Shown here: one piece after another, positions 1 through 64,000 of the stretch
How positions within the stretch are numbered: the first letter of the stretch is position 1
Layout: each line of letters begins with the position of its first letter
Assembly (NCBI GenBank): GCA_947591495.1
Contig: CANQDG010000004.1
Span: 5,358 to 69,357, forward strand
Length of the DNA stretch: 64,000 nucleotides
Origin: an uncultured Bacilli bacterium
GTDB taxonomy: Bacteria > Bacillota_I > Bacilli_A > ML615J-28 > CAG-313
Direction: 5' to 3'
Program-made: the position numbers and the translations under genes
Notes under the pieces: generated by a model
Seen by the model: only the letters and a program-made list of their open reading frames with translations
What the model was told of the DNA's origin: nothing
Databases searched by the model: none

Positions 1-21
1 TTTCCTTTTTATTTTTTACAT

Positions 22-62
22 AAAAAAACAATACAAGAAAAAGATCTCTTGTATTGTTTTTT
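22..62. terminator. Bidirectional rho-independent terminator hairpin
   Basis: Perfect 11-bp stem acaatacaaga (28-38) / tcttgtattgt (47-57). An A-run lies to the left and a T-run to the right. It sits just past the stop of the small minus-strand ORF 61..201. Confidence 0.6.
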
Positions 63-201
63 ATTGATCATCACTATCTAAAATTATTGGCTTTAAATAA
101 GGACAGCTTTTAAGACTAATGAAACATCCACCATTATAAAAGCAATCACCACATTTAGCACTTTTAACTTTCTTAACTTTTTTTGTTATTTTTATTTCCA
201 C
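61..201 (-). CDS. Small Cys-rich protein, 46 aa (VEIKITKKVKKVKSAKCGDCFYNGGCFISLKSCPYLKPIILDSDDQ); below the length cutoff of the ORF track
   Basis: GTG start 7 nt after a GGAGG box (aaaggaggaaaaaagtGTG). TAA stop lies immediately before the hairpin at 28-57. Four Cys in a CxxC...C...C pattern. Confidence 0.4.
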   Translation of the reverse strand: MEIKITKKVKKVKSAKCGDCFYNGGCFISLKSCPYLKPIILDSDDQ

Positions 202-310
202 TTTTTTCCTCCTTTTTTATTATTATAAACAAAATTTAAAAACATATGTAAACAATTTTCAAAACATTTTAGAGTATGCTATAATATAACCAAAAGGAGA
301 ACTGATAACA

Positions 311-1426
311 ATGATTTGGATTAACGATAAAAGTTATGAATTTATCAATAATATGACCATTTTTACATTTTTAAAAGATCACAAAATCTTTCTTCCTGCC
401 CTTAATGATGATTTAAGTAAAACTGATAATGAACTATGTATGGTAGAAATTGAAAATCAAAGAGAACTTGTTAATGCGAAAACAACTTATTTAGAAGATG
501 AAATGATTATACATACTAACTCACAAAAAGTCTATGATTATTTAAATGAATATATATATAATCCTTTAAAAGCCTCTACAAATCCTAATCTAGAAATAAA
601 CGCAAATGATTATAATATTTTATTATGTGATGAAGAATTATATGATGAATGTTTATTAAAATATAAAAATACTTATTTTAATGATATTGTTACAACTCAA
701 ATGGGCAAAATGATTTTTTTAGTTGAAGCAAGCAATCAAATGATGCTTCACATTGAAAAAAACTTACAAAACAAAAAACATTCTAATCTTGTTATAAGTG
801 ATTATAGCATTATTAGATATCCCAAAAGTTTACAAGTTAATCTAAAAGAGCCCGAAGAAATCCTTGCACAGTTGATAAAAAACTATTATAAGGTTGCTTT
901 AAAAATTACTAAAGAAATAAAAATAGTTTACATTACAAATAAAAAAGAAAAACTAATTAGTTCTTATGCTAAAAATATTCAATACAAATCTTTTATTGAT
1001 TATATTGTAAACTATGATGATTTTATTTTAAATGAAAGTTTTGAAGTTAGTTATGATGGCCTTATAAGCAAAGCGCTTTATTTTCGTCCAATCGATAAAA
1101 AAAATATTTGTTATCAAGATTTTTTTAATATTTTTAAAGATATGGGCTTTAAAGAAAAATCTTTTAGTATTGTAACTAATGAAGATGCTAAAGAAGTTGT
1201 CGCAACTTATCAAGGCTTTACTGTGAAATGTTTATTTACGACAAAATTTCTTAGTCCATCTAAGATCCAAAAGACCGACTATGACTTTATTTTTATTATA
1301 TCAACTAATGATTTAACAATAATTAGTAAAGAAAAAAATATTTTAAAAGACGATAACTTAAACAAAATATATCGTAAAATTTTAATTAAACCAAATTCTA
1401 GTGATCTTTTTAGGAGATTTGTATGA
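311..1426 (+). CDS. Hypothetical protein with a degenerate 2Fe-2S-ferredoxin-like N-terminus
   Basis: RBS aaaaggaga upstream of the ATG and a 4-nt ATGA overlap with the next gene. The first ~70 aa resemble the N-terminus of the HydA in this window (ELCMVEIENQRELVNAKTTYLEDEMIIHT versus SSCRVCVVEIEGMRSLKNSCTV) but keep only one Cys. The rest is unrecognisable. Confidence 0.6.
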   Translation: MIWINDKSYEFINNMTIFTFLKDHKIFLPALNDDLSKTDNELCMVEIENQRELVNAKTTYLEDEMIIHTNSQKVYDYLNEYIYNPLKASTNPNLEINANDYNILLCDEELYDECLLKYKNTYFNDIVTTQMGKMIFLVEASNQMMLHIEKNLQNKKHSNLVISDYSIIRYPKSLQVNLKEPEEILAQLIKNYYKVALKITKEIKIVYITNKKEKLISSYAKNIQYKSFIDYIVNYDDFILNESFEVSYDGLISKALYFRPIDKKNICYQDFFNIFKDMGFKEKSFSIVTNEDAKEVVATYQGFTVKCLFTTKFLSPSKIQKTDYDFIFIISTNDLTIISKEKNILKDDNLNKIYRKILIKPNSSDLFRRFV

Positions 1427-3318
1427 ATATATCTAAAACATTATTTAAAAATCTCACTAGGTGTCCAAGTTTTATGGGACTTTATGATTTATATCTTAAC
1501 CGCACCTTTAATGAGGTTAAAACAATTGATGGCAAAAAGATTAATCAAGAATTGTTAGATGACATTCTAAACTTAGATGATAATTTATTTAATGAAGAAC
1601 AAGAAAAATTGCAAGAATTACTTTATCAAATGTTTGATGATAGTGATGGTCATGACTTATTAGAACAAACTAATCCTCAAATGGAAGCCTTTAAAGATGT
1701 TTATAAAGAAGTTGAAATGCTTGCTGCAGAGCATGTTGAGGCTTTACTTGGAAAAAGTGTTCAGTTTTCAGATGATACCCATCAACAAAAGAAATTTTCT
1801 TATCGCTTAAATGGTAATGAATTTTATTGCTATTTAGATATCTATTATGAAGATGAAAAAAGCATTAAAGTTTTTGAAGTAAAAACAACAACTTCTTCTA
1901 AATTTGATGATCTTCATATTACGAAGAATAAGCAAACAAGGCCGCTTTTTATAAAAAAAGAAGACCACATCTTTCATCTAAATAAAACAATTGAGCCTAG
2001 TTTATTACAAAATAAATTAAATAAAATAGCAGATCGCTATGGTAAGGTTGGTAAATATATATATGATATTGCTATTCAAAGACATATTATTGAAAATAGT
2101 ATGGAAAATGCAGGCAAAAATGTAGACAAAAAGGTAGAATATTACTTAGTCGTACTTGATGCTAAATATCGCTTTAGTGGTAAATATGATGAAAACAATC
2201 AACCTCTTTATTTACCAGATCAAGATGGTAATGAACTATTCAATGTTTATGATGTAACAGAGTTAACGACACCTTATCAAGAACAAATTTTAAATGAACG
2301 CACTCTTCTTTTTGAGTGGCAGGAAAACTTGGCAATTAAAACGAATGTTTTAGGAAAACATTGTCAATATAAAGAAACTACTCAGTGTAAATTTTGCCCT
2401 GTATGTATGAAAAAGGTTTTAAAAGATGGTTCAATTTTGGAATATTTAGATAAACATCGGGCCTTTTTTGTGCAAAATGAAAAAGGACGTGATAAAAGGG
2501 TTGATGTTTATGATTTGATTAATCAAGGTCTTACCACGATTCCAGATGCCAAACCATATCTACGCAAGCCTAATAATCTTATGCAATGTGATACTTATGA
2601 AAATAATTATATATATATCAATAAGCCACAAATTGAGGCTTCTTTAGCAAATATTTCGTATCCAATTTATTATTTAGATTTTGAAAGTTACAATTCACCA
2701 CTTCCACGATTTTTCCAAGAGTCACCTTATATGCAATCTTTATTTCAATATTCTTTACATGTTGAGAAGGCTAAAAATCAGTGTGATTTAGTAAAAGATC
2801 ACAAAGAGTTCCTTGCGAAAGATCATTTAGACCATCGTGAAGAATTAATCAAACAATTAATTGAAGATATTGATTTAAGTCAAGGGGGAACGGTTATTGT
2901 TTATAATAAATCATTTGAACAAACGCGTTTAAAAGAACTTGCAAGAATATTTCCAAAATATCAAGAAGCTCTATATAATATTCATGATCATATTTATGAT
3001 TTATTAGATTCTTTAAAAGGTAAAGCCGATCAAGTAGAAGACAAAGATACACAACCAACCTTTAATTATTATCATCCATTACTTCATGGTTCCTTTTCTA
3101 TTAAGAAAGTTTTACCGCTTTTTAGTGATTTATCATATCAAAATTTAGAAGTTAAAAATGGTACTGAGGCGATTGTAACATATGGTATGTTACCTTATTT
3201 AACCGAACAAGAATATAAAGAAAAATATTTAGCATTAAGCGTTTATTGTAGGCAAGATACTTGGGCGATGGTTGAAATATTAAGAGGCCTTTACGAGTTA
3301 ATAAAAAACCCTAATTAG
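1423..3318 (+). CDS. DUF2779-type protein: Cas4/AddB-like Fe-S PD-(D/E)XK nuclease domain fused to a DEDD-type exonuclease-like domain
   Basis: Motifs: TRCPSF, DIYYEDEKSIKVFEVKTT, CQYKETTQCKFCPVC, then YYLDFES, VYNKSFEQTRL and CRQDTWAM. Confidence 0.8.
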   Translation: MNISKTLFKNLTRCPSFMGLYDLYLNRTFNEVKTIDGKKINQELLDDILNLDDNLFNEEQEKLQELLYQMFDDSDGHDLLEQTNPQMEAFKDVYKEVEMLAAEHVEALLGKSVQFSDDTHQQKKFSYRLNGNEFYCYLDIYYEDEKSIKVFEVKTTTSSKFDDLHITKNKQTRPLFIKKEDHIFHLNKTIEPSLLQNKLNKIADRYGKVGKYIYDIAIQRHIIENSMENAGKNVDKKVEYYLVVLDAKYRFSGKYDENNQPLYLPDQDGNELFNVYDVTELTTPYQEQILNERTLLFEWQENLAIKTNVLGKHCQYKETTQCKFCPVCMKKVLKDGSILEYLDKHRAFFVQNEKGRDKRVDVYDLINQGLTTIPDAKPYLRKPNNLMQCDTYENNYIYINKPQIEASLANISYPIYYLDFESYNSPLPRFFQESPYMQSLFQYSLHVEKAKNQCDLVKDHKEFLAKDHLDHREELIKQLIEDIDLSQGGTVIVYNKSFEQTRLKELARIFPKYQEALYNIHDHIYDLLDSLKGKADQVEDKDTQPTFNYYHPLLHGSFSIKKVLPLFSDLSYQNLEVKNGTEAIVTYGMLPYLTEQEYKEKYLALSVYCRQDTWAMVEILRGLYELIKNPN

Positions 3319-3332
3319 TTTTAGGGTTTTTT
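3303..3332. terminator. Bidirectional terminator between convergent genes
   Basis: Stem aaaaccctaa (3305-3314) / ttagggtttt (3321-3330), flanked by A and T runs. Confidence 0.6.
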
Positions 3333-3338
3333 ATGCTA

Positions 3339-4640
3339 TTAGAAAAGAAAAATAGCTTCTAAATCATAGGCTAACGCCTTAATAATTTTCACTTTTTGAA
3401 TGCTTCCTATCGTAATTTTGTCATCATAAGAAGTATTAACATATATATAACCATCAACATCATCAGGTGCATAAGCAAAACTTCGAACGACGTAACATCC
3501 ATGATAGTCATCATAACGATCAACTAAAACACTATAAGTTTTTCCAACTTCTTTTTGATTAAGTTCATAAGATATTTGTAGTTGCAAACGCATTAAAATA
3601 TCTTTTCGCTTTTCCATAACATTTTGATCTACTTTAGGATACATTAAGAATCCCTTTGTATCTTCTTCATCAGAATAAGTAAAAATACCTAAATGATTAA
3701 ATTTAATAGTTTTAACAAAATCAACTAATTCTAAAAAGTCCTCATCATCTTCAGTAGGAAAGCCCACCATTAAAGTTGTTCTAATTGTCGCATCAGGAAT
3801 TTCATGCCTTATTTTATTAAATAAATCTACTAAAAAGGCTTTACTTCCTCTTCTTGCCATATTAGTTAAAATCTTATCACTGGCATGTTGAATTGGTATA
3901 TCAAAATACTTAGCAACGCGCTGATTATTTTTGATTTCCGCAATCAATCCATCAGTAATTTCATCGGGATATAAATAAAGCACCCGAATTACTTTAATGC
4001 CATCTAGCATACTGATACTTCTTAATAAGTCTTCTAAACGTTTACCTTCATTTAAATCAGTTCCATAACGGGTAGTATCTTGTCCTATTAAAGTAATCTC
4101 TTTGACGTTTTGTTTGATTAGCGTTTTAGCTTCTTCAATGATTTTTTCAAAAGGTCGACTTCTAAATGGTCCTCTAATTAAAGGAATAGCACAATAATTA
4201 CAACGATTATTACATCCTTCAGAAATTCGTAAGTAAGCAGTATGAGAAGGGGTTGCAATTAAGCGATTGTTGTAATCCATTTTATATGAATAATTGGTAT
4301 TTAATATTTTTTGAAACAATTCATCTATATGACTATAATCTTTAATGGGAAAATAGATATCAACCTCAGGGATACTTTGTTTTAAATCTTCTAAATATCG
4401 TTCAACTAAACATCCCATCGCAATAATAATTTTTTTACCCTTATTCTTTGTAACATCTAAAATGGTATCAATAGCTTCTTTTTTGGCACTTTCAATAAAT
4501 CCACAAGTATTGACTACAATAATATCAGCTTGGGATAAATTAGTCGTGATAGTTAGATTGTATTTTTGGGCTACTCCTAAAAATAATTCTGAATCAATTA
4601 GATTTTTAGCACAACCCAAAGAAATCATTCCTAATTTCAT
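3339..4640 (-). CDS. rimO: Ribosomal protein S12 methylthiotransferase (MiaB/RimO radical-SAM family)
   Basis: N-terminal ISLGCAKNLIDSE, radical-SAM CNNRCNYCAIP, C-terminal TRAM-like segment; 433 aa. Confidence 0.85.
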   Translation of the reverse strand: MKLGMISLGCAKNLIDSELFLGVAQKYNLTITTNLSQADIIVVNTCGFIESAKKEAIDTILDVTKNKGKKIIIAMGCLVERYLEDLKQSIPEVDIYFPIKDYSHIDELFQKILNTNYSYKMDYNNRLIATPSHTAYLRISEGCNNRCNYCAIPLIRGPFRSRPFEKIIEEAKTLIKQNVKEITLIGQDTTRYGTDLNEGKRLEDLLRSISMLDGIKVIRVLYLYPDEITDGLIAEIKNNQRVAKYFDIPIQHASDKILTNMARRGSKAFLVDLFNKIRHEIPDATIRTTLMVGFPTEDDEDFLELVDFVKTIKFNHLGIFTYSDEEDTKGFLMYPKVDQNVMEKRKDILMRLQLQISYELNQKEVGKTYSVLVDRYDDYHGCYVVRSFAYAPDDVDGYIYVNTSYDDKITIGSIQKVKIIKALAYDLEAIFLF

Positions 4641-4784
4641 TTTGGACTCCTTTATTTTATATATATATTAACATTATACAACAAAGACATAAATTTTTCA
4701 AATTTATTAGGTTTAATTTTTGACCTTTATAAGTTTTTTTGTTATAATATATATATCTTAAATAATTTAGAAAGAAGGAATAAA

Positions 4785-5360
4785 ATGGCTAAAGAATTTA
4801 TTGTTGAAACATCTGCTCGTCATGTGCACCTAACAGAAGCCGATTTTAAAGCTTTATTTGGAACTGATGCAACCCTTACAGTGAAAAAGTATTTATCACA
4901 ACCTGGACAATTCGCTGCCGAAGAGCGAGTTAGTATTGTTGGCCCTAAAAAAGAAATTGCTAATGTATCAATTTTAGGTCCTTTTAGAAAAGCCTCTCAA
5001 GTTGAGCTTTCCGCAACCGATGCAAGAAGTATTGGTGTTCCCATTGTTATTAGAGAATCAGGTGATTTAGAAAACACCCCTGGATGTAAAATTGTTGGTC
5101 CAATTGGTAGCATTGAACTAAAGGAAGGGGTAATCGTGGCTAAACGTCATATTCATGCTACTGAAGCTGATGCTAAAGAACTTCAAGTTAAAGATAAAGA
5201 TATCGTTAAAGTTGAAGTTAACACGCCTGAAAGATCATTAATTTTTGGTGATGTAGTTGTAAGAGTTAGTAATACTTATGCGCTTGCTATGCATATTGAT
5301 ACGGATGAATCAAACGCTGCTGGTATGGTGCCAAATGTAATGGGAAAAATTGTTAAATAA
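4785..5360 (+). CDS. pduL: Phosphate acyltransferase PduL
   Basis: Duplicated PduL signatures SARHVHLTEADFKALFG and AKRHIHATEADA. Consensus promoter TTGACC-17-TATAAT lies upstream. Confidence 0.85.
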   Translation: MAKEFIVETSARHVHLTEADFKALFGTDATLTVKKYLSQPGQFAAEERVSIVGPKKEIANVSILGPFRKASQVELSATDARSIGVPIVIRESGDLENTPGCKIVGPIGSIELKEGVIVAKRHIHATEADAKELQVKDKDIVKVEVNTPERSLIFGDVVVRVSNTYALAMHIDTDESNAAGMVPNVMGKIVK

Positions 5361-5496
5361 AAAAACTAAAAAACTATAAAAGATGCTTAAGGAAAATATC
5401 AAAATCCTTAAAGCATCTTTTATTTTTCGTTATATGTGCAAAAAAAAACAAAATAGTGTATAATTATAGATAATTAAAAATATCACGAAAGGATCT

Positions 5497-5733
5497 ATGA
5501 TCAAAATGATTTGCCCTAACTGTCATAATGAAAATCGATATGATGCGTTAACTTGTGATTTTTGCATGGCTAAACTACCCATGACAACCAAGCGTCAAAA
5601 AGAAATTAAACAAAGACAAAAATTAGAAAAGAAAAATAAACTTAGTAAATCAATTACAAAACTATTAGGATTATTACTAGGACTTGTAGTCATTATTTTA
5701 ATTATTGTAGTTGTTTATTTAATAAGGAAGTAA
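5497..5733 (+). CDS. Zinc-ribbon membrane protein
   Basis: CPNC...CDFC zinc ribbon followed by a C-terminal hydrophobic helix. The stop is 3 nt before mnmG. Confidence 0.55.
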   Translation: MIKMICPNCHNENRYDALTCDFCMAKLPMTTKRQKEIKQRQKLEKKNKLSKSITKLLGLLLGLVVIILIIVVVYLIRK

Positions 5734-5736
5734 AAT

Positions 5737-7653
5737 ATGAGTCCACTTATTAACAAAGAAGCAATCAAAAAACAATATGATGTATTAGTAGTAGGTGGTG
5801 GACATGCCGGAATTGAGGCCGCTCTTGCGACAAGTCGAGTTGGACTTTCCACTATTATGGTATGTGGTAGTTTTAAACGAATTGGTAACATGCCTTGTAA
5901 TCCTTCTATTGGTGGACCGGCTAAAGGTATTTTAGTGCGTGAAATTGATGCCTTAGGTGGACAAATGGCTAAATCAGCTGATAAAACAGCTCTTCAAGTT
6001 AAGATGTTAAATAGTTCTAAAGGTCCAGCAGTTAGAGCTATGCGTGTTCAATCTGATAAATTAAAATATGCAAGGTATATGCAAGAAGTGGTCACAGCTG
6101 AACCTCATTTAGATATATATATCGCTCTAGTTGATCGCCTTATTAGTTCATCATCTAACCAAATAGAAGGTGTTATCCTTGAAGATGATACAAAGATTAT
6201 GGCTAAAGCTGTTATTATTACGACTGGTACTTATTTATCATCACGTGTGCTCTGTGGCAAAAATGCTACACCATCAGGCCCTGATGGTGAGAAAACTAAT
6301 TATGGTTTATCAAAATCGTTAAAAGCAATGGGCTTTAATCTAATTAGATTAAAAACGGGCACACCACCTAGAATTTATACCGACTCCATTGATTTTTCAA
6401 AAGCTAAAATTGAACTAGGAACTAATATGCCTTTAACTTTTAGTTATGAAACTGATCCAAAAGATATGTTAGAATATGATAAACAAGTCCCATGTTACCT
6501 TATTTATACTACTTCAAAAACTCACCAAATTATTTTAGAACATCTTCATGAATCAAGTATGTATTCGGGGATTGTTGAAGGAGTAGGACCAAGATACTGC
6601 CCATCAATTGAAGATAAAATTGTAAGGTTTGCTGACAAAGAGCGCCACCAATTATTTTTAGAACCAGAAAGTTTAGAAATTAATGAAACTTATCTTCAAG
6701 GTTTTTCAACTAGTATGCCTCATGAAGTTCAAGAACAAATGGTTCATTCCCTTATCGGATTTGAAAATGCTAAAATTGCTAAATATGCTTATGCCATTGA
6801 ATATGATGCCATTAATCCCTTAGAGTTAAAACCATCACTTGAAAGTAAAAAGATAAGTGGCTTATTCTTTGGTGGTCAAGTTAATGGCACTAGTGGTTAT
6901 GAAGAAGCCGCTGCTCAAGGCTTAATAGCAGGCATCAATGCTATTAATTATATCAAACATAATCCACCCCTTATCTTAAGACGAGATGAGGCCTATATTG
7001 GTGTTTTAATTGATGACTTAGTAACTAAAGGAGTCACTGATCCTTATAGAATGTTAACCTCAAGAGCTGAATATCGCTTACTTTTAAGACATGATAACGC
7101 TGAAGAAAGATTAATTAAATATGGCTATCAAGTAGGATTAATTAAAGAAAAACGTTATCAAGCCTATCTTGATAAACGAGTTGCTATTGATAATGAAAAG
7201 AAGCGTCTTCAAACCTTAAAGATAACTCCTAAAATGCAAGTTAATGAATACTTAAACCAAATTAACTCAGCCCCTCTTCATGAAGGAATGTTTGCGATTG
7301 AGTTAATGAGACGCCCTGAAATTAATTATCAAGATCTTGTTAAAATGTTAAATTTAGATAATCCTTTAAATTATGAACTAGGCGATATGTTAAATATTGA
7401 AATTAAATATCAAGGTTATATTGATAAAGCTTACAAAGAAGCATCCCGCGTCTTAAAACTAGAAAGCCTCAAGATACCATCTGATCTTTCTTATGATGAT
7501 GTATCTAATCTTGCAAGCGAAGCACGGGAAAAGCTTACACGTATTAAGCCTGTCACAATTGCACAAGCAGCTAGAATTAGTGGAGTTAATCCCGCTGATA
7601 TTTCTATTCTCATTGTTTATCTTGAAAGCCTAAGAAGGAAACAACATGAATAA
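5737..7653 (+). CDS. mnmG: tRNA uridine 5-carboxymethylaminomethyl modification enzyme MnmG (GidA)
   Basis: FAD motif VVGGGHAGIEAA, NPSIGGPAKG and GPRYCPSIEDK; 638 aa. Confidence 0.97.
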   Translation: MSPLINKEAIKKQYDVLVVGGGHAGIEAALATSRVGLSTIMVCGSFKRIGNMPCNPSIGGPAKGILVREIDALGGQMAKSADKTALQVKMLNSSKGPAVRAMRVQSDKLKYARYMQEVVTAEPHLDIYIALVDRLISSSSNQIEGVILEDDTKIMAKAVIITTGTYLSSRVLCGKNATPSGPDGEKTNYGLSKSLKAMGFNLIRLKTGTPPRIYTDSIDFSKAKIELGTNMPLTFSYETDPKDMLEYDKQVPCYLIYTTSKTHQIILEHLHESSMYSGIVEGVGPRYCPSIEDKIVRFADKERHQLFLEPESLEINETYLQGFSTSMPHEVQEQMVHSLIGFENAKIAKYAYAIEYDAINPLELKPSLESKKISGLFFGGQVNGTSGYEEAAAQGLIAGINAINYIKHNPPLILRRDEAYIGVLIDDLVTKGVTDPYRMLTSRAEYRLLLRHDNAEERLIKYGYQVGLIKEKRYQAYLDKRVAIDNEKKRLQTLKITPKMQVNEYLNQINSAPLHEGMFAIELMRRPEINYQDLVKMLNLDNPLNYELGDMLNIEIKYQGYIDKAYKEASRVLKLESLKIPSDLSYDDVSNLASEAREKLTRIKPVTIAQAARISGVNPADISILIVYLESLRRKQHE

Positions 7654-8335
7654 TATTATTTTAAACATTCAACCCTTATCAGCTTTACAACTAGAACAAT
7701 TACATCAATATTACGAGCTTTTAATTACTAAAGCTAAAATAATGAATCTTACAACGATTACCGAAGAACAAGAAGTATATATCAAACATTTCTATGATAG
7801 TCTTTTAGTTTTAAAAGAAGAATCATCATTAGATGGTAAAACTCTTTTAGATCTTGGTAGTGGTGCAGGACTTCCGGGGATTGTTTTAAAAATTGCCTAT
7901 CCAGCACTTAAAGTAACACTCCTTGATGCAACCCAAAAAAAGTGTCAATTTTTACAAGAAGTAATCGACACTTTAGCCTTAAAAGATATCACTGTTATAT
8001 GTGATAGAGCTGAACATTTCATCAAAGAAAAACACGAAACCTTTGATTTAGTTGTCGCACGTGCGGTTGCAAGCCTTAATATTCTTTCAGAATTAGCCCT
8101 TGGTTTTGTCAAAAAAGGGGGTAAATTTCTTGCGATGAAAGGGGCTTCTTATCAAGAAGAATTAAACAGTGCAACCAGTGCAATTACTATTTTAGGGGGA
8201 AAATTAACTAATAAATATCAATATGAATTACCCCTTTTGATGGGAACTAGATGTATTTTAGAAATAACTAAAGAAAAAAATACCCCTCATAACTATCCTA
8301 GACCTTATGCCAAAATCAAACAAAAACCCCTTTAA
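7646..8335 (+). CDS. rsmG: 16S rRNA (guanine527-N7)-methyltransferase RsmG (GidB)
   Basis: SAM motif LLDLGSGAGLPGIVLKI and VARAVA. Overlaps the mnmG stop, the conserved mnmG-rsmG order. Confidence 0.93.
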   Translation: MNNIILNIQPLSALQLEQLHQYYELLITKAKIMNLTTITEEQEVYIKHFYDSLLVLKEESSLDGKTLLDLGSGAGLPGIVLKIAYPALKVTLLDATQKKCQFLQEVIDTLALKDITVICDRAEHFIKEKHETFDLVVARAVASLNILSELALGFVKKGGKFLAMKGASYQEELNSATSAITILGGKLTNKYQYELPLLMGTRCILEITKEKNTPHNYPRPYAKIKQKPL

Positions 8336-8349
8336 AACTGGAGGTGCAC

Positions 8350-9135
8350 ATGAGTAAAATAATATCAATTGTCAACCAAAAAGGAGGAGTAGGTAAGACT
8401 ACAACAACGATTAATCTAGGTGCTTCACTTGCTTACTATAACCAAAAAGTCCTAATCATCGACTATGATCAACAAGCAAATGCAACCATTGGACTAGGAA
8501 TTAATCGCGAAGACATTTTATTTGATGTTACTGATTTTTTCACTCATATTGGCTTTTTAAGAAAAGCTATTATTAAAACTAAAATTAAAAATCTAGACTT
8601 AATAGCCTCATCTATTAAACTTGCTAACATTGAAGAAAGCCTTTATATGATTCCAGATAAAGAACAATTACTAAAACGTAAACTAGACATGATTAAAGAT
8701 GAATATGATTTCATCTTAATTGATTGTCCCCCATCACTTGGCTTAATTGTTGATAATGCTTTATACGCCAGTGATTCGGTTTTAATACCGGTTGAATGTG
8801 GGTTTTATGCTTATGATGCCTTAACCCAAATGATTAATAAAATTGATAAAATTCAAGCTAGTAAAGATATCGAAATAGAAGGTATTTTACTAACTAAACT
8901 AGATAATAAAAATACTTTAGGATATGATATCGTCGAAAAAGTTAAATTCTTATTCCCTGAAAAAATCTTTCATACCATCATTACCCGTTCTTCCCATTTA
9001 CAAGAAGCACCCATGCATGGTAAAAGTGTCTTAGATTTTTCTTTTAATTCAAGAGGAGCTAAAGAATATCGCATGCTCGCTGAAGAAATCCTAAACAATA
9101 ACAAAATTCCTATTTTAAAGGAGCTAAAAATATGA
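8350..9135 (+). CDS. parA: ParA/Soj-type partition ATPase
   Basis: Deviant Walker A NQKGGVGKTTT and DCPPSLG. I prefer the ATG at 8350 (GGAGG 5-6 nt upstream) over the GTG at 8344 given in the ORF track. Confidence 0.9.
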   Translation: MSKIISIVNQKGGVGKTTTTINLGASLAYYNQKVLIIDYDQQANATIGLGINREDILFDVTDFFTHIGFLRKAIIKTKIKNLDLIASSIKLANIEESLYMIPDKEQLLKRKLDMIKDEYDFILIDCPPSLGLIVDNALYASDSVLIPVECGFYAYDALTQMINKIDKIQASKDIEIEGILLTKLDNKNTLGYDIVEKVKFLFPEKIFHTIITRSSHLQEAPMHGKSVLDFSFNSRGAKEYRMLAEEILNNNKIPILKELKI

Positions 9136-9329
9136 TTGATGCAACCCAAGTAGAAGTAGGCGACTTTTTAAAATTCAAAAAAAATCATCCATGTGGGGCT
9201 AATACATGGAAAGTTTTAAGAATAGGCCTTGATTTCAAATTAGAATGCACAACTTGTAAAAGAGTCATTATGATTGAAAGACTTAACGTTATCAAAAAAG
9301 CTAAAGAAATCATTAAACAGCCATCATAA
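9132..9329 (+). CDS. DUF951-family small protein
   Basis: VGDFLKFKKNHPCGANTWKVLRIGLDFKLECTTCKR matches the DUF951 pattern. Overlaps the parA stop. Confidence 0.7.
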   Translation: MIDATQVEVGDFLKFKKNHPCGANTWKVLRIGLDFKLECTTCKRVIMIERLNVIKKAKEIIKQPS

Positions 9330-9439
9330 AAAAATAAAAAAGCAAAAGCAAGTGCTATTTATCTTGTTTTTGCTTTTTATGACAAAAAGAAGTTGTATAA
9401 TAAAGAAAATCAATACTATAAATCTAGGGGGAAACTTTT

Positions 9440-11680
9440 ATGCTAAAGAAAATCAATATGATCATTGTCGCCTTTTTCTTAATTTTAACAATCAAAGGCG
9501 GCTTTTTATTTAGTATCTATTTACCAGTTTTATTATTTTATCTTTTACAAGACAAAAAAAATATCTATTACATCTACCCAACATCTTTTATTAGTGTACT
9601 AATCTTTGCGCGGGGAGAACTTTTTTTATACTTAATAGTAATTGGCCTTTGTACTATTTTTTTATTTTTCTTAAAAAAAAGTATCACCAAAGGCTACTAT
9701 ATATTTGCTAATTTAAACATCAGCATTCCCATTTACCTTACCATCATCAATTTGATTAGTTTTTTTATTTACCCTAAAAATGCTAATCCGTTAATTTTAA
9801 ATATTATCTATATTATTTTAAGTATCCTTATTTATCTATTTTTAAACTTTTATTTAAAAAACCTCTTAAAAGATATTAAACATATTAAAGAACGAATTTT
9901 AATAAATGATAACAAAACTTATCATACATATATCTATCTTGAAATTCTCATTGCGATTCTTACAAGTCTTGGCGCATGTTATATTACCATCTTTAATCTT
10001 AATTTAGGAATTATCGTTGGTGCATATTTTGCGATGTATTTAAGTCGCAAATTTCAAAACATTTATAGTCTTCTATATAGTATATTACTAGTAAGCATTG
10101 AATATGTCATTTTAGATATTAAAGAAAGCCTAATTATTGTAAGTCTTGCGGGGATATACCTTGCAAGAAGTATTTATACGATCGGCATTTTAAATATCTT
10201 TTTAGCCATCATTATTTTAACAAATCGTAATTATGCAACATTTAACATCTATCCATATATTGCTCTAATGGGTTTAAGTGTTATCTTTGAATTAATTTCC
10301 CACTTCTTAATTAAAATTAAAGTAGAAAATGTTGATGAATATCAAGAATTACATCAAAGTGTTCAAAAACATGTCAATGAAGAAATCCTCAAATTTGCCA
10401 GTTTCCTAGATCAATTTGTCATTGGGTTTCAAAACCCCAAAGACTTTAATGACAAACTAAGTAGTGGGATTAAAACAATGGTTGATCGGCACTGCTCTAA
10501 CTGTCAAAAACAAAAACTTTGTTTTAATACCAATAAATCAACTCTTTATCCTATTTTTAAAGATATCTTAATGTTAAATGAAGATGCTATCTATAATGAT
10601 GAAAACTTTGCGAAAAACTGTCCTAAATATCCGTCTTTAATCAATACCTCTAAACTATTAAACGAAAAAGTCAATTATAAAGATTCGATAAGAGATGCCA
10701 AAGATGCTAATAATTATATTTTACTAGCCCAAATTAGTGGTGTATCAAATGCCCTTAAAAACTATGTAGTTGATACTATTTCTAAAAACGAACTAAACTA
10801 TCAAAACCTATATAAAGCCAAAGATTACCTCATTGAATTAGAATATTACATTACCTATTATGAAGTAATGCGCAATTACGAAGACGATTTTCTCATTGTC
10901 ATTGGCGTTAAAAACACCACCTTTACCATTATTAAACCAGTCCTTCAAACACTTTTTGAGGCTATCATTAATCAAGAAGTATCAATTGAACTAGTCAAAG
11001 AAGAAAACACTACCCTTTACATTCATGTTTTACCAAAACTACTCATTGATATTACGTATGCTTATGGCAATATTCCTGCCCTTGAAGAAGCAATCAGTGG
11101 CGATAACTATTTAATCAAAGAACAAAATAATGGTCATATACTTTTTGCTATATCAGATGGTATGGGTAAAGGTTATAGTGCCTTTTATGAAAGTAATATG
11201 ACCTTAAAATTAGTAGAAGATATCGTTCGGCTCAATGTTGAATCATCAACAGCCTTAGAAATCCTTAATACCTTCTATACCGTTCAAGACTACCTTGAAC
11301 GCTATGCAACCCTTGATTTTTTGGATATCAATCGCCATACCAAAATAGCCACCTTTTATAAAATGGGAGCTAACACCACCTATATTCTTAAAAAAAATGG
11401 TCAACTAGATAAAATCATAAACAAAGCCTTACCCCTTGGTATCGATGAAGAAGTAGATCAAAATACTTATACTCTAGAAGATGAAGATCTCATTATTATG
11501 AGTAGTGATGGTATTTTAGAAAATCTCATAGATAACGATCAATTAGAAGAATTTATCAAAAAGATAGCTATTCTTTTACCTCAACAAATAGTATATGAAA
11601 TCTTAAATTATACCACTACCCATGAAATTAAAGTAAAAGATGATATGACCTTAATTGTGTTAAAAATTCATAAAAAATAA
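9440..11680 (+). CDS. spoIIE: SpoIIE-family membrane PP2C phosphatase
   Basis: About 10 N-terminal hydrophobic helices, then a C-terminal PP2C-like domain (FAISDGMGKGYSA, IMSSDGILE, DDMTLIVLK). Confidence 0.75.
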   Translation: MLKKINMIIVAFFLILTIKGGFLFSIYLPVLLFYLLQDKKNIYYIYPTSFISVLIFARGELFLYLIVIGLCTIFLFFLKKSITKGYYIFANLNISIPIYLTIINLISFFIYPKNANPLILNIIYIILSILIYLFLNFYLKNLLKDIKHIKERILINDNKTYHTYIYLEILIAILTSLGACYITIFNLNLGIIVGAYFAMYLSRKFQNIYSLLYSILLVSIEYVILDIKESLIIVSLAGIYLARSIYTIGILNIFLAIIILTNRNYATFNIYPYIALMGLSVIFELISHFLIKIKVENVDEYQELHQSVQKHVNEEILKFASFLDQFVIGFQNPKDFNDKLSSGIKTMVDRHCSNCQKQKLCFNTNKSTLYPIFKDILMLNEDAIYNDENFAKNCPKYPSLINTSKLLNEKVNYKDSIRDAKDANNYILLAQISGVSNALKNYVVDTISKNELNYQNLYKAKDYLIELEYYITYYEVMRNYEDDFLIVIGVKNTTFTIIKPVLQTLFEAIINQEVSIELVKEENTTLYIHVLPKLLIDITYAYGNIPALEEAISGDNYLIKEQNNGHILFAISDGMGKGYSAFYESNMTLKLVEDIVRLNVESSTALEILNTFYTVQDYLERYATLDFLDINRHTKIATFYKMGANTTYILKKNGQLDKIINKALPLGIDEEVDQNTYTLEDEDLIIMSSDGILENLIDNDQLEEFIKKIAILLPQQIVYEILNYTTTHEIKVKDDMTLIVLKIHKK

Positions 11681-11795
11681 AATAATTTATAATATTTTTT
11701 TGTTATAATGATTTAATATAGTGTATTTTTCTTGCTGGACTTTTTAAGTTGTTTATGATAGAATATATATGATTTATACTATTATGAGGTAGAGT

Positions 11796-12503
11796 ATGGA
11801 AGATCAATTTACAAGATTTAAGTATTTAATAGGTGATGATAAACTTCAACTTTTAAAACAAAAAAGCATTGCGGTATTTGGCCTTGGTGGCGTTGGTGGC
11901 AATGTATGTGATGCACTAGTTAGAAGTGGAATTGGAAGAGTTGATTTATTTGATTGTGATAAAGTAACAATTACTAATCTTAACAGACAACTTATTGCAA
12001 CCTCTAAGACAATTGGACTTGATAAAGTAGATGTAATGAAAGAACATCTTTTAAGTATTAATGATCAAGTAGTTATTAATGTTAATAAAACCTTTTTACT
12101 TCCTGATAATATTGATATAATTGATTTTTCCGTATATGATTATGTTGTTGATGCAATCGATACAATTAGCACTAAGATTGCTATTATTACAAAGTGTGAT
12201 CAAGAAGGGATTAAAATTATTTCCTCAATGGGTACAGGTAATAAATTAAATCCATTAGATTTAGAAGTTAGTGATATATATCAAACATCAGTTTGTCCAC
12301 TTGCAAAAGTTATGCGTTATGAATTAAAAAAAAGAGGGATTAAACATTTAAAAGTAGTTTATTCTAAAGAGTTACCCATTAAGGTTCATATCATGAATGA
12401 AAATAATAAAGCTATATGTGGTAGTAGTGCTTTTGTACCAAGTGTAGCAGGAATAATCATCGCAAGTGAAATTGTTAAAGATTTAATAAAAGATATTAAT
12501 TAG
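11796..12503 (+). CDS. tcdA: tRNA threonylcarbamoyladenosine dehydratase (ThiF/TcdA family)
   Basis: VFGLGGVGGNVCDALVRSGIGRVDLFDCDKVTITNLNRQ Rossmann/adenylation motif; 235 aa. Confidence 0.8.
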   Translation: MEDQFTRFKYLIGDDKLQLLKQKSIAVFGLGGVGGNVCDALVRSGIGRVDLFDCDKVTITNLNRQLIATSKTIGLDKVDVMKEHLLSINDQVVINVNKTFLLPDNIDIIDFSVYDYVVDAIDTISTKIAIITKCDQEGIKIISSMGTGNKLNPLDLEVSDIYQTSVCPLAKVMRYELKKRGIKHLKVVYSKELPIKVHIMNENNKAICGSSAFVPSVAGIIIASEIVKDLIKDIN

Positions 12504-12614
12504 TTCAAGATCAAAAGATATTGATTACTTCAATATCTTTTTTTATTAAAATAAGGCTTTTAATAAATGTTTGTGATATAATCTATTTATTAATAACGAA
12601 AGGACCAGTTTAAA

Positions 12615-14891
12615 ATGTTATCATTTATAGAAAAACTAAAAAAAGAAAAAAACATTGTTTTTCTTTCCTCTAATAATATTAAAAATAAACTCATTAAATT
12701 AACATCTAGTTTTTTAAATGACTTTACCTTTAAATCATACCAAGAATTTAAAGAAGATTTAGTAGGAATAATTGATGGTAAAGTATTATTAGAAAACTAT
12801 CAAGAAGGATTAACTTTTGATATTTTAAAATTAAAATTAGAAAGTAACATTTTACTAAGTCCTTCTTTAAAACTTAACTTAGATTTAAAAAACTTTTATG
12901 AAAATAAAAAAATATATCTTATTAATTATAATCATAATGATGATTTAATTAATAAACTGCTATCAAATTTTAGTAATGTTTTTGATATTACTTTATCTTG
13001 TGATAATTCTTCTATTAAAGATTTACTATGCTTTGAAGACTATAATGAAGAAGTCACATATGTAATTAATGATATAGCTAAAAAAATCAATCTAGGAATT
13101 AAACCATCAGATATTCTCATATATTATCCTAATAGAGATTATCTAAATAAATTAAAAGAAATCTTAACTATTTATAATATTGATTATCAAACTGATGAGA
13201 TGATTTATCTTATTAGTTTTGATCAAACAAAAACTTTTTTAAGTTTTTTAAAAGATCATCTAAATCAAGCTAAACTTCAAAACATCTGTGAAGCATACTT
13301 AAAGATGCATAATGATGAAATTCTAAATGAAATTATGAATGCCATTAACTTTCTAATGGAAACAGATTTAAATCAAGTTACTTATAATTTAATTTCTTAT
13401 ATTTTAAGAACAACTTCTAAAAAACAAATTAACTATCAAAATGTCATTACCCTTTTTAGTAATTTTGATAATATTTTTGATTATAATACATATATATATC
13501 TTTTAGGTTGTGCTAATAATATTTTATTTAGTTATGCTAAAGATATTAAATATTTAAAAGATGAAATAAGAATAAAAAATGGTCTTCTTACAAGTTCTAA
13601 ACAAAATGAAAATATGATAAATCAGATTATTACTTTTATTAATAGCTATAATAATATATATTTAAGCTATGCTAAAATAGTTAATTTAAAAGAATATATT
13701 TTAAACCAAATCATAGATCAAATAAAAGTAAATAAAATATCTAAAGTTTTAGATATAGAAGAAATTGTATCAAATAAAATGGCACAGCTTATTTACCAAA
13801 AAAATCGTCATCTTTATGATCTTTATGGTGAAAAAACTCCAAACTTTGATAAAGGTTTTAATACTTTTAATGACAGTCATCATCTTTTTAATCCTGAATA
13901 TAATGGTGTGCTTAATAAACCTGATGTAAAACTTGTTTTATCTGATAGTAAAATTGAAAACTATGTTAAATGTCCTTTTAAATATTATCTTAAAGAGTGC
14001 TTGAAAATAAAAGAACCACTAAGTGATTCAATTATGCTTGGTAACATTGTTCATTATGTTTTACAAAAAATTGTTGATAATATCTATCAAAATAACCAAG
14101 ATAAAGATATGGTTTTAACTAATATCACCCTTTATTTAAAAGAATATCTTAGTAGCATCAATTATCAAACGACCAAAAAAGATGAAATCTATTTTACAAA
14201 ATATATTAAAGAACTTCAAGATTTCGCTAAAATAATTATTAACTTTATGGATAATTCAGGTTTTAAATTACATAAAACCGAAGAAACCTTAAGTATTAAT
14301 TTAGATGATATAACTATTTTAACTGGCAAAATTGATAAATCAATGGTTTATAATGATTACTTTATTGTAATTGACTATAAAACTGGTAGTGTTGATTTTG
14401 ATTGGAAAAGTCTTGATGTAGGTTTAGATTTACAATTACCAATCTATTTAATATTATATAGCAAAACTTATAACTCGAAACCTGCTGGAGCATATCTTGA
14501 AAACGTATATCAAAAGAAATTTAACGTTGATAATAAATTAAAATTAAAGGAATATGCCTATCAAGGCTATACTAATATCGAAAACGATATTCATTTAAAA
14601 ATAGATGAAAGTCCTAACCATCAAGCTCTTTATAATATGAAAAAAGATAAATCTTTAATTGACGATGATTTTGATATTATCATTGATTTTGCTATAAAAA
14701 AGATTTTAGATATTGCTTCGCAAATTAGACAAGGCGAGTTTTTTATTAAACCCCTTTTTGATGGCAAAAGTAAAGTTGGTTGTGCGTATTGTAATTTTAA
14801 AGATATATGTTATGCACGCCCTCATATGATAAGAAAATACGAAACACATGACAATTTAGATTATCTTAAGGAGAATGATCATGAAATTTAG
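12615..14891 (+). CDS. addB: AddB/RexB-like nuclease subunit (short form, no Walker A seen)
   Basis: C-terminal Fe-S PD-(D/E)XK nuclease: KCPFKYYLKE, GKIDKS...VIDYKTG, GCAYCNFKDICY. Overlaps the addA start. Confidence 0.75.
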   Translation: MLSFIEKLKKEKNIVFLSSNNIKNKLIKLTSSFLNDFTFKSYQEFKEDLVGIIDGKVLLENYQEGLTFDILKLKLESNILLSPSLKLNLDLKNFYENKKIYLINYNHNDDLINKLLSNFSNVFDITLSCDNSSIKDLLCFEDYNEEVTYVINDIAKKINLGIKPSDILIYYPNRDYLNKLKEILTIYNIDYQTDEMIYLISFDQTKTFLSFLKDHLNQAKLQNICEAYLKMHNDEILNEIMNAINFLMETDLNQVTYNLISYILRTTSKKQINYQNVITLFSNFDNIFDYNTYIYLLGCANNILFSYAKDIKYLKDEIRIKNGLLTSSKQNENMINQIITFINSYNNIYLSYAKIVNLKEYILNQIIDQIKVNKISKVLDIEEIVSNKMAQLIYQKNRHLYDLYGEKTPNFDKGFNTFNDSHHLFNPEYNGVLNKPDVKLVLSDSKIENYVKCPFKYYLKECLKIKEPLSDSIMLGNIVHYVLQKIVDNIYQNNQDKDMVLTNITLYLKEYLSSINYQTTKKDEIYFTKYIKELQDFAKIIINFMDNSGFKLHKTEETLSINLDDITILTGKIDKSMVYNDYFIVIDYKTGSVDFDWKSLDVGLDLQLPIYLILYSKTYNSKPAGAYLENVYQKKFNVDNKLKLKEYAYQGYTNIENDIHLKIDESPNHQALYNMKKDKSLIDDDFDIIIDFAIKKILDIASQIRQGEFFIKPLFDGKSKVGCAYCNFKDICYARPHMIRKYETHDNLDYLKENDHEI

Positions 14892-17800
14892 TCAAGAACA
14901 ATTACAAGCAATTAATGAATCTGGTCATGACATCTTAGTAAATGCGGGAGCAGGAAGCGGTAAAACCGCTGTTTTAACAAATCGTTTAATTCGCCTAATT
15001 AATAATGGCGTTAAAATTGACGAATTAATCGTCTTAACTTTTACTAATCCTGCCGCAAACGAAATGAAAGAAAGACTAAGAAAAGAGCTAAAACAAACGA
15101 ATACACCAAACGCTAAAGAAGCCTTACAAAAAATTGATGTTGCAAATATTCAAACCTTTGATGGATTTATCAATGAATTTATCAAAAAGTATCATTATCT
15201 TTTAAATATGAAACAAGACTTTACAATCATTGATAGTGTCATTTCTAAAAAAGTTAAAACCGAATTTTTAGATCAAATTTTTGAAGATCTTTATTTAGCA
15301 AAAGATGCCAACTTTCTTGAACTAATCAATACTTATACTATCGATAATGATGATAACATTAAAAAATCTCTTTTAGAAATGTATGATAAATTAATTCTAA
15401 ACCCTAACTATCTAAAGATATTAGAGTACATTGATAATGAATTTAACCTTGATGTTATTAATAAACTTTTAGATGAATATTTAAAAATCATGAAGACATC
15501 GGTTAATAATATGACATCTTATTTAGATGAACTAGCGTTATATACAGCTAATCCTAAACTTTTAGATAAATATCAAGAAATAGTGCAATTAATTGATAAT
15601 TTAAATAAATGTAATTGTTATGATGATTTTTATGCTTGGAAAAGCCTTTCTTTTCCAGATAAAGTTAGAAGTCAAAAAAATGTTGATCCAGATGAAAAAG
15701 CAAGTTTTGATATAGTGCATGATAAAATTAAAAATGACTTTACAAAATTAAATAGTTTATTAATTTATCCAAATGATACATATATTAAAGAGGCTTATCT
15801 TAATACCAAAAATAGTACGAAAGCCATTTGTGATATTTTATTAAAACTAGATGCTTTATTAAAACAATATAAAGACTTGCATAATGTTTATGAATTTAAT
15901 GATCTTGCAACAAAAGCTATTCAAATATTAAAAGAAAACGATGATATAAGAGAAAAAATAAAAAATCACACTAAAGAAATTCTTATTGATGAATATCAAG
16001 ATACATCCGACATGCAAGAAGAATTGATAAAATTAATCGCTAATAATAATGTTTATATGGTTGGCGATATTAAACAATCCATTTATGGTTTTCGTAATGC
16101 TAATCCTAATCTTTTTAAAGCTAAATTTGAAGAGCTAAAAACAACCGGTGTAATTAATTTTACTAATAATTTTCGTTCTCGCCATAATGTATTAGATGTA
16201 GTAAATGTCATTTTTAGTAAACTAATGAGTGAAAATATTGGCGGAGTTATTTACAATGAGAACCATAAATTAAATTGTGGTTTTACTGACTATCAAAAAT
16301 TTGATGATAATTCATATGATCTAAAAATATATACCTATAGTACAAAAGAAATGAAAGCCTTAGAAGATATATATAAAGAGCAAGAAATCGAAGCATTTAT
16401 CATTTGTCAAAAGATTAAAAAAATGTTAAATACCAAAACGATTTATGATAAAGATAGTCAAACTTTTCGGCCATTAATGCTAAAAGATATTGCTATTATC
16501 ACCAGTACGAAAACTAATTTTGATACCTATAAAAAAATCTTTGAATATAATGGTTTACCACTCCAAATTATTAAAGATGAAGAAATTAGTAATAGTGAAG
16601 AAATATATGCCATCAATAGTTTATTAAAACTAATATACTTTTTTGATAAAACAAGTGAAAATTTCAATGATTTTAAATATGCTCTTATTAGTTTTTTAAG
16701 AAGTTTCATCTACCAAACAAGTGATAATGCAATATATGAAATTATTACAAGCCCTTCAATAAAAGAAGCCTTAAAAAACAAAATCCCATCTTTATATGAA
16801 AAATTAAAAGAACTAAATCAAAAATACCTTACGATTAGTTTAACTAATCTAATGATAACTATTTATCAAGAATTTGACGTTTATGGTAAAATCATCTTAC
16901 TTGACAATGTTGAAGCAAGCGAAGAAAAACTAATGTATCTTAGTGATTTAATTGATAAACTTAGTGCTTTAGATTACCAATTAATAGATGTAATTAATTT
17001 TTTAAATCTCTTAAAAGAAGATGATAGTTTCAAATATACAATTAAGGGAGAAACGACATTTAGTAATAATACTATTAGAATGTTAACTATCCATGCTTCA
17101 AAAGGATTAGAGTATCCGGTCTGTTTTTTTCCAGATATGTATAAACAATTCAATAAAAATGATTTTAAACAACTTATGATGTATACTAAAAATTATCACT
17201 TCATTTTACCTTTCATAGAAGAATTTAATAAAACGCCAAATATCAAATTTATTTTAGAAAAAAATGCATATGAGGAAGCTTTAGTTAGTGAAGAATTAAG
17301 AAAATTATATGTAGCTTTCACGCGCGCAAGAGAACAAATCATTTTAGTAATGCCAGAAGATGATAAAACTAGTGAATTAAGTGAAAATGCTAAAAAAGAA
17401 GCTAATTCATTTTTAAAATTACTATGTTTAATAAAAGATGATTTAACCCCATTTATAACAAAGATAAATTTAACTAGTTTAAATCTATCAAAAGAGTATG
17501 AGTTACTAATTAAACAAAAACAATATATACCTACGTTTACTAAAAAATTAACTTTTATCGATACTTCATCCAAAAAGGTAGCAGTTAATGAATATAAGGC
17601 ATCTAAAAAAGTTTTATTACCATCAATAAGTGAACAAAAATTAATGGATATAGGTACTAAATTTCATAAGGCTTTGGAAATATCACAAATGGATATTAAC
17701 ATCATTGATAGTCTTCATTTTAGTAGTGATATAAAGATGCATCTAAAAGCTTTTCTTAATAATGAATTTATTAAAAGTTTACAAATCATTAACCACTATC

Positions 17801-18033
17801 ATGAATATGCTTTTAGTTATGAAAAAGATCATAATGAAATTAATGGAGTTATGGATTTAGTTTTAGAAACACCTGATGCCTTTTATATCATTGACTATAA
17901 ATTATCTAATATTGATGATGTAGCTTATCAAAAACAATTAAATATATATAGGGAATACTTAAAAACCATAACTACTAAACCTATATATACATATTTATAT
18001 TCCATATATAAAAATGAATTTAAAAAAGTCTAG
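14875..18033 (+). CDS. addA: Helicase-nuclease AddA (UvrD/PcrA family with C-terminal nuclease)
   Basis: NAGAGSGKT, LIDEYQDTS, VGDIKQSIYGFR, LTIHASKGLEYP, YVAFTRAR, and C-terminal MDLVLE...IIDYK. Confidence 0.9.
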   Translation: MIMKFSQEQLQAINESGHDILVNAGAGSGKTAVLTNRLIRLINNGVKIDELIVLTFTNPAANEMKERLRKELKQTNTPNAKEALQKIDVANIQTFDGFINEFIKKYHYLLNMKQDFTIIDSVISKKVKTEFLDQIFEDLYLAKDANFLELINTYTIDNDDNIKKSLLEMYDKLILNPNYLKILEYIDNEFNLDVINKLLDEYLKIMKTSVNNMTSYLDELALYTANPKLLDKYQEIVQLIDNLNKCNCYDDFYAWKSLSFPDKVRSQKNVDPDEKASFDIVHDKIKNDFTKLNSLLIYPNDTYIKEAYLNTKNSTKAICDILLKLDALLKQYKDLHNVYEFNDLATKAIQILKENDDIREKIKNHTKEILIDEYQDTSDMQEELIKLIANNNVYMVGDIKQSIYGFRNANPNLFKAKFEELKTTGVINFTNNFRSRHNVLDVVNVIFSKLMSENIGGVIYNENHKLNCGFTDYQKFDDNSYDLKIYTYSTKEMKALEDIYKEQEIEAFIICQKIKKMLNTKTIYDKDSQTFRPLMLKDIAIITSTKTNFDTYKKIFEYNGLPLQIIKDEEISNSEEIYAINSLLKLIYFFDKTSENFNDFKYALISFLRSFIYQTSDNAIYEIITSPSIKEALKNKIPSLYEKLKELNQKYLTISLTNLMITIYQEFDVYGKIILLDNVEASEEKLMYLSDLIDKLSALDYQLIDVINFLNLLKEDDSFKYTIKGETTFSNNTIRMLTIHASKGLEYPVCFFPDMYKQFNKNDFKQLMMYTKNYHFILPFIEEFNKTPNIKFILEKNAYEEALVSEELRKLYVAFTRAREQIILVMPEDDKTSELSENAKKEANSFLKLLCLIKDDLTPFITKINLTSLNLSKEYELLIKQKQYIPTFTKKLTFIDTSSKKVAVNEYKASKKVLLPSISEQKLMDIGTKFHKALEISQMDINIIDSLHFSSDIKMHLKAFLNNEFIKSLQIINHYHEYAFSYEKDHNEINGVMDLVLETPDAFYIIDYKLSNIDDVAYQKQLNIYREYLKTITTKPIYTYLYSIYKNEFKKV

Positions 18034-18048
18034 ATTTTCTAGACTTTT
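18024..18048. terminator. Bidirectional terminator between addA and the rhodanese gene
   Basis: Stem aaaagtctaga (18024-18034) / tctagactttt (18038-18048). Confidence 0.6.
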
Positions 18049-18049
18049 A

Positions 18050-18361
18050 TTATGCATATTTAGTTATAACCGATCCCATCCAATGATCAATACCCCCAAT
18101 CACATTAATCACATTATACCCAAGCCTTGATAAAAAGCGTGTTGCTTGATAACTATTATTACCATTTTTACACATAATAAAATAGGTATATTTCTTATTC
18201 AAAAAAAGATGATACTTTTCACGTAAAATATAATAGGGAATATTGATAGCATCTATAATATGATATTGTTCAAAATCCCGTGAATCTCTAATATCAATAA
18301 TTTTAAAATTTAGATTTTTTTGATAATATTTAAAAAATTTAATTGGTGAAATTTCATTCAT
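18050..18361 (-). CDS. Rhodanese-domain protein
   Basis: IIDIRDSRDFEQYHIIDAINIP and active-site loop CKNGNNS; 103 aa. Confidence 0.8.
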   Translation of the reverse strand: MNEISPIKFFKYYQKNLNFKIIDIRDSRDFEQYHIIDAINIPYYILREKYHLFLNKKYTYFIMCKNGNNSYQATRFLSRLGYNVINVIGGIDHWMGSVITKYA

Positions 18362-18433
18362 AAAAGCCTCCTTGATTATGTTTTAATAATTCTAACAAAG
18401 TTAGTTAAAAAATAAGGTCGCTTTATGGTAGGA

Positions 18434-18468
18434 AATAAAAAAAGTGATAAGTGAACACTTATCACTTT
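18434..18468 (-). terminator. Terminator of the toxN transcript
   Basis: 13-bp stem aaagtgataagtg (18441-18453) / cacttatcacttt (18456-18468), followed on the minus strand by a T-run. Confidence 0.65.
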
Positions 18469-19028
18469 TAGGCTGCAATATGAGAATACTCTTCGCATTT
18501 TTCTTCAGCTTCTTTAAAAGGCATAATACTCTTTAGAAACTTCATATTGTTTCCGTTAATAATAGTGCTTTCGTTGATCTTGATGGTATATAAATATTTT
18601 GCTTTTTTATAAATTAAATCAGTATTTTTTTTAATCCACTTTAATTCATCAAAAATTAAAGACTTATATTTTACATCAGATTCTTCAGCAGTATTATAAT
18701 AGTTGATTTCTGATAAAGGTACAGGGATCATATTGTTTAATTTAATAGTACCTATTAACACTAATTTATTTTTAGATGTTTTAGTAATACGTAAAATTGA
18801 ATAAGTGGATTTTTTAATAGAACCATTAGAATTATAATCCGATGGTTTTGGTGAAGATAGTGGTGCGAAATAGTTGAAATTATTGACTTTTAAAATGACA
18901 CCAATGTATTTACGAGGATGTACTCTGGTTTTTTCTTTGTTAGATAACATCGTGTTCTTAAAAAAGTTCATCATATAATTAATGTATTGATCAGAAACTT
19001 CTATTATTATAATTTTTTGTAAATTCAT
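18468..19028 (-). CDS. toxN: Type III toxin-antitoxin endoribonuclease toxin, ToxN/AbiQ family
   Basis: Matches ToxN blocks as I remember them. KYIGVILKVNNFNYFAPLSSPK resembles AFIGIVLEIQGHKYLAPLTSPK. IGTIKLNNMIPV resembles LGLINLKFMIPI. YKSLIFDELKWIKKNTDLIYKKA resembles YKRMLYKQLQFIRANSDKI. RBS aaaaggggt upstream; repeat RNA cassettes upstream. Confidence 0.9.
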   Translation of the reverse strand: MNLQKIIIIEVSDQYINYMMNFFKNTMLSNKEKTRVHPRKYIGVILKVNNFNYFAPLSSPKPSDYNSNGSIKKSTYSILRITKTSKNKLVLIGTIKLNNMIPVPLSEINYYNTAEESDVKYKSLIFDELKWIKKNTDLIYKKAKYLYTIKINESTIINGNNMKFLKSIMPFKEAEEKCEEYSHIAA

Positions 19029-19051
19029 ACGATACCCCTTTTTTAAATTAT

Positions 19052-19202
19052 AATAATAAAATGGTAAGATATCAATATCTCACCATTATTGTTTAAAATC
19101 AGCATAGCTTATTTATATCTACTATTCAATGGTCGGTGTGGAATCACCTGTTCATTAAAGCTTCCGCGCTTATTGCGAAAGCAAATAATAAATCAACTAT
19201 GC
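19052..19202 (-). ncRNA. Antitoxin-like RNA cassette A (toxin-proximal, repeat block decayed)
   Basis: On the minus strand: promoter 19209-19237, closing-helix arms (19101-19122 and 19181-19205), about one repeat-equivalent (ggtgtggaatcacc-tgttcattaaa-gcttccgcgcttat), a hairpin at 19061-19086 and a T-run, then the toxN RBS. Confidence 0.55.
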
Positions 19203-19208
19203 ACTAGC

Positions 19209-19237
19209 ATTATATCAAAAAAGAAATTAAGTGTCAA
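19209..19237 (-). promoter_or_regulatory. Sigma-70-type promoter of cassette A
   Basis: Minus strand TTGACA (19237-19232), 17-nt spacer, TATAAT (19214-19209). Confidence 0.7.
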
Positions 19238-19302
19238 TATCTTTTTAAAAAAATCTATAATTTTTTTGGGTAATATATATCATTGTAATAAAAAATTTTT
19301 AT

Positions 19303-19498
19303 AATAAAAATGGTAAGATTAATATCTTACCATTACTATTTAATATAAGGCATAGTTACTTATTCTTACAACTCCCGCACTTATGGTGGAGGATCACCGT
19401 TCATTACAACTCCCGCACTTATGGTGGAGGATCACCTGTTTACTTACAACTCCCGCACTTATGGTGGAGGATCACCGGATGAATAAGAATAACTACGC
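19303..19498 (-). ncRNA. Antitoxin-like RNA cassette B (three repeats inside a closing helix)
   Basis: Own promoter 19505-19533. Helix arms ggcatagttacttattcttaca (19349-19370) / ggatgaataagaataactacgc (19477-19498). Three cores. Terminator hairpin atggtaagat-taat-atcttaccat (19310-19333) followed by TTTTTATT on the minus strand. Confidence 0.7.
19371..19476 (-). repeat. 3 x tandem repeat, identical 28-nt core actcccgcacttatggtggaggatcacc
   Basis: Cores start at 19371, 19409 and 19449 (periods 38 and 40 nt). Linkers are gttcattaca and tgtttacttaca. Confidence 0.9.
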
Positions 19499-19504
19499 AT
19501 TAAC

Positions 19505-19533
19505 ATTATATCAAAAAAGAAATTAAGTGTCAA
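19505..19533 (-). promoter_or_regulatory. Sigma-70-type promoter of cassette B
   Basis: Minus strand TTGACA (19533-19528), 17-nt spacer, TATAAT (19510-19505). Confidence 0.7.
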
Positions 19534-19596
19534 TATCTTTTTAAAAAAATCTATAATTTTCTTGGGAAATATATATCCTTGTAATCAAAATTTTTA

Positions 19597-19789
19597 TAAT
19601 AAAAATGGTAAGATATTAATCTTACCATAATAGTTTAAATGTAGCATAGCATCTTATTCTTACAGCTTCCGCGCTAAGGTGGGGAATCACCGTTCTATAG
19701 AGCTCCCGCGCTTATGGTGGGGGATCACCTGTTCATTACAGCTTCCGCGCTAAGGTGGGGAATCACCGGGTGAATAAGAATAACTATGT
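19597..19789 (-). ncRNA. Antitoxin-like RNA cassette C (three repeats, variant cores)
   Basis: Own promoter 19796-19824. Helix arms at 19644-19664 / 19768-19792. Terminator hairpin atggtaagat-atta-atcttaccat (19605-19628) followed by a T-run on the minus strand. Confidence 0.7.
19665..19767 (-). repeat. 3 x tandem repeat, cores gcttccgcgctaaggtggggaatcacc / gctcccgcgcttatggtgggggatcacc / gcttccgcgctaaggtggggaatcacc
   Basis: Cores start at 19665, 19702 and 19741. The first and third are identical; the middle one is closer to the cassette B core. Confidence 0.9.
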
Positions 19790-19795
19790 ACTAAC

Positions 19796-19824
19796 ATTAT
19801 ACCAAAAAAGAAAATCAGTGTCAA
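19796..19824 (-). promoter_or_regulatory. Sigma-70-type promoter of cassette C
   Basis: Minus strand TTGACA (19824-19819), 17-nt spacer, TATAAT (19801-19796). Confidence 0.7.
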
Positions 19825-19865
19825 TGCTTTTTTAAAACTTATTAATATTTTTTATATGTTAGGAC

Positions 19866-21185
19866 TTAATATTCTGTTAAAAGAAATCCAAGGTAAAGTG
19901 GAATCGTAAGTATTTTATCTACTTTTCCAATATTATAATGTCCAAGTTTAATTACGCCTGCAACATGATATTTTTCAGGATGTGCAAGAATAGTTTTTGC
20001 ACTTTTAGTATTGCCAGTTGTGGATTTAATTTCTATAAGATAGCATCCACCCTTGTATCTTGTGACAAAATCAATTTCAAGTCCTGAATCTTTGTGATAA
20101 TAATATAACTTTCTACCCATCTTCACAAAGATATCCGCAATTAGATTTTCAAAGATTGCGCCTTTATAAGCATAAAGATTGCCTTGTAAAATATCGTACT
20201 GCGTTCCATTTTCTAGCATACTTACAAATAGCCCTGTATCATTCATATAAACTTTAAAAACATCTTGTATGGCATTGCCATCGAGAGGAAGTTCAGGAAG
20301 TTCAAGATTATAACAACGCGAAACGATTCCTGCATCTTCAATCCATTGTAAGCTCCCCGCAAATTTTCTTGCGGGAGTACCTTTTTTTACCACCGAATAT
20401 TGAAACTTTTTATTTTCTTTACTAAGTTGCATAGGGATTGATTGAAAACATTCTCTAATAAGGGGTTTATCCATCTTTCTAGCATATTTTACCATATCAT
20501 CTTCATAAGAGTTGATAATATTACGTTGCATAGTTAGGACTATATTCATTTGTTTAGTGTCAATAAATTTTTGAACAACAGCTGGCATCCCTCCAACAAC
20601 TGTATATTGAAGCATAAGTTCATACATCTTGTTGTGCAAAGCATCAGGAACAGGTGTTACTGTTTGTAAACACATCTTTAATTTTTCAATAATCTTTTCG
20701 CTTATGCCATTAGCCCAAAGGAACTCTTCAAAATCAAGTGGTCGCATTTCAATAAGCGCCTCAGAGCCTACTGGAACAGATTTTGGTTGTTTACCATAAC
20801 CCCTAACGCCAAGAAGTGAGCCTGTGCTAATGACATCAAATCTACCATCTTCCTTAAAAAATTTCAATGATGTTCGTGCCTCAGGACAATCTTGTATCTC
20901 ATCAAAAATAATAATTGTTTCGTATGGTACAAAAATTGCCTCATCACCAAGAAGTGCCGACATCATAATGATGAGATCATCCACTTTTAATGAATCATTA
21001 AAAATAGTAATATAGTTGGGATTAGTTAAAAAATTCAAATAAACAACATGCTTATAATTTTCTTTCGCAAACTTGAGAACCGAAAAGGTTTTGCCACATT
21101 GCCTTTGCCCTTTAATGATAAGGGGACTTTTATTAGGAGTATTCTTCCAATCTTTCAGTACATTTTCAATCTTTCTTTTTAACAT
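19866..21185 (-). CDS. AAA+ ATPase with C-terminal DUF4143-type domain (COG1373-like), paralog 1
   Basis: Walker A GQRQCGKT and Walker B IIIFDEIQ. Clear paralog of 54295..55614: same 439-aa length and shared blocks (ARTSLKF, DGRFDVISTGSLLG, VVGGMP, KKFQYS, YYHKDSGLEIDF). Confidence 0.85.
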   Translation of the reverse strand: MLKRKIENVLKDWKNTPNKSPLIIKGQRQCGKTFSVLKFAKENYKHVVYLNFLTNPNYITIFNDSLKVDDLIIMMSALLGDEAIFVPYETIIIFDEIQDCPEARTSLKFFKEDGRFDVISTGSLLGVRGYGKQPKSVPVGSEALIEMRPLDFEEFLWANGISEKIIEKLKMCLQTVTPVPDALHNKMYELMLQYTVVGGMPAVVQKFIDTKQMNIVLTMQRNIINSYEDDMVKYARKMDKPLIRECFQSIPMQLSKENKKFQYSVVKKGTPARKFAGSLQWIEDAGIVSRCYNLELPELPLDGNAIQDVFKVYMNDTGLFVSMLENGTQYDILQGNLYAYKGAIFENLIADIFVKMGRKLYYYHKDSGLEIDFVTRYKGGCYLIEIKSTTGNTKSAKTILAHPEKYHVAGVIKLGHYNIGKVDKILTIPLYLGFLLTEY

Positions 21186-21212
21186 AATTGATCACCTCGC
21201 ACTTTTGATAAT

Positions 21213-21241
21213 ATTATATCACAAATTTAAAACTTTTTCAA
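21213..21241 (-). promoter_or_regulatory. Promoter of ATPase paralog 1
   Basis: Minus strand TTGAAA (21241-21236), 17-nt spacer, TATAAT (21218-21213). The -35 lies inside the first 33-bp repeat unit. Confidence 0.6.
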
Positions 21242-21329
21242 GGGAGTTTTAGTTAAAAATTACAACTTTTTCAAGGGACTTTTTGCTAGGTGTTGCAACT
21301 TTTTCAAGGGAGTTTTATATTTTTAGTAA
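21231..21329. repeat. 3 x 33-bp tandem repeat with conserved core aactttttcaaggga(g/c)t
   Basis: Units start at 21231, 21264 and 21297, exactly 33 bp apart. Confidence 0.85.
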
Positions 21330-21337
21330 TTTTTTTA

Positions 21338-21484
21338 TTAAATATAAGGCATAGCTTATATACATTTATTATCAATATTTGGTAAAAAATCACTTGTTCA
21401 TTACAATTTTTATGCGTATTTTAAAAGCCAATAATAAGTCAACTATGCACTAAATATTAAAATTGGTTTAATATTAAATGTCAA
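21338..21484 (-). other. Decayed fourth copy of the antitoxin-like cassette (D)
   Basis: ttaaatataaggcatagcttata (21338-21360), aatcacttgttcattaca (21388-21405), ccaataataagtcaactatgcacta (21428-21452) and tgtcaa (21479-21484) are collinear with the helix arm, linker, helix arm and -35 of cassettes A to C. Cores and the terminator hairpin are lost. Confidence 0.6.
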
Positions 21485-21646
21485 TATAAAACACAAATAA
21501 CACTAATAATCTTATATTAATTGATTGAAAAAATATCTCTAATATTATATAATAAGTTTAAATGGTAGTGATAATTGATAGAAAAAATAAAAATTAGAAA
21601 TTATCATTAATATTTATAATAAAATATTAGCTAGTTGGAGATTAAT

Positions 21647-23488
21647 ATGGAAAAAAACCTTCAAAAAACTAAACCATTACAAAATTTACGTTATATCTTA
21701 AGTAGTATTCATCATCATGAAAAAGGGGTTTTAATATGCACTATTTTGCAATCTGTTATAAATGCAATCAATGCTTTTATTATTCCCTATTTGTTAAAAC
21801 TTATTATTGATATTATTACTACTGTTAGACTAAATACAATGAATGATCTAAATCCTATTTTTTTAAAAATAGGGTTAATTTGTTTAGGGAAAATTATTAT
21901 TGAAATTGTTACTGATTTTCTATCTTTACGTATATTAAACGTTAAAATGATATCTCTTAGAAATAAGGTTAAAATTGAAGAAAATGAAAAAATTCTAAGT
22001 TTAGATTATGAAACACTTGAAAATCCTGATATACAAGATAAAATTAATAAAGCTAATATGGCTTTAAGTAATGCTTGGCAAGGTTATGAGGGAATGTATA
22101 ATTATCTGAAAAATATTTTACAAAATATTATTTCTTCGCTTATTGCTTTTGCTGTAATATTTAAGGTGCATTTTAGTATTGTTATTGTTGTATTAGGTAT
22201 TGTTTTGATTAAATATTTATTAAGAGATTATACCAATAAAATTAATAAAAGAAAATTCTGGGATGTTATTCCTATTTACCGAAGAAAACATAGTTATGTT
22301 AATAACATTTCACAAAACTTTGATATCAGTAAAGATTTACGTCTTTATAATATGAAAACCTTTATTGAAAAAAATCAAAAAGAAGTTCAAAAAAACATTA
22401 ATGATCTTTTAATCCAAAAAGAAAAAAGACTTGTTAGACTTTTAACCGTTTTAAATATTTTAAGTATTTTACAAGAAGGTTTTTTGTATGCTATTTTAAT
22501 TTATCAAGTATTACATCAAAAAATTACGATTGGTGATTTTACTTTTATGTTATCATCTGTTCGAACGCTTTCTTTTCAATTATCTTTCTTATTTGGTAAT
22601 TTAGCTAGTCTAAATAATTGTAGTAGAGAAGTTGATGATTTAAGATGGCTTTTAGAATATCAAGATCAGTTAGCAACAAAACAAACCCAAATGCTAAGCG
22701 ATGATTTTACTTTTGAAAGTTTAGAATTTAAAGGTGTATATTTTAAATATCTTAATGCAACCGATTATACAATTAAAGATGTTTCTTTTACTTTATCAAA
22801 AAATGAAAAGGTGGCTTTAGTTGGTTATAATGGAGCAGGAAAAACCACCCTTATTAAACTTTTAATGGGACTATACCATCCAACTAAAGGTGAAATTTTA
22901 TTAAATGGTCAAAATATTGAAGTGTTAAATCGTGATAGTTATTTAAAAAGAATAGCGCCTATTTTCCAAGATGTTAATATGTTTAGCTTTAAGCTTGCGG
23001 AAAACGTTGCAATGGATTTTGCTGAAGACTTAAATGAAACAAAAGTTGAAGATGCCTTAAGGGTTGCAGGACTATATGATAAAGTTATGAGTTTTCCCGA
23101 AAAGTTGCAAACCCCGCTTTTGAAAAATCTTTATGAAAATGGTGTTGACCTATCAGGCGGTGAAAAGCAAAAATTAGCAATAGCAAGATTAATCTATAAA
23201 CAAAAAGATATTGCTATTTTTGATGAACCAACATCAGCTTTAGATGCGCTTGCAGAAAGTAAATTATATCAAGAATTTAATGAAATTGTGAAAAATACAA
23301 GTGCTATTTTTATTTCTCATCGTCTTGCTTCTACTTATTTTTGTGACAAAGTCTTCTTTTTAAAAGAAGGTCAAATCATAGAACAAGGAACTCATCAAGA
23401 ATTAATGGCTTTACAAAAAGAATATTATCAGCTTTTCCTTCTTCAAGCTAAATATTATCAAAAGGAGGAAATCGAAGATGAAAAATAA
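21647..23488 (+). CDS. ABC exporter, fused permease and ATPase (subunit 1 of a heterodimer)
   Basis: Six-helix N-terminal half, GYNGAGKTT, LSGGEKQK and IFDEPTSALD. I prefer the ATG at 21647 (GGAG 6 nt upstream) over the TTG at 21635. Confidence 0.9.
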   Translation: MEKNLQKTKPLQNLRYILSSIHHHEKGVLICTILQSVINAINAFIIPYLLKLIIDIITTVRLNTMNDLNPIFLKIGLICLGKIIIEIVTDFLSLRILNVKMISLRNKVKIEENEKILSLDYETLENPDIQDKINKANMALSNAWQGYEGMYNYLKNILQNIISSLIAFAVIFKVHFSIVIVVLGIVLIKYLLRDYTNKINKRKFWDVIPIYRRKHSYVNNISQNFDISKDLRLYNMKTFIEKNQKEVQKNINDLLIQKEKRLVRLLTVLNILSILQEGFLYAILIYQVLHQKITIGDFTFMLSSVRTLSFQLSFLFGNLASLNNCSREVDDLRWLLEYQDQLATKQTQMLSDDFTFESLEFKGVYFKYLNATDYTIKDVSFTLSKNEKVALVGYNGAGKTTLIKLLMGLYHPTKGEILLNGQNIEVLNRDSYLKRIAPIFQDVNMFSFKLAENVAMDFAEDLNETKVEDALRVAGLYDKVMSFPEKLQTPLLKNLYENGVDLSGGEKQKLAIARLIYKQKDIAIFDEPTSALDALAESKLYQEFNEIVKNTSAIFISHRLASTYFCDKVFFLKEGQIIEQGTHQELMALQKEYYQLFLLQAKYYQKEEIEDEK

Positions 23489-25304
23489 ACTTTCTAAAAA
23501 AGAACGTTATCAAATGTCAATTAGAAGAAATCTTAAGTATTTTTTACCGCTTGCTTTTAAAAAAGAAAAAGGTTATTTTCTTTTATATTTATTTAAAATT
23601 CTTTTAAATAGCTTTACTCCTTTAATTAATATATATCTACCAGCTTTAATTATTCAACAATTATTATTATCAAATCCTAATATAACTAAAATTGTTATAT
23701 ATATCTTAATCATTATTTTAGGCAATAACTTATCAACAATGTTTAATGATTTACTTGACTCTAAACTTAGAATTGTTAATGATCGCTTAAATAAATACCT
23801 AAACCAGATATTAAATTATAAATGTTTAAGATTGGATTATGAAGAAGTAGAAGATCCAAAAATTAAAGATTTAGTTCACAAAGCAAGTGAAGGAATGAAT
23901 CAAAAAACTGCGGGAATTGCTCAACCTATGATGCATTTATCAGATATCATTTCTTCTTGCATTTCAATCGGATCAGTTATCGTAATTATTATTACTACTA
24001 AAATGTATGGTTTAGTTTTAATTACAGCTATTAATACCGGTATTCGTCTTTTAATTTCTATTATTAATTCTAAACTTGATATTCAATTTTATGAAACTAG
24101 TGTGAGAATATATCGCAAAATGGGTTATTTTTTGTATGACTTAATGGATTTTAAATTTGCTAAAGACTTTAAAGCATATAATGCTCAATCTTTAATTATC
24201 AAAAATAGTAAACAAGAAGCTACCCAAATCGTTAAAGAATATGACCATGTTGCCCGAAAAGTTTTTCATAATGCCCTTATTCAACGTATTTTTAGTAACA
24301 TAATTGATAATCTTTTAATATATATCTATTTAGTTATTGCATGTTTTAGACACCTAATAGATATATCACAATTAACAATGCTTGTTAGTGCTTATGCTAC
24401 CTTTAATGAAGCATTTTATAAACTGTTCTATTCTATTTTTGATTTTCGCTTTATTGCTGAATACCAAAATAGTTTCATTGATTTTATGGAACTTGAAAGT
24501 CATAAAAAAAGTGGTCATAAAAAAGTTCCTCAAACAATTACAACGATTGAATTTAAACATGTTTATTTTAAATATCCAAGAACTGATAATTATGTCATTG
24601 AAAACTTTAACTTAAAAATTAAGCCAAATGAAAGGATTTCTATTGTAGGATTAAATGGTGCAGGAAAAACCACTTTAATTAAACTCTTATGTCGACTTTA
24701 TGATGTTGATAAAGGATCTATTTTGGTTAATGGTATTAATATTAAAAAATATGATTATGAAGAATATTTAAGTCTCTTTTCCGTTGTGTTCCAAGATTTT
24801 CGTTTAATCTCTTTTACCATCAAAGATAATATTGAAGGATTAGATGATAATCATGAAGCATTATATGATGCTTTTACTAGAGCAGGAATTGTTAATCGCA
24901 TTGAGGCATTACCTGATAAAGAAAACACCTATATCAATAAATGGTTTAGTAAAGATGGAGTTGAATTTAGCGGTGGTGAAATGCAAAAATTAGCTATTGC
25001 AAGAGCTATTTACAAAGATGGTCCCATTGTTATTTTAGATGAACCGACATCTGCTTTAGATCCGCTTGCGGAAGCCGAAATCTATTATCACTTTAATGAG
25101 GTTATTGGCAATAATAAAACAACAATCTTTATATCACATCGCCTATCTAGTTGTCGTTTTGCTAACCGGATTATTGTTTTAGATGGTAAGAAAATAGCAG
25201 AAGAAGGCACTCATGAAAAGTTGATGAATCGGCCTAATGGCATATATCGTAAGATGTTTTTAGAACAAGCTAAATATTATCAACAAAAAGAAAACGAAAA
25301 CTAA
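23478..25304 (+). CDS. ABC exporter, fused permease and ATPase (subunit 2)
   Basis: GLNGAGKTT, FSGGEMQK and ILDEPTSALD. Overlaps the previous gene. Confidence 0.9.
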   Translation: MKNKLSKKERYQMSIRRNLKYFLPLAFKKEKGYFLLYLFKILLNSFTPLINIYLPALIIQQLLLSNPNITKIVIYILIIILGNNLSTMFNDLLDSKLRIVNDRLNKYLNQILNYKCLRLDYEEVEDPKIKDLVHKASEGMNQKTAGIAQPMMHLSDIISSCISIGSVIVIIITTKMYGLVLITAINTGIRLLISIINSKLDIQFYETSVRIYRKMGYFLYDLMDFKFAKDFKAYNAQSLIIKNSKQEATQIVKEYDHVARKVFHNALIQRIFSNIIDNLLIYIYLVIACFRHLIDISQLTMLVSAYATFNEAFYKLFYSIFDFRFIAEYQNSFIDFMELESHKKSGHKKVPQTITTIEFKHVYFKYPRTDNYVIENFNLKIKPNERISIVGLNGAGKTTLIKLLCRLYDVDKGSILVNGINIKKYDYEEYLSLFSVVFQDFRLISFTIKDNIEGLDDNHEALYDAFTRAGIVNRIEALPDKENTYINKWFSKDGVEFSGGEMQKLAIARAIYKDGPIVILDEPTSALDPLAEAEIYYHFNEVIGNNKTTIFISHRLSSCRFANRIIVLDGKKIAEEGTHEKLMNRPNGIYRKMFLEQAKYYQQKENEN

Positions 25305-25366
25305 AAGGGCTTGGCCTTGAAAAAAAACCCAAAATAGTGTATAATAAATAAGAAGGTGGTGATACT

Positions 25367-26203
25367 TTGCTTTTGAAATTAAAAGAAATGTATAAAGATC
25401 AATTAATTGAAGATGTTAAAGATCTCAATCAAGATTATTACTACTTTTATCAAGATGAAAGAAAGAATAATTTATTTGCTATATCAAAAAGTATTTCTAA
25501 GAATGAATATGAACTTTTAAAAAAACTTTATATTGAAAAAAAAGTTTATACAAGTAGTCAACAAGAACAAAAAATATATGAATATCTATTAGAAAATAAA
25601 CCCTTCCCGTTTAAAGAAAAGCAACTTAAAATGATTATTTATAACCTTAAGAAAAGTGATGAAGAAGTTGTTTATGATATTTTAAAACAAGTATATGATA
25701 AATGTTACTACCTTAAACTTTTTGATTTCAACCTTTGCTTTTTTAGTGATGATAAGATTAAAGTTCAAGAATTATTTACAACTCTTAGTGATGATTTAGG
25801 TTATGATATTAATTTACATGATGGCTTAATTATTAATAATGGTTATCAAGGAAAGCTCATCTATTCATATATTAAAGCCTTTACTAGCAATAATAAAATT
25901 AACAATCGTTCTTATACTGATTTAGCTGATATGATTTTGGAAATGGATTTAAGCACTAATAAAGAAGTCTTAGAAGGCCTTAAAATTAATCTATTTGATA
26001 AACTTTTTCAAGATGTTACAATTAGAGATATCATCAATGTAATGATTAAAAACGATTTGAATGTTTCGCAAAGTGCTAAACTTTTATATATGAATCGTAA
26101 TAGTCTTATCAATAAACTTGATACAATTTATAAACAAACAAATCTCAATTTACAAAAATTTACGCATGCTGCTATCATTTATATGATGATGAATTATCGG
26201 TAA
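25367..26203 (+). CDS. PucR/CdaR-like regulator with C-terminal HTH
   Basis: C-terminal NVSQSAKLLYMNRNSLINKLDTIYKQTNLNL helix-turn-helix. TTG start after aaggtgg. Confidence 0.6.
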   Translation: MLLKLKEMYKDQLIEDVKDLNQDYYYFYQDERKNNLFAISKSISKNEYELLKKLYIEKKVYTSSQQEQKIYEYLLENKPFPFKEKQLKMIIYNLKKSDEEVVYDILKQVYDKCYYLKLFDFNLCFFSDDKIKVQELFTTLSDDLGYDINLHDGLIINNGYQGKLIYSYIKAFTSNNKINNRSYTDLADMILEMDLSTNKEVLEGLKINLFDKLFQDVTIRDIINVMIKNDLNVSQSAKLLYMNRNSLINKLDTIYKQTNLNLQKFTHAAIIYMMMNYR

Positions 26204-26322
26204 TTTTTAATAATTGTTTAAAAAAACTTTTAATAATATAACAATTTGCCTATGTTAATTATGTTATTTTTTTGATATAATATAATTGCTACAAAAAATA
26301 AAATTAAAATTAGGAGGTATTT

Positions 26323-27459
26323 ATGGCAACTGTTGAACTTAAAAATATCAACAAAATTTATAGTAACAATGTTCAAGCGGTATTTGATTTTAATTTAAAA
26401 ATTAAAGATCGTGAATTTATCGTTTTTGTCGGACCATCAGGATGTGGTAAAACAACAACCCTTAGAATGATCGCCGGCCTTGAAGAAATCACTAGTGGTC
26501 AACTTTTAATTGATGGTGAAGTTATGAATGATGTTGCGCCAAGAGATCGTAATATCGCCATGGTTTTCCAATCTTATGCGTTATATCCACACTTTACTGT
26601 TTATGATAATATGGCCTTTGGTTTAAAACTTCGTAAATTCTCACGTAATGAAATCGATCGTCGTGTGCAAAATGCGGCTGAAAAATTAGGTTTAAAACCT
26701 TACTTAGATCGTAAACCAGCTGCCTTATCAGGCGGACAACGTCAAAGAGTTGCGCTTGGTCGTGCCATTGTTCGTGATGCGAAAGTATTCTTAATGGACG
26801 AACCACTATCTAACCTTGATGCTAAACTTCGTGTACAAATGCGTTCAGAATTAATTAAAATTCATGAAAGCTTAGGTACAACTACTATTTATGTTACCCA
26901 TGACCAAATTGAAGCTATGACAATGGCCTCAAGAATCGTTGTTATGAAAGATGGTTGGATTCAACAAGTAGGTGCACCAAAAGAAATTTATGATAAACCA
27001 AACAATATCTTTGTTGGTGGCTTTATTGGAACTCCACCAATGAACTTTGTTAATGGTGTTGTTGGTAAAGATGGTGTATTTGAATGTGGTAGCAACAAAT
27101 TTGGTGTTGTAAGAATCCCTGTTCCAGAAGAACAATTAGAAATCTTAAAAGAAAAGAATTTCATTGAAAAAGATATCATTTTAGGTATTAGACCAGAAGA
27201 TATTTCAGACCAAAATGAAGACTTTGCTAAACACCCTGAATGGACTCATGAATTCAAAGTTGATATTTCTGAATTACTTGGTGCTGAATCACAAATTAGA
27301 GTTAAACTTCCTGGTAAAGATGTTGCAGGACAATCAATTACCGCTAAAGTTCCTGCTCGTGTTGATATTCATACTAACGATAATATTCAATTAATGCTTA
27401 ATATGAATAAATGCCATTTCTTTGATCCAGAAACTGAAAATCGTATTAAAAGGGATTAG
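26323..27459 (+). CDS. msmX: Carbohydrate-type ABC transporter ATPase (MsmX/MalK/UgpC family)
   Basis: GPSGCGKTT, LSGGQRQRVALGRA, LMDEPLSNLD and a C-terminal TOBE-like domain. No permease gene is adjacent. Confidence 0.85.
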   Translation: MATVELKNINKIYSNNVQAVFDFNLKIKDREFIVFVGPSGCGKTTTLRMIAGLEEITSGQLLIDGEVMNDVAPRDRNIAMVFQSYALYPHFTVYDNMAFGLKLRKFSRNEIDRRVQNAAEKLGLKPYLDRKPAALSGGQRQRVALGRAIVRDAKVFLMDEPLSNLDAKLRVQMRSELIKIHESLGTTTIYVTHDQIEAMTMASRIVVMKDGWIQQVGAPKEIYDKPNNIFVGGFIGTPPMNFVNGVVGKDGVFECGSNKFGVVRIPVPEEQLEILKEKNFIEKDIILGIRPEDISDQNEDFAKHPEWTHEFKVDISELLGAESQIRVKLPGKDVAGQSITAKVPARVDIHTNDNIQLMLNMNKCHFFDPETENRIKRD

Positions 27460-27465
27460 GTTAGA

Positions 27466-27894
27466 GTGATTAATCAAGATATTCTATACCTCAAAAAATC
27501 TAATCGTTCCACCTTTATTAAATATATCAATCAATCAGAAATGACTGTTAATATCCTAATGGATAATTTATTAAATGATTATTTATTACAAGATTTAACA
27601 ACCCTTAAAGGGCGAATAGATGCTATTTCGAAGGTATACCATATCTTTAAACACATCCCAATATACTTAAAAGATAATATTGTTTTAATTCAAACAAATA
27701 ATAAGAAAGAGATCGATAATATATATATCAATAGTTATAATATTATTGATATGGTTAAGGATAGCAATCAAACAACAAAAGTAGTATTTATAGATGGTAG
27801 TCAAATGATAGTTAATAGACCCTATCACTTATTGAAGAAATACTATGATTTAAGTTTACAAATAAGAAAAAATAAATTGATTAGAGGTAAATAA
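27466..27894 (+). CDS. ComK-like protein (tentative)
   Basis: [23 protein letters not shown] ... IYINSYNI ... [20 protein letters not shown] resembles the ComK family layout. GTG start. Confidence 0.4.
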
Positions 27895-27898
27895 TAAA

Positions 27899-29128
27899 AT
27901 GGCAAAGAAAAATATTAAAGACTTAAATTTAAAAGGTAAAAAAGTTTTAATGCGTGTTGATTTCAATGTTCCAATGAAAGCAGGCGTTATTACGGATGAT
28001 AACCGTATTGTTCAAGCAGTGCCTACAATTAAGTATGCATTAGAACAAGGGGGAAAAGTTATTTTATTCTCACATCTTGGACGAATTAAAACAAAAGAAG
28101 ATCTTGCTAAAAACAGTTTAGCTCCGGTTGCTAAAAGATTATCAGAAATCTTAGGTGATGAAGTTTTATTTGTGAAAGCAACTCGTGGTAAAGAATTAGA
28201 AGATGCAATCAACAATTTACAAGAAGGTCATGCTTTAATGTTTGAAAACACTAGATACGAAGATTTAGATGGCAAGAAAGAATCAGGTAATGATCCTGAA
28301 CTTGGTGCTTATTGGGCAAGTCTTGGTGATGTTTTTGTTAATGATGCTTTTGGAACTGCTCATCGTGCTCATGCTTCAAATCAAGGAATTGCAAGTCATT
28401 TCCCTCATGATTCAGCAGCTGGCTTTTTACTTGAAAAAGAAATTAAATTTATTGGTGGTGCAGTAGATAATCCAGTAAGACCATTTGTTGCTATTTTAGG
28501 TGGAGCTAAAGTAAGTGATAAAATCTCAGTTATTGAAAACTTACTAAACAAAGCTGATAAAGTTTTAATTTGCGGGGCAATGGCATATACTTTCTTTAAA
28601 GCTCAAGGCTTAGAAGTTGGTAAATCAAAATGTGAAGATGATTTTGTTGAATATGCTAAAGGATTACTTGCAAAAGCTAATGGTAAAATTGTTTTACCAG
28701 TTGATGTTGTAAGTGTTACAGTTTCAGATGAAGACTGTGCTAATGATTTCTTTGGCACAATCGCAAAAGCTGATACAAAAGTTGTATCTGTAAAAGCAAT
28801 TGCTAAAGATGCTCAAGGCTTAGATTGCGGTCCTGCAACAATTGAACTTTTCAAAAAAGAATTAGATGGTGCTAAAACCGTTGTTTGGAATGGCCCTGCT
28901 GGTGTTTTTGAAGTTGAAAAGTTTGCTAAAGGCACAAAAGCTATTTGTGAAGTTTTAGCATCATTAAAAGATGCAACAACTATTATCGGTGGTGGTGATT
29001 CAGCGGCAGCTGCTATTTCGATGGGATATGAAAGTAAATTTACACATATTTCAACAGGCGGCGGTGCTAGCTTAGAATATTTAGAAGGTAAAGCCTTACC
29101 TGGTGTTACTTGCTTAAGTGATAAATAA
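27899..29128 (+). CDS. pgk: Phosphoglycerate kinase
   Basis: [27 protein letters not shown] and GGGDSAAA. Confidence 0.97.
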
Positions 29129-29142
29129 TTAAGGTGAAGAAA

Positions 29143-29910
29143 ATGCGAAAACCTATAATTGCGGGAAACTGGAAGATGTTTAAAACAAGAGATGAAGCTT
29201 TAGCCTTCGTTTATGCCGTAAACGAAAAGCTTCCATCAATTGATGTTGTTGATACAGTCATTTGTGCACCATTTGTAGTTTTACGTTGTCTTGTAAAACG
29301 TCAAGGTGATAACCTTAGAATCGGTGCTCAAAATATGCATTATGAAGAAAAAGGCGCATTTACGGGTGAAATTGCTCCACAAATGTTAACTTCACTCGAT
29401 GTATCATATGTTATTATTGGTCACTCTGAAAGACGAGCAATGTTTAATGAAACCGATGAAACAGTTAATAAAAAATTACATGCTGCTTTTAAATATGGTT
29501 TAACTCCGATTCTTTGTGTTGGTGAACACCTTGAAGAAAGAGAAAATGGACAAACCGAAGAAGTTATTAAAAATCAACTTGTTAAAGATTTAGAAGGTCT
29601 TTCTAAAAAAGAAGTTAAAGATTTAGTAATTGCTTATGAACCTATTTGGGCCATTGGTACAGGTAAAACGGCGACAGCTGAAATTGCTGATGAAACATGT
29701 GGATTTATTCGCAAAATGATTGCCTCATTATATGATGAAGAAACCTCATCTGCCATTCGTATTCAATATGGTGGTAGTGTAAAAGTTTCTAACATTGAAG
29801 AATTAATGAAAATGCCTAATATTGATGGGGCTTTAATTGGTGGTGCAAGTTTAGTTGCTGAAGACTTTATTTACTTTGCTAATGTAGCAAAAAAATATAC
29901 TGAACAATAA
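29143..29910 (+). CDS. tpiA: Triosephosphate isomerase
   Basis: IIAGNWKM, IIGHSERR, AYEPIWAIGTG and YGGSV. ATG at 29143 follows aaggtg; the ORF track starts at the GTG at 29134. Confidence 0.96.
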   Translation: MRKPIIAGNWKMFKTRDEALAFVYAVNEKLPSIDVVDTVICAPFVVLRCLVKRQGDNLRIGAQNMHYEEKGAFTGEIAPQMLTSLDVSYVIIGHSERRAMFNETDETVNKKLHAAFKYGLTPILCVGEHLEERENGQTEEVIKNQLVKDLEGLSKKEVKDLVIAYEPIWAIGTGKTATAEIADETCGFIRKMIASLYDEETSSAIRIQYGGSVKVSNIEELMKMPNIDGALIGGASLVAEDFIYFANVAKKYTEQ

Positions 29911-29997
29911 AAAGATGGTCTATATTCTTATCACTTGAATATAGACCCTTTAATAATTTATTGATGAATTTATCTAATTAAAACATTCGAGGATATT

Positions 29998-30660
29998 ATG
30001 AACCCAAAACAAAGATATAAAGAATTAATCAAAGAAAACGATAATGCCATTTTACAATTAAGTGAAGATTATCAAGTAATTGCTAATGCTTATACTAAAA
30101 AAGCAAGAGGTTATGGAACTAAAAGCCTTGATACCGAAGTAAGAATTAAAGAAGTTATAGAAGAGTTAATTTCTTTTGACGAACAGCATCTTGATAAAAA
30201 CGAAGCCATAGGTAATATGACAGATTATATTGAAAATAATATCAAAAAAATTGCCAAAGCTCCTGGTCGTGCAAATAAAATCAAAGAAATAATTGCTGTA
30301 AGTATTTTTATTTTATTAATAGCTGGTTATTTTGTTCTTAATACATGGCTTAATCGTAAACGTCCTCTTGCTGCCCCAACTGATATTACAATTGATCTTG
30401 ATGAAGAAGGATGCTTTAAACTTACTTGGACTTATAATGTTCTTGCAACTGAAGGATACGAAGTAATCATTTATAAAGATGGCGAAAAGTTAAAAAGCTT
30501 AACGGTTGATAAAATGGTAAGTGAAGGAACTAATACGCAACTTTTTTCCTCAAAAATTGCATATGAAGAAAATCATGTATATATCTTTGAAATAACGGCT
30601 AAAGGAACAGATGATTATAAAGAATCACAAAAAGCGCAAATCACTTATCCTATAGAATAA
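29998..30660 (+). CDS. Hypothetical single-pass membrane protein with an FN3-like C-terminal domain
   Basis: Central hydrophobic helix IIAVSIFILLIAGYFVL. No catalytic motifs. Confidence 0.55.
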   Translation: MNPKQRYKELIKENDNAILQLSEDYQVIANAYTKKARGYGTKSLDTEVRIKEVIEELISFDEQHLDKNEAIGNMTDYIENNIKKIAKAPGRANKIKEIIAVSIFILLIAGYFVLNTWLNRKRPLAAPTDITIDLDEEGCFKLTWTYNVLATEGYEVIIYKDGEKLKSLTVDKMVSEGTNTQLFSSKIAYEENHVYIFEITAKGTDDYKESQKAQITYPIE

Positions 30661-30677
30661 ATCACTTTACATAATGT

Positions 30678-30706
30678 TTGACAAAAGTGGTAAAATATAG
30701 TATAAT
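30678..30706 (+). promoter_or_regulatory. rpsD promoter
   Basis: TTGACA (30678-30683), 17-nt spacer, TATAAT (30701-30706). Confidence 0.7.
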
Positions 30707-30884
30707 TAACAAGGTGCGATAAATGCAGCATTCATTTGATTTTTAACCAATAGATTATCACGGCATATGGATACTAGTAATCTCGCTGCTTAGGTGAAAG
30801 TAATTGGGTAATCTAATTAAAAATTGTATTTGAATTTTTATCCACAAAAAAATAGTCAAAAAGACTTAAAAAGGAGAAAAAAGA
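30707..30884 (+). promoter_or_regulatory. Long rpsD 5' leader, candidate S4 autoregulatory element
   Basis: About 178 nt lie between the -10 box and the start codon. S4 autoregulation through the rpsD leader is known in Bacillus. I have not verified a fold. Confidence 0.4.
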
Positions 30885-31484
30885 ATGGCACGTTATACAG
30901 GCCCAAGTTGGAAACAATCAAGAAGACTTAAATTTTCTGTTTTAGAAAATGGTAAAGAATTACAAAAAAGAAATTATGCTCCAGGTCAACATGGTCAAAG
31001 AAGAGCAAAACTTTCTGAATATGGTCTTCAATTACAAGAAAAACAAAAAGTTCGTTTTACATATGGTGTAAGCGAAAAACAATTTAGAAACCTTTTCAAT
31101 AAAGCAGAAAAATTAGAAGGTAAACATGGTGAAAATTTCTTATTCTTACTAGAATCAAGACTTGATAATCTAGTATATAGAATGGGATTTGCGACAACTC
31201 GTCGTCAAGCAAGACAATTAGTTAACCATGGTCATGTTGTAGTAGATGGTAAAAAAGTTGATATTCCATCATATACAGTAAAACCAGGTCAAACAATTGC
31301 TATGCGTGAAAGTTCTAAAAATTTACAAATTGTTAAAGATGCTTTAGAAAATTGTGTTTCACGTTTAGGTTTTATTAGCTTTGATGAAGCAACTGGTGTA
31401 GGTACATATGTACGTTTACCAGAACGTAGTGAAATCTTACCTGAAATTCGTGAGAACTTAATCGTTGAATTCTATAACAGATAA
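30885..31484 (+). CDS. rpsD: 30S ribosomal protein S4
   Basis: [25 protein letters not shown] and [15 protein letters not shown]. Confidence 0.97.
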
Positions 31485-31640
31485 TAATTAAAATTAAAGG
31501 ATGTTAATCGTTGATTCTATTAGCATCTTTTTTTGCTTTTTTATAATAAAAGATCGTAGTATAAAATGATAATGTTAATGCTATAATATATAAGTAATAC
31601 AAAAATCGTAACAAAATGTTACGATTTTATGAATATTTTA

Positions 31641-31669
31641 TTGACTAAAAGAATATTATTTGATATAAT
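31641..31669 (+). promoter_or_regulatory. Promoter of the ATPase/Toprim-like operon
   Basis: TTGACT (31641-31646), 17-nt spacer, TATAAT (31664-31669). GGAG lies 9 nt before the ATG at 31684. Confidence 0.65.
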
Positions 31670-31683
31670 AGGAGTATAAAAAA

Positions 31684-33069
31684 ATGAAAAGGAAAAAAGA
31701 AATGGAAAATTTAGTAGTAAAATTAGATAGTATAAAAATGATTAATTTTAAAAATATTGTTAAAAGTGAAATATCATTTTCTGATAAAAATAAAATTCTT
31801 AATACAGTTGGTATTTATGGACAAAATGGCAGCGGCAAAACTGCTGTTGTTGAAAGCTTAAACATTTTAAAATCTTTATTAATGAATATAGCCTTTCCTA
31901 AAGATTTATATTATTATATAAATGTTGTAAATAATGATGCTAAATTAGATTATAAGTTTATTTTTAATAAAGATAAAGAAAAATATATTGTTAAATATTA
32001 TGTAAAATTTACCAAAAATGTTAAATATAATAGTGAAAAAAATATTGAAGAAAAAATAGTTATTTTATCAGAAGAAAAAATAAAAATATTTAATATTGAT
32101 AAAAAATTATTAGCAAGCATTGATTGTAAAAATGATCAAAAAAAAATTAGTATCAATTGTCAAGATTATACTGATAGCACCGATCAAGATCTTATTTCTA
32201 ATGATATTGCAATAGCAACAGTTCATTTATCTAATCAATTATCAACAACCATTATTTTTCAAGATATGTTTAGAGAAAATATAAAAAAGAATACCTTATT
32301 AAAAATGATTTTAGATAGTATGCATTTTAATGCAATAACTAATTTATTTGTTATAGGAATGAAAGAAACAAGTCTTATTTCGGCATTAGATAATTTACCA
32401 CTTACTATTCGTACATCAAATAATAAAAAGACAATTACTTCAGGAACTGCCCTACTTAATTTATTTTCTCCATCAACTATACCAATTATTATTTTAGACA
32501 CCATTACAAAAGAATTAGAACGAATAAATCTTGTTATGACGCAACTAATTCCTAATATGAAAATAGGATATAAAACCATTAGTGAAGGTTTGGACAAACT
32601 AGGCAATCCCACTATTACTATTCAACTCGTTTCCATTATTGGTGATGCACAAATTCCCTTAAAATATGAATCTGAAGGTATCAAAAAATTAATTGCTTTA
32701 TGTAGTGTTCTAATTAGTGTATACAATAATGAGGCTGTATGTTTAGTGGTAGATGAGTTAGATTCTGGTATTTTTGAATATCTTTTAGGTGAAATAGTAA
32801 AAATTTTGCATAGTGAGGCAAAAGGACAATTAATTTTTACTTCGCACAATTTACGCTTGCTAGAAGTATTACCAAAAGAATGCATAATTTTTTCTACTAC
32901 TAATCCTCAAAAACGTTTTGTTAAAATGGCAAATGTTAAACCTAATCATAATTTAAGAGATTTTTATTATCGAACAATTTTATTAGGTGGCCAAAAAGAA
33001 TTATTATATAACGAAACAGAAGAATATGAGATAGAAAGGGCTTTTAGAATATGTCAGCCCCAAGCATGA
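31684..33069 (+). CDS. ABC/SMC-like ATPase of the AAA_15/AAA_21 type (same clade as OLD, GajA, AriA, AbiLi)
   Basis: Walker A GQNGSGKT, signature-like YESEGIKKLIAL, Walker B CLVVDELDSGIFEY and H-loop IFTSHN. Confidence 0.8.
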   Translation: MKRKKEMENLVVKLDSIKMINFKNIVKSEISFSDKNKILNTVGIYGQNGSGKTAVVESLNILKSLLMNIAFPKDLYYYINVVNNDAKLDYKFIFNKDKEKYIVKYYVKFTKNVKYNSEKNIEEKIVILSEEKIKIFNIDKKLLASIDCKNDQKKISINCQDYTDSTDQDLISNDIAIATVHLSNQLSTTIIFQDMFRENIKKNTLLKMILDSMHFNAITNLFVIGMKETSLISALDNLPLTIRTSNNKKTITSGTALLNLFSPSTIPIIILDTITKELERINLVMTQLIPNMKIGYKTISEGLDKLGNPTITIQLVSIIGDAQIPLKYESEGIKKLIALCSVLISVYNNEAVCLVVDELDSGIFEYLLGEIVKILHSEAKGQLIFTSHNLRLLEVLPKECIIFSTTNPQKRFVKMANVKPNHNLRDFYYRTILLGGQKELLYNETEEYEIERAFRICQPQA

Positions 33070-33779
33070 AGAAGCTAATTTTATTTATAGTAGAAGGGCC
33101 GAGTGATAAAGCTTATTTATATCCAGTGAAAAAAATGGTAGTGCAACATTTTAATAATAGACTTGCATTTAAAGTTACAAGATGTGATTTGTTAGTAAAA
33201 CCAGATACTAATTATATTAATATTGAAATCAAAGTAGCAGTAGCTGTTCAAGAATATTTAGAATTGTATGGTCTTGAATATAGTGATATAAAACAAGTTA
33301 TACATATTGTTGATTTAGATGGTACTTTCATTGATCAAAAAAATGTCGAGAGTGATCCTTCTTTATTAAGAGGTCAAACAATATATTTTAGAGACAAAAT
33401 AACAAATATAAATAAAGATAATATTATAAATCGCAACAATAAAAAAGCTAAATGTTTAGATGTTTTGTATAATCTTAAAGAAATTAATTATGGAACATTG
33501 AAAACTATCCCTTATAGAGTATATTATTTTTCTACTAATATCGATGATTATTTTTATGGAAACCAAAATGCGACCGATGAAGAAAAGAAAGAATATTCAA
33601 ATGCAATTTCTGATAAATACGTTAATTGTCCCAACGAATATCGAAATATGATAGAAAGACTATATTGCGTTAAAGGAAATTATTTTGAAACATGGGATTT
33701 CGTTAAAAAAAATAATCAATCATTAAATAGATGGACTAATTTTAATAAATTTTTTACTGAAATAATAGACAAACTTTAA
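33051..33779 (+). CDS. Toprim-like protein (RloB / DUF4435 / DUF4276-like)
   Basis: LILFIVEGPSDKAYL (Toprim Glu) and VIHIVDLDGTFID (DxD). The alternative start ATG at 33066 gives a 4-nt ATGA overlap with the ATPase stop. Confidence 0.7.
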   Translation: MSAPSMKKLILFIVEGPSDKAYLYPVKKMVVQHFNNRLAFKVTRCDLLVKPDTNYINIEIKVAVAVQEYLELYGLEYSDIKQVIHIVDLDGTFIDQKNVESDPSLLRGQTIYFRDKITNINKDNIINRNNKKAKCLDVLYNLKEINYGTLKTIPYRVYYFSTNIDDYFYGNQNATDEEKKEYSNAISDKYVNCPNEYRNMIERLYCVKGNYFETWDFVKKNNQSLNRWTNFNKFFTEIIDKL

Positions 33780-33960
33780 TAAAGCGTATTTTGCAAAAAT
33801 TAAAACTAATAATGGAAGTGATAACAGATTAATTTCTTTTATCACTTTTATATATTATGCTTTAATATAATTATTCAAAGCAATAACTAATAAATAAAAC
33901 CATTTGTATTTTTAAATAAAATTTAGTATAATATATATGAAAATAATAAAGGAGGAAACA

Positions 33961-36417
33961 ATGAATAAAAAATTAAGAAAAATTTTTACTTTATTTAGTG
34001 GCATTTTTGTTTTAACATTCTTCTTATTTTTCAGCACTGCCTGCAATAAAAAATATAAAGTAACATTTATTGCGGACGACGAAGTATGGAAAATAATAGA
34101 AGTTAAAAAAGGTGCAACAGTAGAAAAAGTAGAAGCTCCTAGCAAAGAATATTATGCTTTTGTTGATTGGATGGATGGCGATAACGTTTTTGATTTTTCC
34201 ACTAAAATTAAAAAAGATTATCAATTAACAGCAGCATATGAATGCACATGTGAACATGATTGGCTTGATGCAACGTGTGTTGAACCAGAAAGATGTAGCA
34301 TATGTTTAACAACTAGAGGTGAAGCTTTAGGTCACTCTTGGGTTGATGCAACCTATGATGCACCAAAAACTTGTGAAAGATGTGGCATTACCGAAGGCGA
34401 AGCTATTCCTAAACCAAAAGAAATTGAAACAGAATTTGATCAAGTTACAATCTATGTTGGTCAAAGCGTTCAAATAAAGGCTAAAGTATTCCCTGCAAAT
34501 GCTTCACAAGATATTGAATATAGTATAAGATATGCTGATGCAGGTGAAGGAACTTTTGATGAGGAAACCGCAACCTTTAATGCACTTCATGAAGGTATCG
34601 CATATTTGACAGTTAATTCAGTTGATGTTAAATATGTAAATAAAGTAATTACGATTAATATTTTACATCCACTATTAGAAGAAGAAGTTTATGAGGCTTT
34701 CAATATTATGACAGGTTTAGGCAATAATGCTTCAACCGATATTGAAATTAATTATCATACATATAATACTAAATCATTTGTTGAATATACAACGGCTGAT
34801 GATCCTAACTTTGGTAATTTATCGACCATCGCAGGTGAGGGCTATTATTTTACAGAAGGAACCGATATCGTTGTTGCGCCATTTACTCCAAGAAATGTTT
34901 ATCGCGTATCGCTTCATGATTTAACTCCTAATACAGAATATATTTATCGAATTAATTTAGGTAATGATACTTATAGCGAAGTATACCATTTTAAAACGGC
35001 TAATAATGATGGTGGTGATTCAGCATTTATTTTAATGTCAGATACGCACTATGCTTTAACAACTGATGCAGATGGTAATGAAGTATCTCATGGTTCTGAA
35101 ATTAGCGAACAAGCAATTCAACAAGCGCTTGCGCTTAATCCTAATGTTGGCTTTATTGGCACAGCCGGTGATACAGTCGATCGAGGCGGTAGTTCTAAAA
35201 TTTGGAATATTTTCTTTGAAAAATCAGAAAGTTTAAAGACATTACCAAGAATAGGTATTGCCGGAAACCATGAATATTATATTGATGATAAAACGGCTCA
35301 ATCAGATGGAAGATATCAAAAAGCTCATTATGCAACCGCTAATAATGGACCAGAAGGACAAATCGGTCTTAGTCAATACTTCATTTATAATGATATTTTA
35401 TTTATCGCTGTTGATAATGAAACTGCAGCTGGCCGTGATAATTTATTAGCATGGATGGAAGATTTACTTGCTAATAAAGAATATCGTTATAGTATTATAA
35501 TGATGCATCGCCCTGTTTATCATGACAATACTGATCGTGATGAAAAATTCTTAGCTATCTTTGAAAAATACGCTGTCGATTTAGTTGTAAGTGGTCATTA
35601 TCATAGTGATGATTATGTAGCTAATTATTATGAAGGCAATATATCAACTGATCAAGGTTTAGGTGTTAATTACATTACTCTTTCATTTAGTGGTGCTAAG
35701 AGCCAATCCGATTCTAATAAGCCATCGGTTTATTTATTTGAAACTCATGATGGTACCATCAAAATTACAAGAATTGATATTGATGGTAAAGTTAAGAGCA
35801 CAAGAACAGTTACTTCTAAACGTAACAAACAAGTAGTTGAAGATACTAAAGAAAATTTAATTAATTCAATTAATCCTGTTTATGATAGTCAAACTGCTAC
35901 ATATACAATTAATGTTAAAAATACTTTCTATGGTAATGTTAAAAAAATGACAGTTGTTGAAACTACTCGTGAAGAAATTAATGTCAATATGTTTTTCCCA
36001 ACATCTTCATATACAAGCCTTAAAATTACTAATATCATTCCTAACTATGAATATAATTTCCGTATAACCTTAGAGTTTATGGATGGCACAACAGAAGTTG
36101 TCGAAAAGGCCCTAAATTTGGCTCCAGAATTGAATTTAAGAGTTAGCAAGGTTACTGCTGATACCGCAAGTTTATGGTATGATGAGTTAGATAGTAGTCT
36201 AAATCAAATTATAAAATACTTTGAAGTATATGTTAATGGTCAAAAATGGGATGAATTCAACTATTTAGATGAATACTATTATCCCGTAACTTTCTATCGA
36301 TTAAAAAATTTAGAAAGTAATACAACCTATAATGTTACATTTGTTGCTATCGACCGAAATGGTAAAAGAATGTTTAGTTATGATCTTAAAGATAGTTTTA
36401 CAACTTTAGAAGCATAA
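33961..36417 (+). CDS. Surface lipoprotein: Listeria-Bacteroides-type repeat, Cys-rich repeats, Big_2-like domain, calcineurin-like metallophosphoesterase, FN3-like domains
   Basis: aggagg RBS then ATG at 33961. Lipobox FFSTAC. Phosphoesterase motifs GDTVDRG, GNHEY, MMHRP and SGHYH. Confidence 0.8.
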   Translation: MNKKLRKIFTLFSGIFVLTFFLFFSTACNKKYKVTFIADDEVWKIIEVKKGATVEKVEAPSKEYYAFVDWMDGDNVFDFSTKIKKDYQLTAAYECTCEHDWLDATCVEPERCSICLTTRGEALGHSWVDATYDAPKTCERCGITEGEAIPKPKEIETEFDQVTIYVGQSVQIKAKVFPANASQDIEYSIRYADAGEGTFDEETATFNALHEGIAYLTVNSVDVKYVNKVITINILHPLLEEEVYEAFNIMTGLGNNASTDIEINYHTYNTKSFVEYTTADDPNFGNLSTIAGEGYYFTEGTDIVVAPFTPRNVYRVSLHDLTPNTEYIYRINLGNDTYSEVYHFKTANNDGGDSAFILMSDTHYALTTDADGNEVSHGSEISEQAIQQALALNPNVGFIGTAGDTVDRGGSSKIWNIFFEKSESLKTLPRIGIAGNHEYYIDDKTAQSDGRYQKAHYATANNGPEGQIGLSQYFIYNDILFIAVDNETAAGRDNLLAWMEDLLANKEYRYSIIMMHRPVYHDNTDRDEKFLAIFEKYAVDLVVSGHYHSDDYVANYYEGNISTDQGLGVNYITLSFSGAKSQSDSNKPSVYLFETHDGTIKITRIDIDGKVKSTRTVTSKRNKQVVEDTKENLINSINPVYDSQTATYTINVKNTFYGNVKKMTVVETTREEINVNMFFPTSSYTSLKITNIIPNYEYNFRITLEFMDGTTEVVEKALNLAPELNLRVSKVTADTASLWYDELDSSLNQIIKYFEVYVNGQKWDEFNYLDEYYYPVTFYRLKNLESNTTYNVTFVAIDRNGKRMFSYDLKDSFTTLEA

Positions 36418-36571
36418 ATAAAATTACATAGATTAAAAAAATAAAAGGGATACAAGTCAAACTTAGTAATGGTTTGGCTTATATCCTTATTTTTTATAGG
36501 AAATAATCACTTAATAAAAAAAGGATTATTATGAAATTTTTTACATCTTTCCAAAATTTAGTTTGAAATAT

Positions 36572-36600
36572 TTGAAAAAAAAAGCCACTTATGCTATAAT
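36572..36600 (+). promoter_or_regulatory. Promoter of the hydrogenase operon
   Basis: TTGAAA (36572-36577), 17-nt spacer, TATAAT (36595-36600). Confidence 0.6.
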
Positions 36601-36626
36601 AAGTTACGTTAATTAGGAGGTTTAAA

Positions 36627-37109
36627 ATGTCAGTTAAATTAGAAATGTCAGAAGACCAAGTTAAACTATTAAAACAAAAAATAGCCGAACATAAACAAAA
36701 ACCAGGTCCTCTTATGCCTACCCTTCATGATGCCCAAACAATTTTTGGATGCATTCCTCTTGAGGTTCAAAAAATTATCGCTGAAGAGTTAGGTGAAAGT
36801 ATTGCCAAGATCAATGGTGTTGTTACATTCTATTCACGTTTTACTTTAGAACCTAAAGGAAAACATGTAATAAGTGTTTGCCTTGGTACAGCATGCTATG
36901 TTAGAGGCTCACAAATGGTAATTGATGAGTTCAAAAAATTATTAAATATAGGTTCAAATCAAACAACCGAAGATGGTAACTTTACATTAATGGAAACAAG
37001 ATGTATTGGTGCTTGTGGTCTTGCGCCAGTATTCACTGTTGATGATGATGTATATGGAACATCTAGTCCGAAGACCGCAAGAGAGGTTTTCGCTAAATTA
37101 ACGGAATAG
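36627..37109 (+). CDS. NuoE-like 2Fe-2S subunit (HydC/HndA type)
   Basis: CLGTACYVRGS ... CIGACGLAP thioredoxin-like 2Fe-2S motif. Confidence 0.88.
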   Translation: MSVKLEMSEDQVKLLKQKIAEHKQKPGPLMPTLHDAQTIFGCIPLEVQKIIAEELGESIAKINGVVTFYSRFTLEPKGKHVISVCLGTACYVRGSQMVIDEFKKLLNIGSNQTTEDGNFTLMETRCIGACGLAPVFTVDDDVYGTSSPKTAREVFAKLTE

Positions 37110-37112
37110 CCC

Positions 37113-37487
37113 ATGACAGTTCAAAAAATAGTTGAAGTAATTAGAGGTAAAGAACTTACCCCTAAAATCAAAGATGAAGATTTTGAATTAAAATATGCTT
37201 TTAGTGGCGATTTAATGAGTGATGCTTTAATGGTTTTAAGAGAAGCACCCGAAGGCTTTTGTGAGGCTGGAATCTTAATTACTGGTAATGTTACAATGCA
37301 AAGTATTAGAACAGCTGAAATGTTAGATTTTGCCGCCATCTTGATTACTAGAGGTAAAGTGCCTTCTAAACAAGTATTAGAACAAGCATATGAATCAAAC
37401 ATTATTGTTCTTGGCACTAACGATGTATCATTTTCAGTATGTGGTAAATTATATAGTGCCGGAATCAAAGGATTAAGCGATTTATAA
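37113..37487 (+). CDS. DRTGG-domain protein
   Basis: GDLMSDALMV ... AILITRGKVPSKQVLEQAYESNIIVLGT pattern. Confidence 0.6.
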   Translation: MTVQKIVEVIRGKELTPKIKDEDFELKYAFSGDLMSDALMVLREAPEGFCEAGILITGNVTMQSIRTAEMLDFAAILITRGKVPSKQVLEQAYESNIIVLGTNDVSFSVCGKLYSAGIKGLSDL

Positions 37488-37903
37488 TGGAAAATACAGG
37501 TAAATTTCAAATTGAAGCAATGGATTTAGAAAATGCTGGCAATGTTTCAAGTTTCATCAAAAAAACTCTCATCAACAAAGGTATTGCAAAAAACATTATT
37601 AAAAGGGTTTCAATTGCAGTATACGAAGCAGAAATCAATGTCGTAATTCATTCTTATGGTGGATGGTGCACATATATGATTGATGATGATAAAATTAGAG
37701 TTGTTTTTGAAGATACTGGTCCTGGCATTGAAGATATCGAACAAGCTATTCAACCAGGCTTTTCTACGGCTAATACCCAAGCAATTTATTATGGCTTTGG
37801 TGCTGGAATGGGACTGATGAATATTAAAAATGCAAGCGATACTTTTAATCTAACTTCATCGCCTAAAGGAACCATTTTAGATATTGTAATTAATTTTAAC
37901 TAG
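37487..37903 (+). CDS. GHKL ATPase, anti-sigma-factor / Ser-kinase-like
   Basis: YEAEINVVIHS, FEDTGPGIEDI and GFGAGMGLMNI. Confidence 0.7.
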   Translation: MENTGKFQIEAMDLENAGNVSSFIKKTLINKGIAKNIIKRVSIAVYEAEINVVIHSYGGWCTYMIDDDKIRVVFEDTGPGIEDIEQAIQPGFSTANTQAIYYGFGAGMGLMNIKNASDTFNLTSSPKGTILDIVINFN

Positions 37904-37910
37904 GTGATTC

Positions 37911-38237
37911 ATGATGCAAGTAATTGATATTTTAGAAAAAATCAAAGGAGAAATCCTTACTAAAAAAAGCACCAATCAAACCTTTGATGATATATATGCC
38001 GGTGATTTATTAAGTCATGTAATGGCTCATGCTAAAGAAAACAATTTATTTTTAACCATTATGGCTAATATGAATGCGATTGCGGTAGCAAGTTTGTTAG
38101 ATATGAAAGTTATCGTTTTTGCAGAAGATGTTAAACCAACACTTGAGATGATTAGTAAAGCTGATGATGAAGGCATTATGTTAATTACTAGCCCTTATAA
38201 TGTGGTAGAAATCATTCGTAAGGTTTATGAAATATGA
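37911..38237 (+). CDS. DRTGG-domain protein (second copy)
   Basis: GDLLSHVMAH ... VIVFAEDVKPTLEMISKADDEGIMLITS. Paralog of 37113..37487. Confidence 0.55.
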   Translation: MMQVIDILEKIKGEILTKKSTNQTFDDIYAGDLLSHVMAHAKENNLFLTIMANMNAIAVASLLDMKVIVFAEDVKPTLEMISKADDEGIMLITSPYNVVEIIRKVYEI

Positions 38238-38950
38238 AATATTTTTATGATTTACACATTCATACAGCCCTTTCACCTTGTGCTGATATCTTAATGAGTC
38301 CCAATAATATTTTAAATATGGCTTTTTTAAAATCACTAAATATTATTGCCATTACTGATCATAATTCAACTTTACAACTTGATGTTTTTGATGAATTAAA
38401 AAATAGTTATGAAATGTTAGTTGTTCCCGGTGCAGAAATTGAAGTAAAAGAAAAATATCATGTAGTTTGTTTATTTAAAACTTTTGCTACAGCTAAAAAA
38501 TTTCAAAAAGCTTTAAACGTATATTTAGATCGAAAAATGCATGATGAAGTAATTTATGGCGAACAAAATCTTTTTGATGAATATGATGATATTATTAGTA
38601 ATTATCAAATTAGCTTAATGGGATCTTCTAATATTGCTCTTGTTGATTTGCGCAAAATTATTAAGGGCTTAGATGGTGTAATGATTTTAGCTCATATTGA
38701 AAAATATGATTCCCAAATTTTTGAAAAATTAAAGACGGAATATCATGATTTATTTGATGCTATTGAAGTTAATGCCTTATATGACATTAATAAAATTGCA
38801 AGTAAACTAGACGAATTACCATACCTTGTTGTTCGTGATTCAGATGCACATCAAATTACTGATATTTCTGAAGCTGTTAATGCGATTGAATTAGAAGAAT
38901 TAACAATCGAAGCTCTGTTTAAAAAATTAAAGGAAAAAAAGCATGATTGA
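38234..38950 (+). CDS. PHP-domain phosphoesterase
   Basis: YDLHIHTALSPCAD and ITDHNS. Confidence 0.75.
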   Translation: MKYFYDLHIHTALSPCADILMSPNNILNMAFLKSLNIIAITDHNSTLQLDVFDELKNSYEMLVVPGAEIEVKEKYHVVCLFKTFATAKKFQKALNVYLDRKMHDEVIYGEQNLFDEYDDIISNYQISLMGSSNIALVDLRKIIKGLDGVMILAHIEKYDSQIFEKLKTEYHDLFDAIEVNALYDINKIASKLDELPYLVVRDSDAHQITDISEAVNAIELEELTIEALFKKLKEKKHD

Positions 38951-39476
38951 TTTATCACTACATATTTTAGATGTTGCAAGTAATGCTTTTAAAGCGCAAG
39001 CATCGCTTGTTAAAATAACAATTAAAGAAAATAGCACGACAATTCAAATATGGATTGAAGATAATGGTTGTGGAATGAGTCAAGAGGTTTTATCACAAGT
39101 TACAAATCCCTTTTATACCTCAAGAACCACCAGAAAAGTTGGACTTGGACTACCACTTTTTAAACAAACATGTGAACAAACAGGTGGCTTTTTAGAAATT
39201 ACATCCCAAATAAACCAAGGAACAATGGTTCATGCTTTGATGTATAAAAATCATATTGATGCCATTCCGATGGGAAATTTAGCGGAAAGTCTTTTTGTCT
39301 TAATTATGAATCCATATAATTGTGATGTTGCTTTTGAAATGAATTTTGAAGATCCAAATAAAACGCCTTTTGTGCTTGACACAAGAGAAATTAAAGAAGT
39401 TTTAGATGGCGTTGCCTTAACCGAAAATGCGGTAAGCATTTGGCTTAAAGAATATATAGAAAAGGAATTATTATAA
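38943..39476 (+). CDS. GHKL (HATPase_c) ATP-binding protein
   Basis: HILDVASNA, IEDNGCGM and GLGLPLFKQ. Confidence 0.7.
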   Translation: MIDLSLHILDVASNAFKAQASLVKITIKENSTTIQIWIEDNGCGMSQEVLSQVTNPFYTSRTTRKVGLGLPLFKQTCEQTGGFLEITSQINQGTMVHALMYKNHIDAIPMGNLAESLFVLIMNPYNCDVAFEMNFEDPNKTPFVLDTREIKEVLDGVALTENAVSIWLKEYIEKELL

Positions 39477-39494
39477 GAAAGTAGAGGAATAGCA

Positions 39495-39869
39495 ATGAAA
39501 AGTTTAGCAGAATTAAAGAAAATTAGAGAAGAAGCCGCCAATCGAATGAATTTGCGGGCTGCTAAGGATGGTTATCGTGTAGCAGTTGGAATGGCTACAT
39601 GTGGAATCACTGCTGGTGCAAGACCAGTTTTAGCTGCTTTTGTTGAAAAGGTTGCTAAAGAAAACTTAGATAACGTTATAGTTACTCAAGTAGGTTGCCT
39701 TGGCGAATGTGCCCTTGAACCTGTTGTTGAAGTATTTGATGCAGAAGGCAATCGTACAACATATGCTAAAGTTCACGTTGAAGATGTTGATAAAATTGTT
39801 GAAGAACATCTTAAAGGTGGCAAAGTTGTAACAGAAAAAACATTAGAAGTAATTAAAAATGCAAAGTAG
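39495..39869 (+). CDS. Thioredoxin-like 2Fe-2S ferredoxin (HydD/HndB type)
   Basis: VGMATCGITAGA ... VGCLGECALEP. Confidence 0.8.
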   Translation: MKSLAELKKIREEAANRMNLRAAKDGYRVAVGMATCGITAGARPVLAAFVEKVAKENLDNVIVTQVGCLGECALEPVVEVFDAEGNRTTYAKVHVEDVDKIVEEHLKGGKVVTEKTLEVIKNAK

Positions 39870-39878
39870 GTGTAAGAT

Positions 39879-41672
39879 ATGTTAGTACGTGCACAAGTAT
39901 TAGTATGTGGTGGCACAGGATGCCTATCATCAAAATCCGATAAAATTAAAGATGCTTTTATTGAAAATATTAAAGCCCTTGGTCTTGATAATGAAATTCA
40001 AGTTATCCAAACAGGATGCTTTGGTCTTTGTGAAAGAGGTCCAATTGTAATTGTATACCCTGATCAAACATTCTATTCACATGTTAAAGTAGAAGACGTT
40101 CCTAAAATTTGTTCTGAACATCTTTTAAAGGGTCGTATTTATGAACCTAAAGCCTATAAAGAAGCAACTGAAGAAGAACTTGCAAAAATCAAATCTTTTG
40201 GTGAGGTTGGTTTTTATAATAAACAACTTCGAATTGCTCTTCGTAATTGTGGAATGATTAATCCTTTTGATATCAATGAGGCAATAGGTAAAAATGCTTA
40301 TCAAGCACTTGGAAAATGTTTAACTGAATATACTCCTAGTGAAGTTATTGATATTATTAAAAAATCCGGACTTCGTGGTCGTGGAGGCGGTGGCTTTCCA
40401 ACTGGCTTAAAATGGGAACTTTGTGCTAAAAATAATGCTGATCAAAAATATGTTATTTGTAATGCTGATGAAGGCGACCCTGGAGCATTTATGGATCGTT
40501 CGGTCTTAGAAGGTGATCCTCATAGTGTAATTGAGGCAATGGCAATTGCAGGATACGCAATTGGCGCTTCAATGGGTTATGTTTATATTAGAGCAGAATA
40601 CCCTGTTGCGGTTGAAAGACTCCAATATGCAATCAAACAAGCTAGAGAATATGGTCTTCTTGGCCAAGATATTTTTGGTAGTGGTTTTAATTTTGATATT
40701 GATGTAAGACTTGGTGCTGGTGCATTCGTTTGTGGTGAAGAAACCGCCCTAATTGCTTCAATTGAAGGTGAACGTGGTATGCCAAGAAATAAACCACCAT
40801 TCCCTGCTGAAAAAGGTCTTTGGGGTAAACCTACTATCATCAATAATGTTGAAACTTTAGCTAATATTCCTGTAATTATCCTTAATGGTTGGGAATGGTT
40901 CTCATCAATTGGAACAGAAAAATCTAAAGGAACAAAAGTATTTGCTCTTGGTGGTAAAATTAAAAATACAGGTCTTGTTGAAATTCCAATGGGAACAACT
41001 TTAAGAGAAGTTATTTATGATATTGGTGGAGGATGCCCTAATGGTAAAGCCTTTAAAGCTGTTCAAACAGGTGGTCCATCAGGTGGATGCTTAACAGCCA
41101 AACATTTAGATACGCCAATCGATTATGATAACCTTGTAGCACTTGGATCAATGATGGGTTCTGGTGGTATGATTGTTATGGATGAAAATAACTGTATGGT
41201 CGATGTTGCAAGATTCTTCTTAGACTTTACGGTTGATGAATCATGTGGTAAATGTACACCTTGTCGTGAAGGAACTAAAAGAATGTTAGAAATTCTTAAG
41301 AAAATTACGGAAGGTAAAGGCACTTTAGAAGATTTAGATCGATTAGAAGAACTTGCTAAAATGATTAAAGATTCATCTCTTTGTGGTCTTGGTCAAAGTG
41401 CACCAAACCCTGTTCTTTCAACGCTTGCTAACTTTAGAGATGAATATGTTGCACACGTTGTTGATAAAAAATGTCCTGCAGGTGTATGTAAACCATTACT
41501 TACTTTTGTAATTACTGATGATTGTATTGGTTGCACAAAATGTAAGAGAAATTGCCCAGCTGATGCTATTAGTGGTGAACTTAAAGGTAAACACTATATT
41601 GATCCTGCAAAATGTATTAAATGTGGAACTTGCGTAAAGGGTTGCCCTAAGAACGCAATTGTTGTCCAATAA
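39879..41672 (+). CDS. NuoF-like NAD(P)H/FMN subunit (HydB/HndC type)
   Basis: GLRGRGGGGFPTG, ADEGDPGAF, ESCGKCTPCREG and two C-terminal CxxCxxCxxxCP motifs. Confidence 0.93.
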   Translation: MLVRAQVLVCGGTGCLSSKSDKIKDAFIENIKALGLDNEIQVIQTGCFGLCERGPIVIVYPDQTFYSHVKVEDVPKICSEHLLKGRIYEPKAYKEATEEELAKIKSFGEVGFYNKQLRIALRNCGMINPFDINEAIGKNAYQALGKCLTEYTPSEVIDIIKKSGLRGRGGGGFPTGLKWELCAKNNADQKYVICNADEGDPGAFMDRSVLEGDPHSVIEAMAIAGYAIGASMGYVYIRAEYPVAVERLQYAIKQAREYGLLGQDIFGSGFNFDIDVRLGAGAFVCGEETALIASIEGERGMPRNKPPFPAEKGLWGKPTIINNVETLANIPVIILNGWEWFSSIGTEKSKGTKVFALGGKIKNTGLVEIPMGTTLREVIYDIGGGCPNGKAFKAVQTGGPSGGCLTAKHLDTPIDYDNLVALGSMMGSGGMIVMDENNCMVDVARFFLDFTVDESCGKCTPCREGTKRMLEILKKITEGKGTLEDLDRLEELAKMIKDSSLCGLGQSAPNPVLSTLANFRDEYVAHVVDKKCPAGVCKPLLTFVITDDCIGCTKCKRNCPADAISGELKGKHYIDPAKCIKCGTCVKGCPKNAIVVQ

Positions 41673-41683
41673 GGAGGTATAAC

Positions 41684-43474
41684 ATGGAAAATTTAGTAAA
41701 AATCACTATTAATAATCAAACGGTCGAAGTTCCATCTAATTATACCATTATGCAAGCCGCCGATTCGGTTGGTATTGATATTCCTCGTCTTTGTTATTTA
41801 AAAGGCATTAATGAAAATTCTTCTTGCCGTGTTTGTGTTGTTGAAATTGAAGGGATGAGATCACTTAAAAACTCTTGCACCGTAACGGTTGGTTCTATTT
41901 TAAATCGTGAAAGAACGGCTAAAATTTATACCAACTCTAAACGCGTAAGATCAGCTGTTCGTCAAACCCTTGAATTAATTGCGGCTAATCATCGCTTTGA
42001 TTGTTGGAAATGTCCAAGAGAACATAACTGTGAACTTCTTAGCTTACTTAGAAGATTTGCTATCGATAATACAATGGCAGAATCAGGTGAATTTGTTAAA
42101 AAATTACCTATCATCAACGAAAGTGATGCAATTGTATTTGATTCATCAAAATGTGTACTTTGTGGAAGATGTATTGGTGCTTGTGAAAAATTAGCCGGAA
42201 CCGGCGTGCTTAATTTCAATGAACGTGGCTTTGTTACATGTGTTGGAACCGCCCTAAATCATGATATTGAAGATGCTGGTTGTATATATTGTGGTAAATG
42301 TATTCAAGCATGTCCAACAGGTGCTATTCATGAAAAAGAACAAATTGATTTAGTTGAAGAAGAACTTTCAAATCATGAAAATTATTTAGTTGCAACCTTT
42401 GCTCCAGCTGTTCGTGCTGCGATTGGTGAAGAATTTGGTAACGAAATTGGCACTAACTGTGAAGGTAAACTTTATGCATCATTTAAAGAACTTGGTTTTG
42501 ATGATATTACTGATGTTAACTTTGGCGCTGATCTTACCATTATGGAAGAAGGAACTGAATTTATTGAACGTTTAACTAAATTCTTAAAAGGTGAAAAAGT
42601 AGCTTTCCCAATGATTACTTCTTGCTCACCTGGTTGGATTCGTTATATTGAACATTATTATCCAGAATATTTAGCTAATCTTTCAACATGTAAATCACCA
42701 CAACAAATGCAAGGTTCAATGATTAAACATTATTACGCAAAGAAAATTGGTGTTGATCCAAGTAAAATTAAAGTCGTTTCTGTAATGCCTTGTATTGCTA
42801 AAAAATATGAAGCACATCGCCCTGAAATGGAAAATGATGGCCTTCGTGACATTGACTATGTTTTAACTACAAGAGAATATGCTCGCCTTGTTAAGCGTAG
42901 TGGCATTGATTTTAACAATTTAAAAGATTATGTTCCAACAAGTCCGCTTGCTAAATACACTGGTGCTGGTGTTATCTTTGGCGCAACCGGTGGTGTAATG
43001 GAAGCAGCCCTTAGAACAGTTGCTTTTAAACTTGATCCAAAACATGCTGATAGCCTTGATTTTTCGGCTGTTAGAGGTGTTGATAATGGTATCAAAGAAA
43101 CAACCGTTAAAATTGCTGATGTTGATGTCAATATCGCTGTTGTTCATGGCACAGTTAATCTTCCTGAAATGTTTAGAAGAATTAAAGAAGGCAAAAAACA
43201 ATATCATTTTATTGAAGTAATGGCATGTACTGGTGGATGCATCAATGGTGGTGGTCAACCAATTGTCAAAGCAAAACGTCAAGAAGAAGTAGATGTTAGA
43301 AAACTTCGTGCTGATGTTTTATATCAAATTGATAAAGATGCTAAACTTCATAAATCACATGAAAATCCAGCTATAATTGATGCATATAAAGAATTCTTAG
43401 GTGAACCTAATGGTCATCTTGCTCATAAATTATTACATACAACTTATAGCGCAAAGGGTAAATATTCTAAATAA
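41684..43474 (+). CDS. hydA: [FeFe] hydrogenase catalytic subunit, multi-cluster (HydA; NuoG-like N-terminus)
   Basis: N-terminal 2Fe-2S Cys, HRFDCWKCPREHNC, CVLCGRCIGAC, CIYCGKCIQACP. H-cluster motifs are TSCSPGW, MPCIAKKYE and EVMACTGGCINGGGQP. Confidence 0.92.
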   Translation: MENLVKITINNQTVEVPSNYTIMQAADSVGIDIPRLCYLKGINENSSCRVCVVEIEGMRSLKNSCTVTVGSILNRERTAKIYTNSKRVRSAVRQTLELIAANHRFDCWKCPREHNCELLSLLRRFAIDNTMAESGEFVKKLPIINESDAIVFDSSKCVLCGRCIGACEKLAGTGVLNFNERGFVTCVGTALNHDIEDAGCIYCGKCIQACPTGAIHEKEQIDLVEEELSNHENYLVATFAPAVRAAIGEEFGNEIGTNCEGKLYASFKELGFDDITDVNFGADLTIMEEGTEFIERLTKFLKGEKVAFPMITSCSPGWIRYIEHYYPEYLANLSTCKSPQQMQGSMIKHYYAKKIGVDPSKIKVVSVMPCIAKKYEAHRPEMENDGLRDIDYVLTTREYARLVKRSGIDFNNLKDYVPTSPLAKYTGAGVIFGATGGVMEAALRTVAFKLDPKHADSLDFSAVRGVDNGIKETTVKIADVDVNIAVVHGTVNLPEMFRRIKEGKKQYHFIEVMACTGGCINGGGQPIVKAKRQEEVDVRKLRADVLYQIDKDAKLHKSHENPAIIDAYKEFLGEPNGHLAHKLLHTTYSAKGKYSK

Positions 43475-43532
43475 CAAAAAACTCTAGAGGATAAATCCTT
43501 TAGAGTTTTTATTAGGCTTATTAAAATAAAAA

Positions 43533-44165
43533 TTATCGAAGATTACTTGATGGATCATGCAATGTCAAATAAAGATAGCCATCCTTTTTAATTTTACTAA
43601 TGATATGTTTTTTTTCTAATTTAGTGATTTCTCTTGCAAGTGATGGTCTAGGAATAGAAAGAGTTTTCGCAAGTGCTGTCACATTTTTAATTCTAATTTG
43701 ATTTGTTTTTTGCTTTTTTTCTTTACTAGATAAATAATAAATTAAACGATCAGTAATATTCTTATGTTTAAATAGTTTTATTTCTTGTTTGAGACTTAAT
43801 GCTTTTGTGGAAATAATAGTTAAAAATTCTTTTAAAAATAAGGGATTTTCTTTAAATAAAATTAGTAAATGATCTTTAGATATATATCTAATAGTTGTTT
43901 TCTTTAAACTAATAGCATGGCCTAAATAAAAAGGTTCTTGACTAAATAATAGTAAATCTCCAAAATAGTCACCTTCTTTTAAATAGGTAATACTTTCTTC
44001 TTTTTCAGTATAGGTTATTTCAACTATATCAACTTCTCCTTTAAGAAGATAACCAATTCTTTCACAAAGTTGATTTTCATTAAAAAGAACTTCATTTGTT
44101 TTATAAGTTTTAGTATATGTATATTTTGCTAATTGTTCAGGTGTTAATAAATCAAATATATTCAT
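43533..44165 (-). CDS. Crp/Fnr-family transcriptional regulator
   Basis: cNMP-binding-like N-terminus (GDYFGDLLLF) and C-terminal HTH (LAKTLSIPRPSLAREITKLEK). I prefer the start at MNIFDLL (AGGAG 7 nt upstream) over the ORF-track start at 44228. Confidence 0.8.
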   Translation of the reverse strand: MNIFDLLTPEQLAKYTYTKTYKTNEVLFNENQLCERIGYLLKGEVDIVEITYTEKEESITYLKEGDYFGDLLLFSQEPFYLGHAISLKKTTIRYISKDHLLILFKENPLFLKEFLTIISTKALSLKQEIKLFKHKNITDRLIYYLSSKEKKQKTNQIRIKNVTALAKTLSIPRPSLAREITKLEKKHIISKIKKDGYLYLTLHDPSSNLR

Positions 44166-44219
44166 AAGCATTCTCCTACATAATAAAAATGTTACAAAAT
44201 TGTAGCATACGTTACCAAA

Positions 44220-44237
44220 GTGTAACATTTGTTACAC
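44220..44237. promoter_or_regulatory. Perfect inverted repeat GTGTAACA-tt-TGTTACAC (TGTAA-N6-TTACA core), candidate Crp/Fnr-type operator
   Basis: Sits in the divergent intergenic region between the Crp/Fnr gene and the ABC substrate-binding gene. More GTTAC/GTAGC pentamers occur at 44191, 44202 and 44211. Confidence 0.5.
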
Positions 44238-44315
44238 TTTTTTATTATATCATATGATATAATATTTTTGCAAAATAAATAATAAATTATCGTAAATAAT
44301 ATTAATGGAGGATAT

Positions 44316-45257
44316 ATGAAAAAAAGTAATTTAATTTTTAAAATGTGTTTTTTATTAACCATTATCTTAATGGTTTTTACGACAACTGGATGCGTTAATG
44401 ATAGTAAAGTTAGTGTTATTACACCAACTGGAACACCATCACTTGGCATAAGTAATGCCTTAAGCGATGAAAAGTTAATTAAATGTAATATTGTAGCAGG
44501 ATCTGATCCATTAATTGGTGCTTTTACTAATGCTAATTATGATATCATTTTAGCTCCTGTTAATCTTGGTGCTAAATTTTATAATAGCAATCCTAATTTT
44601 CAATATGTTTTATATGAAACCATTGTTTGGGGTAATTATTATCTTGCATCAACAAAAGAAATAAAAAGTTTTAGCGAAATGGATGGTCAAAAATTATTAG
44701 TATTTGGTAAAAATTCAACCCCTGATGTCGTTGTTAGAACCTTAATTGCTTCCTTAAATTTAGATGTTGAATTAGAATATGTTGATGATGTTTCAACAGC
44801 TAATTCGTATTTAATAGCAGGAAAAGCTGATTATATTGTTAGTGCTGAACCATCGCTTACTAAAGTTCAAAATAATCAAACCATTTACACACTTGATTTA
44901 CAAAGTGAATGGCAAAAATTAACTAATAGTTATGAACTTCCTCAAGCTGGTATTTTTGTTAAGAAAAGTAAAATTGATAATACACAAGTAAAAAAAGCCT
45001 TAGAAAAAATGATTGAATCAGTCAAAATGGCAAGTAGCGATCCTAATAGTTTAGTTGAACAAGCGGTTAGTATTGATGAGGCTTTAGCTAAAATAGGTAG
45101 CGAAACGCTTAAAAGTGCTATCAGTAGATGTAACCTTCGAACAAATGATAAACAAAAAGAAGCAATTGAATTTTATTTTAACAAAGTAATTGAACTAGGA
45201 ATCGGACAAACAGTTGGAGGAAAACTCCCAGATGAGGCATTCTACTACCAAAAATAA
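44316..45257 (+). CDS. ABC transporter substrate-binding lipoprotein (NMT1/sulfonate-nitrate-like)
   Basis: Lipobox TTTGC. Periplasmic-binding-protein-like length and composition. Confidence 0.7.
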   Translation: MKKSNLIFKMCFLLTIILMVFTTTGCVNDSKVSVITPTGTPSLGISNALSDEKLIKCNIVAGSDPLIGAFTNANYDIILAPVNLGAKFYNSNPNFQYVLYETIVWGNYYLASTKEIKSFSEMDGQKLLVFGKNSTPDVVVRTLIASLNLDVELEYVDDVSTANSYLIAGKADYIVSAEPSLTKVQNNQTIYTLDLQSEWQKLTNSYELPQAGIFVKKSKIDNTQVKKALEKMIESVKMASSDPNSLVEQAVSIDEALAKIGSETLKSAISRCNLRTNDKQKEAIEFYFNKVIELGIGQTVGGKLPDEAFYYQK

Positions 45258-46002
45258 AATTATCGATTCAACTTTCTTTTTACTCGCACTTTTTATTTTA
45301 TTAATTGCTTGGCTAATTACGGCCCATCATTATCAAAACGAATTGATTTTTCCTAAACTATCACAGATTTTTTTGGCTTTTATCAATATTTTTAAAAATG
45401 GAACTGCGTTAAAAGCGATTGGTTTTACGATTTTAAGAGTCATAATTAGTGTTGGTATTTGCTTTTTAATCGGTTTTATTATTATGAGTTTATATATCAT
45501 TTGGCCGATTAGTTTAGCTTTTTTCCGCCCATTTATAAGTATAATGCGCAGTATGCCCCTTGCCATCATCTCGCTTTTCATCTTTATTTTAATTGGTGAT
45601 AGGCTTGGCCCTTATCTTATTACTATTTTAATGAGTTTACCTGTTACAATTGAAGGCTTAATTGTTGCAACCGATGAAATCAATCAAGGGATTATTGATG
45701 AGGTTAAAACCTTAAAGGGAAGTATTTTTCAAAAAATAATTCATATTTATTTACCGATTATTATGCCTTATCTTTTAATGTGTTTAATTCAAACTTTAGG
45801 AATGAGTTTTAAGGTAATGATTATGGGTGAATATATATGTCAGTCCGCAAACAGTATTGGTAAAACTTTATATGGTATTAAAAGTAGTCTTGCTATGGAT
45901 GAATTAATCGCATATGGCATCTTAATTATTATTATTTCTTTTTTGTTTGAGTTTTTTGTTAATTTGTTAAAACAAGCAAATAATAAAAAAAGTAATATTT
46001 AA
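45232..46002 (+). CDS. ABC transporter permease
   Basis: Six hydrophobic segments with an EAA-like loop region. ATG at 45232; the ORF track starts at the TTG at 45214. Confidence 0.75.
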   Translation: MRHSTTKNKIIDSTFFLLALFILLIAWLITAHHYQNELIFPKLSQIFLAFINIFKNGTALKAIGFTILRVIISVGICFLIGFIIMSLYIIWPISLAFFRPFISIMRSMPLAIISLFIFILIGDRLGPYLITILMSLPVTIEGLIVATDEINQGIIDEVKTLKGSIFQKIIHIYLPIIMPYLLMCLIQTLGMSFKVMIMGEYICQSANSIGKTLYGIKSSLAMDELIAYGILIIIISFLFEFFVNLLKQANNKKSNI

Positions 46003-46058
46003 TTAAAAAAATCAAAAACGCTGTATAATAGTATTAGTAATGGTTTAGGAGGCTTAAA

Positions 46059-46532
46059 ATGAAAAAATATTTTATCATTTCACCATTTGTTTTTATTGCC
46101 TATTTCTTTCTTGTGTTTGATTATAAAGATTTATCAATAGAAAATATAATTAGCAGTATATTTGCAATCATCTTTTTATATGGAATTGTAACCTTAATTG
46201 CTTGGCTTATCGTAGAACATAAAGCCAAAGCAAAAGCGAAAAAAAATAATCCTAAAACCAAAACTACTCCACGCTCTACTAATAAGATTACGATTACTTT
46301 TGATAATGATGATAATAATGAAGAACCATCCTTAGTTAACCGAATTGCGAGAAGAGAATATATAAAAAACGGAATAAATTTAAACGATAAGAAAAAAAGT
46401 AATTTTGATGATATATTTGTTGATAATGAATTCTTACCTGGTGATAAATTATCAGCCGTTGATATGTTTTGGCTTGATGAAGATATCCAAGATGAAAAAA
46501 AACGCAAACAAAATCAAAAAAAGAAATATTAA
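46059..46532 (+). CDS. Hypothetical membrane protein with a Lys-rich tail
   Basis: ggagg RBS and two N-terminal hydrophobic helices. Confidence 0.5.
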   Translation: MKKYFIISPFVFIAYFFLVFDYKDLSIENIISSIFAIIFLYGIVTLIAWLIVEHKAKAKAKKNNPKTKTTPRSTNKITITFDNDDNNEEPSLVNRIARREYIKNGINLNDKKKSNFDDIFVDNEFLPGDKLSAVDMFWLDEDIQDEKKRKQNQKKKY

Positions 46533-46652
46533 AAGAGTCTTTTTAAAACTAAAAAATAATCAAAAGGCATTTATACTTTTTGATTATTTTCTTTTTTGTC
46601 TTCTTCTTTACAAAAAGTCCTAAATATTATATAATTTAAGTAAGAAAGGAAT

Positions 46653-47858
46653 ATGCTTATGTTTTTTGCAAAACCAGGTCAATTTCCCCCTTGTGGGATG
46701 TTTAGTCTAACTCATTTAATCGTCTTATTTATATGTATTTGTTTAATCATTACAGGTGTTTTTTTATCAAGACATATGTCCTATCACCAGCTTACCATTA
46801 TAACAAGAATCATTGCGATTGGACTAGTTATTTTAGAAACTAGTAAGATGATCTTTTCTTATTTTAATGAAAATAAAGCTATTACAAGTATTTTACCCCT
46901 CCATTTTTGTTCCATTTTTATTTATGCGACTATTCTTGCGGGATTTACTAAAGGCATATTTCAAAAAGTAGGAGAAGCTTTTATTGCCAGTGGTGCAATT
47001 GTTGCGGGGGGATTCTTTTTAGTAATGCCCACAACTTCTGTTACAATTTTTCCAATGTTTCATTTTTTGTCTTGTTATAGTATGCTTTTTCATAGTTTAA
47101 TGGTTTATTTAGGTATTACCTATTTAATAACAAAACGCGTTTCATTAAATAAAAAAGTTTTCTTAAGATATAGCGTTTTTTGCACTATCTTTGCGGTGAT
47201 TGCTTATGTTATTAATTTAATTTGTGATAGTAACTTAATGTTTTTAAAAGAGCCTTATAATATTCCTATTACCTTACTAGCCGATATTGCAACAAATGTC
47301 CCTTTCTTATATAGCTTAATTATTTATGCTAGTTGCACATATGGCACTTATTTTATTGTTTATGCTATTTATTTAATTTGTAACCGAAATGTTTATAAAG
47401 AAAATGTCATTTTAACAAATATGTGTTTAATTGAAAACCTTGATACGGATGAGGTTGTTGTCATTAATCGCATTAAAGATTGGAAAGGTGTTGCTTTTCC
47501 AGGAGGTCATATTGAAAAAGGCGAGGCCATTGTGCCATCGGTAATAAGAGAAATCAAAGAAGAAACGGGTTTAGATATAACTAATCTTCAATTTTGTGGT
47601 ATTAGAGATTGGTTTGATTCTAAAACAGCCGAAAGAAATATAGTCTTTATGTTTAAAACATCAACCTACACTGGAGAACTTATTAAAGATGATTTTCCTG
47701 AAGGAATGGTCGAATGGCGCAATTTAAAGATGGTCAAAGAAGAAGAATATGCTCGCGGTTTAGATAAAGAATTAGCAATCTTTTATCAACAGGATATCAA
47801 TGAATTCTTTTCTGAATATAACGAAAAAGATGACACATGGAATTTAAAAAAATATTAA
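46653..47858 (+). CDS. Fusion of a YwaF-like integral membrane domain and a NUDIX hydrolase
   Basis: N-terminal FFAKPGQFPPCGMFSLTHL and multiple TM helices. C-terminal NUDIX box GGHIEKGEAIVPSVIREIKEETGL. Confidence 0.75.
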   Translation: MLMFFAKPGQFPPCGMFSLTHLIVLFICICLIITGVFLSRHMSYHQLTIITRIIAIGLVILETSKMIFSYFNENKAITSILPLHFCSIFIYATILAGFTKGIFQKVGEAFIASGAIVAGGFFLVMPTTSVTIFPMFHFLSCYSMLFHSLMVYLGITYLITKRVSLNKKVFLRYSVFCTIFAVIAYVINLICDSNLMFLKEPYNIPITLLADIATNVPFLYSLIIYASCTYGTYFIVYAIYLICNRNVYKENVILTNMCLIENLDTDEVVVINRIKDWKGVAFPGGHIEKGEAIVPSVIREIKEETGLDITNLQFCGIRDWFDSKTAERNIVFMFKTSTYTGELIKDDFPEGMVEWRNLKMVKEEEYARGLDKELAIFYQQDINEFFSEYNEKDDTWNLKKY

Positions 47859-47868
47859 AGGAGTAGTT

Positions 47869-48918
47869 ATGGATAAACAGTTATTAATTAAAATGTTAAA
47901 TACCCCATCGCCAAGTGGTTTTGAACTAGGAATACAAAAAATGTTAATTGAAGAGTTAAAAGAAGTAGATGAGGCCGTTTATACACATCATAGTTATACA
48001 TGTGTTCATGCTATTAATCCGACATCACCATTTAAAGTAATGTTACTTGCTCATATTGATGAGATAGGTTTAATCATTGAAAAAGTTTTAGATAATGGTA
48101 TTTGTAAATTAACTAATATTGGATCTGTTAGACCCCAAATGTATTTAGGTCAAAGAGTTTGGGTTATCAAATTTGATGAAAAAGGTAATTATCAAACCAT
48201 TGAAGGAGTAATTGGATATTGTCCTAACTATAATAAAGGCGAGATTAGTGTTTGTGACTTAAATTTAGATTTAGGCGTATCATCAAAAGAAGAAGCCTTA
48301 AAACTAGTTGATATTGGCGATGTTGTTCTTTGTCAAAATAAGGTAGTAGAATTACCTAATAATTTACTTGCAAGTAGAGCCTTAGATGATAAGATTGGAG
48401 CTTTTATTGCCATTGAAGTTTTGAAAAAATTAAAATCATTAACCAAATTAGGCGTTTATTTTGCTTCAACAGTAGGAGAAGAAACCACTAAAAGAGGTGC
48501 CATCTTTGCTTGTGAAATGATTAAGCCAACAATTACAATTAGTTTAGATGTTGGTTCAAGCACCGATGTGGCTTATCGAGCTGACTTTACCCATGATGTT
48601 AAATTAGGTGGTGGACCAATAATTACAATTGCTTCAAATGCCAATTTAAAAATGGTTAATTTATTAAAAAAGGTTGCCACTAAATATCATATTCCTTATC
48701 AATACGCCGTTGAAATTTCTAAAACCTATACTGACTTTGATGAGGCTTATAAACTAAATGGTGGAATCCCCTCTGAATTAATTAGTATACCTTTACGCTA
48801 TATGCATTCAAGTGTGGAAGTATGTAGCTTAGACGATGTTTTTTATACAATTGATTTATTATGTCAATTTATTTTAAATTTGGTCGAAAATGAAACCTTT
48901 GACCCTTTTGATAAATAA
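47869..48918 (+). CDS. M42-family metallopeptidase
   Basis: NTPSPSGFE, LLAHIDEIG, SRALDDKIG and VGEETT. Confidence 0.85.
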   Translation: MDKQLLIKMLNTPSPSGFELGIQKMLIEELKEVDEAVYTHHSYTCVHAINPTSPFKVMLLAHIDEIGLIIEKVLDNGICKLTNIGSVRPQMYLGQRVWVIKFDEKGNYQTIEGVIGYCPNYNKGEISVCDLNLDLGVSSKEEALKLVDIGDVVLCQNKVVELPNNLLASRALDDKIGAFIAIEVLKKLKSLTKLGVYFASTVGEETTKRGAIFACEMIKPTITISLDVGSSTDVAYRADFTHDVKLGGGPIITIASNANLKMVNLLKKVATKYHIPYQYAVEISKTYTDFDEAYKLNGGIPSELISIPLRYMHSSVEVCSLDDVFYTIDLLCQFILNLVENETFDPFDK

Positions 48919-48977
48919 ATACTAACTTTACCTATAAAAATGCAAAAAAGGGCTTAATTTAAGCCTAAAAAGAAAGG

Positions 48978-49544
48978 ATGAGTAAAATGAGAAAAGATTT
49001 AGGTAGTAAAACATATTTATTTCCAATGCCAGTTTTAATTATTGGCACATATGATGATCAAGGACTCCCTAATGCCATGAATGCCGCATGGGGAACAATT
49101 AGAGATTATGGAATTGTTGAAATCAATTTAGGACCCCATAAAACAACTGATAATATTTTATTAAAAAAAGCTTTTAGTATTGCATTTGCTACTAAAGAAT
49201 ATGTTAAAGAAGCTGACTATGTTGGTATTGTTTCCCAAAATGAAGTGAAAAATAAATTAGAAATTGCCAACTTTCATACCACTAAAAGTAAATTTGTTGA
49301 TGCCCCCATTATTGAAGAATTTCCGGTATCTTTAGAATGTAGTCTAATTAAGATGGACGAAAATGGCGTAGTATTAGGTCAAATTGTTAATGTTAATGCT
49401 ACTGAAGAAGTGCTTGATGAAAAAGGTAATATTGATGTTACTAAAATGCATTTAATAGCTTATGAACCAGCAGGTCATAGATATCTTGAATTAACTAATG
49501 TCGTAGGTCATGCTTTTAAAGATGGCTTACAATTAAAGAAGTAA
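48978..49544 (+). CDS. Flavin reductase-like domain protein
   Basis: PMPVLIIGTYDDQGLPNAMNAAWG. Alternative start ATG at 48987. Confidence 0.75.
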   Translation: MSKMRKDLGSKTYLFPMPVLIIGTYDDQGLPNAMNAAWGTIRDYGIVEINLGPHKTTDNILLKKAFSIAFATKEYVKEADYVGIVSQNEVKNKLEIANFHTTKSKFVDAPIIEEFPVSLECSLIKMDENGVVLGQIVNVNATEEVLDEKGNIDVTKMHLIAYEPAGHRYLELTNVVGHAFKDGLQLKK

Positions 49545-49549
49545 GATAT

Positions 49550-50695
49550 ATGGAATATCGTAGACTAGGTAAAACGAATTTAATGGTTAGTCAAATTGGT
49601 CTTGGTGGGGAATGGTTAGAAGGTAAAAGTCAAATAGAAGTAAGTGAAATTATTTGCTATGCAAAAGACCAGGGCATTAATCTTTTAGATTGTTGGATGT
49701 CAGAACCTACTGTGAGAAGCAATATTGGTGAGGCAATAAAAAATGATCGTGCTAGTTGGATTATTCAAGGTCATATCGGTTCTACTTGGCAAAATGGTGA
49801 ATATGTAAGAAGTAGAGATATCATAAAAGTTCAAAAAGCCTTTGACGATTTGTTAGAAAGGCTTAAGACAGACTATCTTGATTTAGGGATGATTCATTAT
49901 GTTGATGAAGAAAAAGATTTTTTAGAAATCATTAATGGTCCTTTTTTAGCCTATGTTCAAAACCTTAAAGCTTTAGGTAAGATTAAACATATCGGTCTTA
50001 GCACCCATAATCCTAAAATTGCTAAAATGGCGGTTCAAAAAAAGATTGTCGAAATGATTTTATTTAGTATTAATCCCGCTTTTGACTTTTTGCCCGCAAC
50101 CGAAAATGTTGATGACTATTTTCAAGAAAATTTCGACGATAGTTTACATGGCATTAATCCTGATCGGGCAGAACTTTACAAACTATGTGAAGCAAACGAT
50201 ATTGGAATAACCGTTATGAAAGGCTTTTGTGGAGGACGCTTATTTAATAAAGATACATCACCTTTTAAAGTAGCACTTACTCCAACTATGTGTCTTCATT
50301 ATGCTTTAACAAGGCCTGCTGTAGCAAGTGTGCTTGGCGGATTTGCAAGTATAAAAGAAATTAATGAAAGTTTGCATTATTTTGTCGCAACAGTCGAAGA
50401 AAAAGATTATGCTAGTATTCTTGCTAATAGCCCTAAACATGCCTATATTGGGGACTGCACATATTGTGGCCATTGTGCTTTTTGTCCTAAACATATCGAT
50501 ATTGCGATGATTAATAAATTATATGATCTAGCAACAATGCAAGAAAAACTTCCTGCTAGTATTAAAAACCATTATGATGTTTTAAAAGCACATGCAAGTG
50601 ATTGTATCGAATGTGGTAATTGTATGAAGCATTGTCCATTTGGTGTTGATATTATCACACGTATGAAAAAAACCAAAACCCTTTTTGGTAAATAG
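49550..50695 (+). CDS. Aldo/keto reductase with a C-terminal 4Fe-4S dicluster domain
   Basis: MEYRRLGKTNLMVSQIGLGG and GLSTHN. C-terminal CTYCGHCAFCP and CIECGNCMKHCP. Confidence 0.85.
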   Translation: MEYRRLGKTNLMVSQIGLGGEWLEGKSQIEVSEIICYAKDQGINLLDCWMSEPTVRSNIGEAIKNDRASWIIQGHIGSTWQNGEYVRSRDIIKVQKAFDDLLERLKTDYLDLGMIHYVDEEKDFLEIINGPFLAYVQNLKALGKIKHIGLSTHNPKIAKMAVQKKIVEMILFSINPAFDFLPATENVDDYFQENFDDSLHGINPDRAELYKLCEANDIGITVMKGFCGGRLFNKDTSPFKVALTPTMCLHYALTRPAVASVLGGFASIKEINESLHYFVATVEEKDYASILANSPKHAYIGDCTYCGHCAFCPKHIDIAMINKLYDLATMQEKLPASIKNHYDVLKAHASDCIECGNCMKHCPFGVDIITRMKKTKTLFGK

Positions 50696-50707
50696 AGGAG
50701 GACTATT

Positions 50708-52129
50708 ATGCTTGGTGATAAAATCAAACTATTAAGGCTTCAAAACCAAAAAACTCTTGAAGAAATGGCCCAACTTCTTGATGTAGATTTAAAAACAATG
50801 CAAGATTTTGAAGATAATATTCGTCCATTAAATAAAGAACAATTAAAAAAAATTAGCACAACTTTTAATATAACTGTTGATGAACTATTAGAAAGCCAAA
50901 ACGATGCTAAAAAATTTCCTAATTATGCTAAAACAATCTATAACAAAGAAAGCCTTCAAATTATTGAAAAAATTAATTATCACACGCGATTAAAAATTAT
51001 AGGATATATCTTTTCTTTGATAATCTTTATAGTGCTTTTACTTATACATGAAAACTTTCTTTTAAGCTTAGTAGAGTGTTTATGCTATTTTGGCTTAGCT
51101 TTCTTGGCATGTTATTTATGTAGTTTAATGCTTTTAAAAAAAGCAGTTAATATATATAAAGGTAGTTGTGAATTTTACTTTTATTTAGATCACTTCATCA
51201 TTGAAACTAATACTAATAAAGGTTTTACTAAATATCAAAGATTATATAGTAGTATTAGTAAAATGATTGAAATGGATAAATTTATTATCATTTATTTTGA
51301 TAATCAGATAGCTATAATCGATAAAACGAGCTTTTTATATGATCCGCTTCCAATAATTTTAAAAATGAAAGAAGAGGCAAGAGAATATCAATTACGTTCG
51401 AAAAATAAAAAAACTAAATCACAAAACTTTTTTAAAACCCATTTTATTAATGCGATGGCTATTTTATCAGTGGTAAGCTTTTTTCTAGGTATAATTCTTA
51501 TTAAATTTATCAAGAATCCGTTCTTATTTAGCACTAATCTTTGGGCTATAAAGAATCTTTGGGTTTTATATTTCTTGTTACCTATTGACCTTATTGCAAT
51601 TATTTTAGGAATAATTTATAAAAGAAAACGCAATATTGTCATAGGATCTATAATGAGTGCTTTATTAATCTTAGTTGGAACATTTCCGTTTATATTTAAA
51701 AACACTTATAGCTTTACAACTAAACCAATTGAAACGATGGAAAAAATAACTAAAATGGATTATTCAGATATCTGTTTTACCATCACTAAAATTAACGAAG
51801 TAAACACTCAAAAAGAAGTTTTTCCATTAGAAACAACCAAAAGAAGTGAAATTACCTATTTAAAATATAGCCAAGCCGAAGAAATGAAAATTGAAAAGAA
51901 TTTAGCATCTAGTAACATTTGGTCTTCCACAAATGATAAAGCCTATTTATTAGACCAAACAATGAGAATGCAACTTCAAGATTATGATTATTGGTTATTC
52001 TATGATTTAACTAATGAAAGTTTTACGATTAGTTTAGATGATGATAATATTAATCTAAAAGATTATATGATTGCATCATATGATCTTCAAACTAATACTT
52101 TTGTAATAATTAATTATTTTGCAAAATAG
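50708..52129 (+). CDS. XRE-family HTH fused to a multi-pass membrane region
   Basis: N-terminal LGDKIKLLRLQNQKTLEEMAQLLDV HTH followed by several hydrophobic helices. Confidence 0.7.
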   Translation: MLGDKIKLLRLQNQKTLEEMAQLLDVDLKTMQDFEDNIRPLNKEQLKKISTTFNITVDELLESQNDAKKFPNYAKTIYNKESLQIIEKINYHTRLKIIGYIFSLIIFIVLLLIHENFLLSLVECLCYFGLAFLACYLCSLMLLKKAVNIYKGSCEFYFYLDHFIIETNTNKGFTKYQRLYSSISKMIEMDKFIIIYFDNQIAIIDKTSFLYDPLPIILKMKEEAREYQLRSKNKKTKSQNFFKTHFINAMAILSVVSFFLGIILIKFIKNPFLFSTNLWAIKNLWVLYFLLPIDLIAIILGIIYKRKRNIVIGSIMSALLILVGTFPFIFKNTYSFTTKPIETMEKITKMDYSDICFTITKINEVNTQKEVFPLETTKRSEITYLKYSQAEEMKIEKNLASSNIWSSTNDKAYLLDQTMRMQLQDYDYWLFYDLTNESFTISLDDDNINLKDYMIASYDLQTNTFVIINYFAK

Positions 52130-52132
52130 AAA

Positions 52133-52161
52133 TTGACAATTTTATGAAAGTATGCTAAAAT
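52133..52161 (+). promoter_or_regulatory. ssrA promoter
   Basis: TTGACA (52133-52138), 17-nt spacer, TAAAAT (52156-52161). About 50 nt of AT-rich hairpin leader precede the mature 5' end. Confidence 0.6.
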
Positions 52162-52219
52162 AATATATGTAAAAAATAATAATAATATATTTATAAATAG
52201 AAAATATATTATTATTTAT

Positions 52220-52585
52220 GGGTCTGTATATTGGTTTCGATTGAATTTCGGAAGTTATGTAAGCATGTCGTGGTTGTGCACGTTAAAACACCGAGATAAA
52301 ATAAACGGAAATACAAATTACGCTTTCTGCTAAGCTTAAAATAGCAGGCTAGTTTTATACTAGTTTTATCTCTTATATTGCTTGCCTACGTGTGGTATAA
52401 GGGTAAGTAGAGTAGGCTTGGAAGAAATACTGCTGTTTCTAGGTATAATTCGAAATTTTAGAACTGGCAATTATTATCTTTGCTAATTGTGATAGTAGTT
52501 GTAAGATATATACAAAAAGCTAAACATGTAGAAGACATAGCGAATGATGTTTAAGACCCGAGTTCGAATCTCGGCAGATCCACCA
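52220..52585 (+). ncRNA. ssrA: tmRNA (SsrA)
   Basis: Acceptor stem GGGTCTG / CAGATCC with the G3-U pair. T-arm CCGAG-TTCGAAT-CTCGG. Encoded CCA at 52583-52585. Tag-like frame GGA AAT ACA AAT TAC GCT TTC TGC TAA at 52307-52333. Confidence 0.92.
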
Positions 52586-52597
52586 TATTGAATGAAC

Positions 52598-52661
52598 CAG
52601 ACTGATACAAACGCAAACTTGTTTGCATTGCATACAAGTATGAATTATCAGTCTGTTTTTT
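52598..52661 (+). terminator. ssrA terminator
   Basis: Outer stem cagactgata (52598-52607) / tatcagtctg (52646-52655), inner gcaaac/gtttgc hairpin, then TTTTTT. Confidence 0.7.
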
Positions 52662-52819
52662 ATATAAAATGTCATTTTTTTATGTAAAACATACTATTTA
52701 AAAATTATTAGCTATCTAAAAGATTTATTTGAAATTGACAAATCGCTATTAACGTGTTATAATAAATACGGGTTAAAAATGCGTATTTACACAAAAATAA
52801 CCTGTTAGGAGGTTTTTTT

Positions 52820-54112
52820 ATGATTGAAAGAAAACAGTATCTTGATAAATTAATTAGAAAAAAAGAAAACGGACTAGTCAAAATTATCACTGGAATAAGA
52901 AGATGTGGTAAGTCCTATTTACTATTTAATATTTATTATGATTATTTGAAGTCGATAGGTGTAGACGATAAGCATATTATAACATTAGCCTTAGATGAAA
53001 ATCAAAATGCAAAATATAGAAATCCCCTTCATTTAGATGAATATATTCAAAGCAAACTTCAAGATGATAAAATGCATTATGTATTTCTTGATGAAATTCA
53101 AAAAGTTAAATCAGTAAAAAATCCATATTTAGAAGATGAAGAAGAAAAAATAGGCTTTGTTGACGTTTTACTTGGATTAATGAAAAAACCTAATGTTGAT
53201 CTTTATGTTACAGGTAGTAATTCTAAAATGTTGTCTTCTGATATTTTAACAGAATTTAGAGGAAGAGGGGACGAAATAAGAGTAAATCCATTGTCTTATA
53301 AAGAATTTTATGATGCTTATAAAAAAGATAAACATCTTGCATGGCAGGAGTATTTTACTTATGGCGGAATGCCATTTATTATGTCATTAGAAACTCATGA
53401 GGATAAAAGAAATTATTTAACAAATTTATTTGAACAAGTGTATTTATCTGACATATTAGAAAGACATCACCTTCAAAATGATAAAAGAATTTTAGAAGAT
53501 TTGTTAAATATAATTTCTTCTTCGGTTGGATCTTTAACAAACCCTACTAAGCTGTCAAATACTTTTTTATCTGTAAAACACATTAATATCAAAAATACCA
53601 CGATAAGTAATTACTTAGATTATTTTATTGATGCTTTTATGATTTTTAAAGCCCAAAGATATGATATTAAAGGAAAGAAGTATATAGAAACTCCTTTAAA
53701 ATATTATTTTTCAGATATTGGGCTTAGAAATGCTAGATTAAATTTTAGACAACAAGAAGAAACCCATATTATGGAAAACATCATTTATAATGAGTTGTTA
53801 ATAAGAGGTTTTAGTGTTGATGTCGGAATTGTAGAATATAATTTTAAATCTTCTAAGGGAATAAGTAAAAAAACACAATTAGAGGTTGATTTTATTGCTA
53901 ATAAAGGTAGCAATAGATACTATATTCAATCTGCTTTCGCTATCCCTACAGAAGATAAAAGAAAACAAGAAACTAAAGTATTTTCACGCATTAATGATTC
54001 ATTTAAAAAAATTGTCGTTGTTAAGGAAAATATTATTCCTTGGCATGATGAAAATGGAATATTGTATGTAGGTGTAGAGCAATTTTTATTAGAAGATTTT
54101 TTACATGATTAG
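52820..54112 (+). CDS. AAA+ ATPase with DUF4143-type C-terminus, paralog 2 (divergent)
   Basis: Walker A GIRRCGKS and Walker B VFLDEIQ. Promoter TTGACA-17-TATAAT at about 52737-52765. Confidence 0.85.
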   Translation: MIERKQYLDKLIRKKENGLVKIITGIRRCGKSYLLFNIYYDYLKSIGVDDKHIITLALDENQNAKYRNPLHLDEYIQSKLQDDKMHYVFLDEIQKVKSVKNPYLEDEEEKIGFVDVLLGLMKKPNVDLYVTGSNSKMLSSDILTEFRGRGDEIRVNPLSYKEFYDAYKKDKHLAWQEYFTYGGMPFIMSLETHEDKRNYLTNLFEQVYLSDILERHHLQNDKRILEDLLNIISSSVGSLTNPTKLSNTFLSVKHINIKNTTISNYLDYFIDAFMIFKAQRYDIKGKKYIETPLKYYFSDIGLRNARLNFRQQEETHIMENIIYNELLIRGFSVDVGIVEYNFKSSKGISKKTQLEVDFIANKGSNRYYIQSAFAIPTEDKRKQETKVFSRINDSFKKIVVVKENIIPWHDENGILYVGVEQFLLEDFLHD

Positions 54113-54195
54113 TAAAGAATAGATTAAAAGTAGCTATAGTTTCATCGTGCCCAATATTTTTATACGTGATTAGAATATAGAATTTTCTTTCATAT

Positions 54196-54250
54196 AAAAA
54201 ATTCAAAAAAACTTTGATACGTTAAATATCAAAGTTTTTTTGAATTTTTT
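54196..54250. terminator. Bidirectional terminator, 24-bp perfect inverted repeat
   Basis: aaaaaattcaaaaaaactttgata (54196-54219) / tatcaaagtttttttgaatttttt (54227-54250), between convergent ATPase genes. Confidence 0.7.
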
Positions 54251-54294
54251 GAAAGTAAAATATACAAGTTAATATAAATTAAAAGCTTTAATAA

Positions 54295-55614
54295 TTAAAT
54301 AAACATAGCAAGAAAATGAGGAATACTAAATTTCTTATCTTTCATCCCTATGTTGCCACTAATTAACTTCATAGCAATAGATGGTGAAAATTCTTTTATA
54401 AAAAAGTCAAGAGATTTGGTTGCTGAATTACCTGCCTTAACTTCAATTGGAATAACTTCGGCATTTTTTTCAATAATAAATTCAAGTTCAGAATTATCAT
54501 TTGGTTTATAATAATGAAGGGTATAACCATTTTTGACAAGCGTTTCAGCGATGAAGTTTTCATATATACCACCTTTAGCAAATCCCTTTAATGTTCCATT
54601 AAGTAACGCTTGCTTTGTGGCAAAGCCAAATAATGCAAGTAAAAGTCCTGTATCTGCTATATAAAGTTTGAATTCATTGCTTTTTTCATAAGCATTAAGT
54701 GGCAAAATAGGTGTCGTAGTATTATAGCAGATATAAGCCATATTGGCATCGTGTAACCACTGCACACTATCCATAAATTTACGAGCCGTAGCTTTTTTTT
54801 CAATTTCAGAATATTTGAATTTTTTATTTTCTTTAGCTAGTTGACGTGGAATACTTTCATAACACTTACGAACCTTTAATTTTTCGGCACCTTTAGCGTG
54901 TTGAGAAATATCGTCTATGTAAGATATTAAGATTTTATCTTGAATTTCTTGCACTTTAGTGAAATCTTTGAATTCCATAAAATTGGCAACTACTTCCGGC
55001 ATTCCACCTACTACAAGATATTCACGAAGTAGCATTTCAAATTTTTCATTGATTTCAGGTGGTATCTTTTCTTTTGATGTATAAAAACTTTTAAGATAAG
55101 CAATCGTTTCATCACTATAGCCATATGCCCATAAAAATTCTTCAAAATCCATAGAATACATCATAGCAGTCTTTTCGTAACCAACTGGAATTGATTCAAC
55201 CGGTTTAACTTCCTTATCATCGTCATCACCATAAGATAAACCAAGAAGTGAACCCGAAGCAATCACATCATAACGGCCATCTTCGGCGAGAAACTTTAAT
55301 GATGTGCGAGCATCAGCACATTTTTGAATTTCATCAAGGAATATAAGAGTTTTGCCAGGGATTAGTTTTACCCCAGGAATATTGGCAGTCAATCTTTTAT
55401 ATATTTCTTCAGCAGTCTTGTTACCACTAAAGATAATCTTTAGACTTTTTTGTTCATGGAAGTTAATTTCCACAAAACTTTCATATTCCCTTTTACCAAA
55501 TTCTCGGATTAAATATGTCTTACCTACTTGTCTTGCACCCTTTACTAAAAGACATTCTTTTTTATCTTTATTTTTCCATGCAAGCAAAGTATCATACATT
55601 TTTCTTTTTAACAT
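54295..55614 (-). CDS. AAA+ ATPase with DUF4143-type C-terminus, paralog 3
   Basis: Walker A GARQVGKT and Walker B IFLDEIQ. 439 aa; close paralog of 19866..21185. Confidence 0.85.
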   Translation of the reverse strand: MLKRKMYDTLLAWKNKDKKECLLVKGARQVGKTYLIREFGKREYESFVEINFHEQKSLKIIFSGNKTAEEIYKRLTANIPGVKLIPGKTLIFLDEIQKCADARTSLKFLAEDGRYDVIASGSLLGLSYGDDDDKEVKPVESIPVGYEKTAMMYSMDFEEFLWAYGYSDETIAYLKSFYTSKEKIPPEINEKFEMLLREYLVVGGMPEVVANFMEFKDFTKVQEIQDKILISYIDDISQHAKGAEKLKVRKCYESIPRQLAKENKKFKYSEIEKKATARKFMDSVQWLHDANMAYICYNTTTPILPLNAYEKSNEFKLYIADTGLLLALFGFATKQALLNGTLKGFAKGGIYENFIAETLVKNGYTLHYYKPNDNSELEFIIEKNAEVIPIEVKAGNSATKSLDFFIKEFSPSIAMKLISGNIGMKDKKFSIPHFLAMFI

Positions 55615-55638
55615 GATATTACCTCATTTCTTGAACTT

Positions 55639-55667
55639 ATTATAGCATAGTATTACCGCCTTTTCAA
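55639..55667 (-). promoter_or_regulatory. Promoter of ATPase paralog 3
   Basis: Minus strand TTGAAA (55667-55662), 17-nt spacer, TATAAT (55644-55639). Confidence 0.6.
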
Positions 55668-55759
55668 AAAATATGCATATTTTGGCATATTGAAAAATTG
55701 AAATTATGCATATTTTAGGATATTAAAAAATGAAAAATATGCATATTTTTGGTTTATAT
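55661..55759. repeat. 3 x 33-bp tandem repeat centred on the palindrome (a/t)tatgcatat
   Basis: ATGCAT centres at 55673, 55706 and 55739, exactly 33 bp apart. Units are ttttcaaaaaatatgcatattttggcatattga / aaaattgaaattatgcatattttaggatattaa / aaaatgaaaaatatgcatatttttggtttatat. Confidence 0.85.
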
Positions 55760-55844
55760 ACAATTTTGATAGTATAAAACGAGATTGATTAATTATCAAA
55801 TTGTTTAAAAAAAAATAAAAATATAAGAATCTAATTATTTTAAT

Positions 55845-55892
55845 AGAGTTGTTAAATACCTATTTTTATATGGTAGTAAACAACTCTTTTTT
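55845..55892 (+). terminator. Orphan plus-strand terminator-like hairpin
   Basis: Stem agagttgtt (55845-55853) / aacaactct (55879-55887), then TTTTT. No annotated plus-strand gene lies upstream. Confidence 0.4.
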
Positions 55893-56142
55893 ATTATCCC
55901 GATAAAATTGATAAAAAAATAACTTTCTTCTTATAAGCCATTATTTTTCCTCTTTTTTAATAATAAAAAATTTAATTATCACCAATTTTCGACATAATTT
56001 TAATCATTAAATTTGGTAATGTTGCTAAAAGACGACATTTTATTGAAAAAAATGATATAATTAGACGAATTTTAATATCTTTTTAAACGTTAATATTTAA
56101 TTAAGATTAAAAAAAAATAGAGAAATTAAAAAAGGAGGTAGT

Positions 56143-56778
56143 ATGATGGACTTTACACAATTTGTAGAGAAAATAAAATCAAAATATAAAAAGGATGAAT
56201 TAAAGATCTTTAATGCAATTGAATGTTTTGATAAACTTCATTTATCTTCTTTAGGTTCAAATGATAGTGAGGGATATCAAGTTTTTACTCCACAATTCAT
56301 TGTTAAACAAATGACGGAATTGGTAGAAAACGATATTCTTGATTTTACCAAAAATGTTCTTGAGCCAACCTCAGGTGATGGAGCATTTACAACCTATATT
56401 TTTCAAAAAAGGCTTGAAACAATTTCTAGCAATTTTGAGATTGAGTCACTTAAAGCTCTTTCGACTATTTATTCTATAGAAATGGATAAAGAACTTATTA
56501 TTAAACAAAGAAGTAATATTTTTACATTAATTAGTCTCTATCTAAAAAAACAAAAAATTGAAGTTGATAAATCCTACTTTGATATGGTGAAGTGTATTAT
56601 TGTTTCAAACTTTATGTGGGCAATGTTTAATTCAGACAATTCAATGGAAGGAATGATTAAAGAAGTTGCGTATAAAATGCCAAATGCTGAAAAGAAAGAT
56701 TATATATCTTTAGAGTTTCCCGTTTGGGAGATATCTGAAAATAACATTACTATGCATAAGGAGTATTTCGAAATATGA
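56143..56778 (+). CDS. Methyltransferase-like protein with an intact SAM-binding loop and no NPPY catalytic motif
   Basis: VFTPQFIVKQM (motif X), VLEPTSGDGAF (motif I) and YSIEMD (motif II/III-like). No (N/D/S)PP(Y/F/W) motif anywhere. A second ATG at 56146 is spaced better from GGAGG. Confidence 0.75.
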   Translation: MMDFTQFVEKIKSKYKKDELKIFNAIECFDKLHLSSLGSNDSEGYQVFTPQFIVKQMTELVENDILDFTKNVLEPTSGDGAFTTYIFQKRLETISSNFEIESLKALSTIYSIEMDKELIIKQRSNIFTLISLYLKKQKIEVDKSYFDMVKCIIVSNFMWAMFNSDNSMEGMIKEVAYKMPNAEKKDYISLEFPVWEISENNITMHKEYFEI

Positions 56779-58541
56779 TAGAAGAAAAGAAAAATGAAGC
56801 ACTAGATGCAGAAAATGAATACAGAACAGCAGTTGAAGAAGCATACGACTACGTTGAAAATTTTGATATTTTAGAAACAATTACAAATGTTGGTAATGAT
56901 GAAGTTTTTACGCCTAGAAAAACAGTCGATATGATGCTGAATTGCTTGCCTGAAGAAGTTTGGCACAATCCTAATTATAAATGGTTTAATCCTGCAACTA
57001 AAAATGGCGTTTTTGAACGTGAAATTGCAATTAGATTAGATAAAGGATTGGAAGATATAATTCCAAATATAGAACAAAGAAAAAAACATATTCTTCAAAA
57101 TATGATTTATTCATTAGGTCAAACAAAATTCACTTCAAATGTTGCAAGAAGAACAGTTTATTATTGTTCAGATGCTAATAGAAAATGTGATGGATTAAAA
57201 GCACCAGATGGTCATTATGTTAATGGATATGCCATTGGAAATGGAACATGGTTTAATAATAAAGAGGGGAACATAAAAACACCAAATACAAATCATACAT
57301 TTGTTGATGACAAAGATAGAATAATGTCTGAATCGAATATAGGTGATGAAAGAAAAAAATACAAATGTAAGTATTGTGGTATATCGGGTGCTTCAAAATA
57401 TAACGATAAAAATCAAAGAGAAACCTATGCGTATGAATTTATTCATGTTGATCAGTTAAATTTACAAAGTTATTTACAAAATAGATTTTTTGGAGGAGAT
57501 AAAACTATGAAATTTGATATTATTATTGGAAATCCGCCATATCAATTAAGTGATGGGGGAGCACAAGCATCTGCAAAACCCATATATAATTTATTTATCG
57601 AGCAAGCAAAATTTCTTAACCCAAAATATCTTTGTATGATTATTCCATCACGTTGGATGATTGGTGGAAAAGGACTTGATGATTTTAGAGAAAATATGAT
57701 AAATGATAAAAGATTTAGAGAGTTGCATGATTTTATTAATCCTAAAACTTGTTTTCCAAATAATGACATTAAAGGAGGAGTATGTTATTTTTTATGGGAT
57801 AAAGATTATGATGGAATGTGTAACATTTATACATATACTTCTAATGAAGTAAGAAAAAGTATCCGTTATTTAAAAGAGGAAGGCATAGATATTTTCATAA
57901 GAGATGAAATACTAATTAATATTATGAAGAAAGTTATGGCATGTAGTGAAGATACATTCGACAGCATTGTTTCTGCACGAAAACCATATGGTTTAGAAGC
58001 AGAAACAATGCTGTCAGCATCAAAATATGGATTACCAGAATTTTCGACTGAAAAAATTGCTGATGGATATGAAATTTTAGGATTAGGTGAAAAAATGAAA
58101 AGAGTTTGGAAATACTTACCTTTAAATTATCCTATTCCTAAAAAAAGCCCGTGTTTATTTAAATTTAAAGTTTTTATTGCTGAAGCTTACGGATGTGGTG
58201 CAATTGGCGAAATACCTAGCACGCCAGTGCTAAGCACGCCAAGACAACTTTGCACAGAAACTTTTTTAGAAATTGGTCCTTTTGATACACGTTTAGAGGC
58301 AGAAAATGTTATTAAATATATAAAGACAAAATTTTTTAGAGCATTAGTTGGAATTCAAAAACAAACTCAGCATACCACACAAAAAGTATATCGTTTTGTT
58401 CCTATCTTAGATTTTAGTTCAAATAAATCAATAGATTGGAGTCAGCCAATTAGTAATATTGATAAGCAACTATTTTCAAAGTATAAACTTTCTAATGAAG
58501 AAATTGAATTTATTGAAAAGCATATTCAGGAGATGAATTAA
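56775..58541 (+). CDS. N6-adenine DNA methyltransferase (Eco57I/TaqI-like gamma class) with a C-terminal specificity-like region
   Basis: VFTPRKTVDMM (motif X), degenerate motif I FNPATKNGVF and motif IV IIIGNPPYQ. ATGA overlap with the previous gene. Confidence 0.8.
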   Translation: MIEEKKNEALDAENEYRTAVEEAYDYVENFDILETITNVGNDEVFTPRKTVDMMLNCLPEEVWHNPNYKWFNPATKNGVFEREIAIRLDKGLEDIIPNIEQRKKHILQNMIYSLGQTKFTSNVARRTVYYCSDANRKCDGLKAPDGHYVNGYAIGNGTWFNNKEGNIKTPNTNHTFVDDKDRIMSESNIGDERKKYKCKYCGISGASKYNDKNQRETYAYEFIHVDQLNLQSYLQNRFFGGDKTMKFDIIIGNPPYQLSDGGAQASAKPIYNLFIEQAKFLNPKYLCMIIPSRWMIGGKGLDDFRENMINDKRFRELHDFINPKTCFPNNDIKGGVCYFLWDKDYDGMCNIYTYTSNEVRKSIRYLKEEGIDIFIRDEILINIMKKVMACSEDTFDSIVSARKPYGLEAETMLSASKYGLPEFSTEKIADGYEILGLGEKMKRVWKYLPLNYPIPKKSPCLFKFKVFIAEAYGCGAIGEIPSTPVLSTPRQLCTETFLEIGPFDTRLEAENVIKYIKTKFFRALVGIQKQTQHTTQKVYRFVPILDFSSNKSIDWSQPISNIDKQLFSKYKLSNEEIEFIEKHIQEMN

Positions 58542-58542
58542 T

Positions 58543-61500
58543 ATGAGTGAGATAGTAGTAAAAAAATCTACTGATATTAATCAATTTGATTCGGCAAAAT
58601 ACAAAGGACAGCCTAAGACATTTCATCTAGATGATATAAATGATACTAACCAAGATCTTATTCTTTTATATATGTATATTCTTCCTAAATTTCAAAGTCA
58701 TGGAATTAAGGTAGGCATGACAAAATGCAAAATGGATGAAACCTTTTGGCATGCTATTAAATCAAGAATTAGGAATCAACAACATGAACTTGCTTTAACT
58801 CAAGAACAATATCCTAAATATGGGCTCGAAAGAGAAGTGATTTATTGGGGCGTATGTCTTGATGCACAGAGTGAATCATTCAAAGATTATAGAGTTCATG
58901 ATCAAATTCTTACTATGAAAGCAGGACTTACCGAAAAAGAACAAGAATGGTTTCAAAATCTTCCAGCTGATGAATTAGTAGAAGTTTTCGAAGAATGTAG
59001 AAAAGATGATTCAAACAATGAAATATATATACCTAGAAAAGAACAAAGAGAATGTGTTGATGCTCTAATAGATTATTTTAAGAATCATAAGACTGGTGGA
59101 CGTTTTCTTCTTAATTGCAAAATGCGTTATGGAAAATCGTTTACAACTTATAAATATTGTGAAGAAGCTGATTTAAATAAGATATTAATTCTTACATTTA
59201 TTCCTGCCGTTGAGTCTTCTTGGCGAGAGGATTTAACTCATATAAAAAAACATTATGATTATTATACAGATGATAATTTGAAAAAAGATAGTTTTATGCT
59301 TAATTGGATTACTGATCCATATGTTTTGTTTTTATCGTTACAGAATTATTTAGGTAAAGATAGAAATTCGAGTGAAACAAAAGCTAAAATTAAGCAATTG
59401 CAAGATGTTGAATGGGATTTGGTTATTTTAGATGAGTATCATTTTGGAGCGTGGAATGAAAAAACACAAGGAACACTAGAAAGTCAAGAAGATCTTGATA
59501 AGGAATATCAATCTGAACTTAAAAAAACAAATGATGTTTTAGATAGATTTAAAATTAAAACTAAACAAACTATTTGTCTTTCGGGAACTCCTTTCAAAGC
59601 TATCGCAAAAGGTGAGTTTACTAAAGAAAATACATTTACATATTCATATTTTGAGGAACAAAGAAATAAATATCCAAAAAGTGACGAAGGCGATTTTAAA
59701 ACAGTAAATCCTGATTATGCTCATTTTCCTGATATGAAAATTTTTGGCTACAATATGACTAGACTTTTTACTAATATGACTGCTTCAGTGTTTTCTGGCG
59801 ATGCATTATACGGAAAGAAGTATTTTTCTTTAAATAAATTTTTTGAAACAAGAAAAGATTCAAATCCTAATGAGCCTTGCGTTTTTGTGTATGAAGAAGA
59901 AATCAAAAAATGGTTAAACATTATTAAAGGACAATCTACATTTGGTAATAAATTTCCTTATTCAAATCAAGACATGCTTGATAATAATAAACATACTTTA
60001 TGGCTTTTGCCAAGGGTTAATGCTGTGCATGCAATGGCTAAACTTTTAGAGAAAGATGATTATTTTAAAAAATATCAAATTATTAATCTTTCCAAAGATG
60101 GCGTTGGTGCAGGAGTAGATGCTTATGAATATTTAAACGAACAAATAACGGTGGCCAATAATACAAATAAAATTGGTTCGATTGCTCTTACAGTGAATAA
60201 ATTGACAATAGGTGTAACTGTTAAACAATGGTTTAGCGTATTTGTGCTTAAGGATTTAGCTTCACCAGAACAATATTTTCAATCCATATTTAGAATTCAA
60301 ACACCTTATAAAGAAAAAGGGAAAATATTAAAATTTAATGGTTTTGTATATGATTTTAACATTGATAGAGCTGCCGCGTTGCTTTTAAAATATGCAGAAC
60401 AATCTGAAGAAGGTAGTGTAACGAAACTTCAAATAGCCAAGCTTATTGTAAAATATATACCTATTTTTGTTAATGGAGATATGTCACAACCAATTAGTGC
60501 GGATGTATTTTATGAACTTGCTGAATTCGGTGATACTACTGGTATACCACTTTCTAGAAAGATTACAGATACAACTAAAACTACAAGAATGCTTGATGAT
60601 GATGTCATAGCTTCAATGCTTAATGATGATGATGTCAGCGATATAATCAAGAGAGTTTTTGCACATGCTAAATTCAACAAACCTAAAAGTCAAACAATGA
60701 CTCAAAAACCAGATATAGATGGATTTCAGACCAAAATTGCTAAAGCCGGACGTGATAAGGGATATGAACTTGGTATGCAAGATTATGAACGATATGTTGA
60801 TTATGACAATACTGAAATTCAAATAGCTTTTGAAAAAGCAATAGCGGATTATATAAGTAAATTATGTCCTAAAGACTATGATCAAAATAATGCAACATGG
60901 TGGTCTAATGGATTTATCAAAGGATACGAAAGCGGCGTGAATGCTCCAATTAAAAAAATTAATTGTGGCCATGATGATGGTATTAAATTTGTTGATGAAA
61001 TCAAAAAAAGATTTGGTCAAAACATTGTTTGGAAAGAAGATAACAAAAAGATGATAATTGATTTTATTCATAAACATCTAAATGTTACTGAAAATATTCC
61101 TCAAGAATATAGAGGCGCATTGTATAGAAGATGGTATTCGGATTCCTTTAAGCGTGCTATCAGAAATGAATTATCACCTAAAATTCCTTATGAAAAAGGT
61201 AAATCAGTAGAAGATGCGGACAATGTTATGAAACATATATTAGCACGGTTATTTGAATTCTTATATATAAGTGTTTACCGCGAAACTACGTTTCAAGAAA
61301 TCTTTAACAACGCTGATTCAAATCTCTTTTTAGAAGCTGTAGGTATTACAAAGCAGGATTTTGAAGTGCTTAATAAGTATCACGTATTTCAAGAAAATGT
61401 TTTAAATAATTATATCCATCAGTTTTTTGTCAATGAGTCATTAGGTTCTAAACTAAATTTAGAAGATGAAGAAGTAAAAAAGCAATATAGGAATAGTTTC

Positions 61501-61794
61501 GATTGGTTTGGATTTGGACTTGATAGTGAAATTGAACCAGAAACAATGGTTACTGATAATGCTCAATACTTAGTCAACGAGATAAGCTATCAAGAAAATG
61601 AAATCAATGAAAAAAATATTGAGATTTCTAATTTAGATAGAATTAAAGAAATTTTAAATAACGAAAAACGAGGAATGAAAGCAGGCAAAATAGCTGATTT
61701 ACTTGATATGACAAAAAAAGAAGTAAATAAAATTCTTTATGCTAATAAAGAAATATTTGTTTCTGATTTCTTTAATAATTGGAAATTAAGATAA
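58543..61794 (+). CDS. T5orf172 (GIY-YIG-like) domain fused to an SF2 DExH helicase, a large C-terminal region and a terminal wHTH
   Basis: N-terminus: LLYMYILP...GIKVGMT...SRIRNQ...YRVHDQIL...EQEWFQNL. Helicase: MRYGKSFT (I), ILDEYH (II), LSGTPFK (III), QSIFRIQTP (VI). C-terminal end: IKEILNNEKRGMKAGKIADLLDMTKKEVNKILY. Confidence 0.8.
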   Translation: MSEIVVKKSTDINQFDSAKYKGQPKTFHLDDINDTNQDLILLYMYILPKFQSHGIKVGMTKCKMDETFWHAIKSRIRNQQHELALTQEQYPKYGLEREVIYWGVCLDAQSESFKDYRVHDQILTMKAGLTEKEQEWFQNLPADELVEVFEECRKDDSNNEIYIPRKEQRECVDALIDYFKNHKTGGRFLLNCKMRYGKSFTTYKYCEEADLNKILILTFIPAVESSWREDLTHIKKHYDYYTDDNLKKDSFMLNWITDPYVLFLSLQNYLGKDRNSSETKAKIKQLQDVEWDLVILDEYHFGAWNEKTQGTLESQEDLDKEYQSELKKTNDVLDRFKIKTKQTICLSGTPFKAIAKGEFTKENTFTYSYFEEQRNKYPKSDEGDFKTVNPDYAHFPDMKIFGYNMTRLFTNMTASVFSGDALYGKKYFSLNKFFETRKDSNPNEPCVFVYEEEIKKWLNIIKGQSTFGNKFPYSNQDMLDNNKHTLWLLPRVNAVHAMAKLLEKDDYFKKYQIINLSKDGVGAGVDAYEYLNEQITVANNTNKIGSIALTVNKLTIGVTVKQWFSVFVLKDLASPEQYFQSIFRIQTPYKEKGKILKFNGFVYDFNIDRAAALLLKYAEQSEEGSVTKLQIAKLIVKYIPIFVNGDMSQPISADVFYELAEFGDTTGIPLSRKITDTTKTTRMLDDDVIASMLNDDDVSDIIKRVFAHAKFNKPKSQTMTQKPDIDGFQTKIAKAGRDKGYELGMQDYERYVDYDNTEIQIAFEKAIADYISKLCPKDYDQNNATWWSNGFIKGYESGVNAPIKKINCGHDDGIKFVDEIKKRFGQNIVWKEDNKKMIIDFIHKHLNVTENIPQEYRGALYRRWYSDSFKRAIRNELSPKIPYEKGKSVEDADNVMKHILARLFEFLYISVYRETTFQEIFNNADSNLFLEAVGITKQDFEVLNKYHVFQENVLNNYIHQFFVNESLGSKLNLEDEEVKKQYRNSFDWFGFGLDSEIEPETMVTDNAQYLVNEISYQENEINEKNIEISNLDRIKEILNNEKRGMKAGKIADLLDMTKKEVNKILYANKEIFVSDFFNNWKLR

Positions 61795-61832
61795 AAAGGT
61801 TATACTAGTATATATAATATTGAAAAAAATTA

Positions 61833-61877
61833 GATCTTAAAAGAATGCTTTTATAGTAATCTTTTAGGATCTTTTTT
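61833..61877 (+). terminator. Terminator of the methyltransferase/helicase operon
   Basis: Stem gatcttaaaag (61833-61843) / cttttaggatc (61861-61871) with one G-U pair, then TTTTTT. Confidence 0.6.
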
Positions 61878-62128
61878 ATTGCTTAAATTAAGATAGCATT
61901 AAAAAATGAAGGCTGTTTTTTAATGAATTTATATATATATGAATAATTTACCTATTGAATTTTTAAACTAAAAATAAATATAAAAAAATCAAAAAATAAT
62001 AAGTAAGCGTTTTCTAGCACAAAAAGTATATAAATTTTAAAGTTATATTATATAATTTTTATAAGCTTTTGAAAGATAAGGGTAGCAAAAAATCTTTATT
62101 GATCAAAAGAAAACAAAGGAGGAAAAAA

Positions 62129-64000
62129 ATGAAAAATAAACTGTCTATTATGCTTTTATTATTTATAGCACTATTGCTTACAGGCTGTGTGCAAGATAAT
62201 AATAACAACAATAATAATGATATTGTCGCAACCGATATTCAAATTGAGGCTCCTGCTACTGCGACTATTTCACAAGGTGAAACCTTACAATTGGTAGCTA
62301 GTTTGACACCTAAAGAATCAAATAGTGTAGTAACATGGTCATCATCAGATGATGAAATTGCTTCTGTAAGTAAATCAGGCTTGGTTACTGCTTTAGGTGT
62401 TGGTAATGTAAAAATTACTGCTTCTGTTTCGACTAATGATGGCATTAAATCAGCTAGTGTTGACTTAACGATTAATCCTAATTTGCGAAATGTTTTGAAT
62501 AGTTTATCGCAAGAAATAACTTTAAATGGAACATATACACAAATAAGAGATGGTAGTTTGGTAACATCGATTGAATCTCAATTAAAGTTATATTTCAATA
62601 ATGAAATAGGTCATCAAGAATACTATCTTCAAGAATCAGTAGATGATGAATATGTAGATGAAAGACATTATTATGGTAATGCTAAAGGTGAATTAGTTAC
62701 ATTACAAATCAATCGTCTTAATGAAGTAGAAGAAAGAAACTTTGTTCATGCAGGATCATCTACTCAAAATCCATCAGATTATATTCTTTTTGATGATTTC
62801 ATTAGTAAATTTTCTGATGTCAAAGATAGTGAAGTAAAAATAGTATCACCTAATGAATTAGAAATAAATTTAACAAATGATTCAGCAGCTAAAGATTTAC
62901 TATATTCATTATCATTCTATGAAACGGATTTAACTAACCTTATTTCAATACGTTTAGATAAGTTAGGCAACCCTACTTTTATTAAGTTAGAAGGTAGTTA
63001 TGCTGATGAGGACTATGGCTTTACTTTCTTACAAACACTTGAATATAATGTTGTTACTAAAAATGATATCAAGGTTCCAGATAAGGTTGCACCATATCCA
63101 GAACTTGAAGGTGACGATGCTACTTTAGTTAGTAACTTTTTAGAAGCTTTGAAAAATCGAAATTACACCATAAATATTTTTGTAGATGATACTTCGACCC
63201 TAACAGGAAAAGTAACACCAAATAATGTATTAATGAGTGATAGCAATAATTCTTCTCGATATTTTTCTTACATCGCAGATAAGGGTGTATATGAAGTATC
63301 TTATAATGAAAGTGAAAATGCAATTACGCCAAAAAGTGCAAATAGTATTGCAACAAGTATGAATGAATTCTTAACACCAATTGATTTTTCTAAAGATTTA
63401 TTTGCACCATTAGGTAATGATATATATACATTAATATATGGTTTAGATGAAAGTGGTTTATTAATCGGTTTAGATCCAGCTATTCCTTTTTTCGATGTTT
63501 ATAATTCTATTTATGTTATCCGTAATTTAAGTTCTGTAAACATCGCTTTAAATCATGATGGTAATGATATAACAAAAGCTACTATTAGTTATGAAGGAAG
63601 ATTAATGACCTATTTATCTTATCAAATAAAAGTAGAAATAACTAATATTGGTAGCACGACTGTTCCATTTGAAGATGCAACGGTAAAAGAATATGTTGAA
63701 CCAACTGATTGGTCTTCATTAGATAATGAATGGTATGAAAGTTCTAATGAGCTTTTATCAGGTGAAATCAATAATGTTCCATATGTTCATACCGATTGGA
63801 ACACTTATTTAGAAGAAGATAAATCATTAGTTCAAACATCTCCAATGGATAAAGAAACAGCTGATGCATTATTATCGACACTTACTTCTTTATTACAAAA
63901 TGCATCATGGACTAAAACCGAAGATGTTTATTCAGATAGAGGCACAACTATTTTTGATGGAGTATATAGTAAAGATGGCGAGAATATTATTGTTGCTGTA
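62129..64000 (+). CDS. Surface lipoprotein with a Big_2-like domain (3' end outside the window)
   Basis: ggagg RBS then ATG at 62129. Lipobox LLLTGC and an Asn-rich linker. ISQGETLQLVASLTP...VTWSSSDDEIASVSKSGLVTALGVGNVKITA is Big_2-like. I translated the frame by hand and it stays open to position 64000. It is absent from the ORF track, presumably because there is no stop in the window. Confidence 0.8.
   Translation, partial: MKNKLSIMLLLFIALLLTGCVQDNNNNNNNDIVATDIQIEAPATATISQGETLQLVASLTPKESNSVVTWSSSDDEIASVSKSGLVTALGVGNVKITASVSTNDGIKSASVDLTINPNLRNVLNSLSQEITLNGTYTQIRDGSLVTSIESQLKLYFNNEIGHQEYYLQESVDDEYVDERHYYGNAKGELVTLQINRLNEVEERNFVHAGSSTQNPSDYILFDDFISKFSDVKDSEVKIVSPNELEINLTNDSAAKDLLYSLSFYETDLTNLISIRLDKLGNPTFIKLEGSYADEDYGFTFLQTLEYNVVTKNDIKVPDKVAPYPELEGDDATLVSNFLEALKNRNYTINIFVDDTSTLTGKVTPNNVLMSDSNNSSRYFSYIADKGVYEVSYNESENAITPKSANSIATSMNEFLTPIDFSKDLFAPLGNDIYTLIYGLDESGLLIGLDPAIPFFDVYNSIYVIRNLSSVNIALNHDGNDITKATISYEGRLMTYLSYQIKVEITNIGSTTVPFEDATVKEYVEPTDWSSLDNEWYESSNELLSGEINNVPYVHTDWNTYLEEDKSLVQTSPMDKETADALLSTLTSLLQNASWTKTEDVYSDRGTTIFDGVYSKDGENIIVAV

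Follow-up and report, generated by a model that had tools for sequence, protein, structure and literature searches.

Three promoter-RNA-terminator cassettes lie head to tail upstream of a toxN toxin gene, on the same strand, in the 64-kb stretch of DNA that was analysed (hereafter the window; Table 1). We consider it fairly probable that this is a type III toxin-antitoxin locus of the ToxIN family (abortive-infection type) in which the promoter-toxI-terminator unit has been triplicated, with cassettes B and C serving as independent ToxI genes and cassette A, which adjoins toxN, driving the toxin gene. Judged from its sequence, the locus is more aptly seen as a pair of intact, stand-alone ToxI genes followed by a degenerate leader cassette.

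Table 1. Features of the toxN locus (positions in the window; promoters, helices and terminators are predictions)
Feature	Position	Strand	Details or basis
Cassette A, adjoining toxN	19055..19237	minus	promoter 19237-19209; closing helix 19202-19188 with 19120-19102; terminator 19087-19060
Cassette B	19303..19533	minus	promoter 19533-19505; closing helix ~19498-19483 with 19365-19350; terminator 19334-19309
Cassette C	19598..19824	minus	promoter 19824-19796; closing helix ~19788-19772 with 19660-19645; terminator 19628-19605
2.9 x 38-nt ToxI repeats, cassette B	19365-19477	minus	TRF
3.0 x 38-nt ToxI repeats, cassette C	19657-19768	minus	TRF
Single 39-nt ToxI-like block, cassette A	19135-19173	minus	unit covariance model and alignment
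B-to-A spacer, likely remnant of toxN ribosome-binding site and first ~8 codons	19238..19308	minus	alignment A5
C-to-B spacer, same toxN-start remnant and junction as B-to-A spacer	19534..19604	minus	alignment
Fourth promoter-like site, TTGATA-17-TATAAT, 11/12, overlapping terminator A	19047..19075	minus	promoter scan
toxN CDS, ToxN/AbiQ endoribonuclease toxin	18468..19028	minus	186 aa; Pfam PF13958, PDB matches
toxN ribosome-binding site AAGGGG, 6 nt ahead of ATG	19035..19040	minus	direct sequence reading
Terminator-like hairpin immediately 3' of toxN stop	18440..18469	minus	13-bp stem then T-run; inverted repeat I8

The toxin gene and the three upstream cassettes

The 186-aa minus-strand ORF had been assigned to ToxN/AbiQ by the first-pass annotation, and database searches agree. 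It matched Pfam PF13958 (ToxN_toxin) with E = 3e-30 and 105.9 bits (cut-off 25), and no other significant Pfam family. The best PDB matches were 4ATO (B. thuringiensis ToxN, 1.9e-16), 7D8O, 2XD0 and 4GLK (AbiQ, 9e-09); at E ≤ 0.01 this sequence search returned ToxN/AbiQ chains only, with no CptN or other chain. Residues 56-61 of the toxin, PLSSPK, align to PLTSPK in 2XD0 and 7D8O, which we take to be the catalytic motif, and S58, S59 and K61 are invariant across 30 homologues. By homology, the ORF belongs to the ToxN/AbiQ family and keeps the predicted T/S-S-x-K catalytic-site motif of ToxN. In the GTDB set, the ToxN most similar to it (56% identity) comes from an uncultured Coprobacillus sp. 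Local GC content is about 25%, and neither a second toxN nor any more ToxI-like motifs were found anywhere else in the 64-kb window.

The annotation had described three head-to-tail units, each with a consensus promoter, a closing helix, a block of tandem repeats and a hairpin followed by a T-run, and most of this description stands. The spacings of 296 and 291 bp are correct, and the −35 coordinates it gave (19819, 19528 and 19232) refer to the lower-numbered end of each hexamer, the hexamers starting at 19824, 19533 and 19237. A promoter scan found a 12/12 match to TTGACA-17-TATAAT at all three places, each with an extended −10 TG; over the whole window, perfect promoters of the TTGACA-17-TGnTATAAT kind numbered 5, against 0.09 expected. 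The three terminator-like hairpins have stems of 10-12 bp followed by T-runs, folding energies of −11.8 to −13.3 kcal/mol and z-scores of −4.4 to −5.4. Their T/U tract counts five residues in terminators B and C, which are stand-alone, and four in terminator A, as in those of two sister loci (L091 and L092), all of which lie directly before toxN. A closing helix was predicted in 3 of 3 cassettes (z-scores −3.7 to −5.8). These promoter and terminator functions are purely consensus-based predictions, made in a genome with a GC content of about 25%. The fourth promoter-like site could be a toxN-only promoter and is possibly a chance match; its −35 hexamer has about 2 of 6 matches in a related strain, L082 (sequence reading of L082 only), and is in that respect unconserved. 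Two plus-strand ORFs lying over the cassettes (19089-19304, 71 aa; 19383-19526, 47 aa) were rejected as repeat artefacts, with no sign of being genes.

Two parts of the earlier description need amending. Tandem repeats are not present in every unit: Tandem Repeats Finder (TRF) found 38-nt arrays in cassette B (2.9 copies, 93% matches) and cassette C (3.0 copies, 81% matches), and no tandem repeat in cassette A. Also, cassettes B and C had been presented as stand-alone transcription units uncoupled from toxN. Each does have its own predicted promoter and terminator, but since the terminators are expected to be leaky and all cassettes are oriented like toxN, the uncoupling from toxin transcription would be partial.

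ToxI-like units in the three cassettes

The repeats were compared with the ToxI pseudoknot template of Blower 2012 (1a, 3-4 nt, 2a, 1-2 nt, 1b, loop, 2b), in a set of 27 units drawn from 13 loci. Pairing was seen in 89% of the pseudoknot-stem cells, against 44-59% in slid controls. Compensatory changes were seen at 4 of the 4 stem-2 pairs and double-sided changes at 6 of the 8 stem pairs, and the observed covariation score was reached by none of 500 shuffles. The units of cassettes B and C fit this predicted hairpin-type pseudoknot with covariation support, which bears out the proposal that these two cassettes encode antitoxin-like RNA. Scored against a unit covariance model, they reached 36-46 bits. 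The two cassettes are about 85% identical; their units differ at some 4-6 of 38 positions, stem-2 and loop positions of the pseudoknot included, and are alike in architecture and linkers. The three B units carry identical B-specific substitutions, with pairing preserved. As B and C are only about 15% apart, conservation of the 14 promoter positions is only weakly informative on purifying selection of both.

By its sequence, cassette A is a decayed ToxI cassette, not an antitoxin array. Its ToxI-like unit scored 24 bits against the same model, below the range of the B and C units. One repeat has been deleted and half-units have been overwritten on both sides, which leaves one inter-unit junction block; the retained block is identical to C-type sequence at 37 of 39 positions, and the 3' half of the last unit at 6 of 22, a random level. 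The unit retains stem 1 (13 of 14 identical) and three of the four stem-2 pairs, enough for a possible 3-bp stem 2, and the other half-unit lacks both stem 1 and the 5' strand of stem 2. Also missing are the AUAAGCG loop, which the majority of units in the closest subfamily possess, and the 3' A-rich linker (alignments A3 and A4). Cassette A occupies the position of the single cassette of the sister loci, and the colinear alignment with L091 and L092 runs into it. It probably acts now as promoter and leader of toxN. Given the stem 1 and the stem-2 pairs that it kept, it may have some residual antitoxin activity.

We propose that cassettes B and C are transcribed independently, each transcript ending at its own terminator. 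ToxN would cut these transcripts at the A-rich linkers (UAAUGAAC / UAUAGAAC) into units of about 38 nt, and would make a single cut in the cassette A transcript. Bound to these ~38-nt units in a closed RNA-protein complex like that of the solved ToxIN structures, ToxN would be inhibited. The toxN mRNA would come mainly from the cassette A promoter, P_A, by read-through of terminator A, whose U tract is shorter (4 U), and to some residual extent by read-through from upstream; alternatively, toxN could be driven by the fourth promoter-like site, which lies inside terminator A. With two genes devoted to antitoxin and one leader to driving the toxin, the antitoxin dose would go up and be largely uncoupled from toxin transcription. 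If A no longer supplies ToxI, then B and/or C would be indispensable. Upon a shut-off of host transcription, for instance by a phage, the labile ToxI would decay and ToxN would be freed.

Origin of the cassettes, strain variants and alternative readings

The start of toxN, from its ribosome-binding site on, aligns to the spacers that follow terminators B and C (alignment A5). This suggests that the cassettes arose by tandem duplication of a unit that began some 25 nt before the −35 hexamer and reached to around codon 8 of toxN, with a candidate duplication junction at AAAATTATA in both spacers. Junction and remnants are suggestive only, because the sequence is AT-rich.

Near-identical strains differ in this region. 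One metagenome assembly (L081) has the three cassettes, 100% identical over 2300 nt, and another (L083) is identical apart from a 20-nt deletion in the C-to-B spacer, at 19556-19575. In the metagenomic strain L082, with the same toxN, a clean 248-bp deletion has removed cassette A; B stands directly before toxN and C is still present. Cassette B is thus able to take the canonical place, and natural alleles differ in their number of cassettes. The sister loci L091 and L092, whose toxins are 73% and 69% identical to this one and which share its toxN-rhodanese synteny, each have a single canonical cassette immediately ahead of toxN; in the P0002/P0003 sister lineages, the contigs stop at the cassette or a little upstream of it.

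A comparison of homologous loci for cassette number, suggested along with the first-pass annotation, found a second cassette in none of 66 loci whose upstream sequence covered 700 nt or more and in none of five closer relatives. Two candidates were discarded: what L053 has upstream is another toxIN in tandem, in which toxN is truncated and a run of Ns occurs, not an antitoxin-only cassette, and L112, for all its intergenic region of 880 nt, contains only one cassette, the gene start having been miscalled inside the terminator. A search for the ToxI core pattern GGTGATYCNCCACC N3-4 GYGCGGRAG gave six single-match contigs and no arrays in JGI metagenomes, and nothing in IMG/VR; a protein scan of IMG/VR yielded only distant ToxN relatives (≤38% identity), uninformative for this subfamily. 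The covariance-model search that had also been suggested was negative: with the Rfam 15 models, no ToxI-like or other family matched the cassette RNAs at E ≤ 10 (positions 17500-21500), apart from an STnc370 match on terminator B (E = 4) that was judged spurious. At gathering thresholds tmRNA was the sole match in the whole window. From these sequence comparisons, the arrangement is best taken as a lineage-specific, strain-variable tandem duplication, not as a distinct family architecture.

Such variation would also be expected of a neutral, transient polymorphism, in which unequal crossing-over makes and deletes copies, one array is enough, and neither the extra copies nor the decayed cassette A have regulatory meaning. 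The difference in cassette count among near-identical strains, including the deletions of 248 bp and 20 nt, fits this explanation, as do duplication junctions at short AT-rich microhomology, the visible decay of cassette A and the restriction of the arrangement to this one among the lineages examined. Moreover, L082 lacks A, so A is dispensable and having three cassettes may bring no adaptive benefit. We nevertheless think neutrality unlikely. Despite their divergence, cassettes B and C each retain a 12/12 promoter, intact stems and three units able to form the pseudoknot; the B-specific substitutions are the same in three units and spare the pairing; and, with A degenerate, an intact toxN is tolerated only if at least one upstream cassette is functional.

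Cassette C is 95.9% identical to the single L091 cassette, non-structural spacers included, against only 83.6% for the toxN-rhodanese flank. It is conceivable, but we hold it quite unlikely, that the locus is a division of labour between antitoxin alleles of different origin, with A reduced to a toxin promoter and attenuator, B and C supplying ToxI, and C being the barely altered antitoxin partner of another ToxN allele (toxin 73% identical), brought in by recombination; the collection would then buffer against related incoming toxIN elements or ToxI-targeting phage factors. A related possibility, to which we give little credit, is that B is cognate to this ToxN and C is the near-unchanged antitoxin of the diverged L091-type ToxN (73% identical), acquired by recombination and giving cross-immunity or anti-addiction towards related toxIN alleles that come in, or redundancy against ToxI-targeting phage factors. 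The identity values of cassette C and of the flank point that way, L082 has this toxin joined to cassette B, and the two sets of units differ at stem-2 and loop positions. These differences are few, however, and the shared architecture and linkers indicate that both probably bind the same ToxN; the window holds no second toxN or extra ToxI-like motif, and constraint on the RNA could alone explain the high conservation of C.

Cassette A might instead still be a sufficient single-unit antitoxin, leaving the cis coupling intact and making B and C just an extra dose. One ToxI repeat suffices in the Pectobacterium system, and A has its stem 1, its possible 3-bp stem 2 and its 24 bits against the unit model. 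We find this highly improbable in view of the random-level identity in the 3' half of the unit, the missing loop and 3' A-rich linker, and the other half-unit devoid of stem 1 and of the 5' strand of stem 2. Finally, an assembly artefact from mis-joined repeats can be dismissed: short-read contigs with this toxN (L084-L090) do often break within the cassettes, but these differ from one another by 8-37% depending on the segment, which does not correspond to collapsed or expanded identical repeats, and independent samples agree on the order C-B-A-toxN (L081, L083) or give a clean C-B-toxN (L082).

Relation to known type III systems

According to a review, all type III systems share a single-promoter bicistronic architecture. 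The contrast that had been drawn between this locus and the known single-promoter loci holds in this respect, and a second cassette was absent from the other loci checked. The published model assigns control of the ToxI:ToxN ratio to the terminator, and the processing of ToxI, at A-rich sites, to ToxN; reported ToxI repeats range from 31 to 46 nt. Like the ToxIN systems of Pectobacterium atrosepticum pECA1039, B. thuringiensis pAW63 and E. coli, the window has a ToxN-family toxin with the S-x-K motif, tandem repeats upstream on the same strand (38 nt, in B and C), units that fit the 1a-2a-1b-2b template, and a predicted intrinsic terminator before the toxin gene, here found also after arrays B and C; A-rich linkers between its units recall the ToxIN cleavage sites AA^AU, GAA^AU and AAA^AA. 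It differs from them by having three perfect promoters and three promoter-RNA-terminator units in place of a single-promoter bicistronic operon, and by a toxin-adjoining unit without an intact repeat. The nearest intact array, that of cassette B, ends about 336 bp from the toxN ATG, whereas ToxIN arrays are 1-50 bp away; each precursor is enclosed by a predicted closing helix of 14-16 bp, and the cassettes have no Rfam family at E ≤ 10.

AbiQ/antiQ of Lactococcus lactis pSRQ900 has a toxin of the same family in a host that is likewise a low-GC Firmicute. Its antiQ consists of about 2.8 repeats of about 35 nt, then a terminator. Unlike the window, this system has a single antitoxin array, and the toxin studied here is nearer to B. 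thuringiensis ToxN than to AbiQ. In general logic (repeat RNA antitoxin, terminator, endoribonuclease toxin) the locus also resembles CptIN and TenpIN, but its toxin matches ToxN/AbiQ chains only, and CptI and TenpI repeats are generally longer than those of ToxI and not alignable to the ToxI template (Blower 2012).

A loose precedent for ToxI with its own predicted promoter may be found in loci where toxI lies downstream of toxN, as in L. jensenii SJ-7A-US (Blower 2012) and in our L080. There too, ToxI would not be co-transcribed upstream of toxN; those loci differ by a single downstream toxI, as opposed to two upstream tandem arrays and a decayed third. Large gaps between toxI and toxN have been published for Actinobacillus ureae (340 bp) and Roseburia intestinalis (232 and 292 bp; Blower 2012). 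A TRF-based scan would score the window in the same way, as an array separated from toxN by a gap similar to these. Those loci are compared here by their published gap size, whereas the gap of the window is a recognisable decayed cassette with its own predicted promoter and terminator.

The triplicated cassette is an unusual, lineage-restricted variant of a well-known system. Tandem-repeat finders limited to the first ~200 nt upstream would miss or misdescribe such loci, and so would short-read assemblies that break in the cassettes. The locus would naturally break toxin-antitoxin coupling, with predicted promoters and terminators of their own on the intact arrays and toxN driven by a cassette without intact antitoxin, and in the sister strain L082 the canonical fusion of B to toxN is restored. 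The three-cassette and L082 alleles would constitute a ready-made experiment on the weight of cis-coupling and dosage in ToxIN stability and in phage-triggered activation. Together with the sister toxins of 69-73% identity, the diverged ToxI versions B and C would make a small natural series for the co-evolution of ToxI-ToxN specificity.

Three promoter-RNA-terminator cassettes upstream of toxN

The minus strand from 19865 to 18440 contains three head-to-tail cassettes, C, B and A, and after them the toxN ORF (table). Each starts with a perfect promoter, a motif found 5 times in the entire 64-kb window where 0.09 are expected, and the scan reproduced the coordinates and spacings of the first-pass annotation. 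The hairpin and T-run proposed to close each unit were likewise recovered, as predicted terminators with 10-12-bp stems, folding energies of -11.8 to -13.3 kcal/mol and z-scores of -4.4 to -5.4. The U tract is 4 nt long in terminator A and in the terminators preceding toxN in L091 and L092, two sister loci with a single cassette; it is 5 nt long in B and C. A repeat block had been claimed for every cassette, which held for B and C and not for A, where Tandem Repeats Finder (TRF) detected no array.

In all three RNAs the 5' end is predicted to pair with the stretch just before the terminator, forming a long closing helix. Such a helix, of 14-16 bp, is present in ToxI precursors across the clade of toxins P0001-P0003, including L091 and L092; relatives L112 and L119 have a small 5' hairpin (AUAGG-loop-CCUAU) in its place, and no description of the helix was found in the ToxI literature examined.

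The assignment of the toxin to ToxN/AbiQ is confirmed by its Pfam match and by solved chains, the closest being B. thuringiensis ToxN 4ATO (1.9e-16), E. coli ToxN 7D8O, Pectobacterium ToxN 2XD0 and AbiQ 4GLK. Its PLSSPK motif lines up with PLTSPK in 2XD0 and 7D8O, and residues S58, S59 and K61 show no variation across 30 homologues. A promoter-like site with its -10 hexamer some 19 nt 5' of the toxN start codon could be toxN's own promoter; read by eye, its -35 is not conserved in L082, a strain variant without A.

The window, at about 25% GC, is ordinary chromosomal DNA. One of two paralogous ATPases lies directly upstream of the cassettes, and addAB-like helicase-nuclease genes converge on the rhodanese-toxN block.

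Features of the toxIN locus and its surroundings
Feature	Position	Strand	Basis or remark
Promoter C	19824-19796	-	scan; 12/12 TTGACA-17-TATAAT, TG extension
Promoter B	19533-19505	-	scan; 12/12 TTGACA-17-TATAAT, TG extension
Promoter A (P_A)	19237-19209	-	scan; 12/12 TTGACA-17-TATAAT, TG extension
Closing helix C	19772-19788 / 19645-19660	-	predicted
Closing helix B	19483-19498 / 19350-19365	-	predicted
Closing helix A	19188-19202 / 19102-19120	-	predicted
Repeats C	19657-19768	-	TRF; 38 nt, 3.0 copies
Repeats B	19365-19477	-	TRF; 38 nt, 2.9 copies
Terminator C	19628-19605	-	predicted hairpin, T-run
Terminator B	19334-19309	-	predicted hairpin, T-run
Terminator A	19087-19060	-	predicted hairpin, T-run
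Promoter-like site	19047-19075	-	TTGATA-17-TATAAT, 11/12; -35 in terminator A (loop and 3' arm)
toxN ORF, 186 aa	18468-19028	-	PF13958, E = 3e-30
AAA_14/DUF4143 ATPases, 439 aa	19866-21185, 54295-55614	-	39% identical to each other
tmRNA gene	52220-52585	+	Rfam RF00023, 131.6 bits

ToxI-like repeats and the state of cassette A

Blower et al. 2012 (PMC3401426) give the ToxI template as a hairpin-type pseudoknot ordered 1a, 3-4 nt, 2a, 1-2 nt, 1b, loop, 2b. We aligned 27 repeat units, taken from the window and from 12 homologous loci, and counted pairing in stem 1 (GGUG/CACC) and stem 2 (UYCY/RGRA), with slid partners as control. Pairing was found in 89% of cells, versus 44-59% in the slid controls; stem 2 had double-sided changes at 4/4 pairs (e.g. 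UCCU/AGGA vs UUAU/AUAA), and 0/500 shuffles reached the observed covariation score. The template fits the units of B (UCCU/GGGA) and C (UUCC/GGAA, UCCC/GGGA), and the A-rich linkers between units (UAAUGAAC, UAUAGAAC, UAAGUAAAC) resemble the known ToxN cleavage sites AA^AU, GAA^AU and AAA^AA (PMC8860590). Judged by sequence, the B and C repeats are ToxI-like. A covariance-model search, proposed at first pass, gave no match of the cassette region to any Rfam family.

A five-way alignment, to which each sister locus contributes its single cassette beside A, B and C, shows that A has one repeat deleted, the 5' half of its first unit replaced and the 3' half of its last unit replaced (identity 6/22). 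A contiguous 39-nt block is retained (19135-19173), 37/39 identical to C-type sequence and covering one inter-unit junction. With our covariance model of the single unit, A's one recognisable unit scores 24 bits vs 36-46 bits for those of B and C. Its promoter, closing helix and terminator are intact. By this alignment, cassette A is a decayed copy. At 19160-19182 (minus strand) unit 1 of A has its overwritten 5' half, GCUUUCGC, complementary to its retained GCGGAAGC, giving an 8-bp hairpin, and the folding z-score of A, -5.8, is the strongest among the three cassettes. The clustered substitutions in unit 1 look like the product of templated (quasi-palindrome) mutation, or of selection favouring a new fold.

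Origin and distribution of the triplet

The loci of the nearest toxins, P0002 (73% identical) and P0003 (69%), share the toxN-rhodanese synteny, each with one canonical cassette (closing helix, three C-type repeats) directly before toxN. Because the colinear DNA alignment with these loci extends into cassette A, whose 3' flank is common to L092, A is the copy in ancestral position. The spacers that follow terminators B and C can be aligned with the start of toxN, from its ribosome-binding site through about the first 8 codons, as far as motif AAAATTATA; beyond this motif comes the DNA that lies upstream of the following promoter. These junctions point to a tandem duplication whose unit ran from promoter to toxN codon 8, evidence that is suggestive only since the sequence is AT-rich. 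Between cassette C (19588-19781) and the one cassette of L091 (5-198) identity is 95.9%, against only 83.6% for the flanking toxN-rhodanese DNA, a pattern that fits either strong RNA constraint or exchange between lineages; the identity takes in non-structural spacers, a hint that lineages have recombined at the antitoxin.

We surveyed 80 ToxN-homologue loci on one-genome-per-species GTDB contigs by TRF, self-BLAST of the upstream region and unit covariance-model search. Of these, 66 have 700 nt or more of sequence upstream, and no second cassette was found at them, the units forming a single cluster no more than about 200 nt from the ATG, L053 and L080 excepted; this was the comparison of cassette number proposed at first pass. 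Closer relatives (L094, L112, L115, L118, L119; toxins 55-58% identical) have a single cassette in 5/5. L053 (1-600, Lachnospiraceae bacterium UBA7086) carries two toxIN copies in tandem, the first with a truncated toxin: a last repeat, terminator and toxN 5' fragment broken by Ns precede a complete promoter-array-terminator-toxN. In L080 (Bacillales bacterium UBA1719; toxN match 3001-3477) no repeat array lies upstream, and a single ToxI-like unit (25 bits) lies downstream of toxN (3500-3600) with a promoter-like TTGATA-16-TATAAT ahead of it, much as in the reversed, separately promoted toxI of L. jensenii (Blower et al. 2012). Term searches of the type III literature (Blower et al. 2012, a review, a 2025 tenpIN survey) returned no orphan, duplicated or separately promoted upstream arrays, and a full-text literature search likewise brought up nothing of relevance. 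Fourteen of the 80 loci have under 700 nt of sequence before toxN, the L091 and L092 contigs end too near toxN to inform, and multi-cassette loci may be under-sampled because short-read assemblies break in such repeats; draft genomes may conceal toxI loci of this kind. As far as sampled, the three-cassette locus is restricted to one lineage.

Strain variation and proposed expression

Within that lineage the arrangement varies, as seen in metagenome contigs encoding a toxin identical to the window's. Three cassettes are present in L081 (100% identical) and L083 (20-nt deletion in the C-to-B spacer); in L082 a clean 248-bp deletion (19309-19062) removes A and joins B's terminator to toxN. Contigs L084-L090 start within the cassettes (19558, 19237, 19199, 19237, 19377, 19236 and 19360; short-read metagenomes).

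Beyond the cassette anatomy, the mechanism is one that we infer. B and C are probably independent ToxI genes, whose transcripts ToxN would process to ~38-nt inhibitory units. For toxN itself the probable promoter is P_A, with transcription passing through terminator A, and some read-through from farther upstream is likely to add to it. Antitoxin supply would thus be amplified and largely uncoupled from toxN transcription, and B and/or C would be essential because A no longer encodes ToxI.

Neutral copy-number polymorphism of the cassettes is a less likely rival to this amplified supply, and L082 does differ from L081 in cassette number. Less probably, B and C have different specificities; their units fit one template and differ in stem 2. 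A residually active cassette A, with its single low-scoring unit, is an unlikely further rival. As for an assembly artefact, the same three cassettes recur in L081 and L083, and the locus is a real feature.

By toxin, repeat structure and terminator the locus is a clear member of the ToxIN kind, from which it differs in not having a single promoter with an adjacent array. Nothing in it contradicts the established type III mechanism, and with it the roles of cis-coupling and dosage in such toxin-antitoxin systems can be tested on a natural example.

Follow-up and report, generated by a model that had tools for sequence, protein, structure and literature searches.

A predicted ToxIN-family type III toxin-antitoxin locus with tandem antitoxin cassettes and a clade-restricted closing helix in an uncultured Bacilli bacterium

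Introduction

Type III toxin-antitoxin (TA) systems serve as models of RNA-protein assembly and act as abortive-infection modules against phages, and both the assembly of their cyclic complexes and the way in which antitoxin supply and turnover set the activation threshold are considered open in the field (PMC8860590). Published criteria for such a system are a ToxN homologue, a terminator before the toxin and tandem repeats before the terminator, and ToxIN loci are typically bicistronic operons with a single promoter (PMC5086642). In a 64,000-nucleotide stretch of DNA from an uncultured Bacilli bacterium (contig CANQDG010000004.1; hereafter the window), two intact cassettes, B and C, had been predicted each to hold exactly three pseudoknot-capable repeats, clamped between arms that pair in a long closing helix. 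The questions raised by this locus are what the cassettes encode, whether the closing helix and the number of repeats are peculiar to them, and what a helix of this kind might do for the RNA that it encloses.

Results

Toxin gene and family assignment

The gene at 18468..19028 on the minus strand (toxN) was predicted from Pfam, PADLOC and PDB matches to encode a 186-aa ToxN/AbiQ-family endoribonuclease toxin. Its product matched Pfam PF13958 (E=3e-30, 105.9 bits against a cut-off of 25) and the PADLOC AbiQ model (5.8e-33), and the nearest solved structures were 4ATO from B. thuringiensis (1.9e-16), 7D8O from E. coli, 2XD0 from P. atrosepticum and 4GLK (AbiQ). The residues that are invariant across 28 homologues, including the PLSSPK active-site motif, were all kept in the 186-aa ORF, and no second toxN was found within the window by tblastn. 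NCBIfam was without a model for ToxN or for the neighbouring ATPase, while a search of the region against Rfam (to E 10) gave no match at the gathering score and just chance-level matches (E of at least 0.75) in 18900-19950. Tandem short repeats lie upstream of the toxin gene on the same strand, as 38-nt x 3 arrays at 19371-19476 and 19664-19767, and a consensus scan placed a Rho-independent terminator (T1, 19060..19087, minus strand) between array and toxin. Because this order of tandem repeats, terminator and toxN homologue matches the published criteria (PMC5086642), the locus is, as judged from its sequence, a ToxIN-family type III TA locus on the minus strand and of a known kind, a phage-defence system.

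Intact cassettes and their transcription

Direct string checks agreed with the original prediction on the primary structure of both intact cassettes. The 28-nt core of cassette B (ACTCCCGCACTTATGGTGGAGGATCACC; GGUGAUCCUCCACCAUAAGUGCGGGAGU on the minus strand) was said to occur three times, and exact copies were found at 19371, 19409 and 19449, giving three identical minus-strand ToxI-like pseudoknot cores (19371-19398, 19409-19436 and 19449-19476) separated by the claimed linkers of 10 nt and 12 nt. The segments 19350-19368 and 19480-19498, proposed as pairing arms, were reverse-complementary over 9+7 bp with a 2-nt bulge, and position 19352 is A and 19496 is C, a combination that becomes a U-G wobble solely on the minus strand. 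Fold and duplex calculations placed the whole 3' arm of the cassette B closing helix at 19346..19368, and the 5' arm at 19480..19502 begins about 0-3 nt from the predicted transcript start. Cassette C (whole element 19641..19791, minus strand) showed the x-y-x pattern described for it, with identical x copies at 19664-19691 and 19740-19767 and the variant y at 19701-19729 (string check), lying between a 3' arm at 19641-19659 and a 5' arm at 19772-19791 (fold and duplex). Both arrays were assigned a period of 38 and about 3 copies by TRF, and the core pattern was expected 0 times in shuffles of the window. A plus-strand ORF at 19383-19526 (47 aa, with a repeated 'MVEDHR') was rejected as an artefact of reading through the repeats, since no counterpart exists in cassette C and the scan gave no strong plus-strand promoter match near the ORF.

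The promoter and terminator scan identified three perfect 12/12 sigma-70 matches (TTGACA-17-TATAAT plus an extended -10 TG) on the minus strand, namely P1 (19209..19237), P2 (19505..19533) and P3 (19796..19824), one for each cassette, together with an 11/12 promoter-like site (19075-19047) that overlaps T1. Four intrinsic terminators were placed on the minus strand at the locus: T0 after toxN (18440..18469, a 13-bp stem with a T-run after it), T1 between cassette A and toxN, T2 at the predicted end of the cassette B transcript (19309..19334) and T3 at that of cassette C (19605..19628); terminator-like sites numbered 7 against 0.5 expected. With promoters and terminators all on the minus strand, transcription of that strand, which the wobble pair had been taken to suggest, is also what the scan predicts. 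The minus-strand order is P3, cassette C, T3, P2, cassette B, T2, P1, cassette A, T1, the 186-aa ORF and T0, in which the stretch from P1 through A and T1 to toxN is canonical in form. The array immediately adjoining toxN, that of cassette A, is degenerate. The duplicated DNA unit is about 295 bp long and includes promoter and terminator (repeat families D2 and D4). Consisting as they do of a consensus promoter, 5' arm, three 38-nt ToxI-like units, 3' arm and intrinsic terminator, cassettes B and C are predicted to be complete toxI genes, each able to stand alone.

Pseudoknot fold of the repeat units

Alignment of 46 distinct homologous units showed 92% of cells paired across both stems, compared with 76.7% in shuffles, and 55 cells changed on both sides, compared with 11.9 in shuffles. 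Stem 1 (GGUG/CACC) was paired in 98.9% of cells and stem 2 in 86.5%, with double changes in 6/9 pairs, while slid registers were 43-63% paired. In the family, stem 2 forms between loop nucleotides 2-6 and the 5 nt preceding G-Y-U; in the B core the conserved stem joins loop nucleotides 2-5 (UCCU) to GGGA, and the variants inside the window covary (UUCC/GGAA in x, UCCC/GGGA in y, UCCU/GGGA in B). The cores are therefore pseudoknot-capable, as had been claimed, but the CUCC/GGAG pairing put forward for stem 2 was 2-3 nt out of register and was rejected, being paired in 45.7% of cells across homologues against 86.5% for the family register. Covariation thus points to the pseudoknot that characterises a type III antitoxin unit, and supports the contention that the repeats are ToxI-like antitoxin pseudoknots beside a ToxN-family toxin. 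By homology to ToxN proteins with solved 3:3 complexes, the toxin would be expected to cut the precursor to units and to form a 3:3 ring with them, the RNA neutralising the toxin.

Closing helix between the array ends

The RNAfold minimum-energy structures of the minus-strand transcripts of cassettes A, B and C all included the arm-arm helix. The arm duplex was calculated at -18.1 kcal/mol in cassette B (0/500 shuffles as good), -17.3 kcal/mol in C (2/500), -17.8 kcal/mol in A (2/500) and -16.6 kcal/mol in the related locus L152 (4/500), against averages of about -7 to -9 kcal/mol in the shuffles. The helix has 16-19 bp, interrupted by 2-4-nt bulges or internal loops, and its G-U pairs form on the minus strand alone. 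The inner part of the 3' arm is derived from the linker (GUUGUAAGAAU versus GUUGUAAUGAAC), the junction of the 5' arm with the first unit is without the RAAC linker motif, and the unpaired nucleotides at the helix junction number about 8-9 as against 9-12 in the internal linkers. The arms are AT-rich and internally repetitive (UUAUUC occurs twice), so their complementarity is more easily kept by chance. Most of the helix sequence is conserved, not covarying, and all clamped cassettes, from three closely related species, are of one origin, which keeps the comparative support thin.

Decayed cassettes and population variation

Cassette A (19102..19202, minus strand; alignment and fold), the copy nearest toxN, has decayed: one repeat-length and most of the core sequence are gone and what is left of the cores is degenerate, but a closing helix persists. 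Both arms carry changes, and the duplex that they form together (-17.8 kcal/mol) is stronger than those that they form with arms from B, C or L152 (-11.3 to -16.8 kcal/mol). Another A-type cassette, the fourth at the locus and heavily decayed, which had not formed part of the original prediction (D, 21349..21448, minus strand) was found upstream of the PDC-S01 ATPase gene (19866-21185); it is homologous to A and consists of a remnant promoter and helix arms, whose duplex reached -12.7 kcal/mol (18/500 shuffles as good). Besides the helix, little is recognisable in A and D except one linker/cleavage-type junction (UAAUGAACA-R-GUGAUU). In two cassettes the helix has thus persisted beyond the repeats, and this speaks for selection acting on the pairing as such.

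The C-B-A array was reproduced in L081 and L083, contigs from other samples with identical ToxN, of which L083 carries an 18-nt deletion between C and B, whereas L082, from the same species, is without cassette A, so that toxN is immediately preceded by B. These differences reflect either a polymorphic number of cassettes or the collapse of repeats in some assemblies.

Survey of homologous loci

In a survey of 150 loci with ToxN homologues (80 from genomes, 60 from metagenomes and the rest from targeted look-ups), a tandem array lay directly upstream of toxN in 109, with a period of 33-46 nt, mostly 37-39. The 38-nt repeats of the window are similar to the repeats that precede 100+ ToxN homologues. 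Among 5.8 billion proteins the sole closer relatives of the window ToxN were P0002 (73% identical) and P0003 (69%), on contigs L151 and L152, the L152 ToxN being the one with 69% identity. On both contigs, toxN is immediately preceded by one x-y-x cassette of three units with the same arms, in what is predicted to be a canonical single-cassette toxIN layout, and cassette A is the positional orthologue of this single cassette.

Among about 100 further homologous arrays submitted to the flank-duplex test, z was above -1 in most, with flanks pairing no better than shuffles, as compared with z of -2.6 to -3.9 in the window clade. Five loci were intermediate (L013, L129, L130, L132 and L133; z -2.0 to -2.6), and the enclosing helix was not found in their folds. 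The sole comparable score was that of L068, a Haloplasma MAG (z -3.2), which was rejected as an independent clamp, its 5' flank pairing instead with the 5' half of the terminator. The closing helix is thus restricted to one small clade: the predicted helix is borne out, and L152 and L151 (the 5' arm of the latter being cut by the contig end) keep it along with three repeats, but it is a feature of this clade and not of the family.

A different 5' structure was common among the homologues. A local hairpin of -5 kcal/mol or lower directly before the first repeat was present in 71% of 77 non-redundant leaders (median -7.1), situated between the -10 box and the first repeat, with 5-7 bp and often a GNRA-like tetraloop (for example GAUGG-GAAA-CCAUC, AUAGG-UAAG-CCUAU and AUAGG-GAAA-CCUAU). 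Leaders of the window clade were without a local hairpin (-1.2 to -1.7 kcal/mol), and the hairpin of the sister clade (AUAGG-loop-CCUAU) has AUAG/CUAU in common with the base of the closing helix (GCRUAG...CUAUGC). Given local hairpins in most homologues and cross-array pairing here, the feature that is widespread in the family would be a base-paired 5' end. As a by-product of the survey, most toxI transcripts of the subfamily are predicted to start with a small 5' hairpin.

The number of repeats followed the family pattern. TRF copy numbers in 82 non-redundant homologous arrays were about 2 in 28, about 3 in 48 and about 4 in 6; repeat numbers of 5.5, 2.9 and 2.8 are given for characterised systems and of 3 to 5.6 for E. 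coli clusters (PMC5086642, PMC8860590). All four intact clamped cassettes hold exactly three whole units and share common ancestry, but the suggestion that exactly three is special to clamped cassettes did not survive the comparison, about three being the family mode and 2 and 4 also occurring. Three repeats are commonest with or without the clamp and are not obligatory, and since three is the commonest number in the family, the link to the 3:3 stoichiometry is one that we infer.

Discussion

The architecture of the locus, its family, the pseudoknot covariation and a clade-restricted helix with thermodynamic and comparative support are the observations to be accounted for. The reading that we favour, at a probability of roughly 0.55, is that the closing helix represents the form that the 5' leader hairpin has taken in this clade, joining the two ends of the precursor, on an antitoxin unit that has been tandemly amplified. 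A unit of about 295 bp would have been amplified in tandem upstream of toxN, and the copy nearest toxN (A) would have decayed afterwards, a duplication followed by degeneration that also left the relic D one gene upstream. In each transcript, the first transcribed nucleotides would find their partner beyond the array and not locally, so that the 5' end, buried in a duplex, may be shielded from decay pathways that require it to be free. The helix would also hold the three pseudoknots as a single closed, self-contained folding domain and keep the last unit's 3' tail sequestered, thereby stabilising and insulating the precursor, after which ToxN would process and bind the units in the usual manner. 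Tandem amplification would in turn provide more antitoxin. A length of 16-19 bp far exceeds what 5' protection needs, the homologues having 5-7 bp, and the extra length suggests a further role.

An alternative that goes back to the original prediction can be put as follows: the closing helix would make the three-unit precursor topologically circular, capture three ToxN in cis and nucleate the 3:3 complex. Consecutive units in the solved ToxIN rings come together in a single ToxN active site, the first with its 3' end and the second with its 5' end, so the outer ends of a three-unit precursor must meet, and ring assembly is itself described as an open question (PMC8860590). The idea fits this geometry, and a link to 3:3 stoichiometry would be geometrically reasonable; moreover, four of four intact clamped cassettes have exactly three units, the unpaired nucleotides at the helix junction roughly match the linkers in number, and the x-y-x order is kept in three species with x1 and x3 changing in parallel. 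However, about three units is the mode without any helix (48/82), arrays of 2 and 4 exist and characterised systems range over 2.8-5.6, the clamp is absent from most of the roughly 100 homologous arrays, the decayed cassettes A and D keep the helix without three units, and the four intact cassettes are not independent observations. We regard capture in cis as unlikely, if the foremost of the alternatives. Doubtful to a greater degree is a joint reading in which the clamp would give a closed ring that loads three ToxN in cis, while A and D would serve as ToxN-cleavable leader sensors exerting feedback on toxN and the neighbouring defence gene; if it were true, the clamped precursor would offer a naturally occurring and dissectable stage in the assembly of cyclic type III complexes.

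Flanking processing stems are a well-established design for rRNA precursors, and a duplex of 16-19 bp with small bulges that brackets a functional RNA, and that is far longer than the 5-7-bp leader hairpins of homologues, might likewise be cut by RNase III, the array being released or turned over independently of ToxN. This is improbable and stands behind both readings above, since bulges or internal loops of 2-4 nt break the helix and typical substrates are longer, at about 20 bp or more, and since ToxN itself is the known processing enzyme of the family (PMC5086642). It is less probable again that the helix has no RNA function and is the leftover inverted duplication of a linker-like, AT-rich sequence, persisting in a unit that is young and conserved. 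The linker-derived inner 3' arm agrees with such an origin, as do the near-identical arms of B, C, L151 and L152, which leave little true covariation, and the arms of D, which pair marginally above shuffles (18/500), but the arms of A differ from those of B and C and yet pair with each other better (-17.8 kcal/mol) than with foreign arms (-11 to -14 kcal/mol), the helix has outlasted repeat decay in both A and D, and the wobbles suit the transcribed strand alone. Least of all do we favour a DNA-level element, in which the arms would be terminal inverted repeats or an attC-like or MITE-like recombination site mobilising the cassette. Imperfect inverted repeats do surround a segment of about 110 bp, and cassette copy number does differ between contigs; this explanation was nevertheless rejected, as the duplicated unit of about 295 bp, with its promoter and terminator, reaches beyond the arms and the mismatches turn into wobble pairs in minus-strand RNA alone. 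In addition, the L082 variant is explained by terminator-terminator recombination, attC-type R'/R'' core motifs were not seen when the arm sequences were read, and a non-systematic look at the adjacent ORFs noticed no integrase or transposase.

Whichever role the helix may have, the locus shares a number of features with known systems. Like ToxIN of P. atrosepticum, B. thuringiensis and E. coli and AbiQ/antiQ of Lactococcus, it combines a ToxN/AbiQ-family toxin with same-strand upstream tandem repeats of 34-38 nt and an intrinsic terminator directly before the toxin gene; its repeat is a hairpin-type pseudoknot with a core (GGUGAU...ACC...AAGUGC) similar to that of P. atrosepticum ToxI, and its units number about 3, as in B. 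thuringiensis ToxI (2.9) and antiQ (2.8). It differs from these one-promoter systems in having three predicted promoter-array-terminator units in series, in a 16-19-bp helix between 5' leader and 3' flank at every array, and in units that are whole in number, with no partial repeat and a conserved x-y-x order of non-identical units. It also differs in that the array right ahead of the toxin-proximal terminator is the decayed cassette A, and because this toxin-adjacent unit has decayed, the intact antitoxins would be separate transcription units. The toxIN loci of Erysipelotrichaceae, Lachnospiraceae and other Firmicutes (L001-L150) share the toxin subfamily (40-61% identity), the 37-39-nt repeat, the terminator position and about three repeats as the commonest number; they differ in having a single array, a local 5' leader hairpin and the normal linker motif before the first repeat, and are mostly without a closing helix.

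Two further comparisons concern the helix and the extra arrays. As in the processing stems of rRNA operons, which are RNase III substrates, the flanks of a structured RNA pair in a long domain-closing helix, but the helix in the window is much shorter and interrupted, and the array that it encloses would be processed by its own toxin. ToxI-like arrays outside the toxin operon, possibly acting as antitoxin in trans, recall the 'pseudo-ToxI' or extra copies of phage TE escape mutants, whereas those in the window are chromosomal and adjoin toxN; a search for the core in viral contigs gave 0 matches and thus no sign of phage pseudo-ToxI copies. The closing helix, multiple promoter-terminator antitoxin units and a common 5' leader hairpin are not described in PMC5086642, PMC8860590, PMC3401426 or PMC12283969, and a broader full-text literature search returned nothing on clamps, extra arrays, 5' leader hairpins or RNase III in type III systems, in keeping with the original remark that a terminal clamp is not known as a feature of described type III antitoxins.

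The system itself is a known one, ToxIN, and the tandem antitoxin genes and the end-tying helix make it an unusual variant. Since the toxin-proximal antitoxin has decayed, transcription of toxin and antitoxin would be uncoupled, and the locus may be seen as a natural variant in which antitoxin dosage is raised through independent promoter-terminator units and the ends of the precursor are tied. If the clamp affects stability or assembly, simple constructs, with the clamp or a local hairpin and with 2, 3 or 4 units, would give access to its effect.

Variation and decay of the antitoxin cassettes

In cassette C, a ToxI-like repeat array whose variant cores run in the order x-y-x, the first and third units, both of type x, have the same sequence in any one species (window 19664-19767, and the loci L151 and L152 of related species), while between species they differ at one and the same nucleotide, reading CCUUAGCG in the window versus CCAUAGCG in both L151 and L152. 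Because the outer units match within a species and change at the same nucleotide between species, they evolve in concert; the middle y unit remains distinct from the x units in all three loci. Such concerted change is consistent with an array in which a 76-nt x-y dimer is present 1.5 times.

A fourth and heavily decayed cassette, D, was located on the minus strand (window 21349-21448) and is homologous to cassette A, the decayed toxN-proximal cassette, including a remnant promoter and the arms of the closing helix that brackets each array. The terminator is absent from cassette D, and downstream of it lies an ATPase gene. Across cassettes A and D and the intact cassettes, the best-conserved block is the linker together with the start of stem 1, UAAUGAACA-R-GUGAUU.

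This ATPase (window 19866-21185, minus strand) and a paralogue (window 54295-55614, minus strand) are both AAA_14/DUF4143 proteins of 439 aa and match PDC-S01, a defence candidate in PADLOC, with E values of about 1e-150. Upstream of each gene (window 21223-21317 and 55667-55749, respectively), three repeats at 33-nt spacing, with the motifs CTCCCTTGAAAAAGTT and AAAATATGCATA, stand immediately 5' of a -10 box and look like candidate operator arrays. The window also carries a plus-strand tmRNA gene (52220-52585; Rfam RF00023, 131.6 bits).

Among contigs of the same species, one is missing cassette A (L082:1126-1716), which leaves cassette B as the immediate upstream neighbour of toxN. In another (L083:200-300) the spacer between C and B has lost 18 nt, and a third, L088, shows an A-to-T substitution within cassette B's 3' arm. 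These differences reflect either polymorphism in cassette number and sequence or repeats collapsed in the assemblies.

Transcript features at ToxN-family loci

Most homologous toxI transcripts open with a hairpin of 5-7 bp directly before the first repeat (5-45 nt upstream of it in L002, L009, L013, L017, L020-L032, L092 and others), often with a GAAA, GCAA or UAAG loop, and 71% of 77 leaders fold at -5 kcal/mol or better. A toxI 5' leader hairpin is not mentioned in four accounts of type III systems (PMC5086642, PMC8860590, PMC3401426, PMC12283969).

At L148, which encodes a distant ToxN homologue (33% identity), 34-nt arrays occur upstream of the toxin gene and about 1.3 kb downstream (L148:1278-1344 and 3122-3260), and may represent two adjacent type III loci. 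In a Haloplasma contractile MAG (L068:2780-3000) the array comprises 2.9 units, and its 5' flank can base-pair with the 5' half of the terminator preceding toxN (duplex -17.1 kcal/mol, z -3.2 against shuffles), a pairing that could constitute an antiterminator-like arrangement.

Within T1, the terminator between cassette A and toxN, there is a minus-strand promoter-like site (TTGATA-17-TATAAT, 11/12; window 19075-19047), 19 nt 5' of the start codon of toxN. The T1-specific loop supplies the -35 element of this site, an element that is missing in L152 and the L082 variant. The site could permit transcription of toxN independently of any antitoxin.

Follow-up and report, generated by a model that had tools for sequence, protein, structure and literature searches.

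Which family, if any, does the two-gene cassette lying on the plus strand between rpsD (5') and a phosphatase gene (3') belong to, and is it a mobile immune module? The question was raised within a 64-kb window, the whole stretch of DNA that was analyzed (64,000 nucleotides), where the original prediction described ORFs of 461 and 242 amino acids as an ABC/SMC-type ATPase and a Toprim-like partner; both ORFs are as described. Modules that combine an ABC ATPase with a Toprim domain (OLD, Gabija, PARIS, and AbiL) rank with the most successful immune designs of bacteria, and the mechanisms solved for them include the sensing of phage anti-restriction proteins and tRNA cleavage. [quoted passage not shown] The features of the locus are as follows.

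31496..31540, plus strand: terminator hairpin of rpsD with a T-run (hairpin at 31496-31531; -11.5 kcal/mol, z -3.6)
31541..33900, plus strand, edges +/- about 20 nt: inserted cassette of ~2.4 kb with hairpin/operator, promoter, two genes, and terminator
31602..31628, no strand: perfect 12-bp palindrome with the core CGTAACAAAATGTTACG, then TTTT (z -5.0)
31641..31669, plus strand: promoter with TTGACT at 31641-31646, a 17-nt spacer, and an extended -10, TGnTATAAT, at 31661-31669 (11/12 match)
31670..31674, plus strand: ribosome-binding site of ORF1, AGGAG, 9 nt 5' of the ORF1 ATG
31684..33069, plus strand: ORF1, 461 aa, Rad50/SMC-type ABC ATPase of the AAA_21/AbiLi-like clade
33035..33040, plus strand: ribosome-binding site of ORF2, AAAGGG, within the 3' end of ORF1 and 10 nt 5' of ATG 33051
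33051..33779, plus strand: ORF2, 242 aa, 28 kDa, Toprim-like putative metal-dependent nuclease (alternative start at ATG 33066)
33807..33857, plus strand: terminator-like hairpin, then a U-rich tract, at the end of the cassette (-17.3 kcal/mol, z -6.8)

The cassette is a mobile, self-contained unit inserted between rpsD and the phosphatase gene. The closest relatives found (L107/L108), with amino acid identities of 92% for rpsD, 90% for pgk, and 86% for tpiA, came from a metagenome scan with rpsD and carry an empty site, a gap of ~105 nt from rpsD to the phosphatase gene without ORF1 or ORF2. Both edges of the cassette align in these relatives, the left one at the rpsD terminator, which is host sequence with a counterpart there and forms the left boundary of the insertion, and the right one at the promoter and ribosome-binding site of the phosphatase gene. 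Since rpsD of the closest relative runs directly into the phosphatase gene, the window carries a ~2.4-kb insertion, in agreement with the earlier description of the pair as wedged after rpsD. When metagenomes were scanned with the phosphatase as the query protein, no match was obtained, and every contig returned by an exact-match look-up of rpsD had the same island. Flanking direct repeats, sought as a target-site duplication, were chance-level AT-rich matches only, and Rfam and tRNA scans of the cassette region had no match. The cassette had also been called visibly more AT-rich than rpsD, which is correct (GC contents of 24.2% for ORF1 and 25.1% for ORF2 versus 31.5% for rpsD), but the two genes lie only ~1.2 to 1.4 standard deviations below the other genes of the window (29.9 +/- 4.0%). 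Because the deviation is this small, composition alone is no evidence of foreign origin, and we dropped that argument, both GC and GC3 of the two ORFs being inside the range of variation of the other genes in the window.

The cassette brings its own promoter and terminator. The promoter, as predicted, belongs to the pair itself and recurs without a base change in five close-clade cassettes at different genomic sites; promoter-like matches overall were no commoner than chance in the AT-rich stretch of the cassette. Of the five aligned cassettes, four have the AGGAG ribosome-binding site, and the fifth (L005) has GAGGTG there. The palindrome core lies directly 5' of the -35 element; in five cassettes from different loci it is invariant and precedes the ATPase ATG by 76 to 80 nt, and of the 15 times that it occurs in the 1.58 Mb of fetched loci, 12 were at this position. 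The palindrome may be either an insulating terminator or an operator. The hairpins noted on both sides of the genes are borne out by the z values listed above. The overlap of the two genes was likewise confirmed, and the ATGA at 33066-33069 is present in the sequence, but the start of ORF2 that had been placed there gives way to ATG 33051, which is likelier because of the AAAGGG upstream of it, the extension seen in homologues, and the lack of a purine-rich site before 33066. Of the 11 close homologues with full alignments, 10 have the short N-terminal extension. ORF1 and ORF2 then overlap by 19 nt (4 nt from the alternative start), and the genes of relatives by 8 to 22 nt.

ORF1 belongs to the SMC/Rad50-type ABC ATPases, and its nucleotide-binding site is intact. 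The motifs quoted in the original prediction are present in the translations and invariant in homologues. Among 36 homologues of ORF1, the invariant residues were G46-T53 (GQNGSGKT) in Walker A (residues 46-53), E329, S330, G332, and K335 (YESEGIKK) in the signature (328-335), D357, E358, and D360 (VVDELDSG) in the Walker B/D-loop (354-362), and T386-N389 (FTSHN) in the H-loop (386-389). In Pfam, the protein matched AAA_21 (1.7e-12) and also SMC_N, and its AlphaFold model (pLDDT 83) matched Rad50, SMC heads, and the retron/Septu protein PtuA in Foldseek, with E values of 1e-12 to 1e-9; AriA structures were absent among the 50 best matches listed. The best PADLOC match was AbiLi (7.8e-33, 112 bits), and AriA (PDLC02980; 1.2e-14), mad3 (3.7e-14), and, more weakly, PtuA (1.6e-6) and HEC-01A (4.7e-6) were also matched, while the GajA profile reached the N-terminal P-loop region only (residues 13-64, E 3.8e-4). 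Searches of NCBIfam gave no usable match for ORF1 or ORF2, the score of ORF1 against antiphage_MADS3 being 17.8 bits versus a cut-off of 420. PDB sequence searches with ORF1, ORF2, and the ORF2-family profile returned the RecF P-loop region and chance matches only. ORF1 has a predicted beta-rich insert and a conserved C-terminal tail that is poorly modelled. One ATPase homologue of 652 aa (P0038) was considered as a fusion of ATPase and partner and rejected; its extra length is a longer insert within the ATPase.

ORF2 is a small alpha/beta protein with the acidic residues of a Toprim domain. Toprim domains are recognized by two motifs, a glutamate that closes strand 1 and a DxD that closes strand 3, in a sheet with the order 2-1-3-4. 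In the AlphaFold model of ORF2 (pLDDT 90.4), E15 comes directly after strand 1 (residues 8-14) and the DxD closes strand 3 (80-88), so the Glu and DxD that had been singled out are predicted to lie on the expected strands; the C-terminal half is helical. E15-G16 (IVEG) and D88/D90/G91 (VDLDG) were invariant in sets of 18, 43, and 149 sequences, and E15, D46, D88, and D90 were invariant or nearly so in the 149 representatives; R128, K132, K179, and R227 are conserved basic residues. Weak similarities converged on the same assignment. At a threshold of E<=0.05, the 149 members of the family gave sub-threshold Pfam matches to Toprim (28 members), DUF4276 (26 members, with the best E value of the family, 8.6e-5), and OLD-like_TOPRIM (11 members), 65 in total, with three or fewer matches to any other family; PF13707 and DUF4435 were absent among the 25 families listed. 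The HMM and PADLOC searches that had been suggested matched ORF1 to AAA_21 and, as the best PADLOC profile, to AbiLi, and ORF2 to none of PF13707, DUF4435, and DUF4276; ORF2 itself had no Pfam match at an E value below 1 except a stray one to YkyB (E 0.074), and 43 family members had no match in PHROGs. Foldseek against the PDB gave no match at E<=1e-3, AriB, GajA, and OLD being absent among the 50 best listed, and the top folds were flavodoxin-like (lumazine synthase and PurE), with topoisomerase II weakly represented. Because ORF2 has no significant Toprim match, the assignment of the fold rests on motifs, topology, and sub-threshold matches.

Besides overlapping, the two genes show strict linkage across phyla. 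An ORF1-type ATPase was found directly upstream and on the same strand in all 86 of the 86 loci with an ORF2 homologue. At 50% identity the ORF2 family falls into at least 1,741 clusters, and the ATPases number in the thousands. Along its full length, ORF1 shares 32 to 41% identity with ATPases that have an ORF2-type partner, whereas it resembles RloB-paired ATPases in the ABC motifs only (E 1e-5 to 1e-11), with different conserved C-terminal tails. The ATPase and its partner have thus co-diverged.

The alternative that survives best is that the pair is a very divergent AbiL/RloAB system, in which ORF2 would be a true RloB-family protein past the reach of PF13707 and AbiLii and the cassette would count as AbiL. 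AbiL (AbiLi/AbiLii of Lactococcus) and RloA/RloB share with it an overlapping two-gene order with the ATPase first, a ~450-aa ATPase of the AAA_21 type, and a ~200- to 250-aa Toprim-type partner with an N-terminal "hhhhEG," and gene order, overlap, and sizes agree with a genuine RloB pair of 451 and 206 aa. The best PADLOC match of ORF1 (AbiLi) favors this alternative, as do the sole PADLOC match of ORF2, to AbiLii (E 0.0042, 15.7 bits, 26 profile positions), and its top match in BFVD, a viral structure library, to an RloB-like protein (probability 0.98, E 3.3e-3, TM 0.37/0.41). In addition, RloAB pairs are linked to type I R-M loci, and one close homologue of the cassette likewise abuts such a locus. 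A relaxed hhalign comparison of the ORF2 family with RloB gave a colinear alignment of 201 columns that brought the E-G and DxD/E motifs into register, and was not significant (E 0.02). However, the control RloB pair scored strongly with PF13707 (2.2e-32), AbiLii (8.2e-21), and AbiLi (4.3e-82, 274 bits), whereas ORF2 and two other members of its family had no match to the RloB models or reached an E value of 0.004, and the standard profile-profile comparisons covered ~30 columns with nonsignificant E values of 0.063 and 0.0096. The lead of Toprim, DUF4276, and OLD-like_TOPRIM among the 25 families listed, with PF13707 not among them, and the restriction of the ATPase similarity to the ABC motifs point the same way. 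The second motif of RloB is D-x-E/D versus DxDG in ORF2, the C-terminal halves differ, and ORF2-type and RloB-type pairs coexist in Clostridium. Overall, we consider a place within AbiL/RloAB unlikely.

The other named systems differ from the cassette as well. AbiL, RloAB, and PARIS have been grouped as ATPase plus Toprim systems (PMC13064643). PARIS (AriA/AriB) pairs an ABC ATPase sensor with a Toprim effector encoded separately, the two genes forming an operon on mobile elements, but ORF2 lacks DUF4435 and, as the original prediction suspected, is shorter than AriB (28 versus 35 kDa); the AriA match of ORF1 is far weaker than that to AbiLi, and its insert is predicted to be beta-rich and not a helical bundle. 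For MADS, the mad3 profile covers almost all of ORF1 and DUF4276 ranks second by member count in the ORF2 family, but ORF2 itself has no DUF4276 or mad4 match, and neither a methyltransferase nor other MADS genes are nearby. In OLD and GajA, as in the PADLOC candidate HEC-01, an ABC ATPase is coupled to a Toprim nuclease whose metal ligands are E and DxD; OLD and GajA each carry both parts in one fused chain, whereas the cassette has two separate ORFs, and Gabija needs GajB and OLD classes 2 and 4 have a helicase partner, while no helicase is found near the cassette. ORF2 matches neither HEC-01B (Toprim) nor PtuB (HNH) of Septu (PtuAB), and AriB and mad4 were equally missing from its PADLOC results. 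HEC-01, a related candidate that combines an ABC ATPase with a Toprim protein, gave no defence in E. coli assays (10.1101/2024.01.29.577857). The pair thus fits none of the named systems tested, and the doubt expressed earlier about a named family was justified: ORF2 fails the AbiLii/RloB, AriB, Mad4, and HEC-01B models, while the control RloB pair passes those for RloB. A bolder form of our reading, which we hold at a little short of an even bet, is that the pair represents a distinct and widespread unnamed ABC-ATPase/Toprim immune family, sister to AbiL/RloAB, PARIS, and Mad3-Mad4, with a nuclease beyond all models of the four libraries searched (Pfam, NCBIfam, PADLOC 2.0.0, and PHROGs).

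The distribution of the cassette bears on a second alternative, that it is a toxin-antitoxin addiction module that stabilizes mobile elements or genomic islands and has no anti-phage role. The ORF2 family occurs in several phyla and includes gut Clostridia, C. perfringens, the Bacillus cereus group, Collinsella, and other taxa. Copies were found on plasmids of Ruminococcus, Bacillus, Lysinibacillus, and Paenibacillus, including megaplasmids, and on the Clostridioides phage-plasmid pCD1602_4, and close homologues occupy unrelated loci, one of them abutting a type I R-M shufflon and another in an IS-rich region, all of which speaks for mobility. The copies on megaplasmids and on the phage-plasmid, and those that adjoin integrases or XerS, would suit an addiction module. 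The nearest neighbors in 80 genomes belonged to 157 Pfam families, mostly housekeeping with scattered defence matches, and neither a conserved third gene nor a defence-island signal was found among these immediate neighbors, so guilt-by-association support for defence is weak and the rarity of defence genes also suits addiction. The architecture has a parallel in the NetFlax pairs of an AAA protein (node D29) with TOPRIM_OLD (C. algidicarnis D44 and S. agalactiae D60), which are bicistronic and combine an ATPase with a small Toprim protein. In that study, D44 is described as RloB homologous, Toprim proteins of the RloB and other types proved toxic in E. coli and were neutralized there by AAA-type ATPases, and such ATPase-antitoxin/Toprim-toxin pairs are classed as type II TA-like (PMC10440598). 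Against this alternative, the cassettes of the window and of two other loci (L095 and L101) stand alone amid chromosomal housekeeping and metabolic genes, with no mobile element to stabilize, and the characterized relatives reviewed (PARIS, AbiL, OLD, and Gabija) act in phage defence (PMC11464382, PMC13064643). We regard a purely addictive role as improbable. That ORF2 is not a nuclease at all, its Toprim- or flavodoxin-like fold binding a nucleotide or metal so that it regulates or adapts the ATPase while the effector lies elsewhere or is absent, would suit its flavodoxin-like best PDB matches, which are not nucleases, and its own lack of a significant nuclease-family match, but is very improbable given four invariant acidic residues exactly at the Toprim positions together with the conserved basic residues, the concentration of the 65 sub-threshold matches on Toprim-clan families, and no other candidate effector conserved nearby.

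For the preferred reading, a mobile ATPase-Toprim nuclease module, we infer an anti-phage or toxin-antitoxin function and its mechanism by analogy with PARIS and with the ATPase-neutralized Toprim toxins of the NetFlax study. In PARIS, AriA sequesters AriB and frees it on sensing Ocr, and AriB cuts tRNA (PMC11464382). By the same logic, ORF2 would act as a metal-dependent nuclease whose free form is toxic, and ORF1 would oligomerize, keep ORF2 inactive, and serve as the sensor. Once the ATPase is lost or a phage-derived trigger is sensed, ORF2 would be freed or activated and might then cleave RNA (with tRNA cleavage by AriB and P2 Old as the precedent) or DNA, and this cleavage would arrest growth and abort the infection. 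The conserved C-terminal tail of ORF1 is a candidate segment for partner binding or oligomerization. If the bolder form of the reading holds, with a diverged nuclease and an ATPase that has a beta-rich insert and C-terminal tail of its own, the module would probably have its own trigger and target specificity.

A large branch of the ABC-ATPase/Toprim design thus escapes Pfam, NCBIfam, PADLOC 2.0, and PHROGs, and it is present in medically and industrially relevant Firmicutes. As a compact two-gene system of 2.1 kb, the cassette lets one ask how the inserts and tails of the ATPase set trigger specificity and what a minimal putative Toprim effector of 28 kDa cuts, and the pair of insertion and empty site, together with the conserved promoter and palindrome, defines a mobile unit for cloning. 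The named members of the ORF2 family that were checked were all annotated "hypothetical protein," and naming and modelling this branch would make tallies of defence systems more accurate for gut and clostridial genomes.

The cassette behind rpsD holds two genes, ORF1 for an ABC ATPase and ORF2 for its smaller partner, and the features of the pair and its surroundings are these.

29998-30660: 220-aa ORF between tpiA and rpsD, no Pfam match
31602-31628 (core 31606-31622): 12-bp perfect palindrome just before the -35 element, z -5.0
31641-31669: promoter, TTGACT-17-TGnTATAAT
Ribosome-binding site of the pair: AGGAG
31684-33069, + strand: ORF1, 461 aa
33051-33779, + strand: ORF2, 242 aa
33807-33857: strong terminator-like hairpin 3' of ORF2, z -6.8
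33937-36417: gene downstream of the insertion, 826 aa, whose hydrophobic N-terminal segment ends in ...FFSTAC

The original prediction had given the pair its own consensus promoter and a hairpin on either side, and all of these are present. The sole other terminator-like match of the region (31829-31844, - strand) falls within the GC-rich codons of the ORF1 Walker A motif and is almost certainly due to chance. The ATGA at 33066-33069, read earlier as the junction of the genes, exists in the sequence, but the better ORF2 start is ATG 33051, which has AAAGGG 10 nt upstream and opens an N-terminal extension kept in 10 of 11 fully aligned close homologues; the alternative ATG 33066 is preceded by CAGCCCCAAGC. 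ORF1 and ORF2 overlap with either start, as they do in relatives, and are translationally coupled. The region is AT-richer than rpsD, as had been claimed (GC content of 24-25% in both genes versus 31.5%), but the remaining genes of the window have 29.9 ± 4.0% and, because the pair falls within that spread, its low GC content proves nothing.

ORF1 encodes an intact ABC ATPase. The anticipated ABC/SMC-type motif set was found, with Walker A GQNGSGKT (residues 46-53), a signature-like YESEGIKK (328-335), Walker B/D-loop VVDELDSG (354-361), and H-loop FTSHN (385-389) all invariant among 36 homologues (35-73% identical). In Pfam, ORF1 matched AAA_21 (E 1.7e-12) and SMC_N (4.3e-08; 33.3 bits, under the 40-bit gathering cutoff), and its best PADLOC match was AbiLi (7.8e-33), followed by AriA (1.2e-14), mad3 (3.7e-14), and weak matches to PtuA, HEC-01A, and GajA; a search of NCBIfam gave no match near threshold. 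The AlphaFold model (pLDDT 83) matched Rad50, SMC heads, and the PtuA ATPases of Septu and retrons with E values of 1e-12 to 1e-9 and TM scores of about 0.4-0.46 on the query, and the insert that separates Walker A from the signature motif is predicted to be mostly beta. In the C-terminal tail, residues 419-443 (window positions 32938-33012) had a pLDDT below 50, yet this stretch is nearly invariant (NLRDFYYRxIxLGGQKE) and includes several of the positions at which the family is most conserved. We infer that this segment may become ordered upon binding the partner or another protomer, a candidate partner-binding or oligomerization segment. Homologues of ORF1 number more than 6,000, from Clostridia among other taxa; a typical one has about 460 aa and about 40% identity.

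The partner carries the predicted Toprim-like Glu and DxD, in IVEG (E15-G16) and VDLDG (D88, D90, G91). Among 149 representatives of its family, which are only 25-38% identical to ORF2, there was no variation at G16, D88, D90, or G91 and little at E15 and D46 (at least 90% conserved). ORF2 itself had no meaningful match in Pfam (a stray YkyB at E 0.074), none in NCBIfam at E<1, and none in PHROGs at E<=0.01. A word-indexed search found just 22 relatives. When 1.84 billion representatives were searched exhaustively with a profile, 1,741 clusters matched at E<=1e-3, 640 of them at E<=1e-30, nearly all of 220-270 aa. The named members that we looked up, including RefSeq entries of Clostridium perfringens, Halanaerobium, Ruminococcus albus, and the Bacillus cereus group, were all "hypothetical" or "uncharacterized" except for one stray JGI label, "leucyl aminopeptidase." When the 149 representatives were scanned one by one against Pfam (E<=0.05), 28 matched Toprim, 26 DUF4276, and 11 OLD-like_TOPRIM, with every other family at 3 or fewer; a 43-member scan gave the same pattern. 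This tally is the most persuasive result on the fold, direct evidence for which is weaker than one would wish. In the AlphaFold model, a confident one (pLDDT 90.4), E15 directly follows strand 8-14 and D88-x-D90 ends strand 80-88, the strand positions at which the Toprim domains of RloB, DUF4276, RNase M5, and OLD have Glu and DxD (PMC12065111). Foldseek found nothing in the PDB at E<=1e-3 (top matches were lumazine synthase and PurE, with topoisomerase II weakly), and the best match in a viral structure library was an RloB-like protein (E 3.3e-3, probability 0.98, TM 0.37/0.41), with a topoisomerase II and a primase lower in the list. Given the concentration of matches on the three Toprim-related families, ORF2 is well supported, if not proven, as a distant member of the Toprim superfamily.

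An ABC ATPase with a Toprim nuclease is well known as a two-gene defense or toxin-antitoxin-like module, and the original prediction had left the named family (AriAB, AbiL, or another) in doubt. No Pfam or PADLOC model for RloB, DUF4435, or DUF4276 proteins matched ORF2 significantly. The sole PADLOC match of ORF2 was AbiLii, the RloB-type partner of AbiL/RloAB, at E 0.0042 over 26 profile positions. As a positive control we used a genuine pair on Klebsiella plasmid pUUH239.1, annotated "ATP-binding protein" and "RloB family protein"; its partner scored 2.2e-32 against PF13707 and 8.2e-21 against AbiLii, and its ATPase scored 4.3e-82 against AbiLi, whereas ORF2 and the partners from C. perfringens and Halanaerobium gave nothing or E 0.004 against the two partner models. 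Profile-profile comparison of the ORF2 family with 32 RloB sequences gave E 0.063 over 27 columns and, with four Firmicute RloBs added, E 0.0096 over 30 columns covering strand 1, E-G, and helix 1 only. A larger query profile with relaxed alignment gave 201 colinear columns with motifs in register at E 0.02, which is suggestive but not significant. ORF1 aligned over its full length with ATPases that have an ORF2-type partner (32-41% identity), whereas with five RloB-paired ATPases essentially the ABC motifs alone aligned (E 1e-5 to 1e-11), and these have a different conserved tail, RRDQIWFxEK...YLxGxYGxIP. ORF2-type and RloB-type pairs both occur in Clostridium. Thus, by these comparisons, the pair has no recognizable RloB-family partner, the feature that defines AbiL/RloAB. 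Mad3-Mad4 was rejected, with no DUF4276 match for ORF2, MADS3 far under the cutoff, and no MADS locus, as were PARIS (no DUF4435 in ORF2), HEC-01 (no HEC-01B match for ORF2), and Septu (no HNH partner). The subfamily has no model in Pfam (2025 copy), NCBIfam 20, PADLOC-DB 2.0.0, or PHROGs 4, and we found no description of it in the literature, the pairs of NetFlax, a study of toxin-antitoxin-like pairs, being compared by description only. The pair is a good compact candidate for experiments and for a new family model, though not conceptually surprising.

ORF1 and ORF2 are strictly coinherited and have diverged together. An ORF1-type ATPase lay directly upstream on the same strand in all 86 loci with an ORF2 homologue (80 from a one-genome-per-species scan, the remainder from look-ups), and the gap separating the two tblastn matches ranged from -6 to +126 nt, in most cases 20-40 nt. 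Hosts were Bacillota (many Clostridia, Erysipelotrichaceae, Negativicutes, and Bacilli), Collinsella, Sutterella, Sphaerochaeta, Cetobacterium, and Bacteroidota. An ORF1-type ATPase (38% identical) also lies beside an IS256 transposase on the [Eubacterium] eligens megaplasmid NC_012780.1 (L090, 6016-7416); an ORF2-type partner was neither annotated there nor detected by tblastn, and the copy may be orphaned or decayed. Since the nearest neighbors in 80 genomes have no third gene in common and include defense genes only here and there, the association with defense islands is weak.

A role in immunity is suggested by architecture and homology. In PARIS, the AriA hexamer holds AriB and, when the hexamer senses Ocr, sets AriB free to cleave tRNA (PMC11464382); P2 Old likewise cuts tRNA (PMC12445682). 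In NetFlax, RloB-type and other Toprim proteins were toxic in Escherichia coli and neutralized by the cognate ATPase (PMC10440598). On these precedents, an ORF1 oligomer would hold ORF2, a putative metal-dependent nuclease, in an inactive state until a phage cue released or activated it, and growth arrest would follow. We put the probability of this general model at roughly two in three; any specific step, taken singly, is tentative and has less than an even chance.

The pair is mobile as a promoter-to-terminator cassette. It had been described as wedged after rpsD, and a scan for relatives of rpsD recovered the empty site in two contigs, L107 and L108 (protein identities to the window of 92% for rpsD, 90% for pgk, and 86% for tpiA). 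Both share the gene order pgk, tpiA, 220-aa unknown, rpsD, and large phosphatase gene but lack the pair, with only about 105 nt from rpsD to the phosphatase gene, and the intergenic DNA of the window aligns with theirs at both edges, over the rpsD terminator on one side and the phosphatase promoter and ribosome-binding site on the other. Thus, by alignment, about 2.36 kb (roughly 31541-33900) is inserted behind rpsD. The same pair occurs in three other contigs with identical rpsD and in none of 80 fetched rpsD loci. At the insertion site we found neither an integrase or transposase nor a convincing duplication of the target. The genomic sites of close homologues (57-68% partner identity) are unrelated: one follows ecfA-ecfA-ecfT-truA; one lies amid IS remnants, an HTH gene, and a type-I-restriction-like helicase fragment; and one adjoins a LysR regulator. 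The closest pair in NCBI (L005, 1-8729) borders a type I R-M locus, hsdR-hsdM-hsdS, that also carries an integrase and two additional, oppositely oriented hsdS genes and resembles a phase-variable specificity shufflon. Plasmid copies occur in R. albus, Bacillus thuringiensis, B. mycoides, Lysinibacillus, and Paenibacillus, as well as on the Clostridioides phage-plasmid pCD1602_4.

Five close-clade cassettes at different loci (the window, L005, L095, L098, and L101) share an upstream region at a fixed distance, 76-80 nt from the ATG. Its palindrome core CGTAACAAAATGTTAC(G), the T-run after it, the -35 TTGACT, the TGnTATAAT -10, the AGGAG site (GAGGTG in L005), and the first codons ATGAARAGG are invariant or nearly so. 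The palindrome CGTAACAAAATGTTACG with its T-run, upstream of the promoter, is invariant in all five, a higher conservation than that of the coding sequence; of 15 occurrences of the pattern in 1.58 Mb of fetched loci, 12 were at the 76-80 nt position, and it is absent from more distant family members. The palindrome may be a terminator that shields the cassette from read-through, useful behind rpsD, or alternatively an operator.

An exact 11-nt repeat, TTAATCGTTGA, occurs at 31458-31468 inside the rpsD 3' end and at 31504-31514 in the rpsD terminator stem, and about 21 nt around the copies are also alike, as if the end of rpsD were partly duplicated. The 220-aa ORF at 29998-30660 keeps its position in relatives at only 30-53% identity. 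The 826-aa protein (Listeria-Bacteroides repeat, purple-acid-phosphatase N domain, metallophosphoesterase, and fn3) is just 54% identical in the relative with 92%-identical rpsD, and its gene is inverted in another three relatives, L109-L111.
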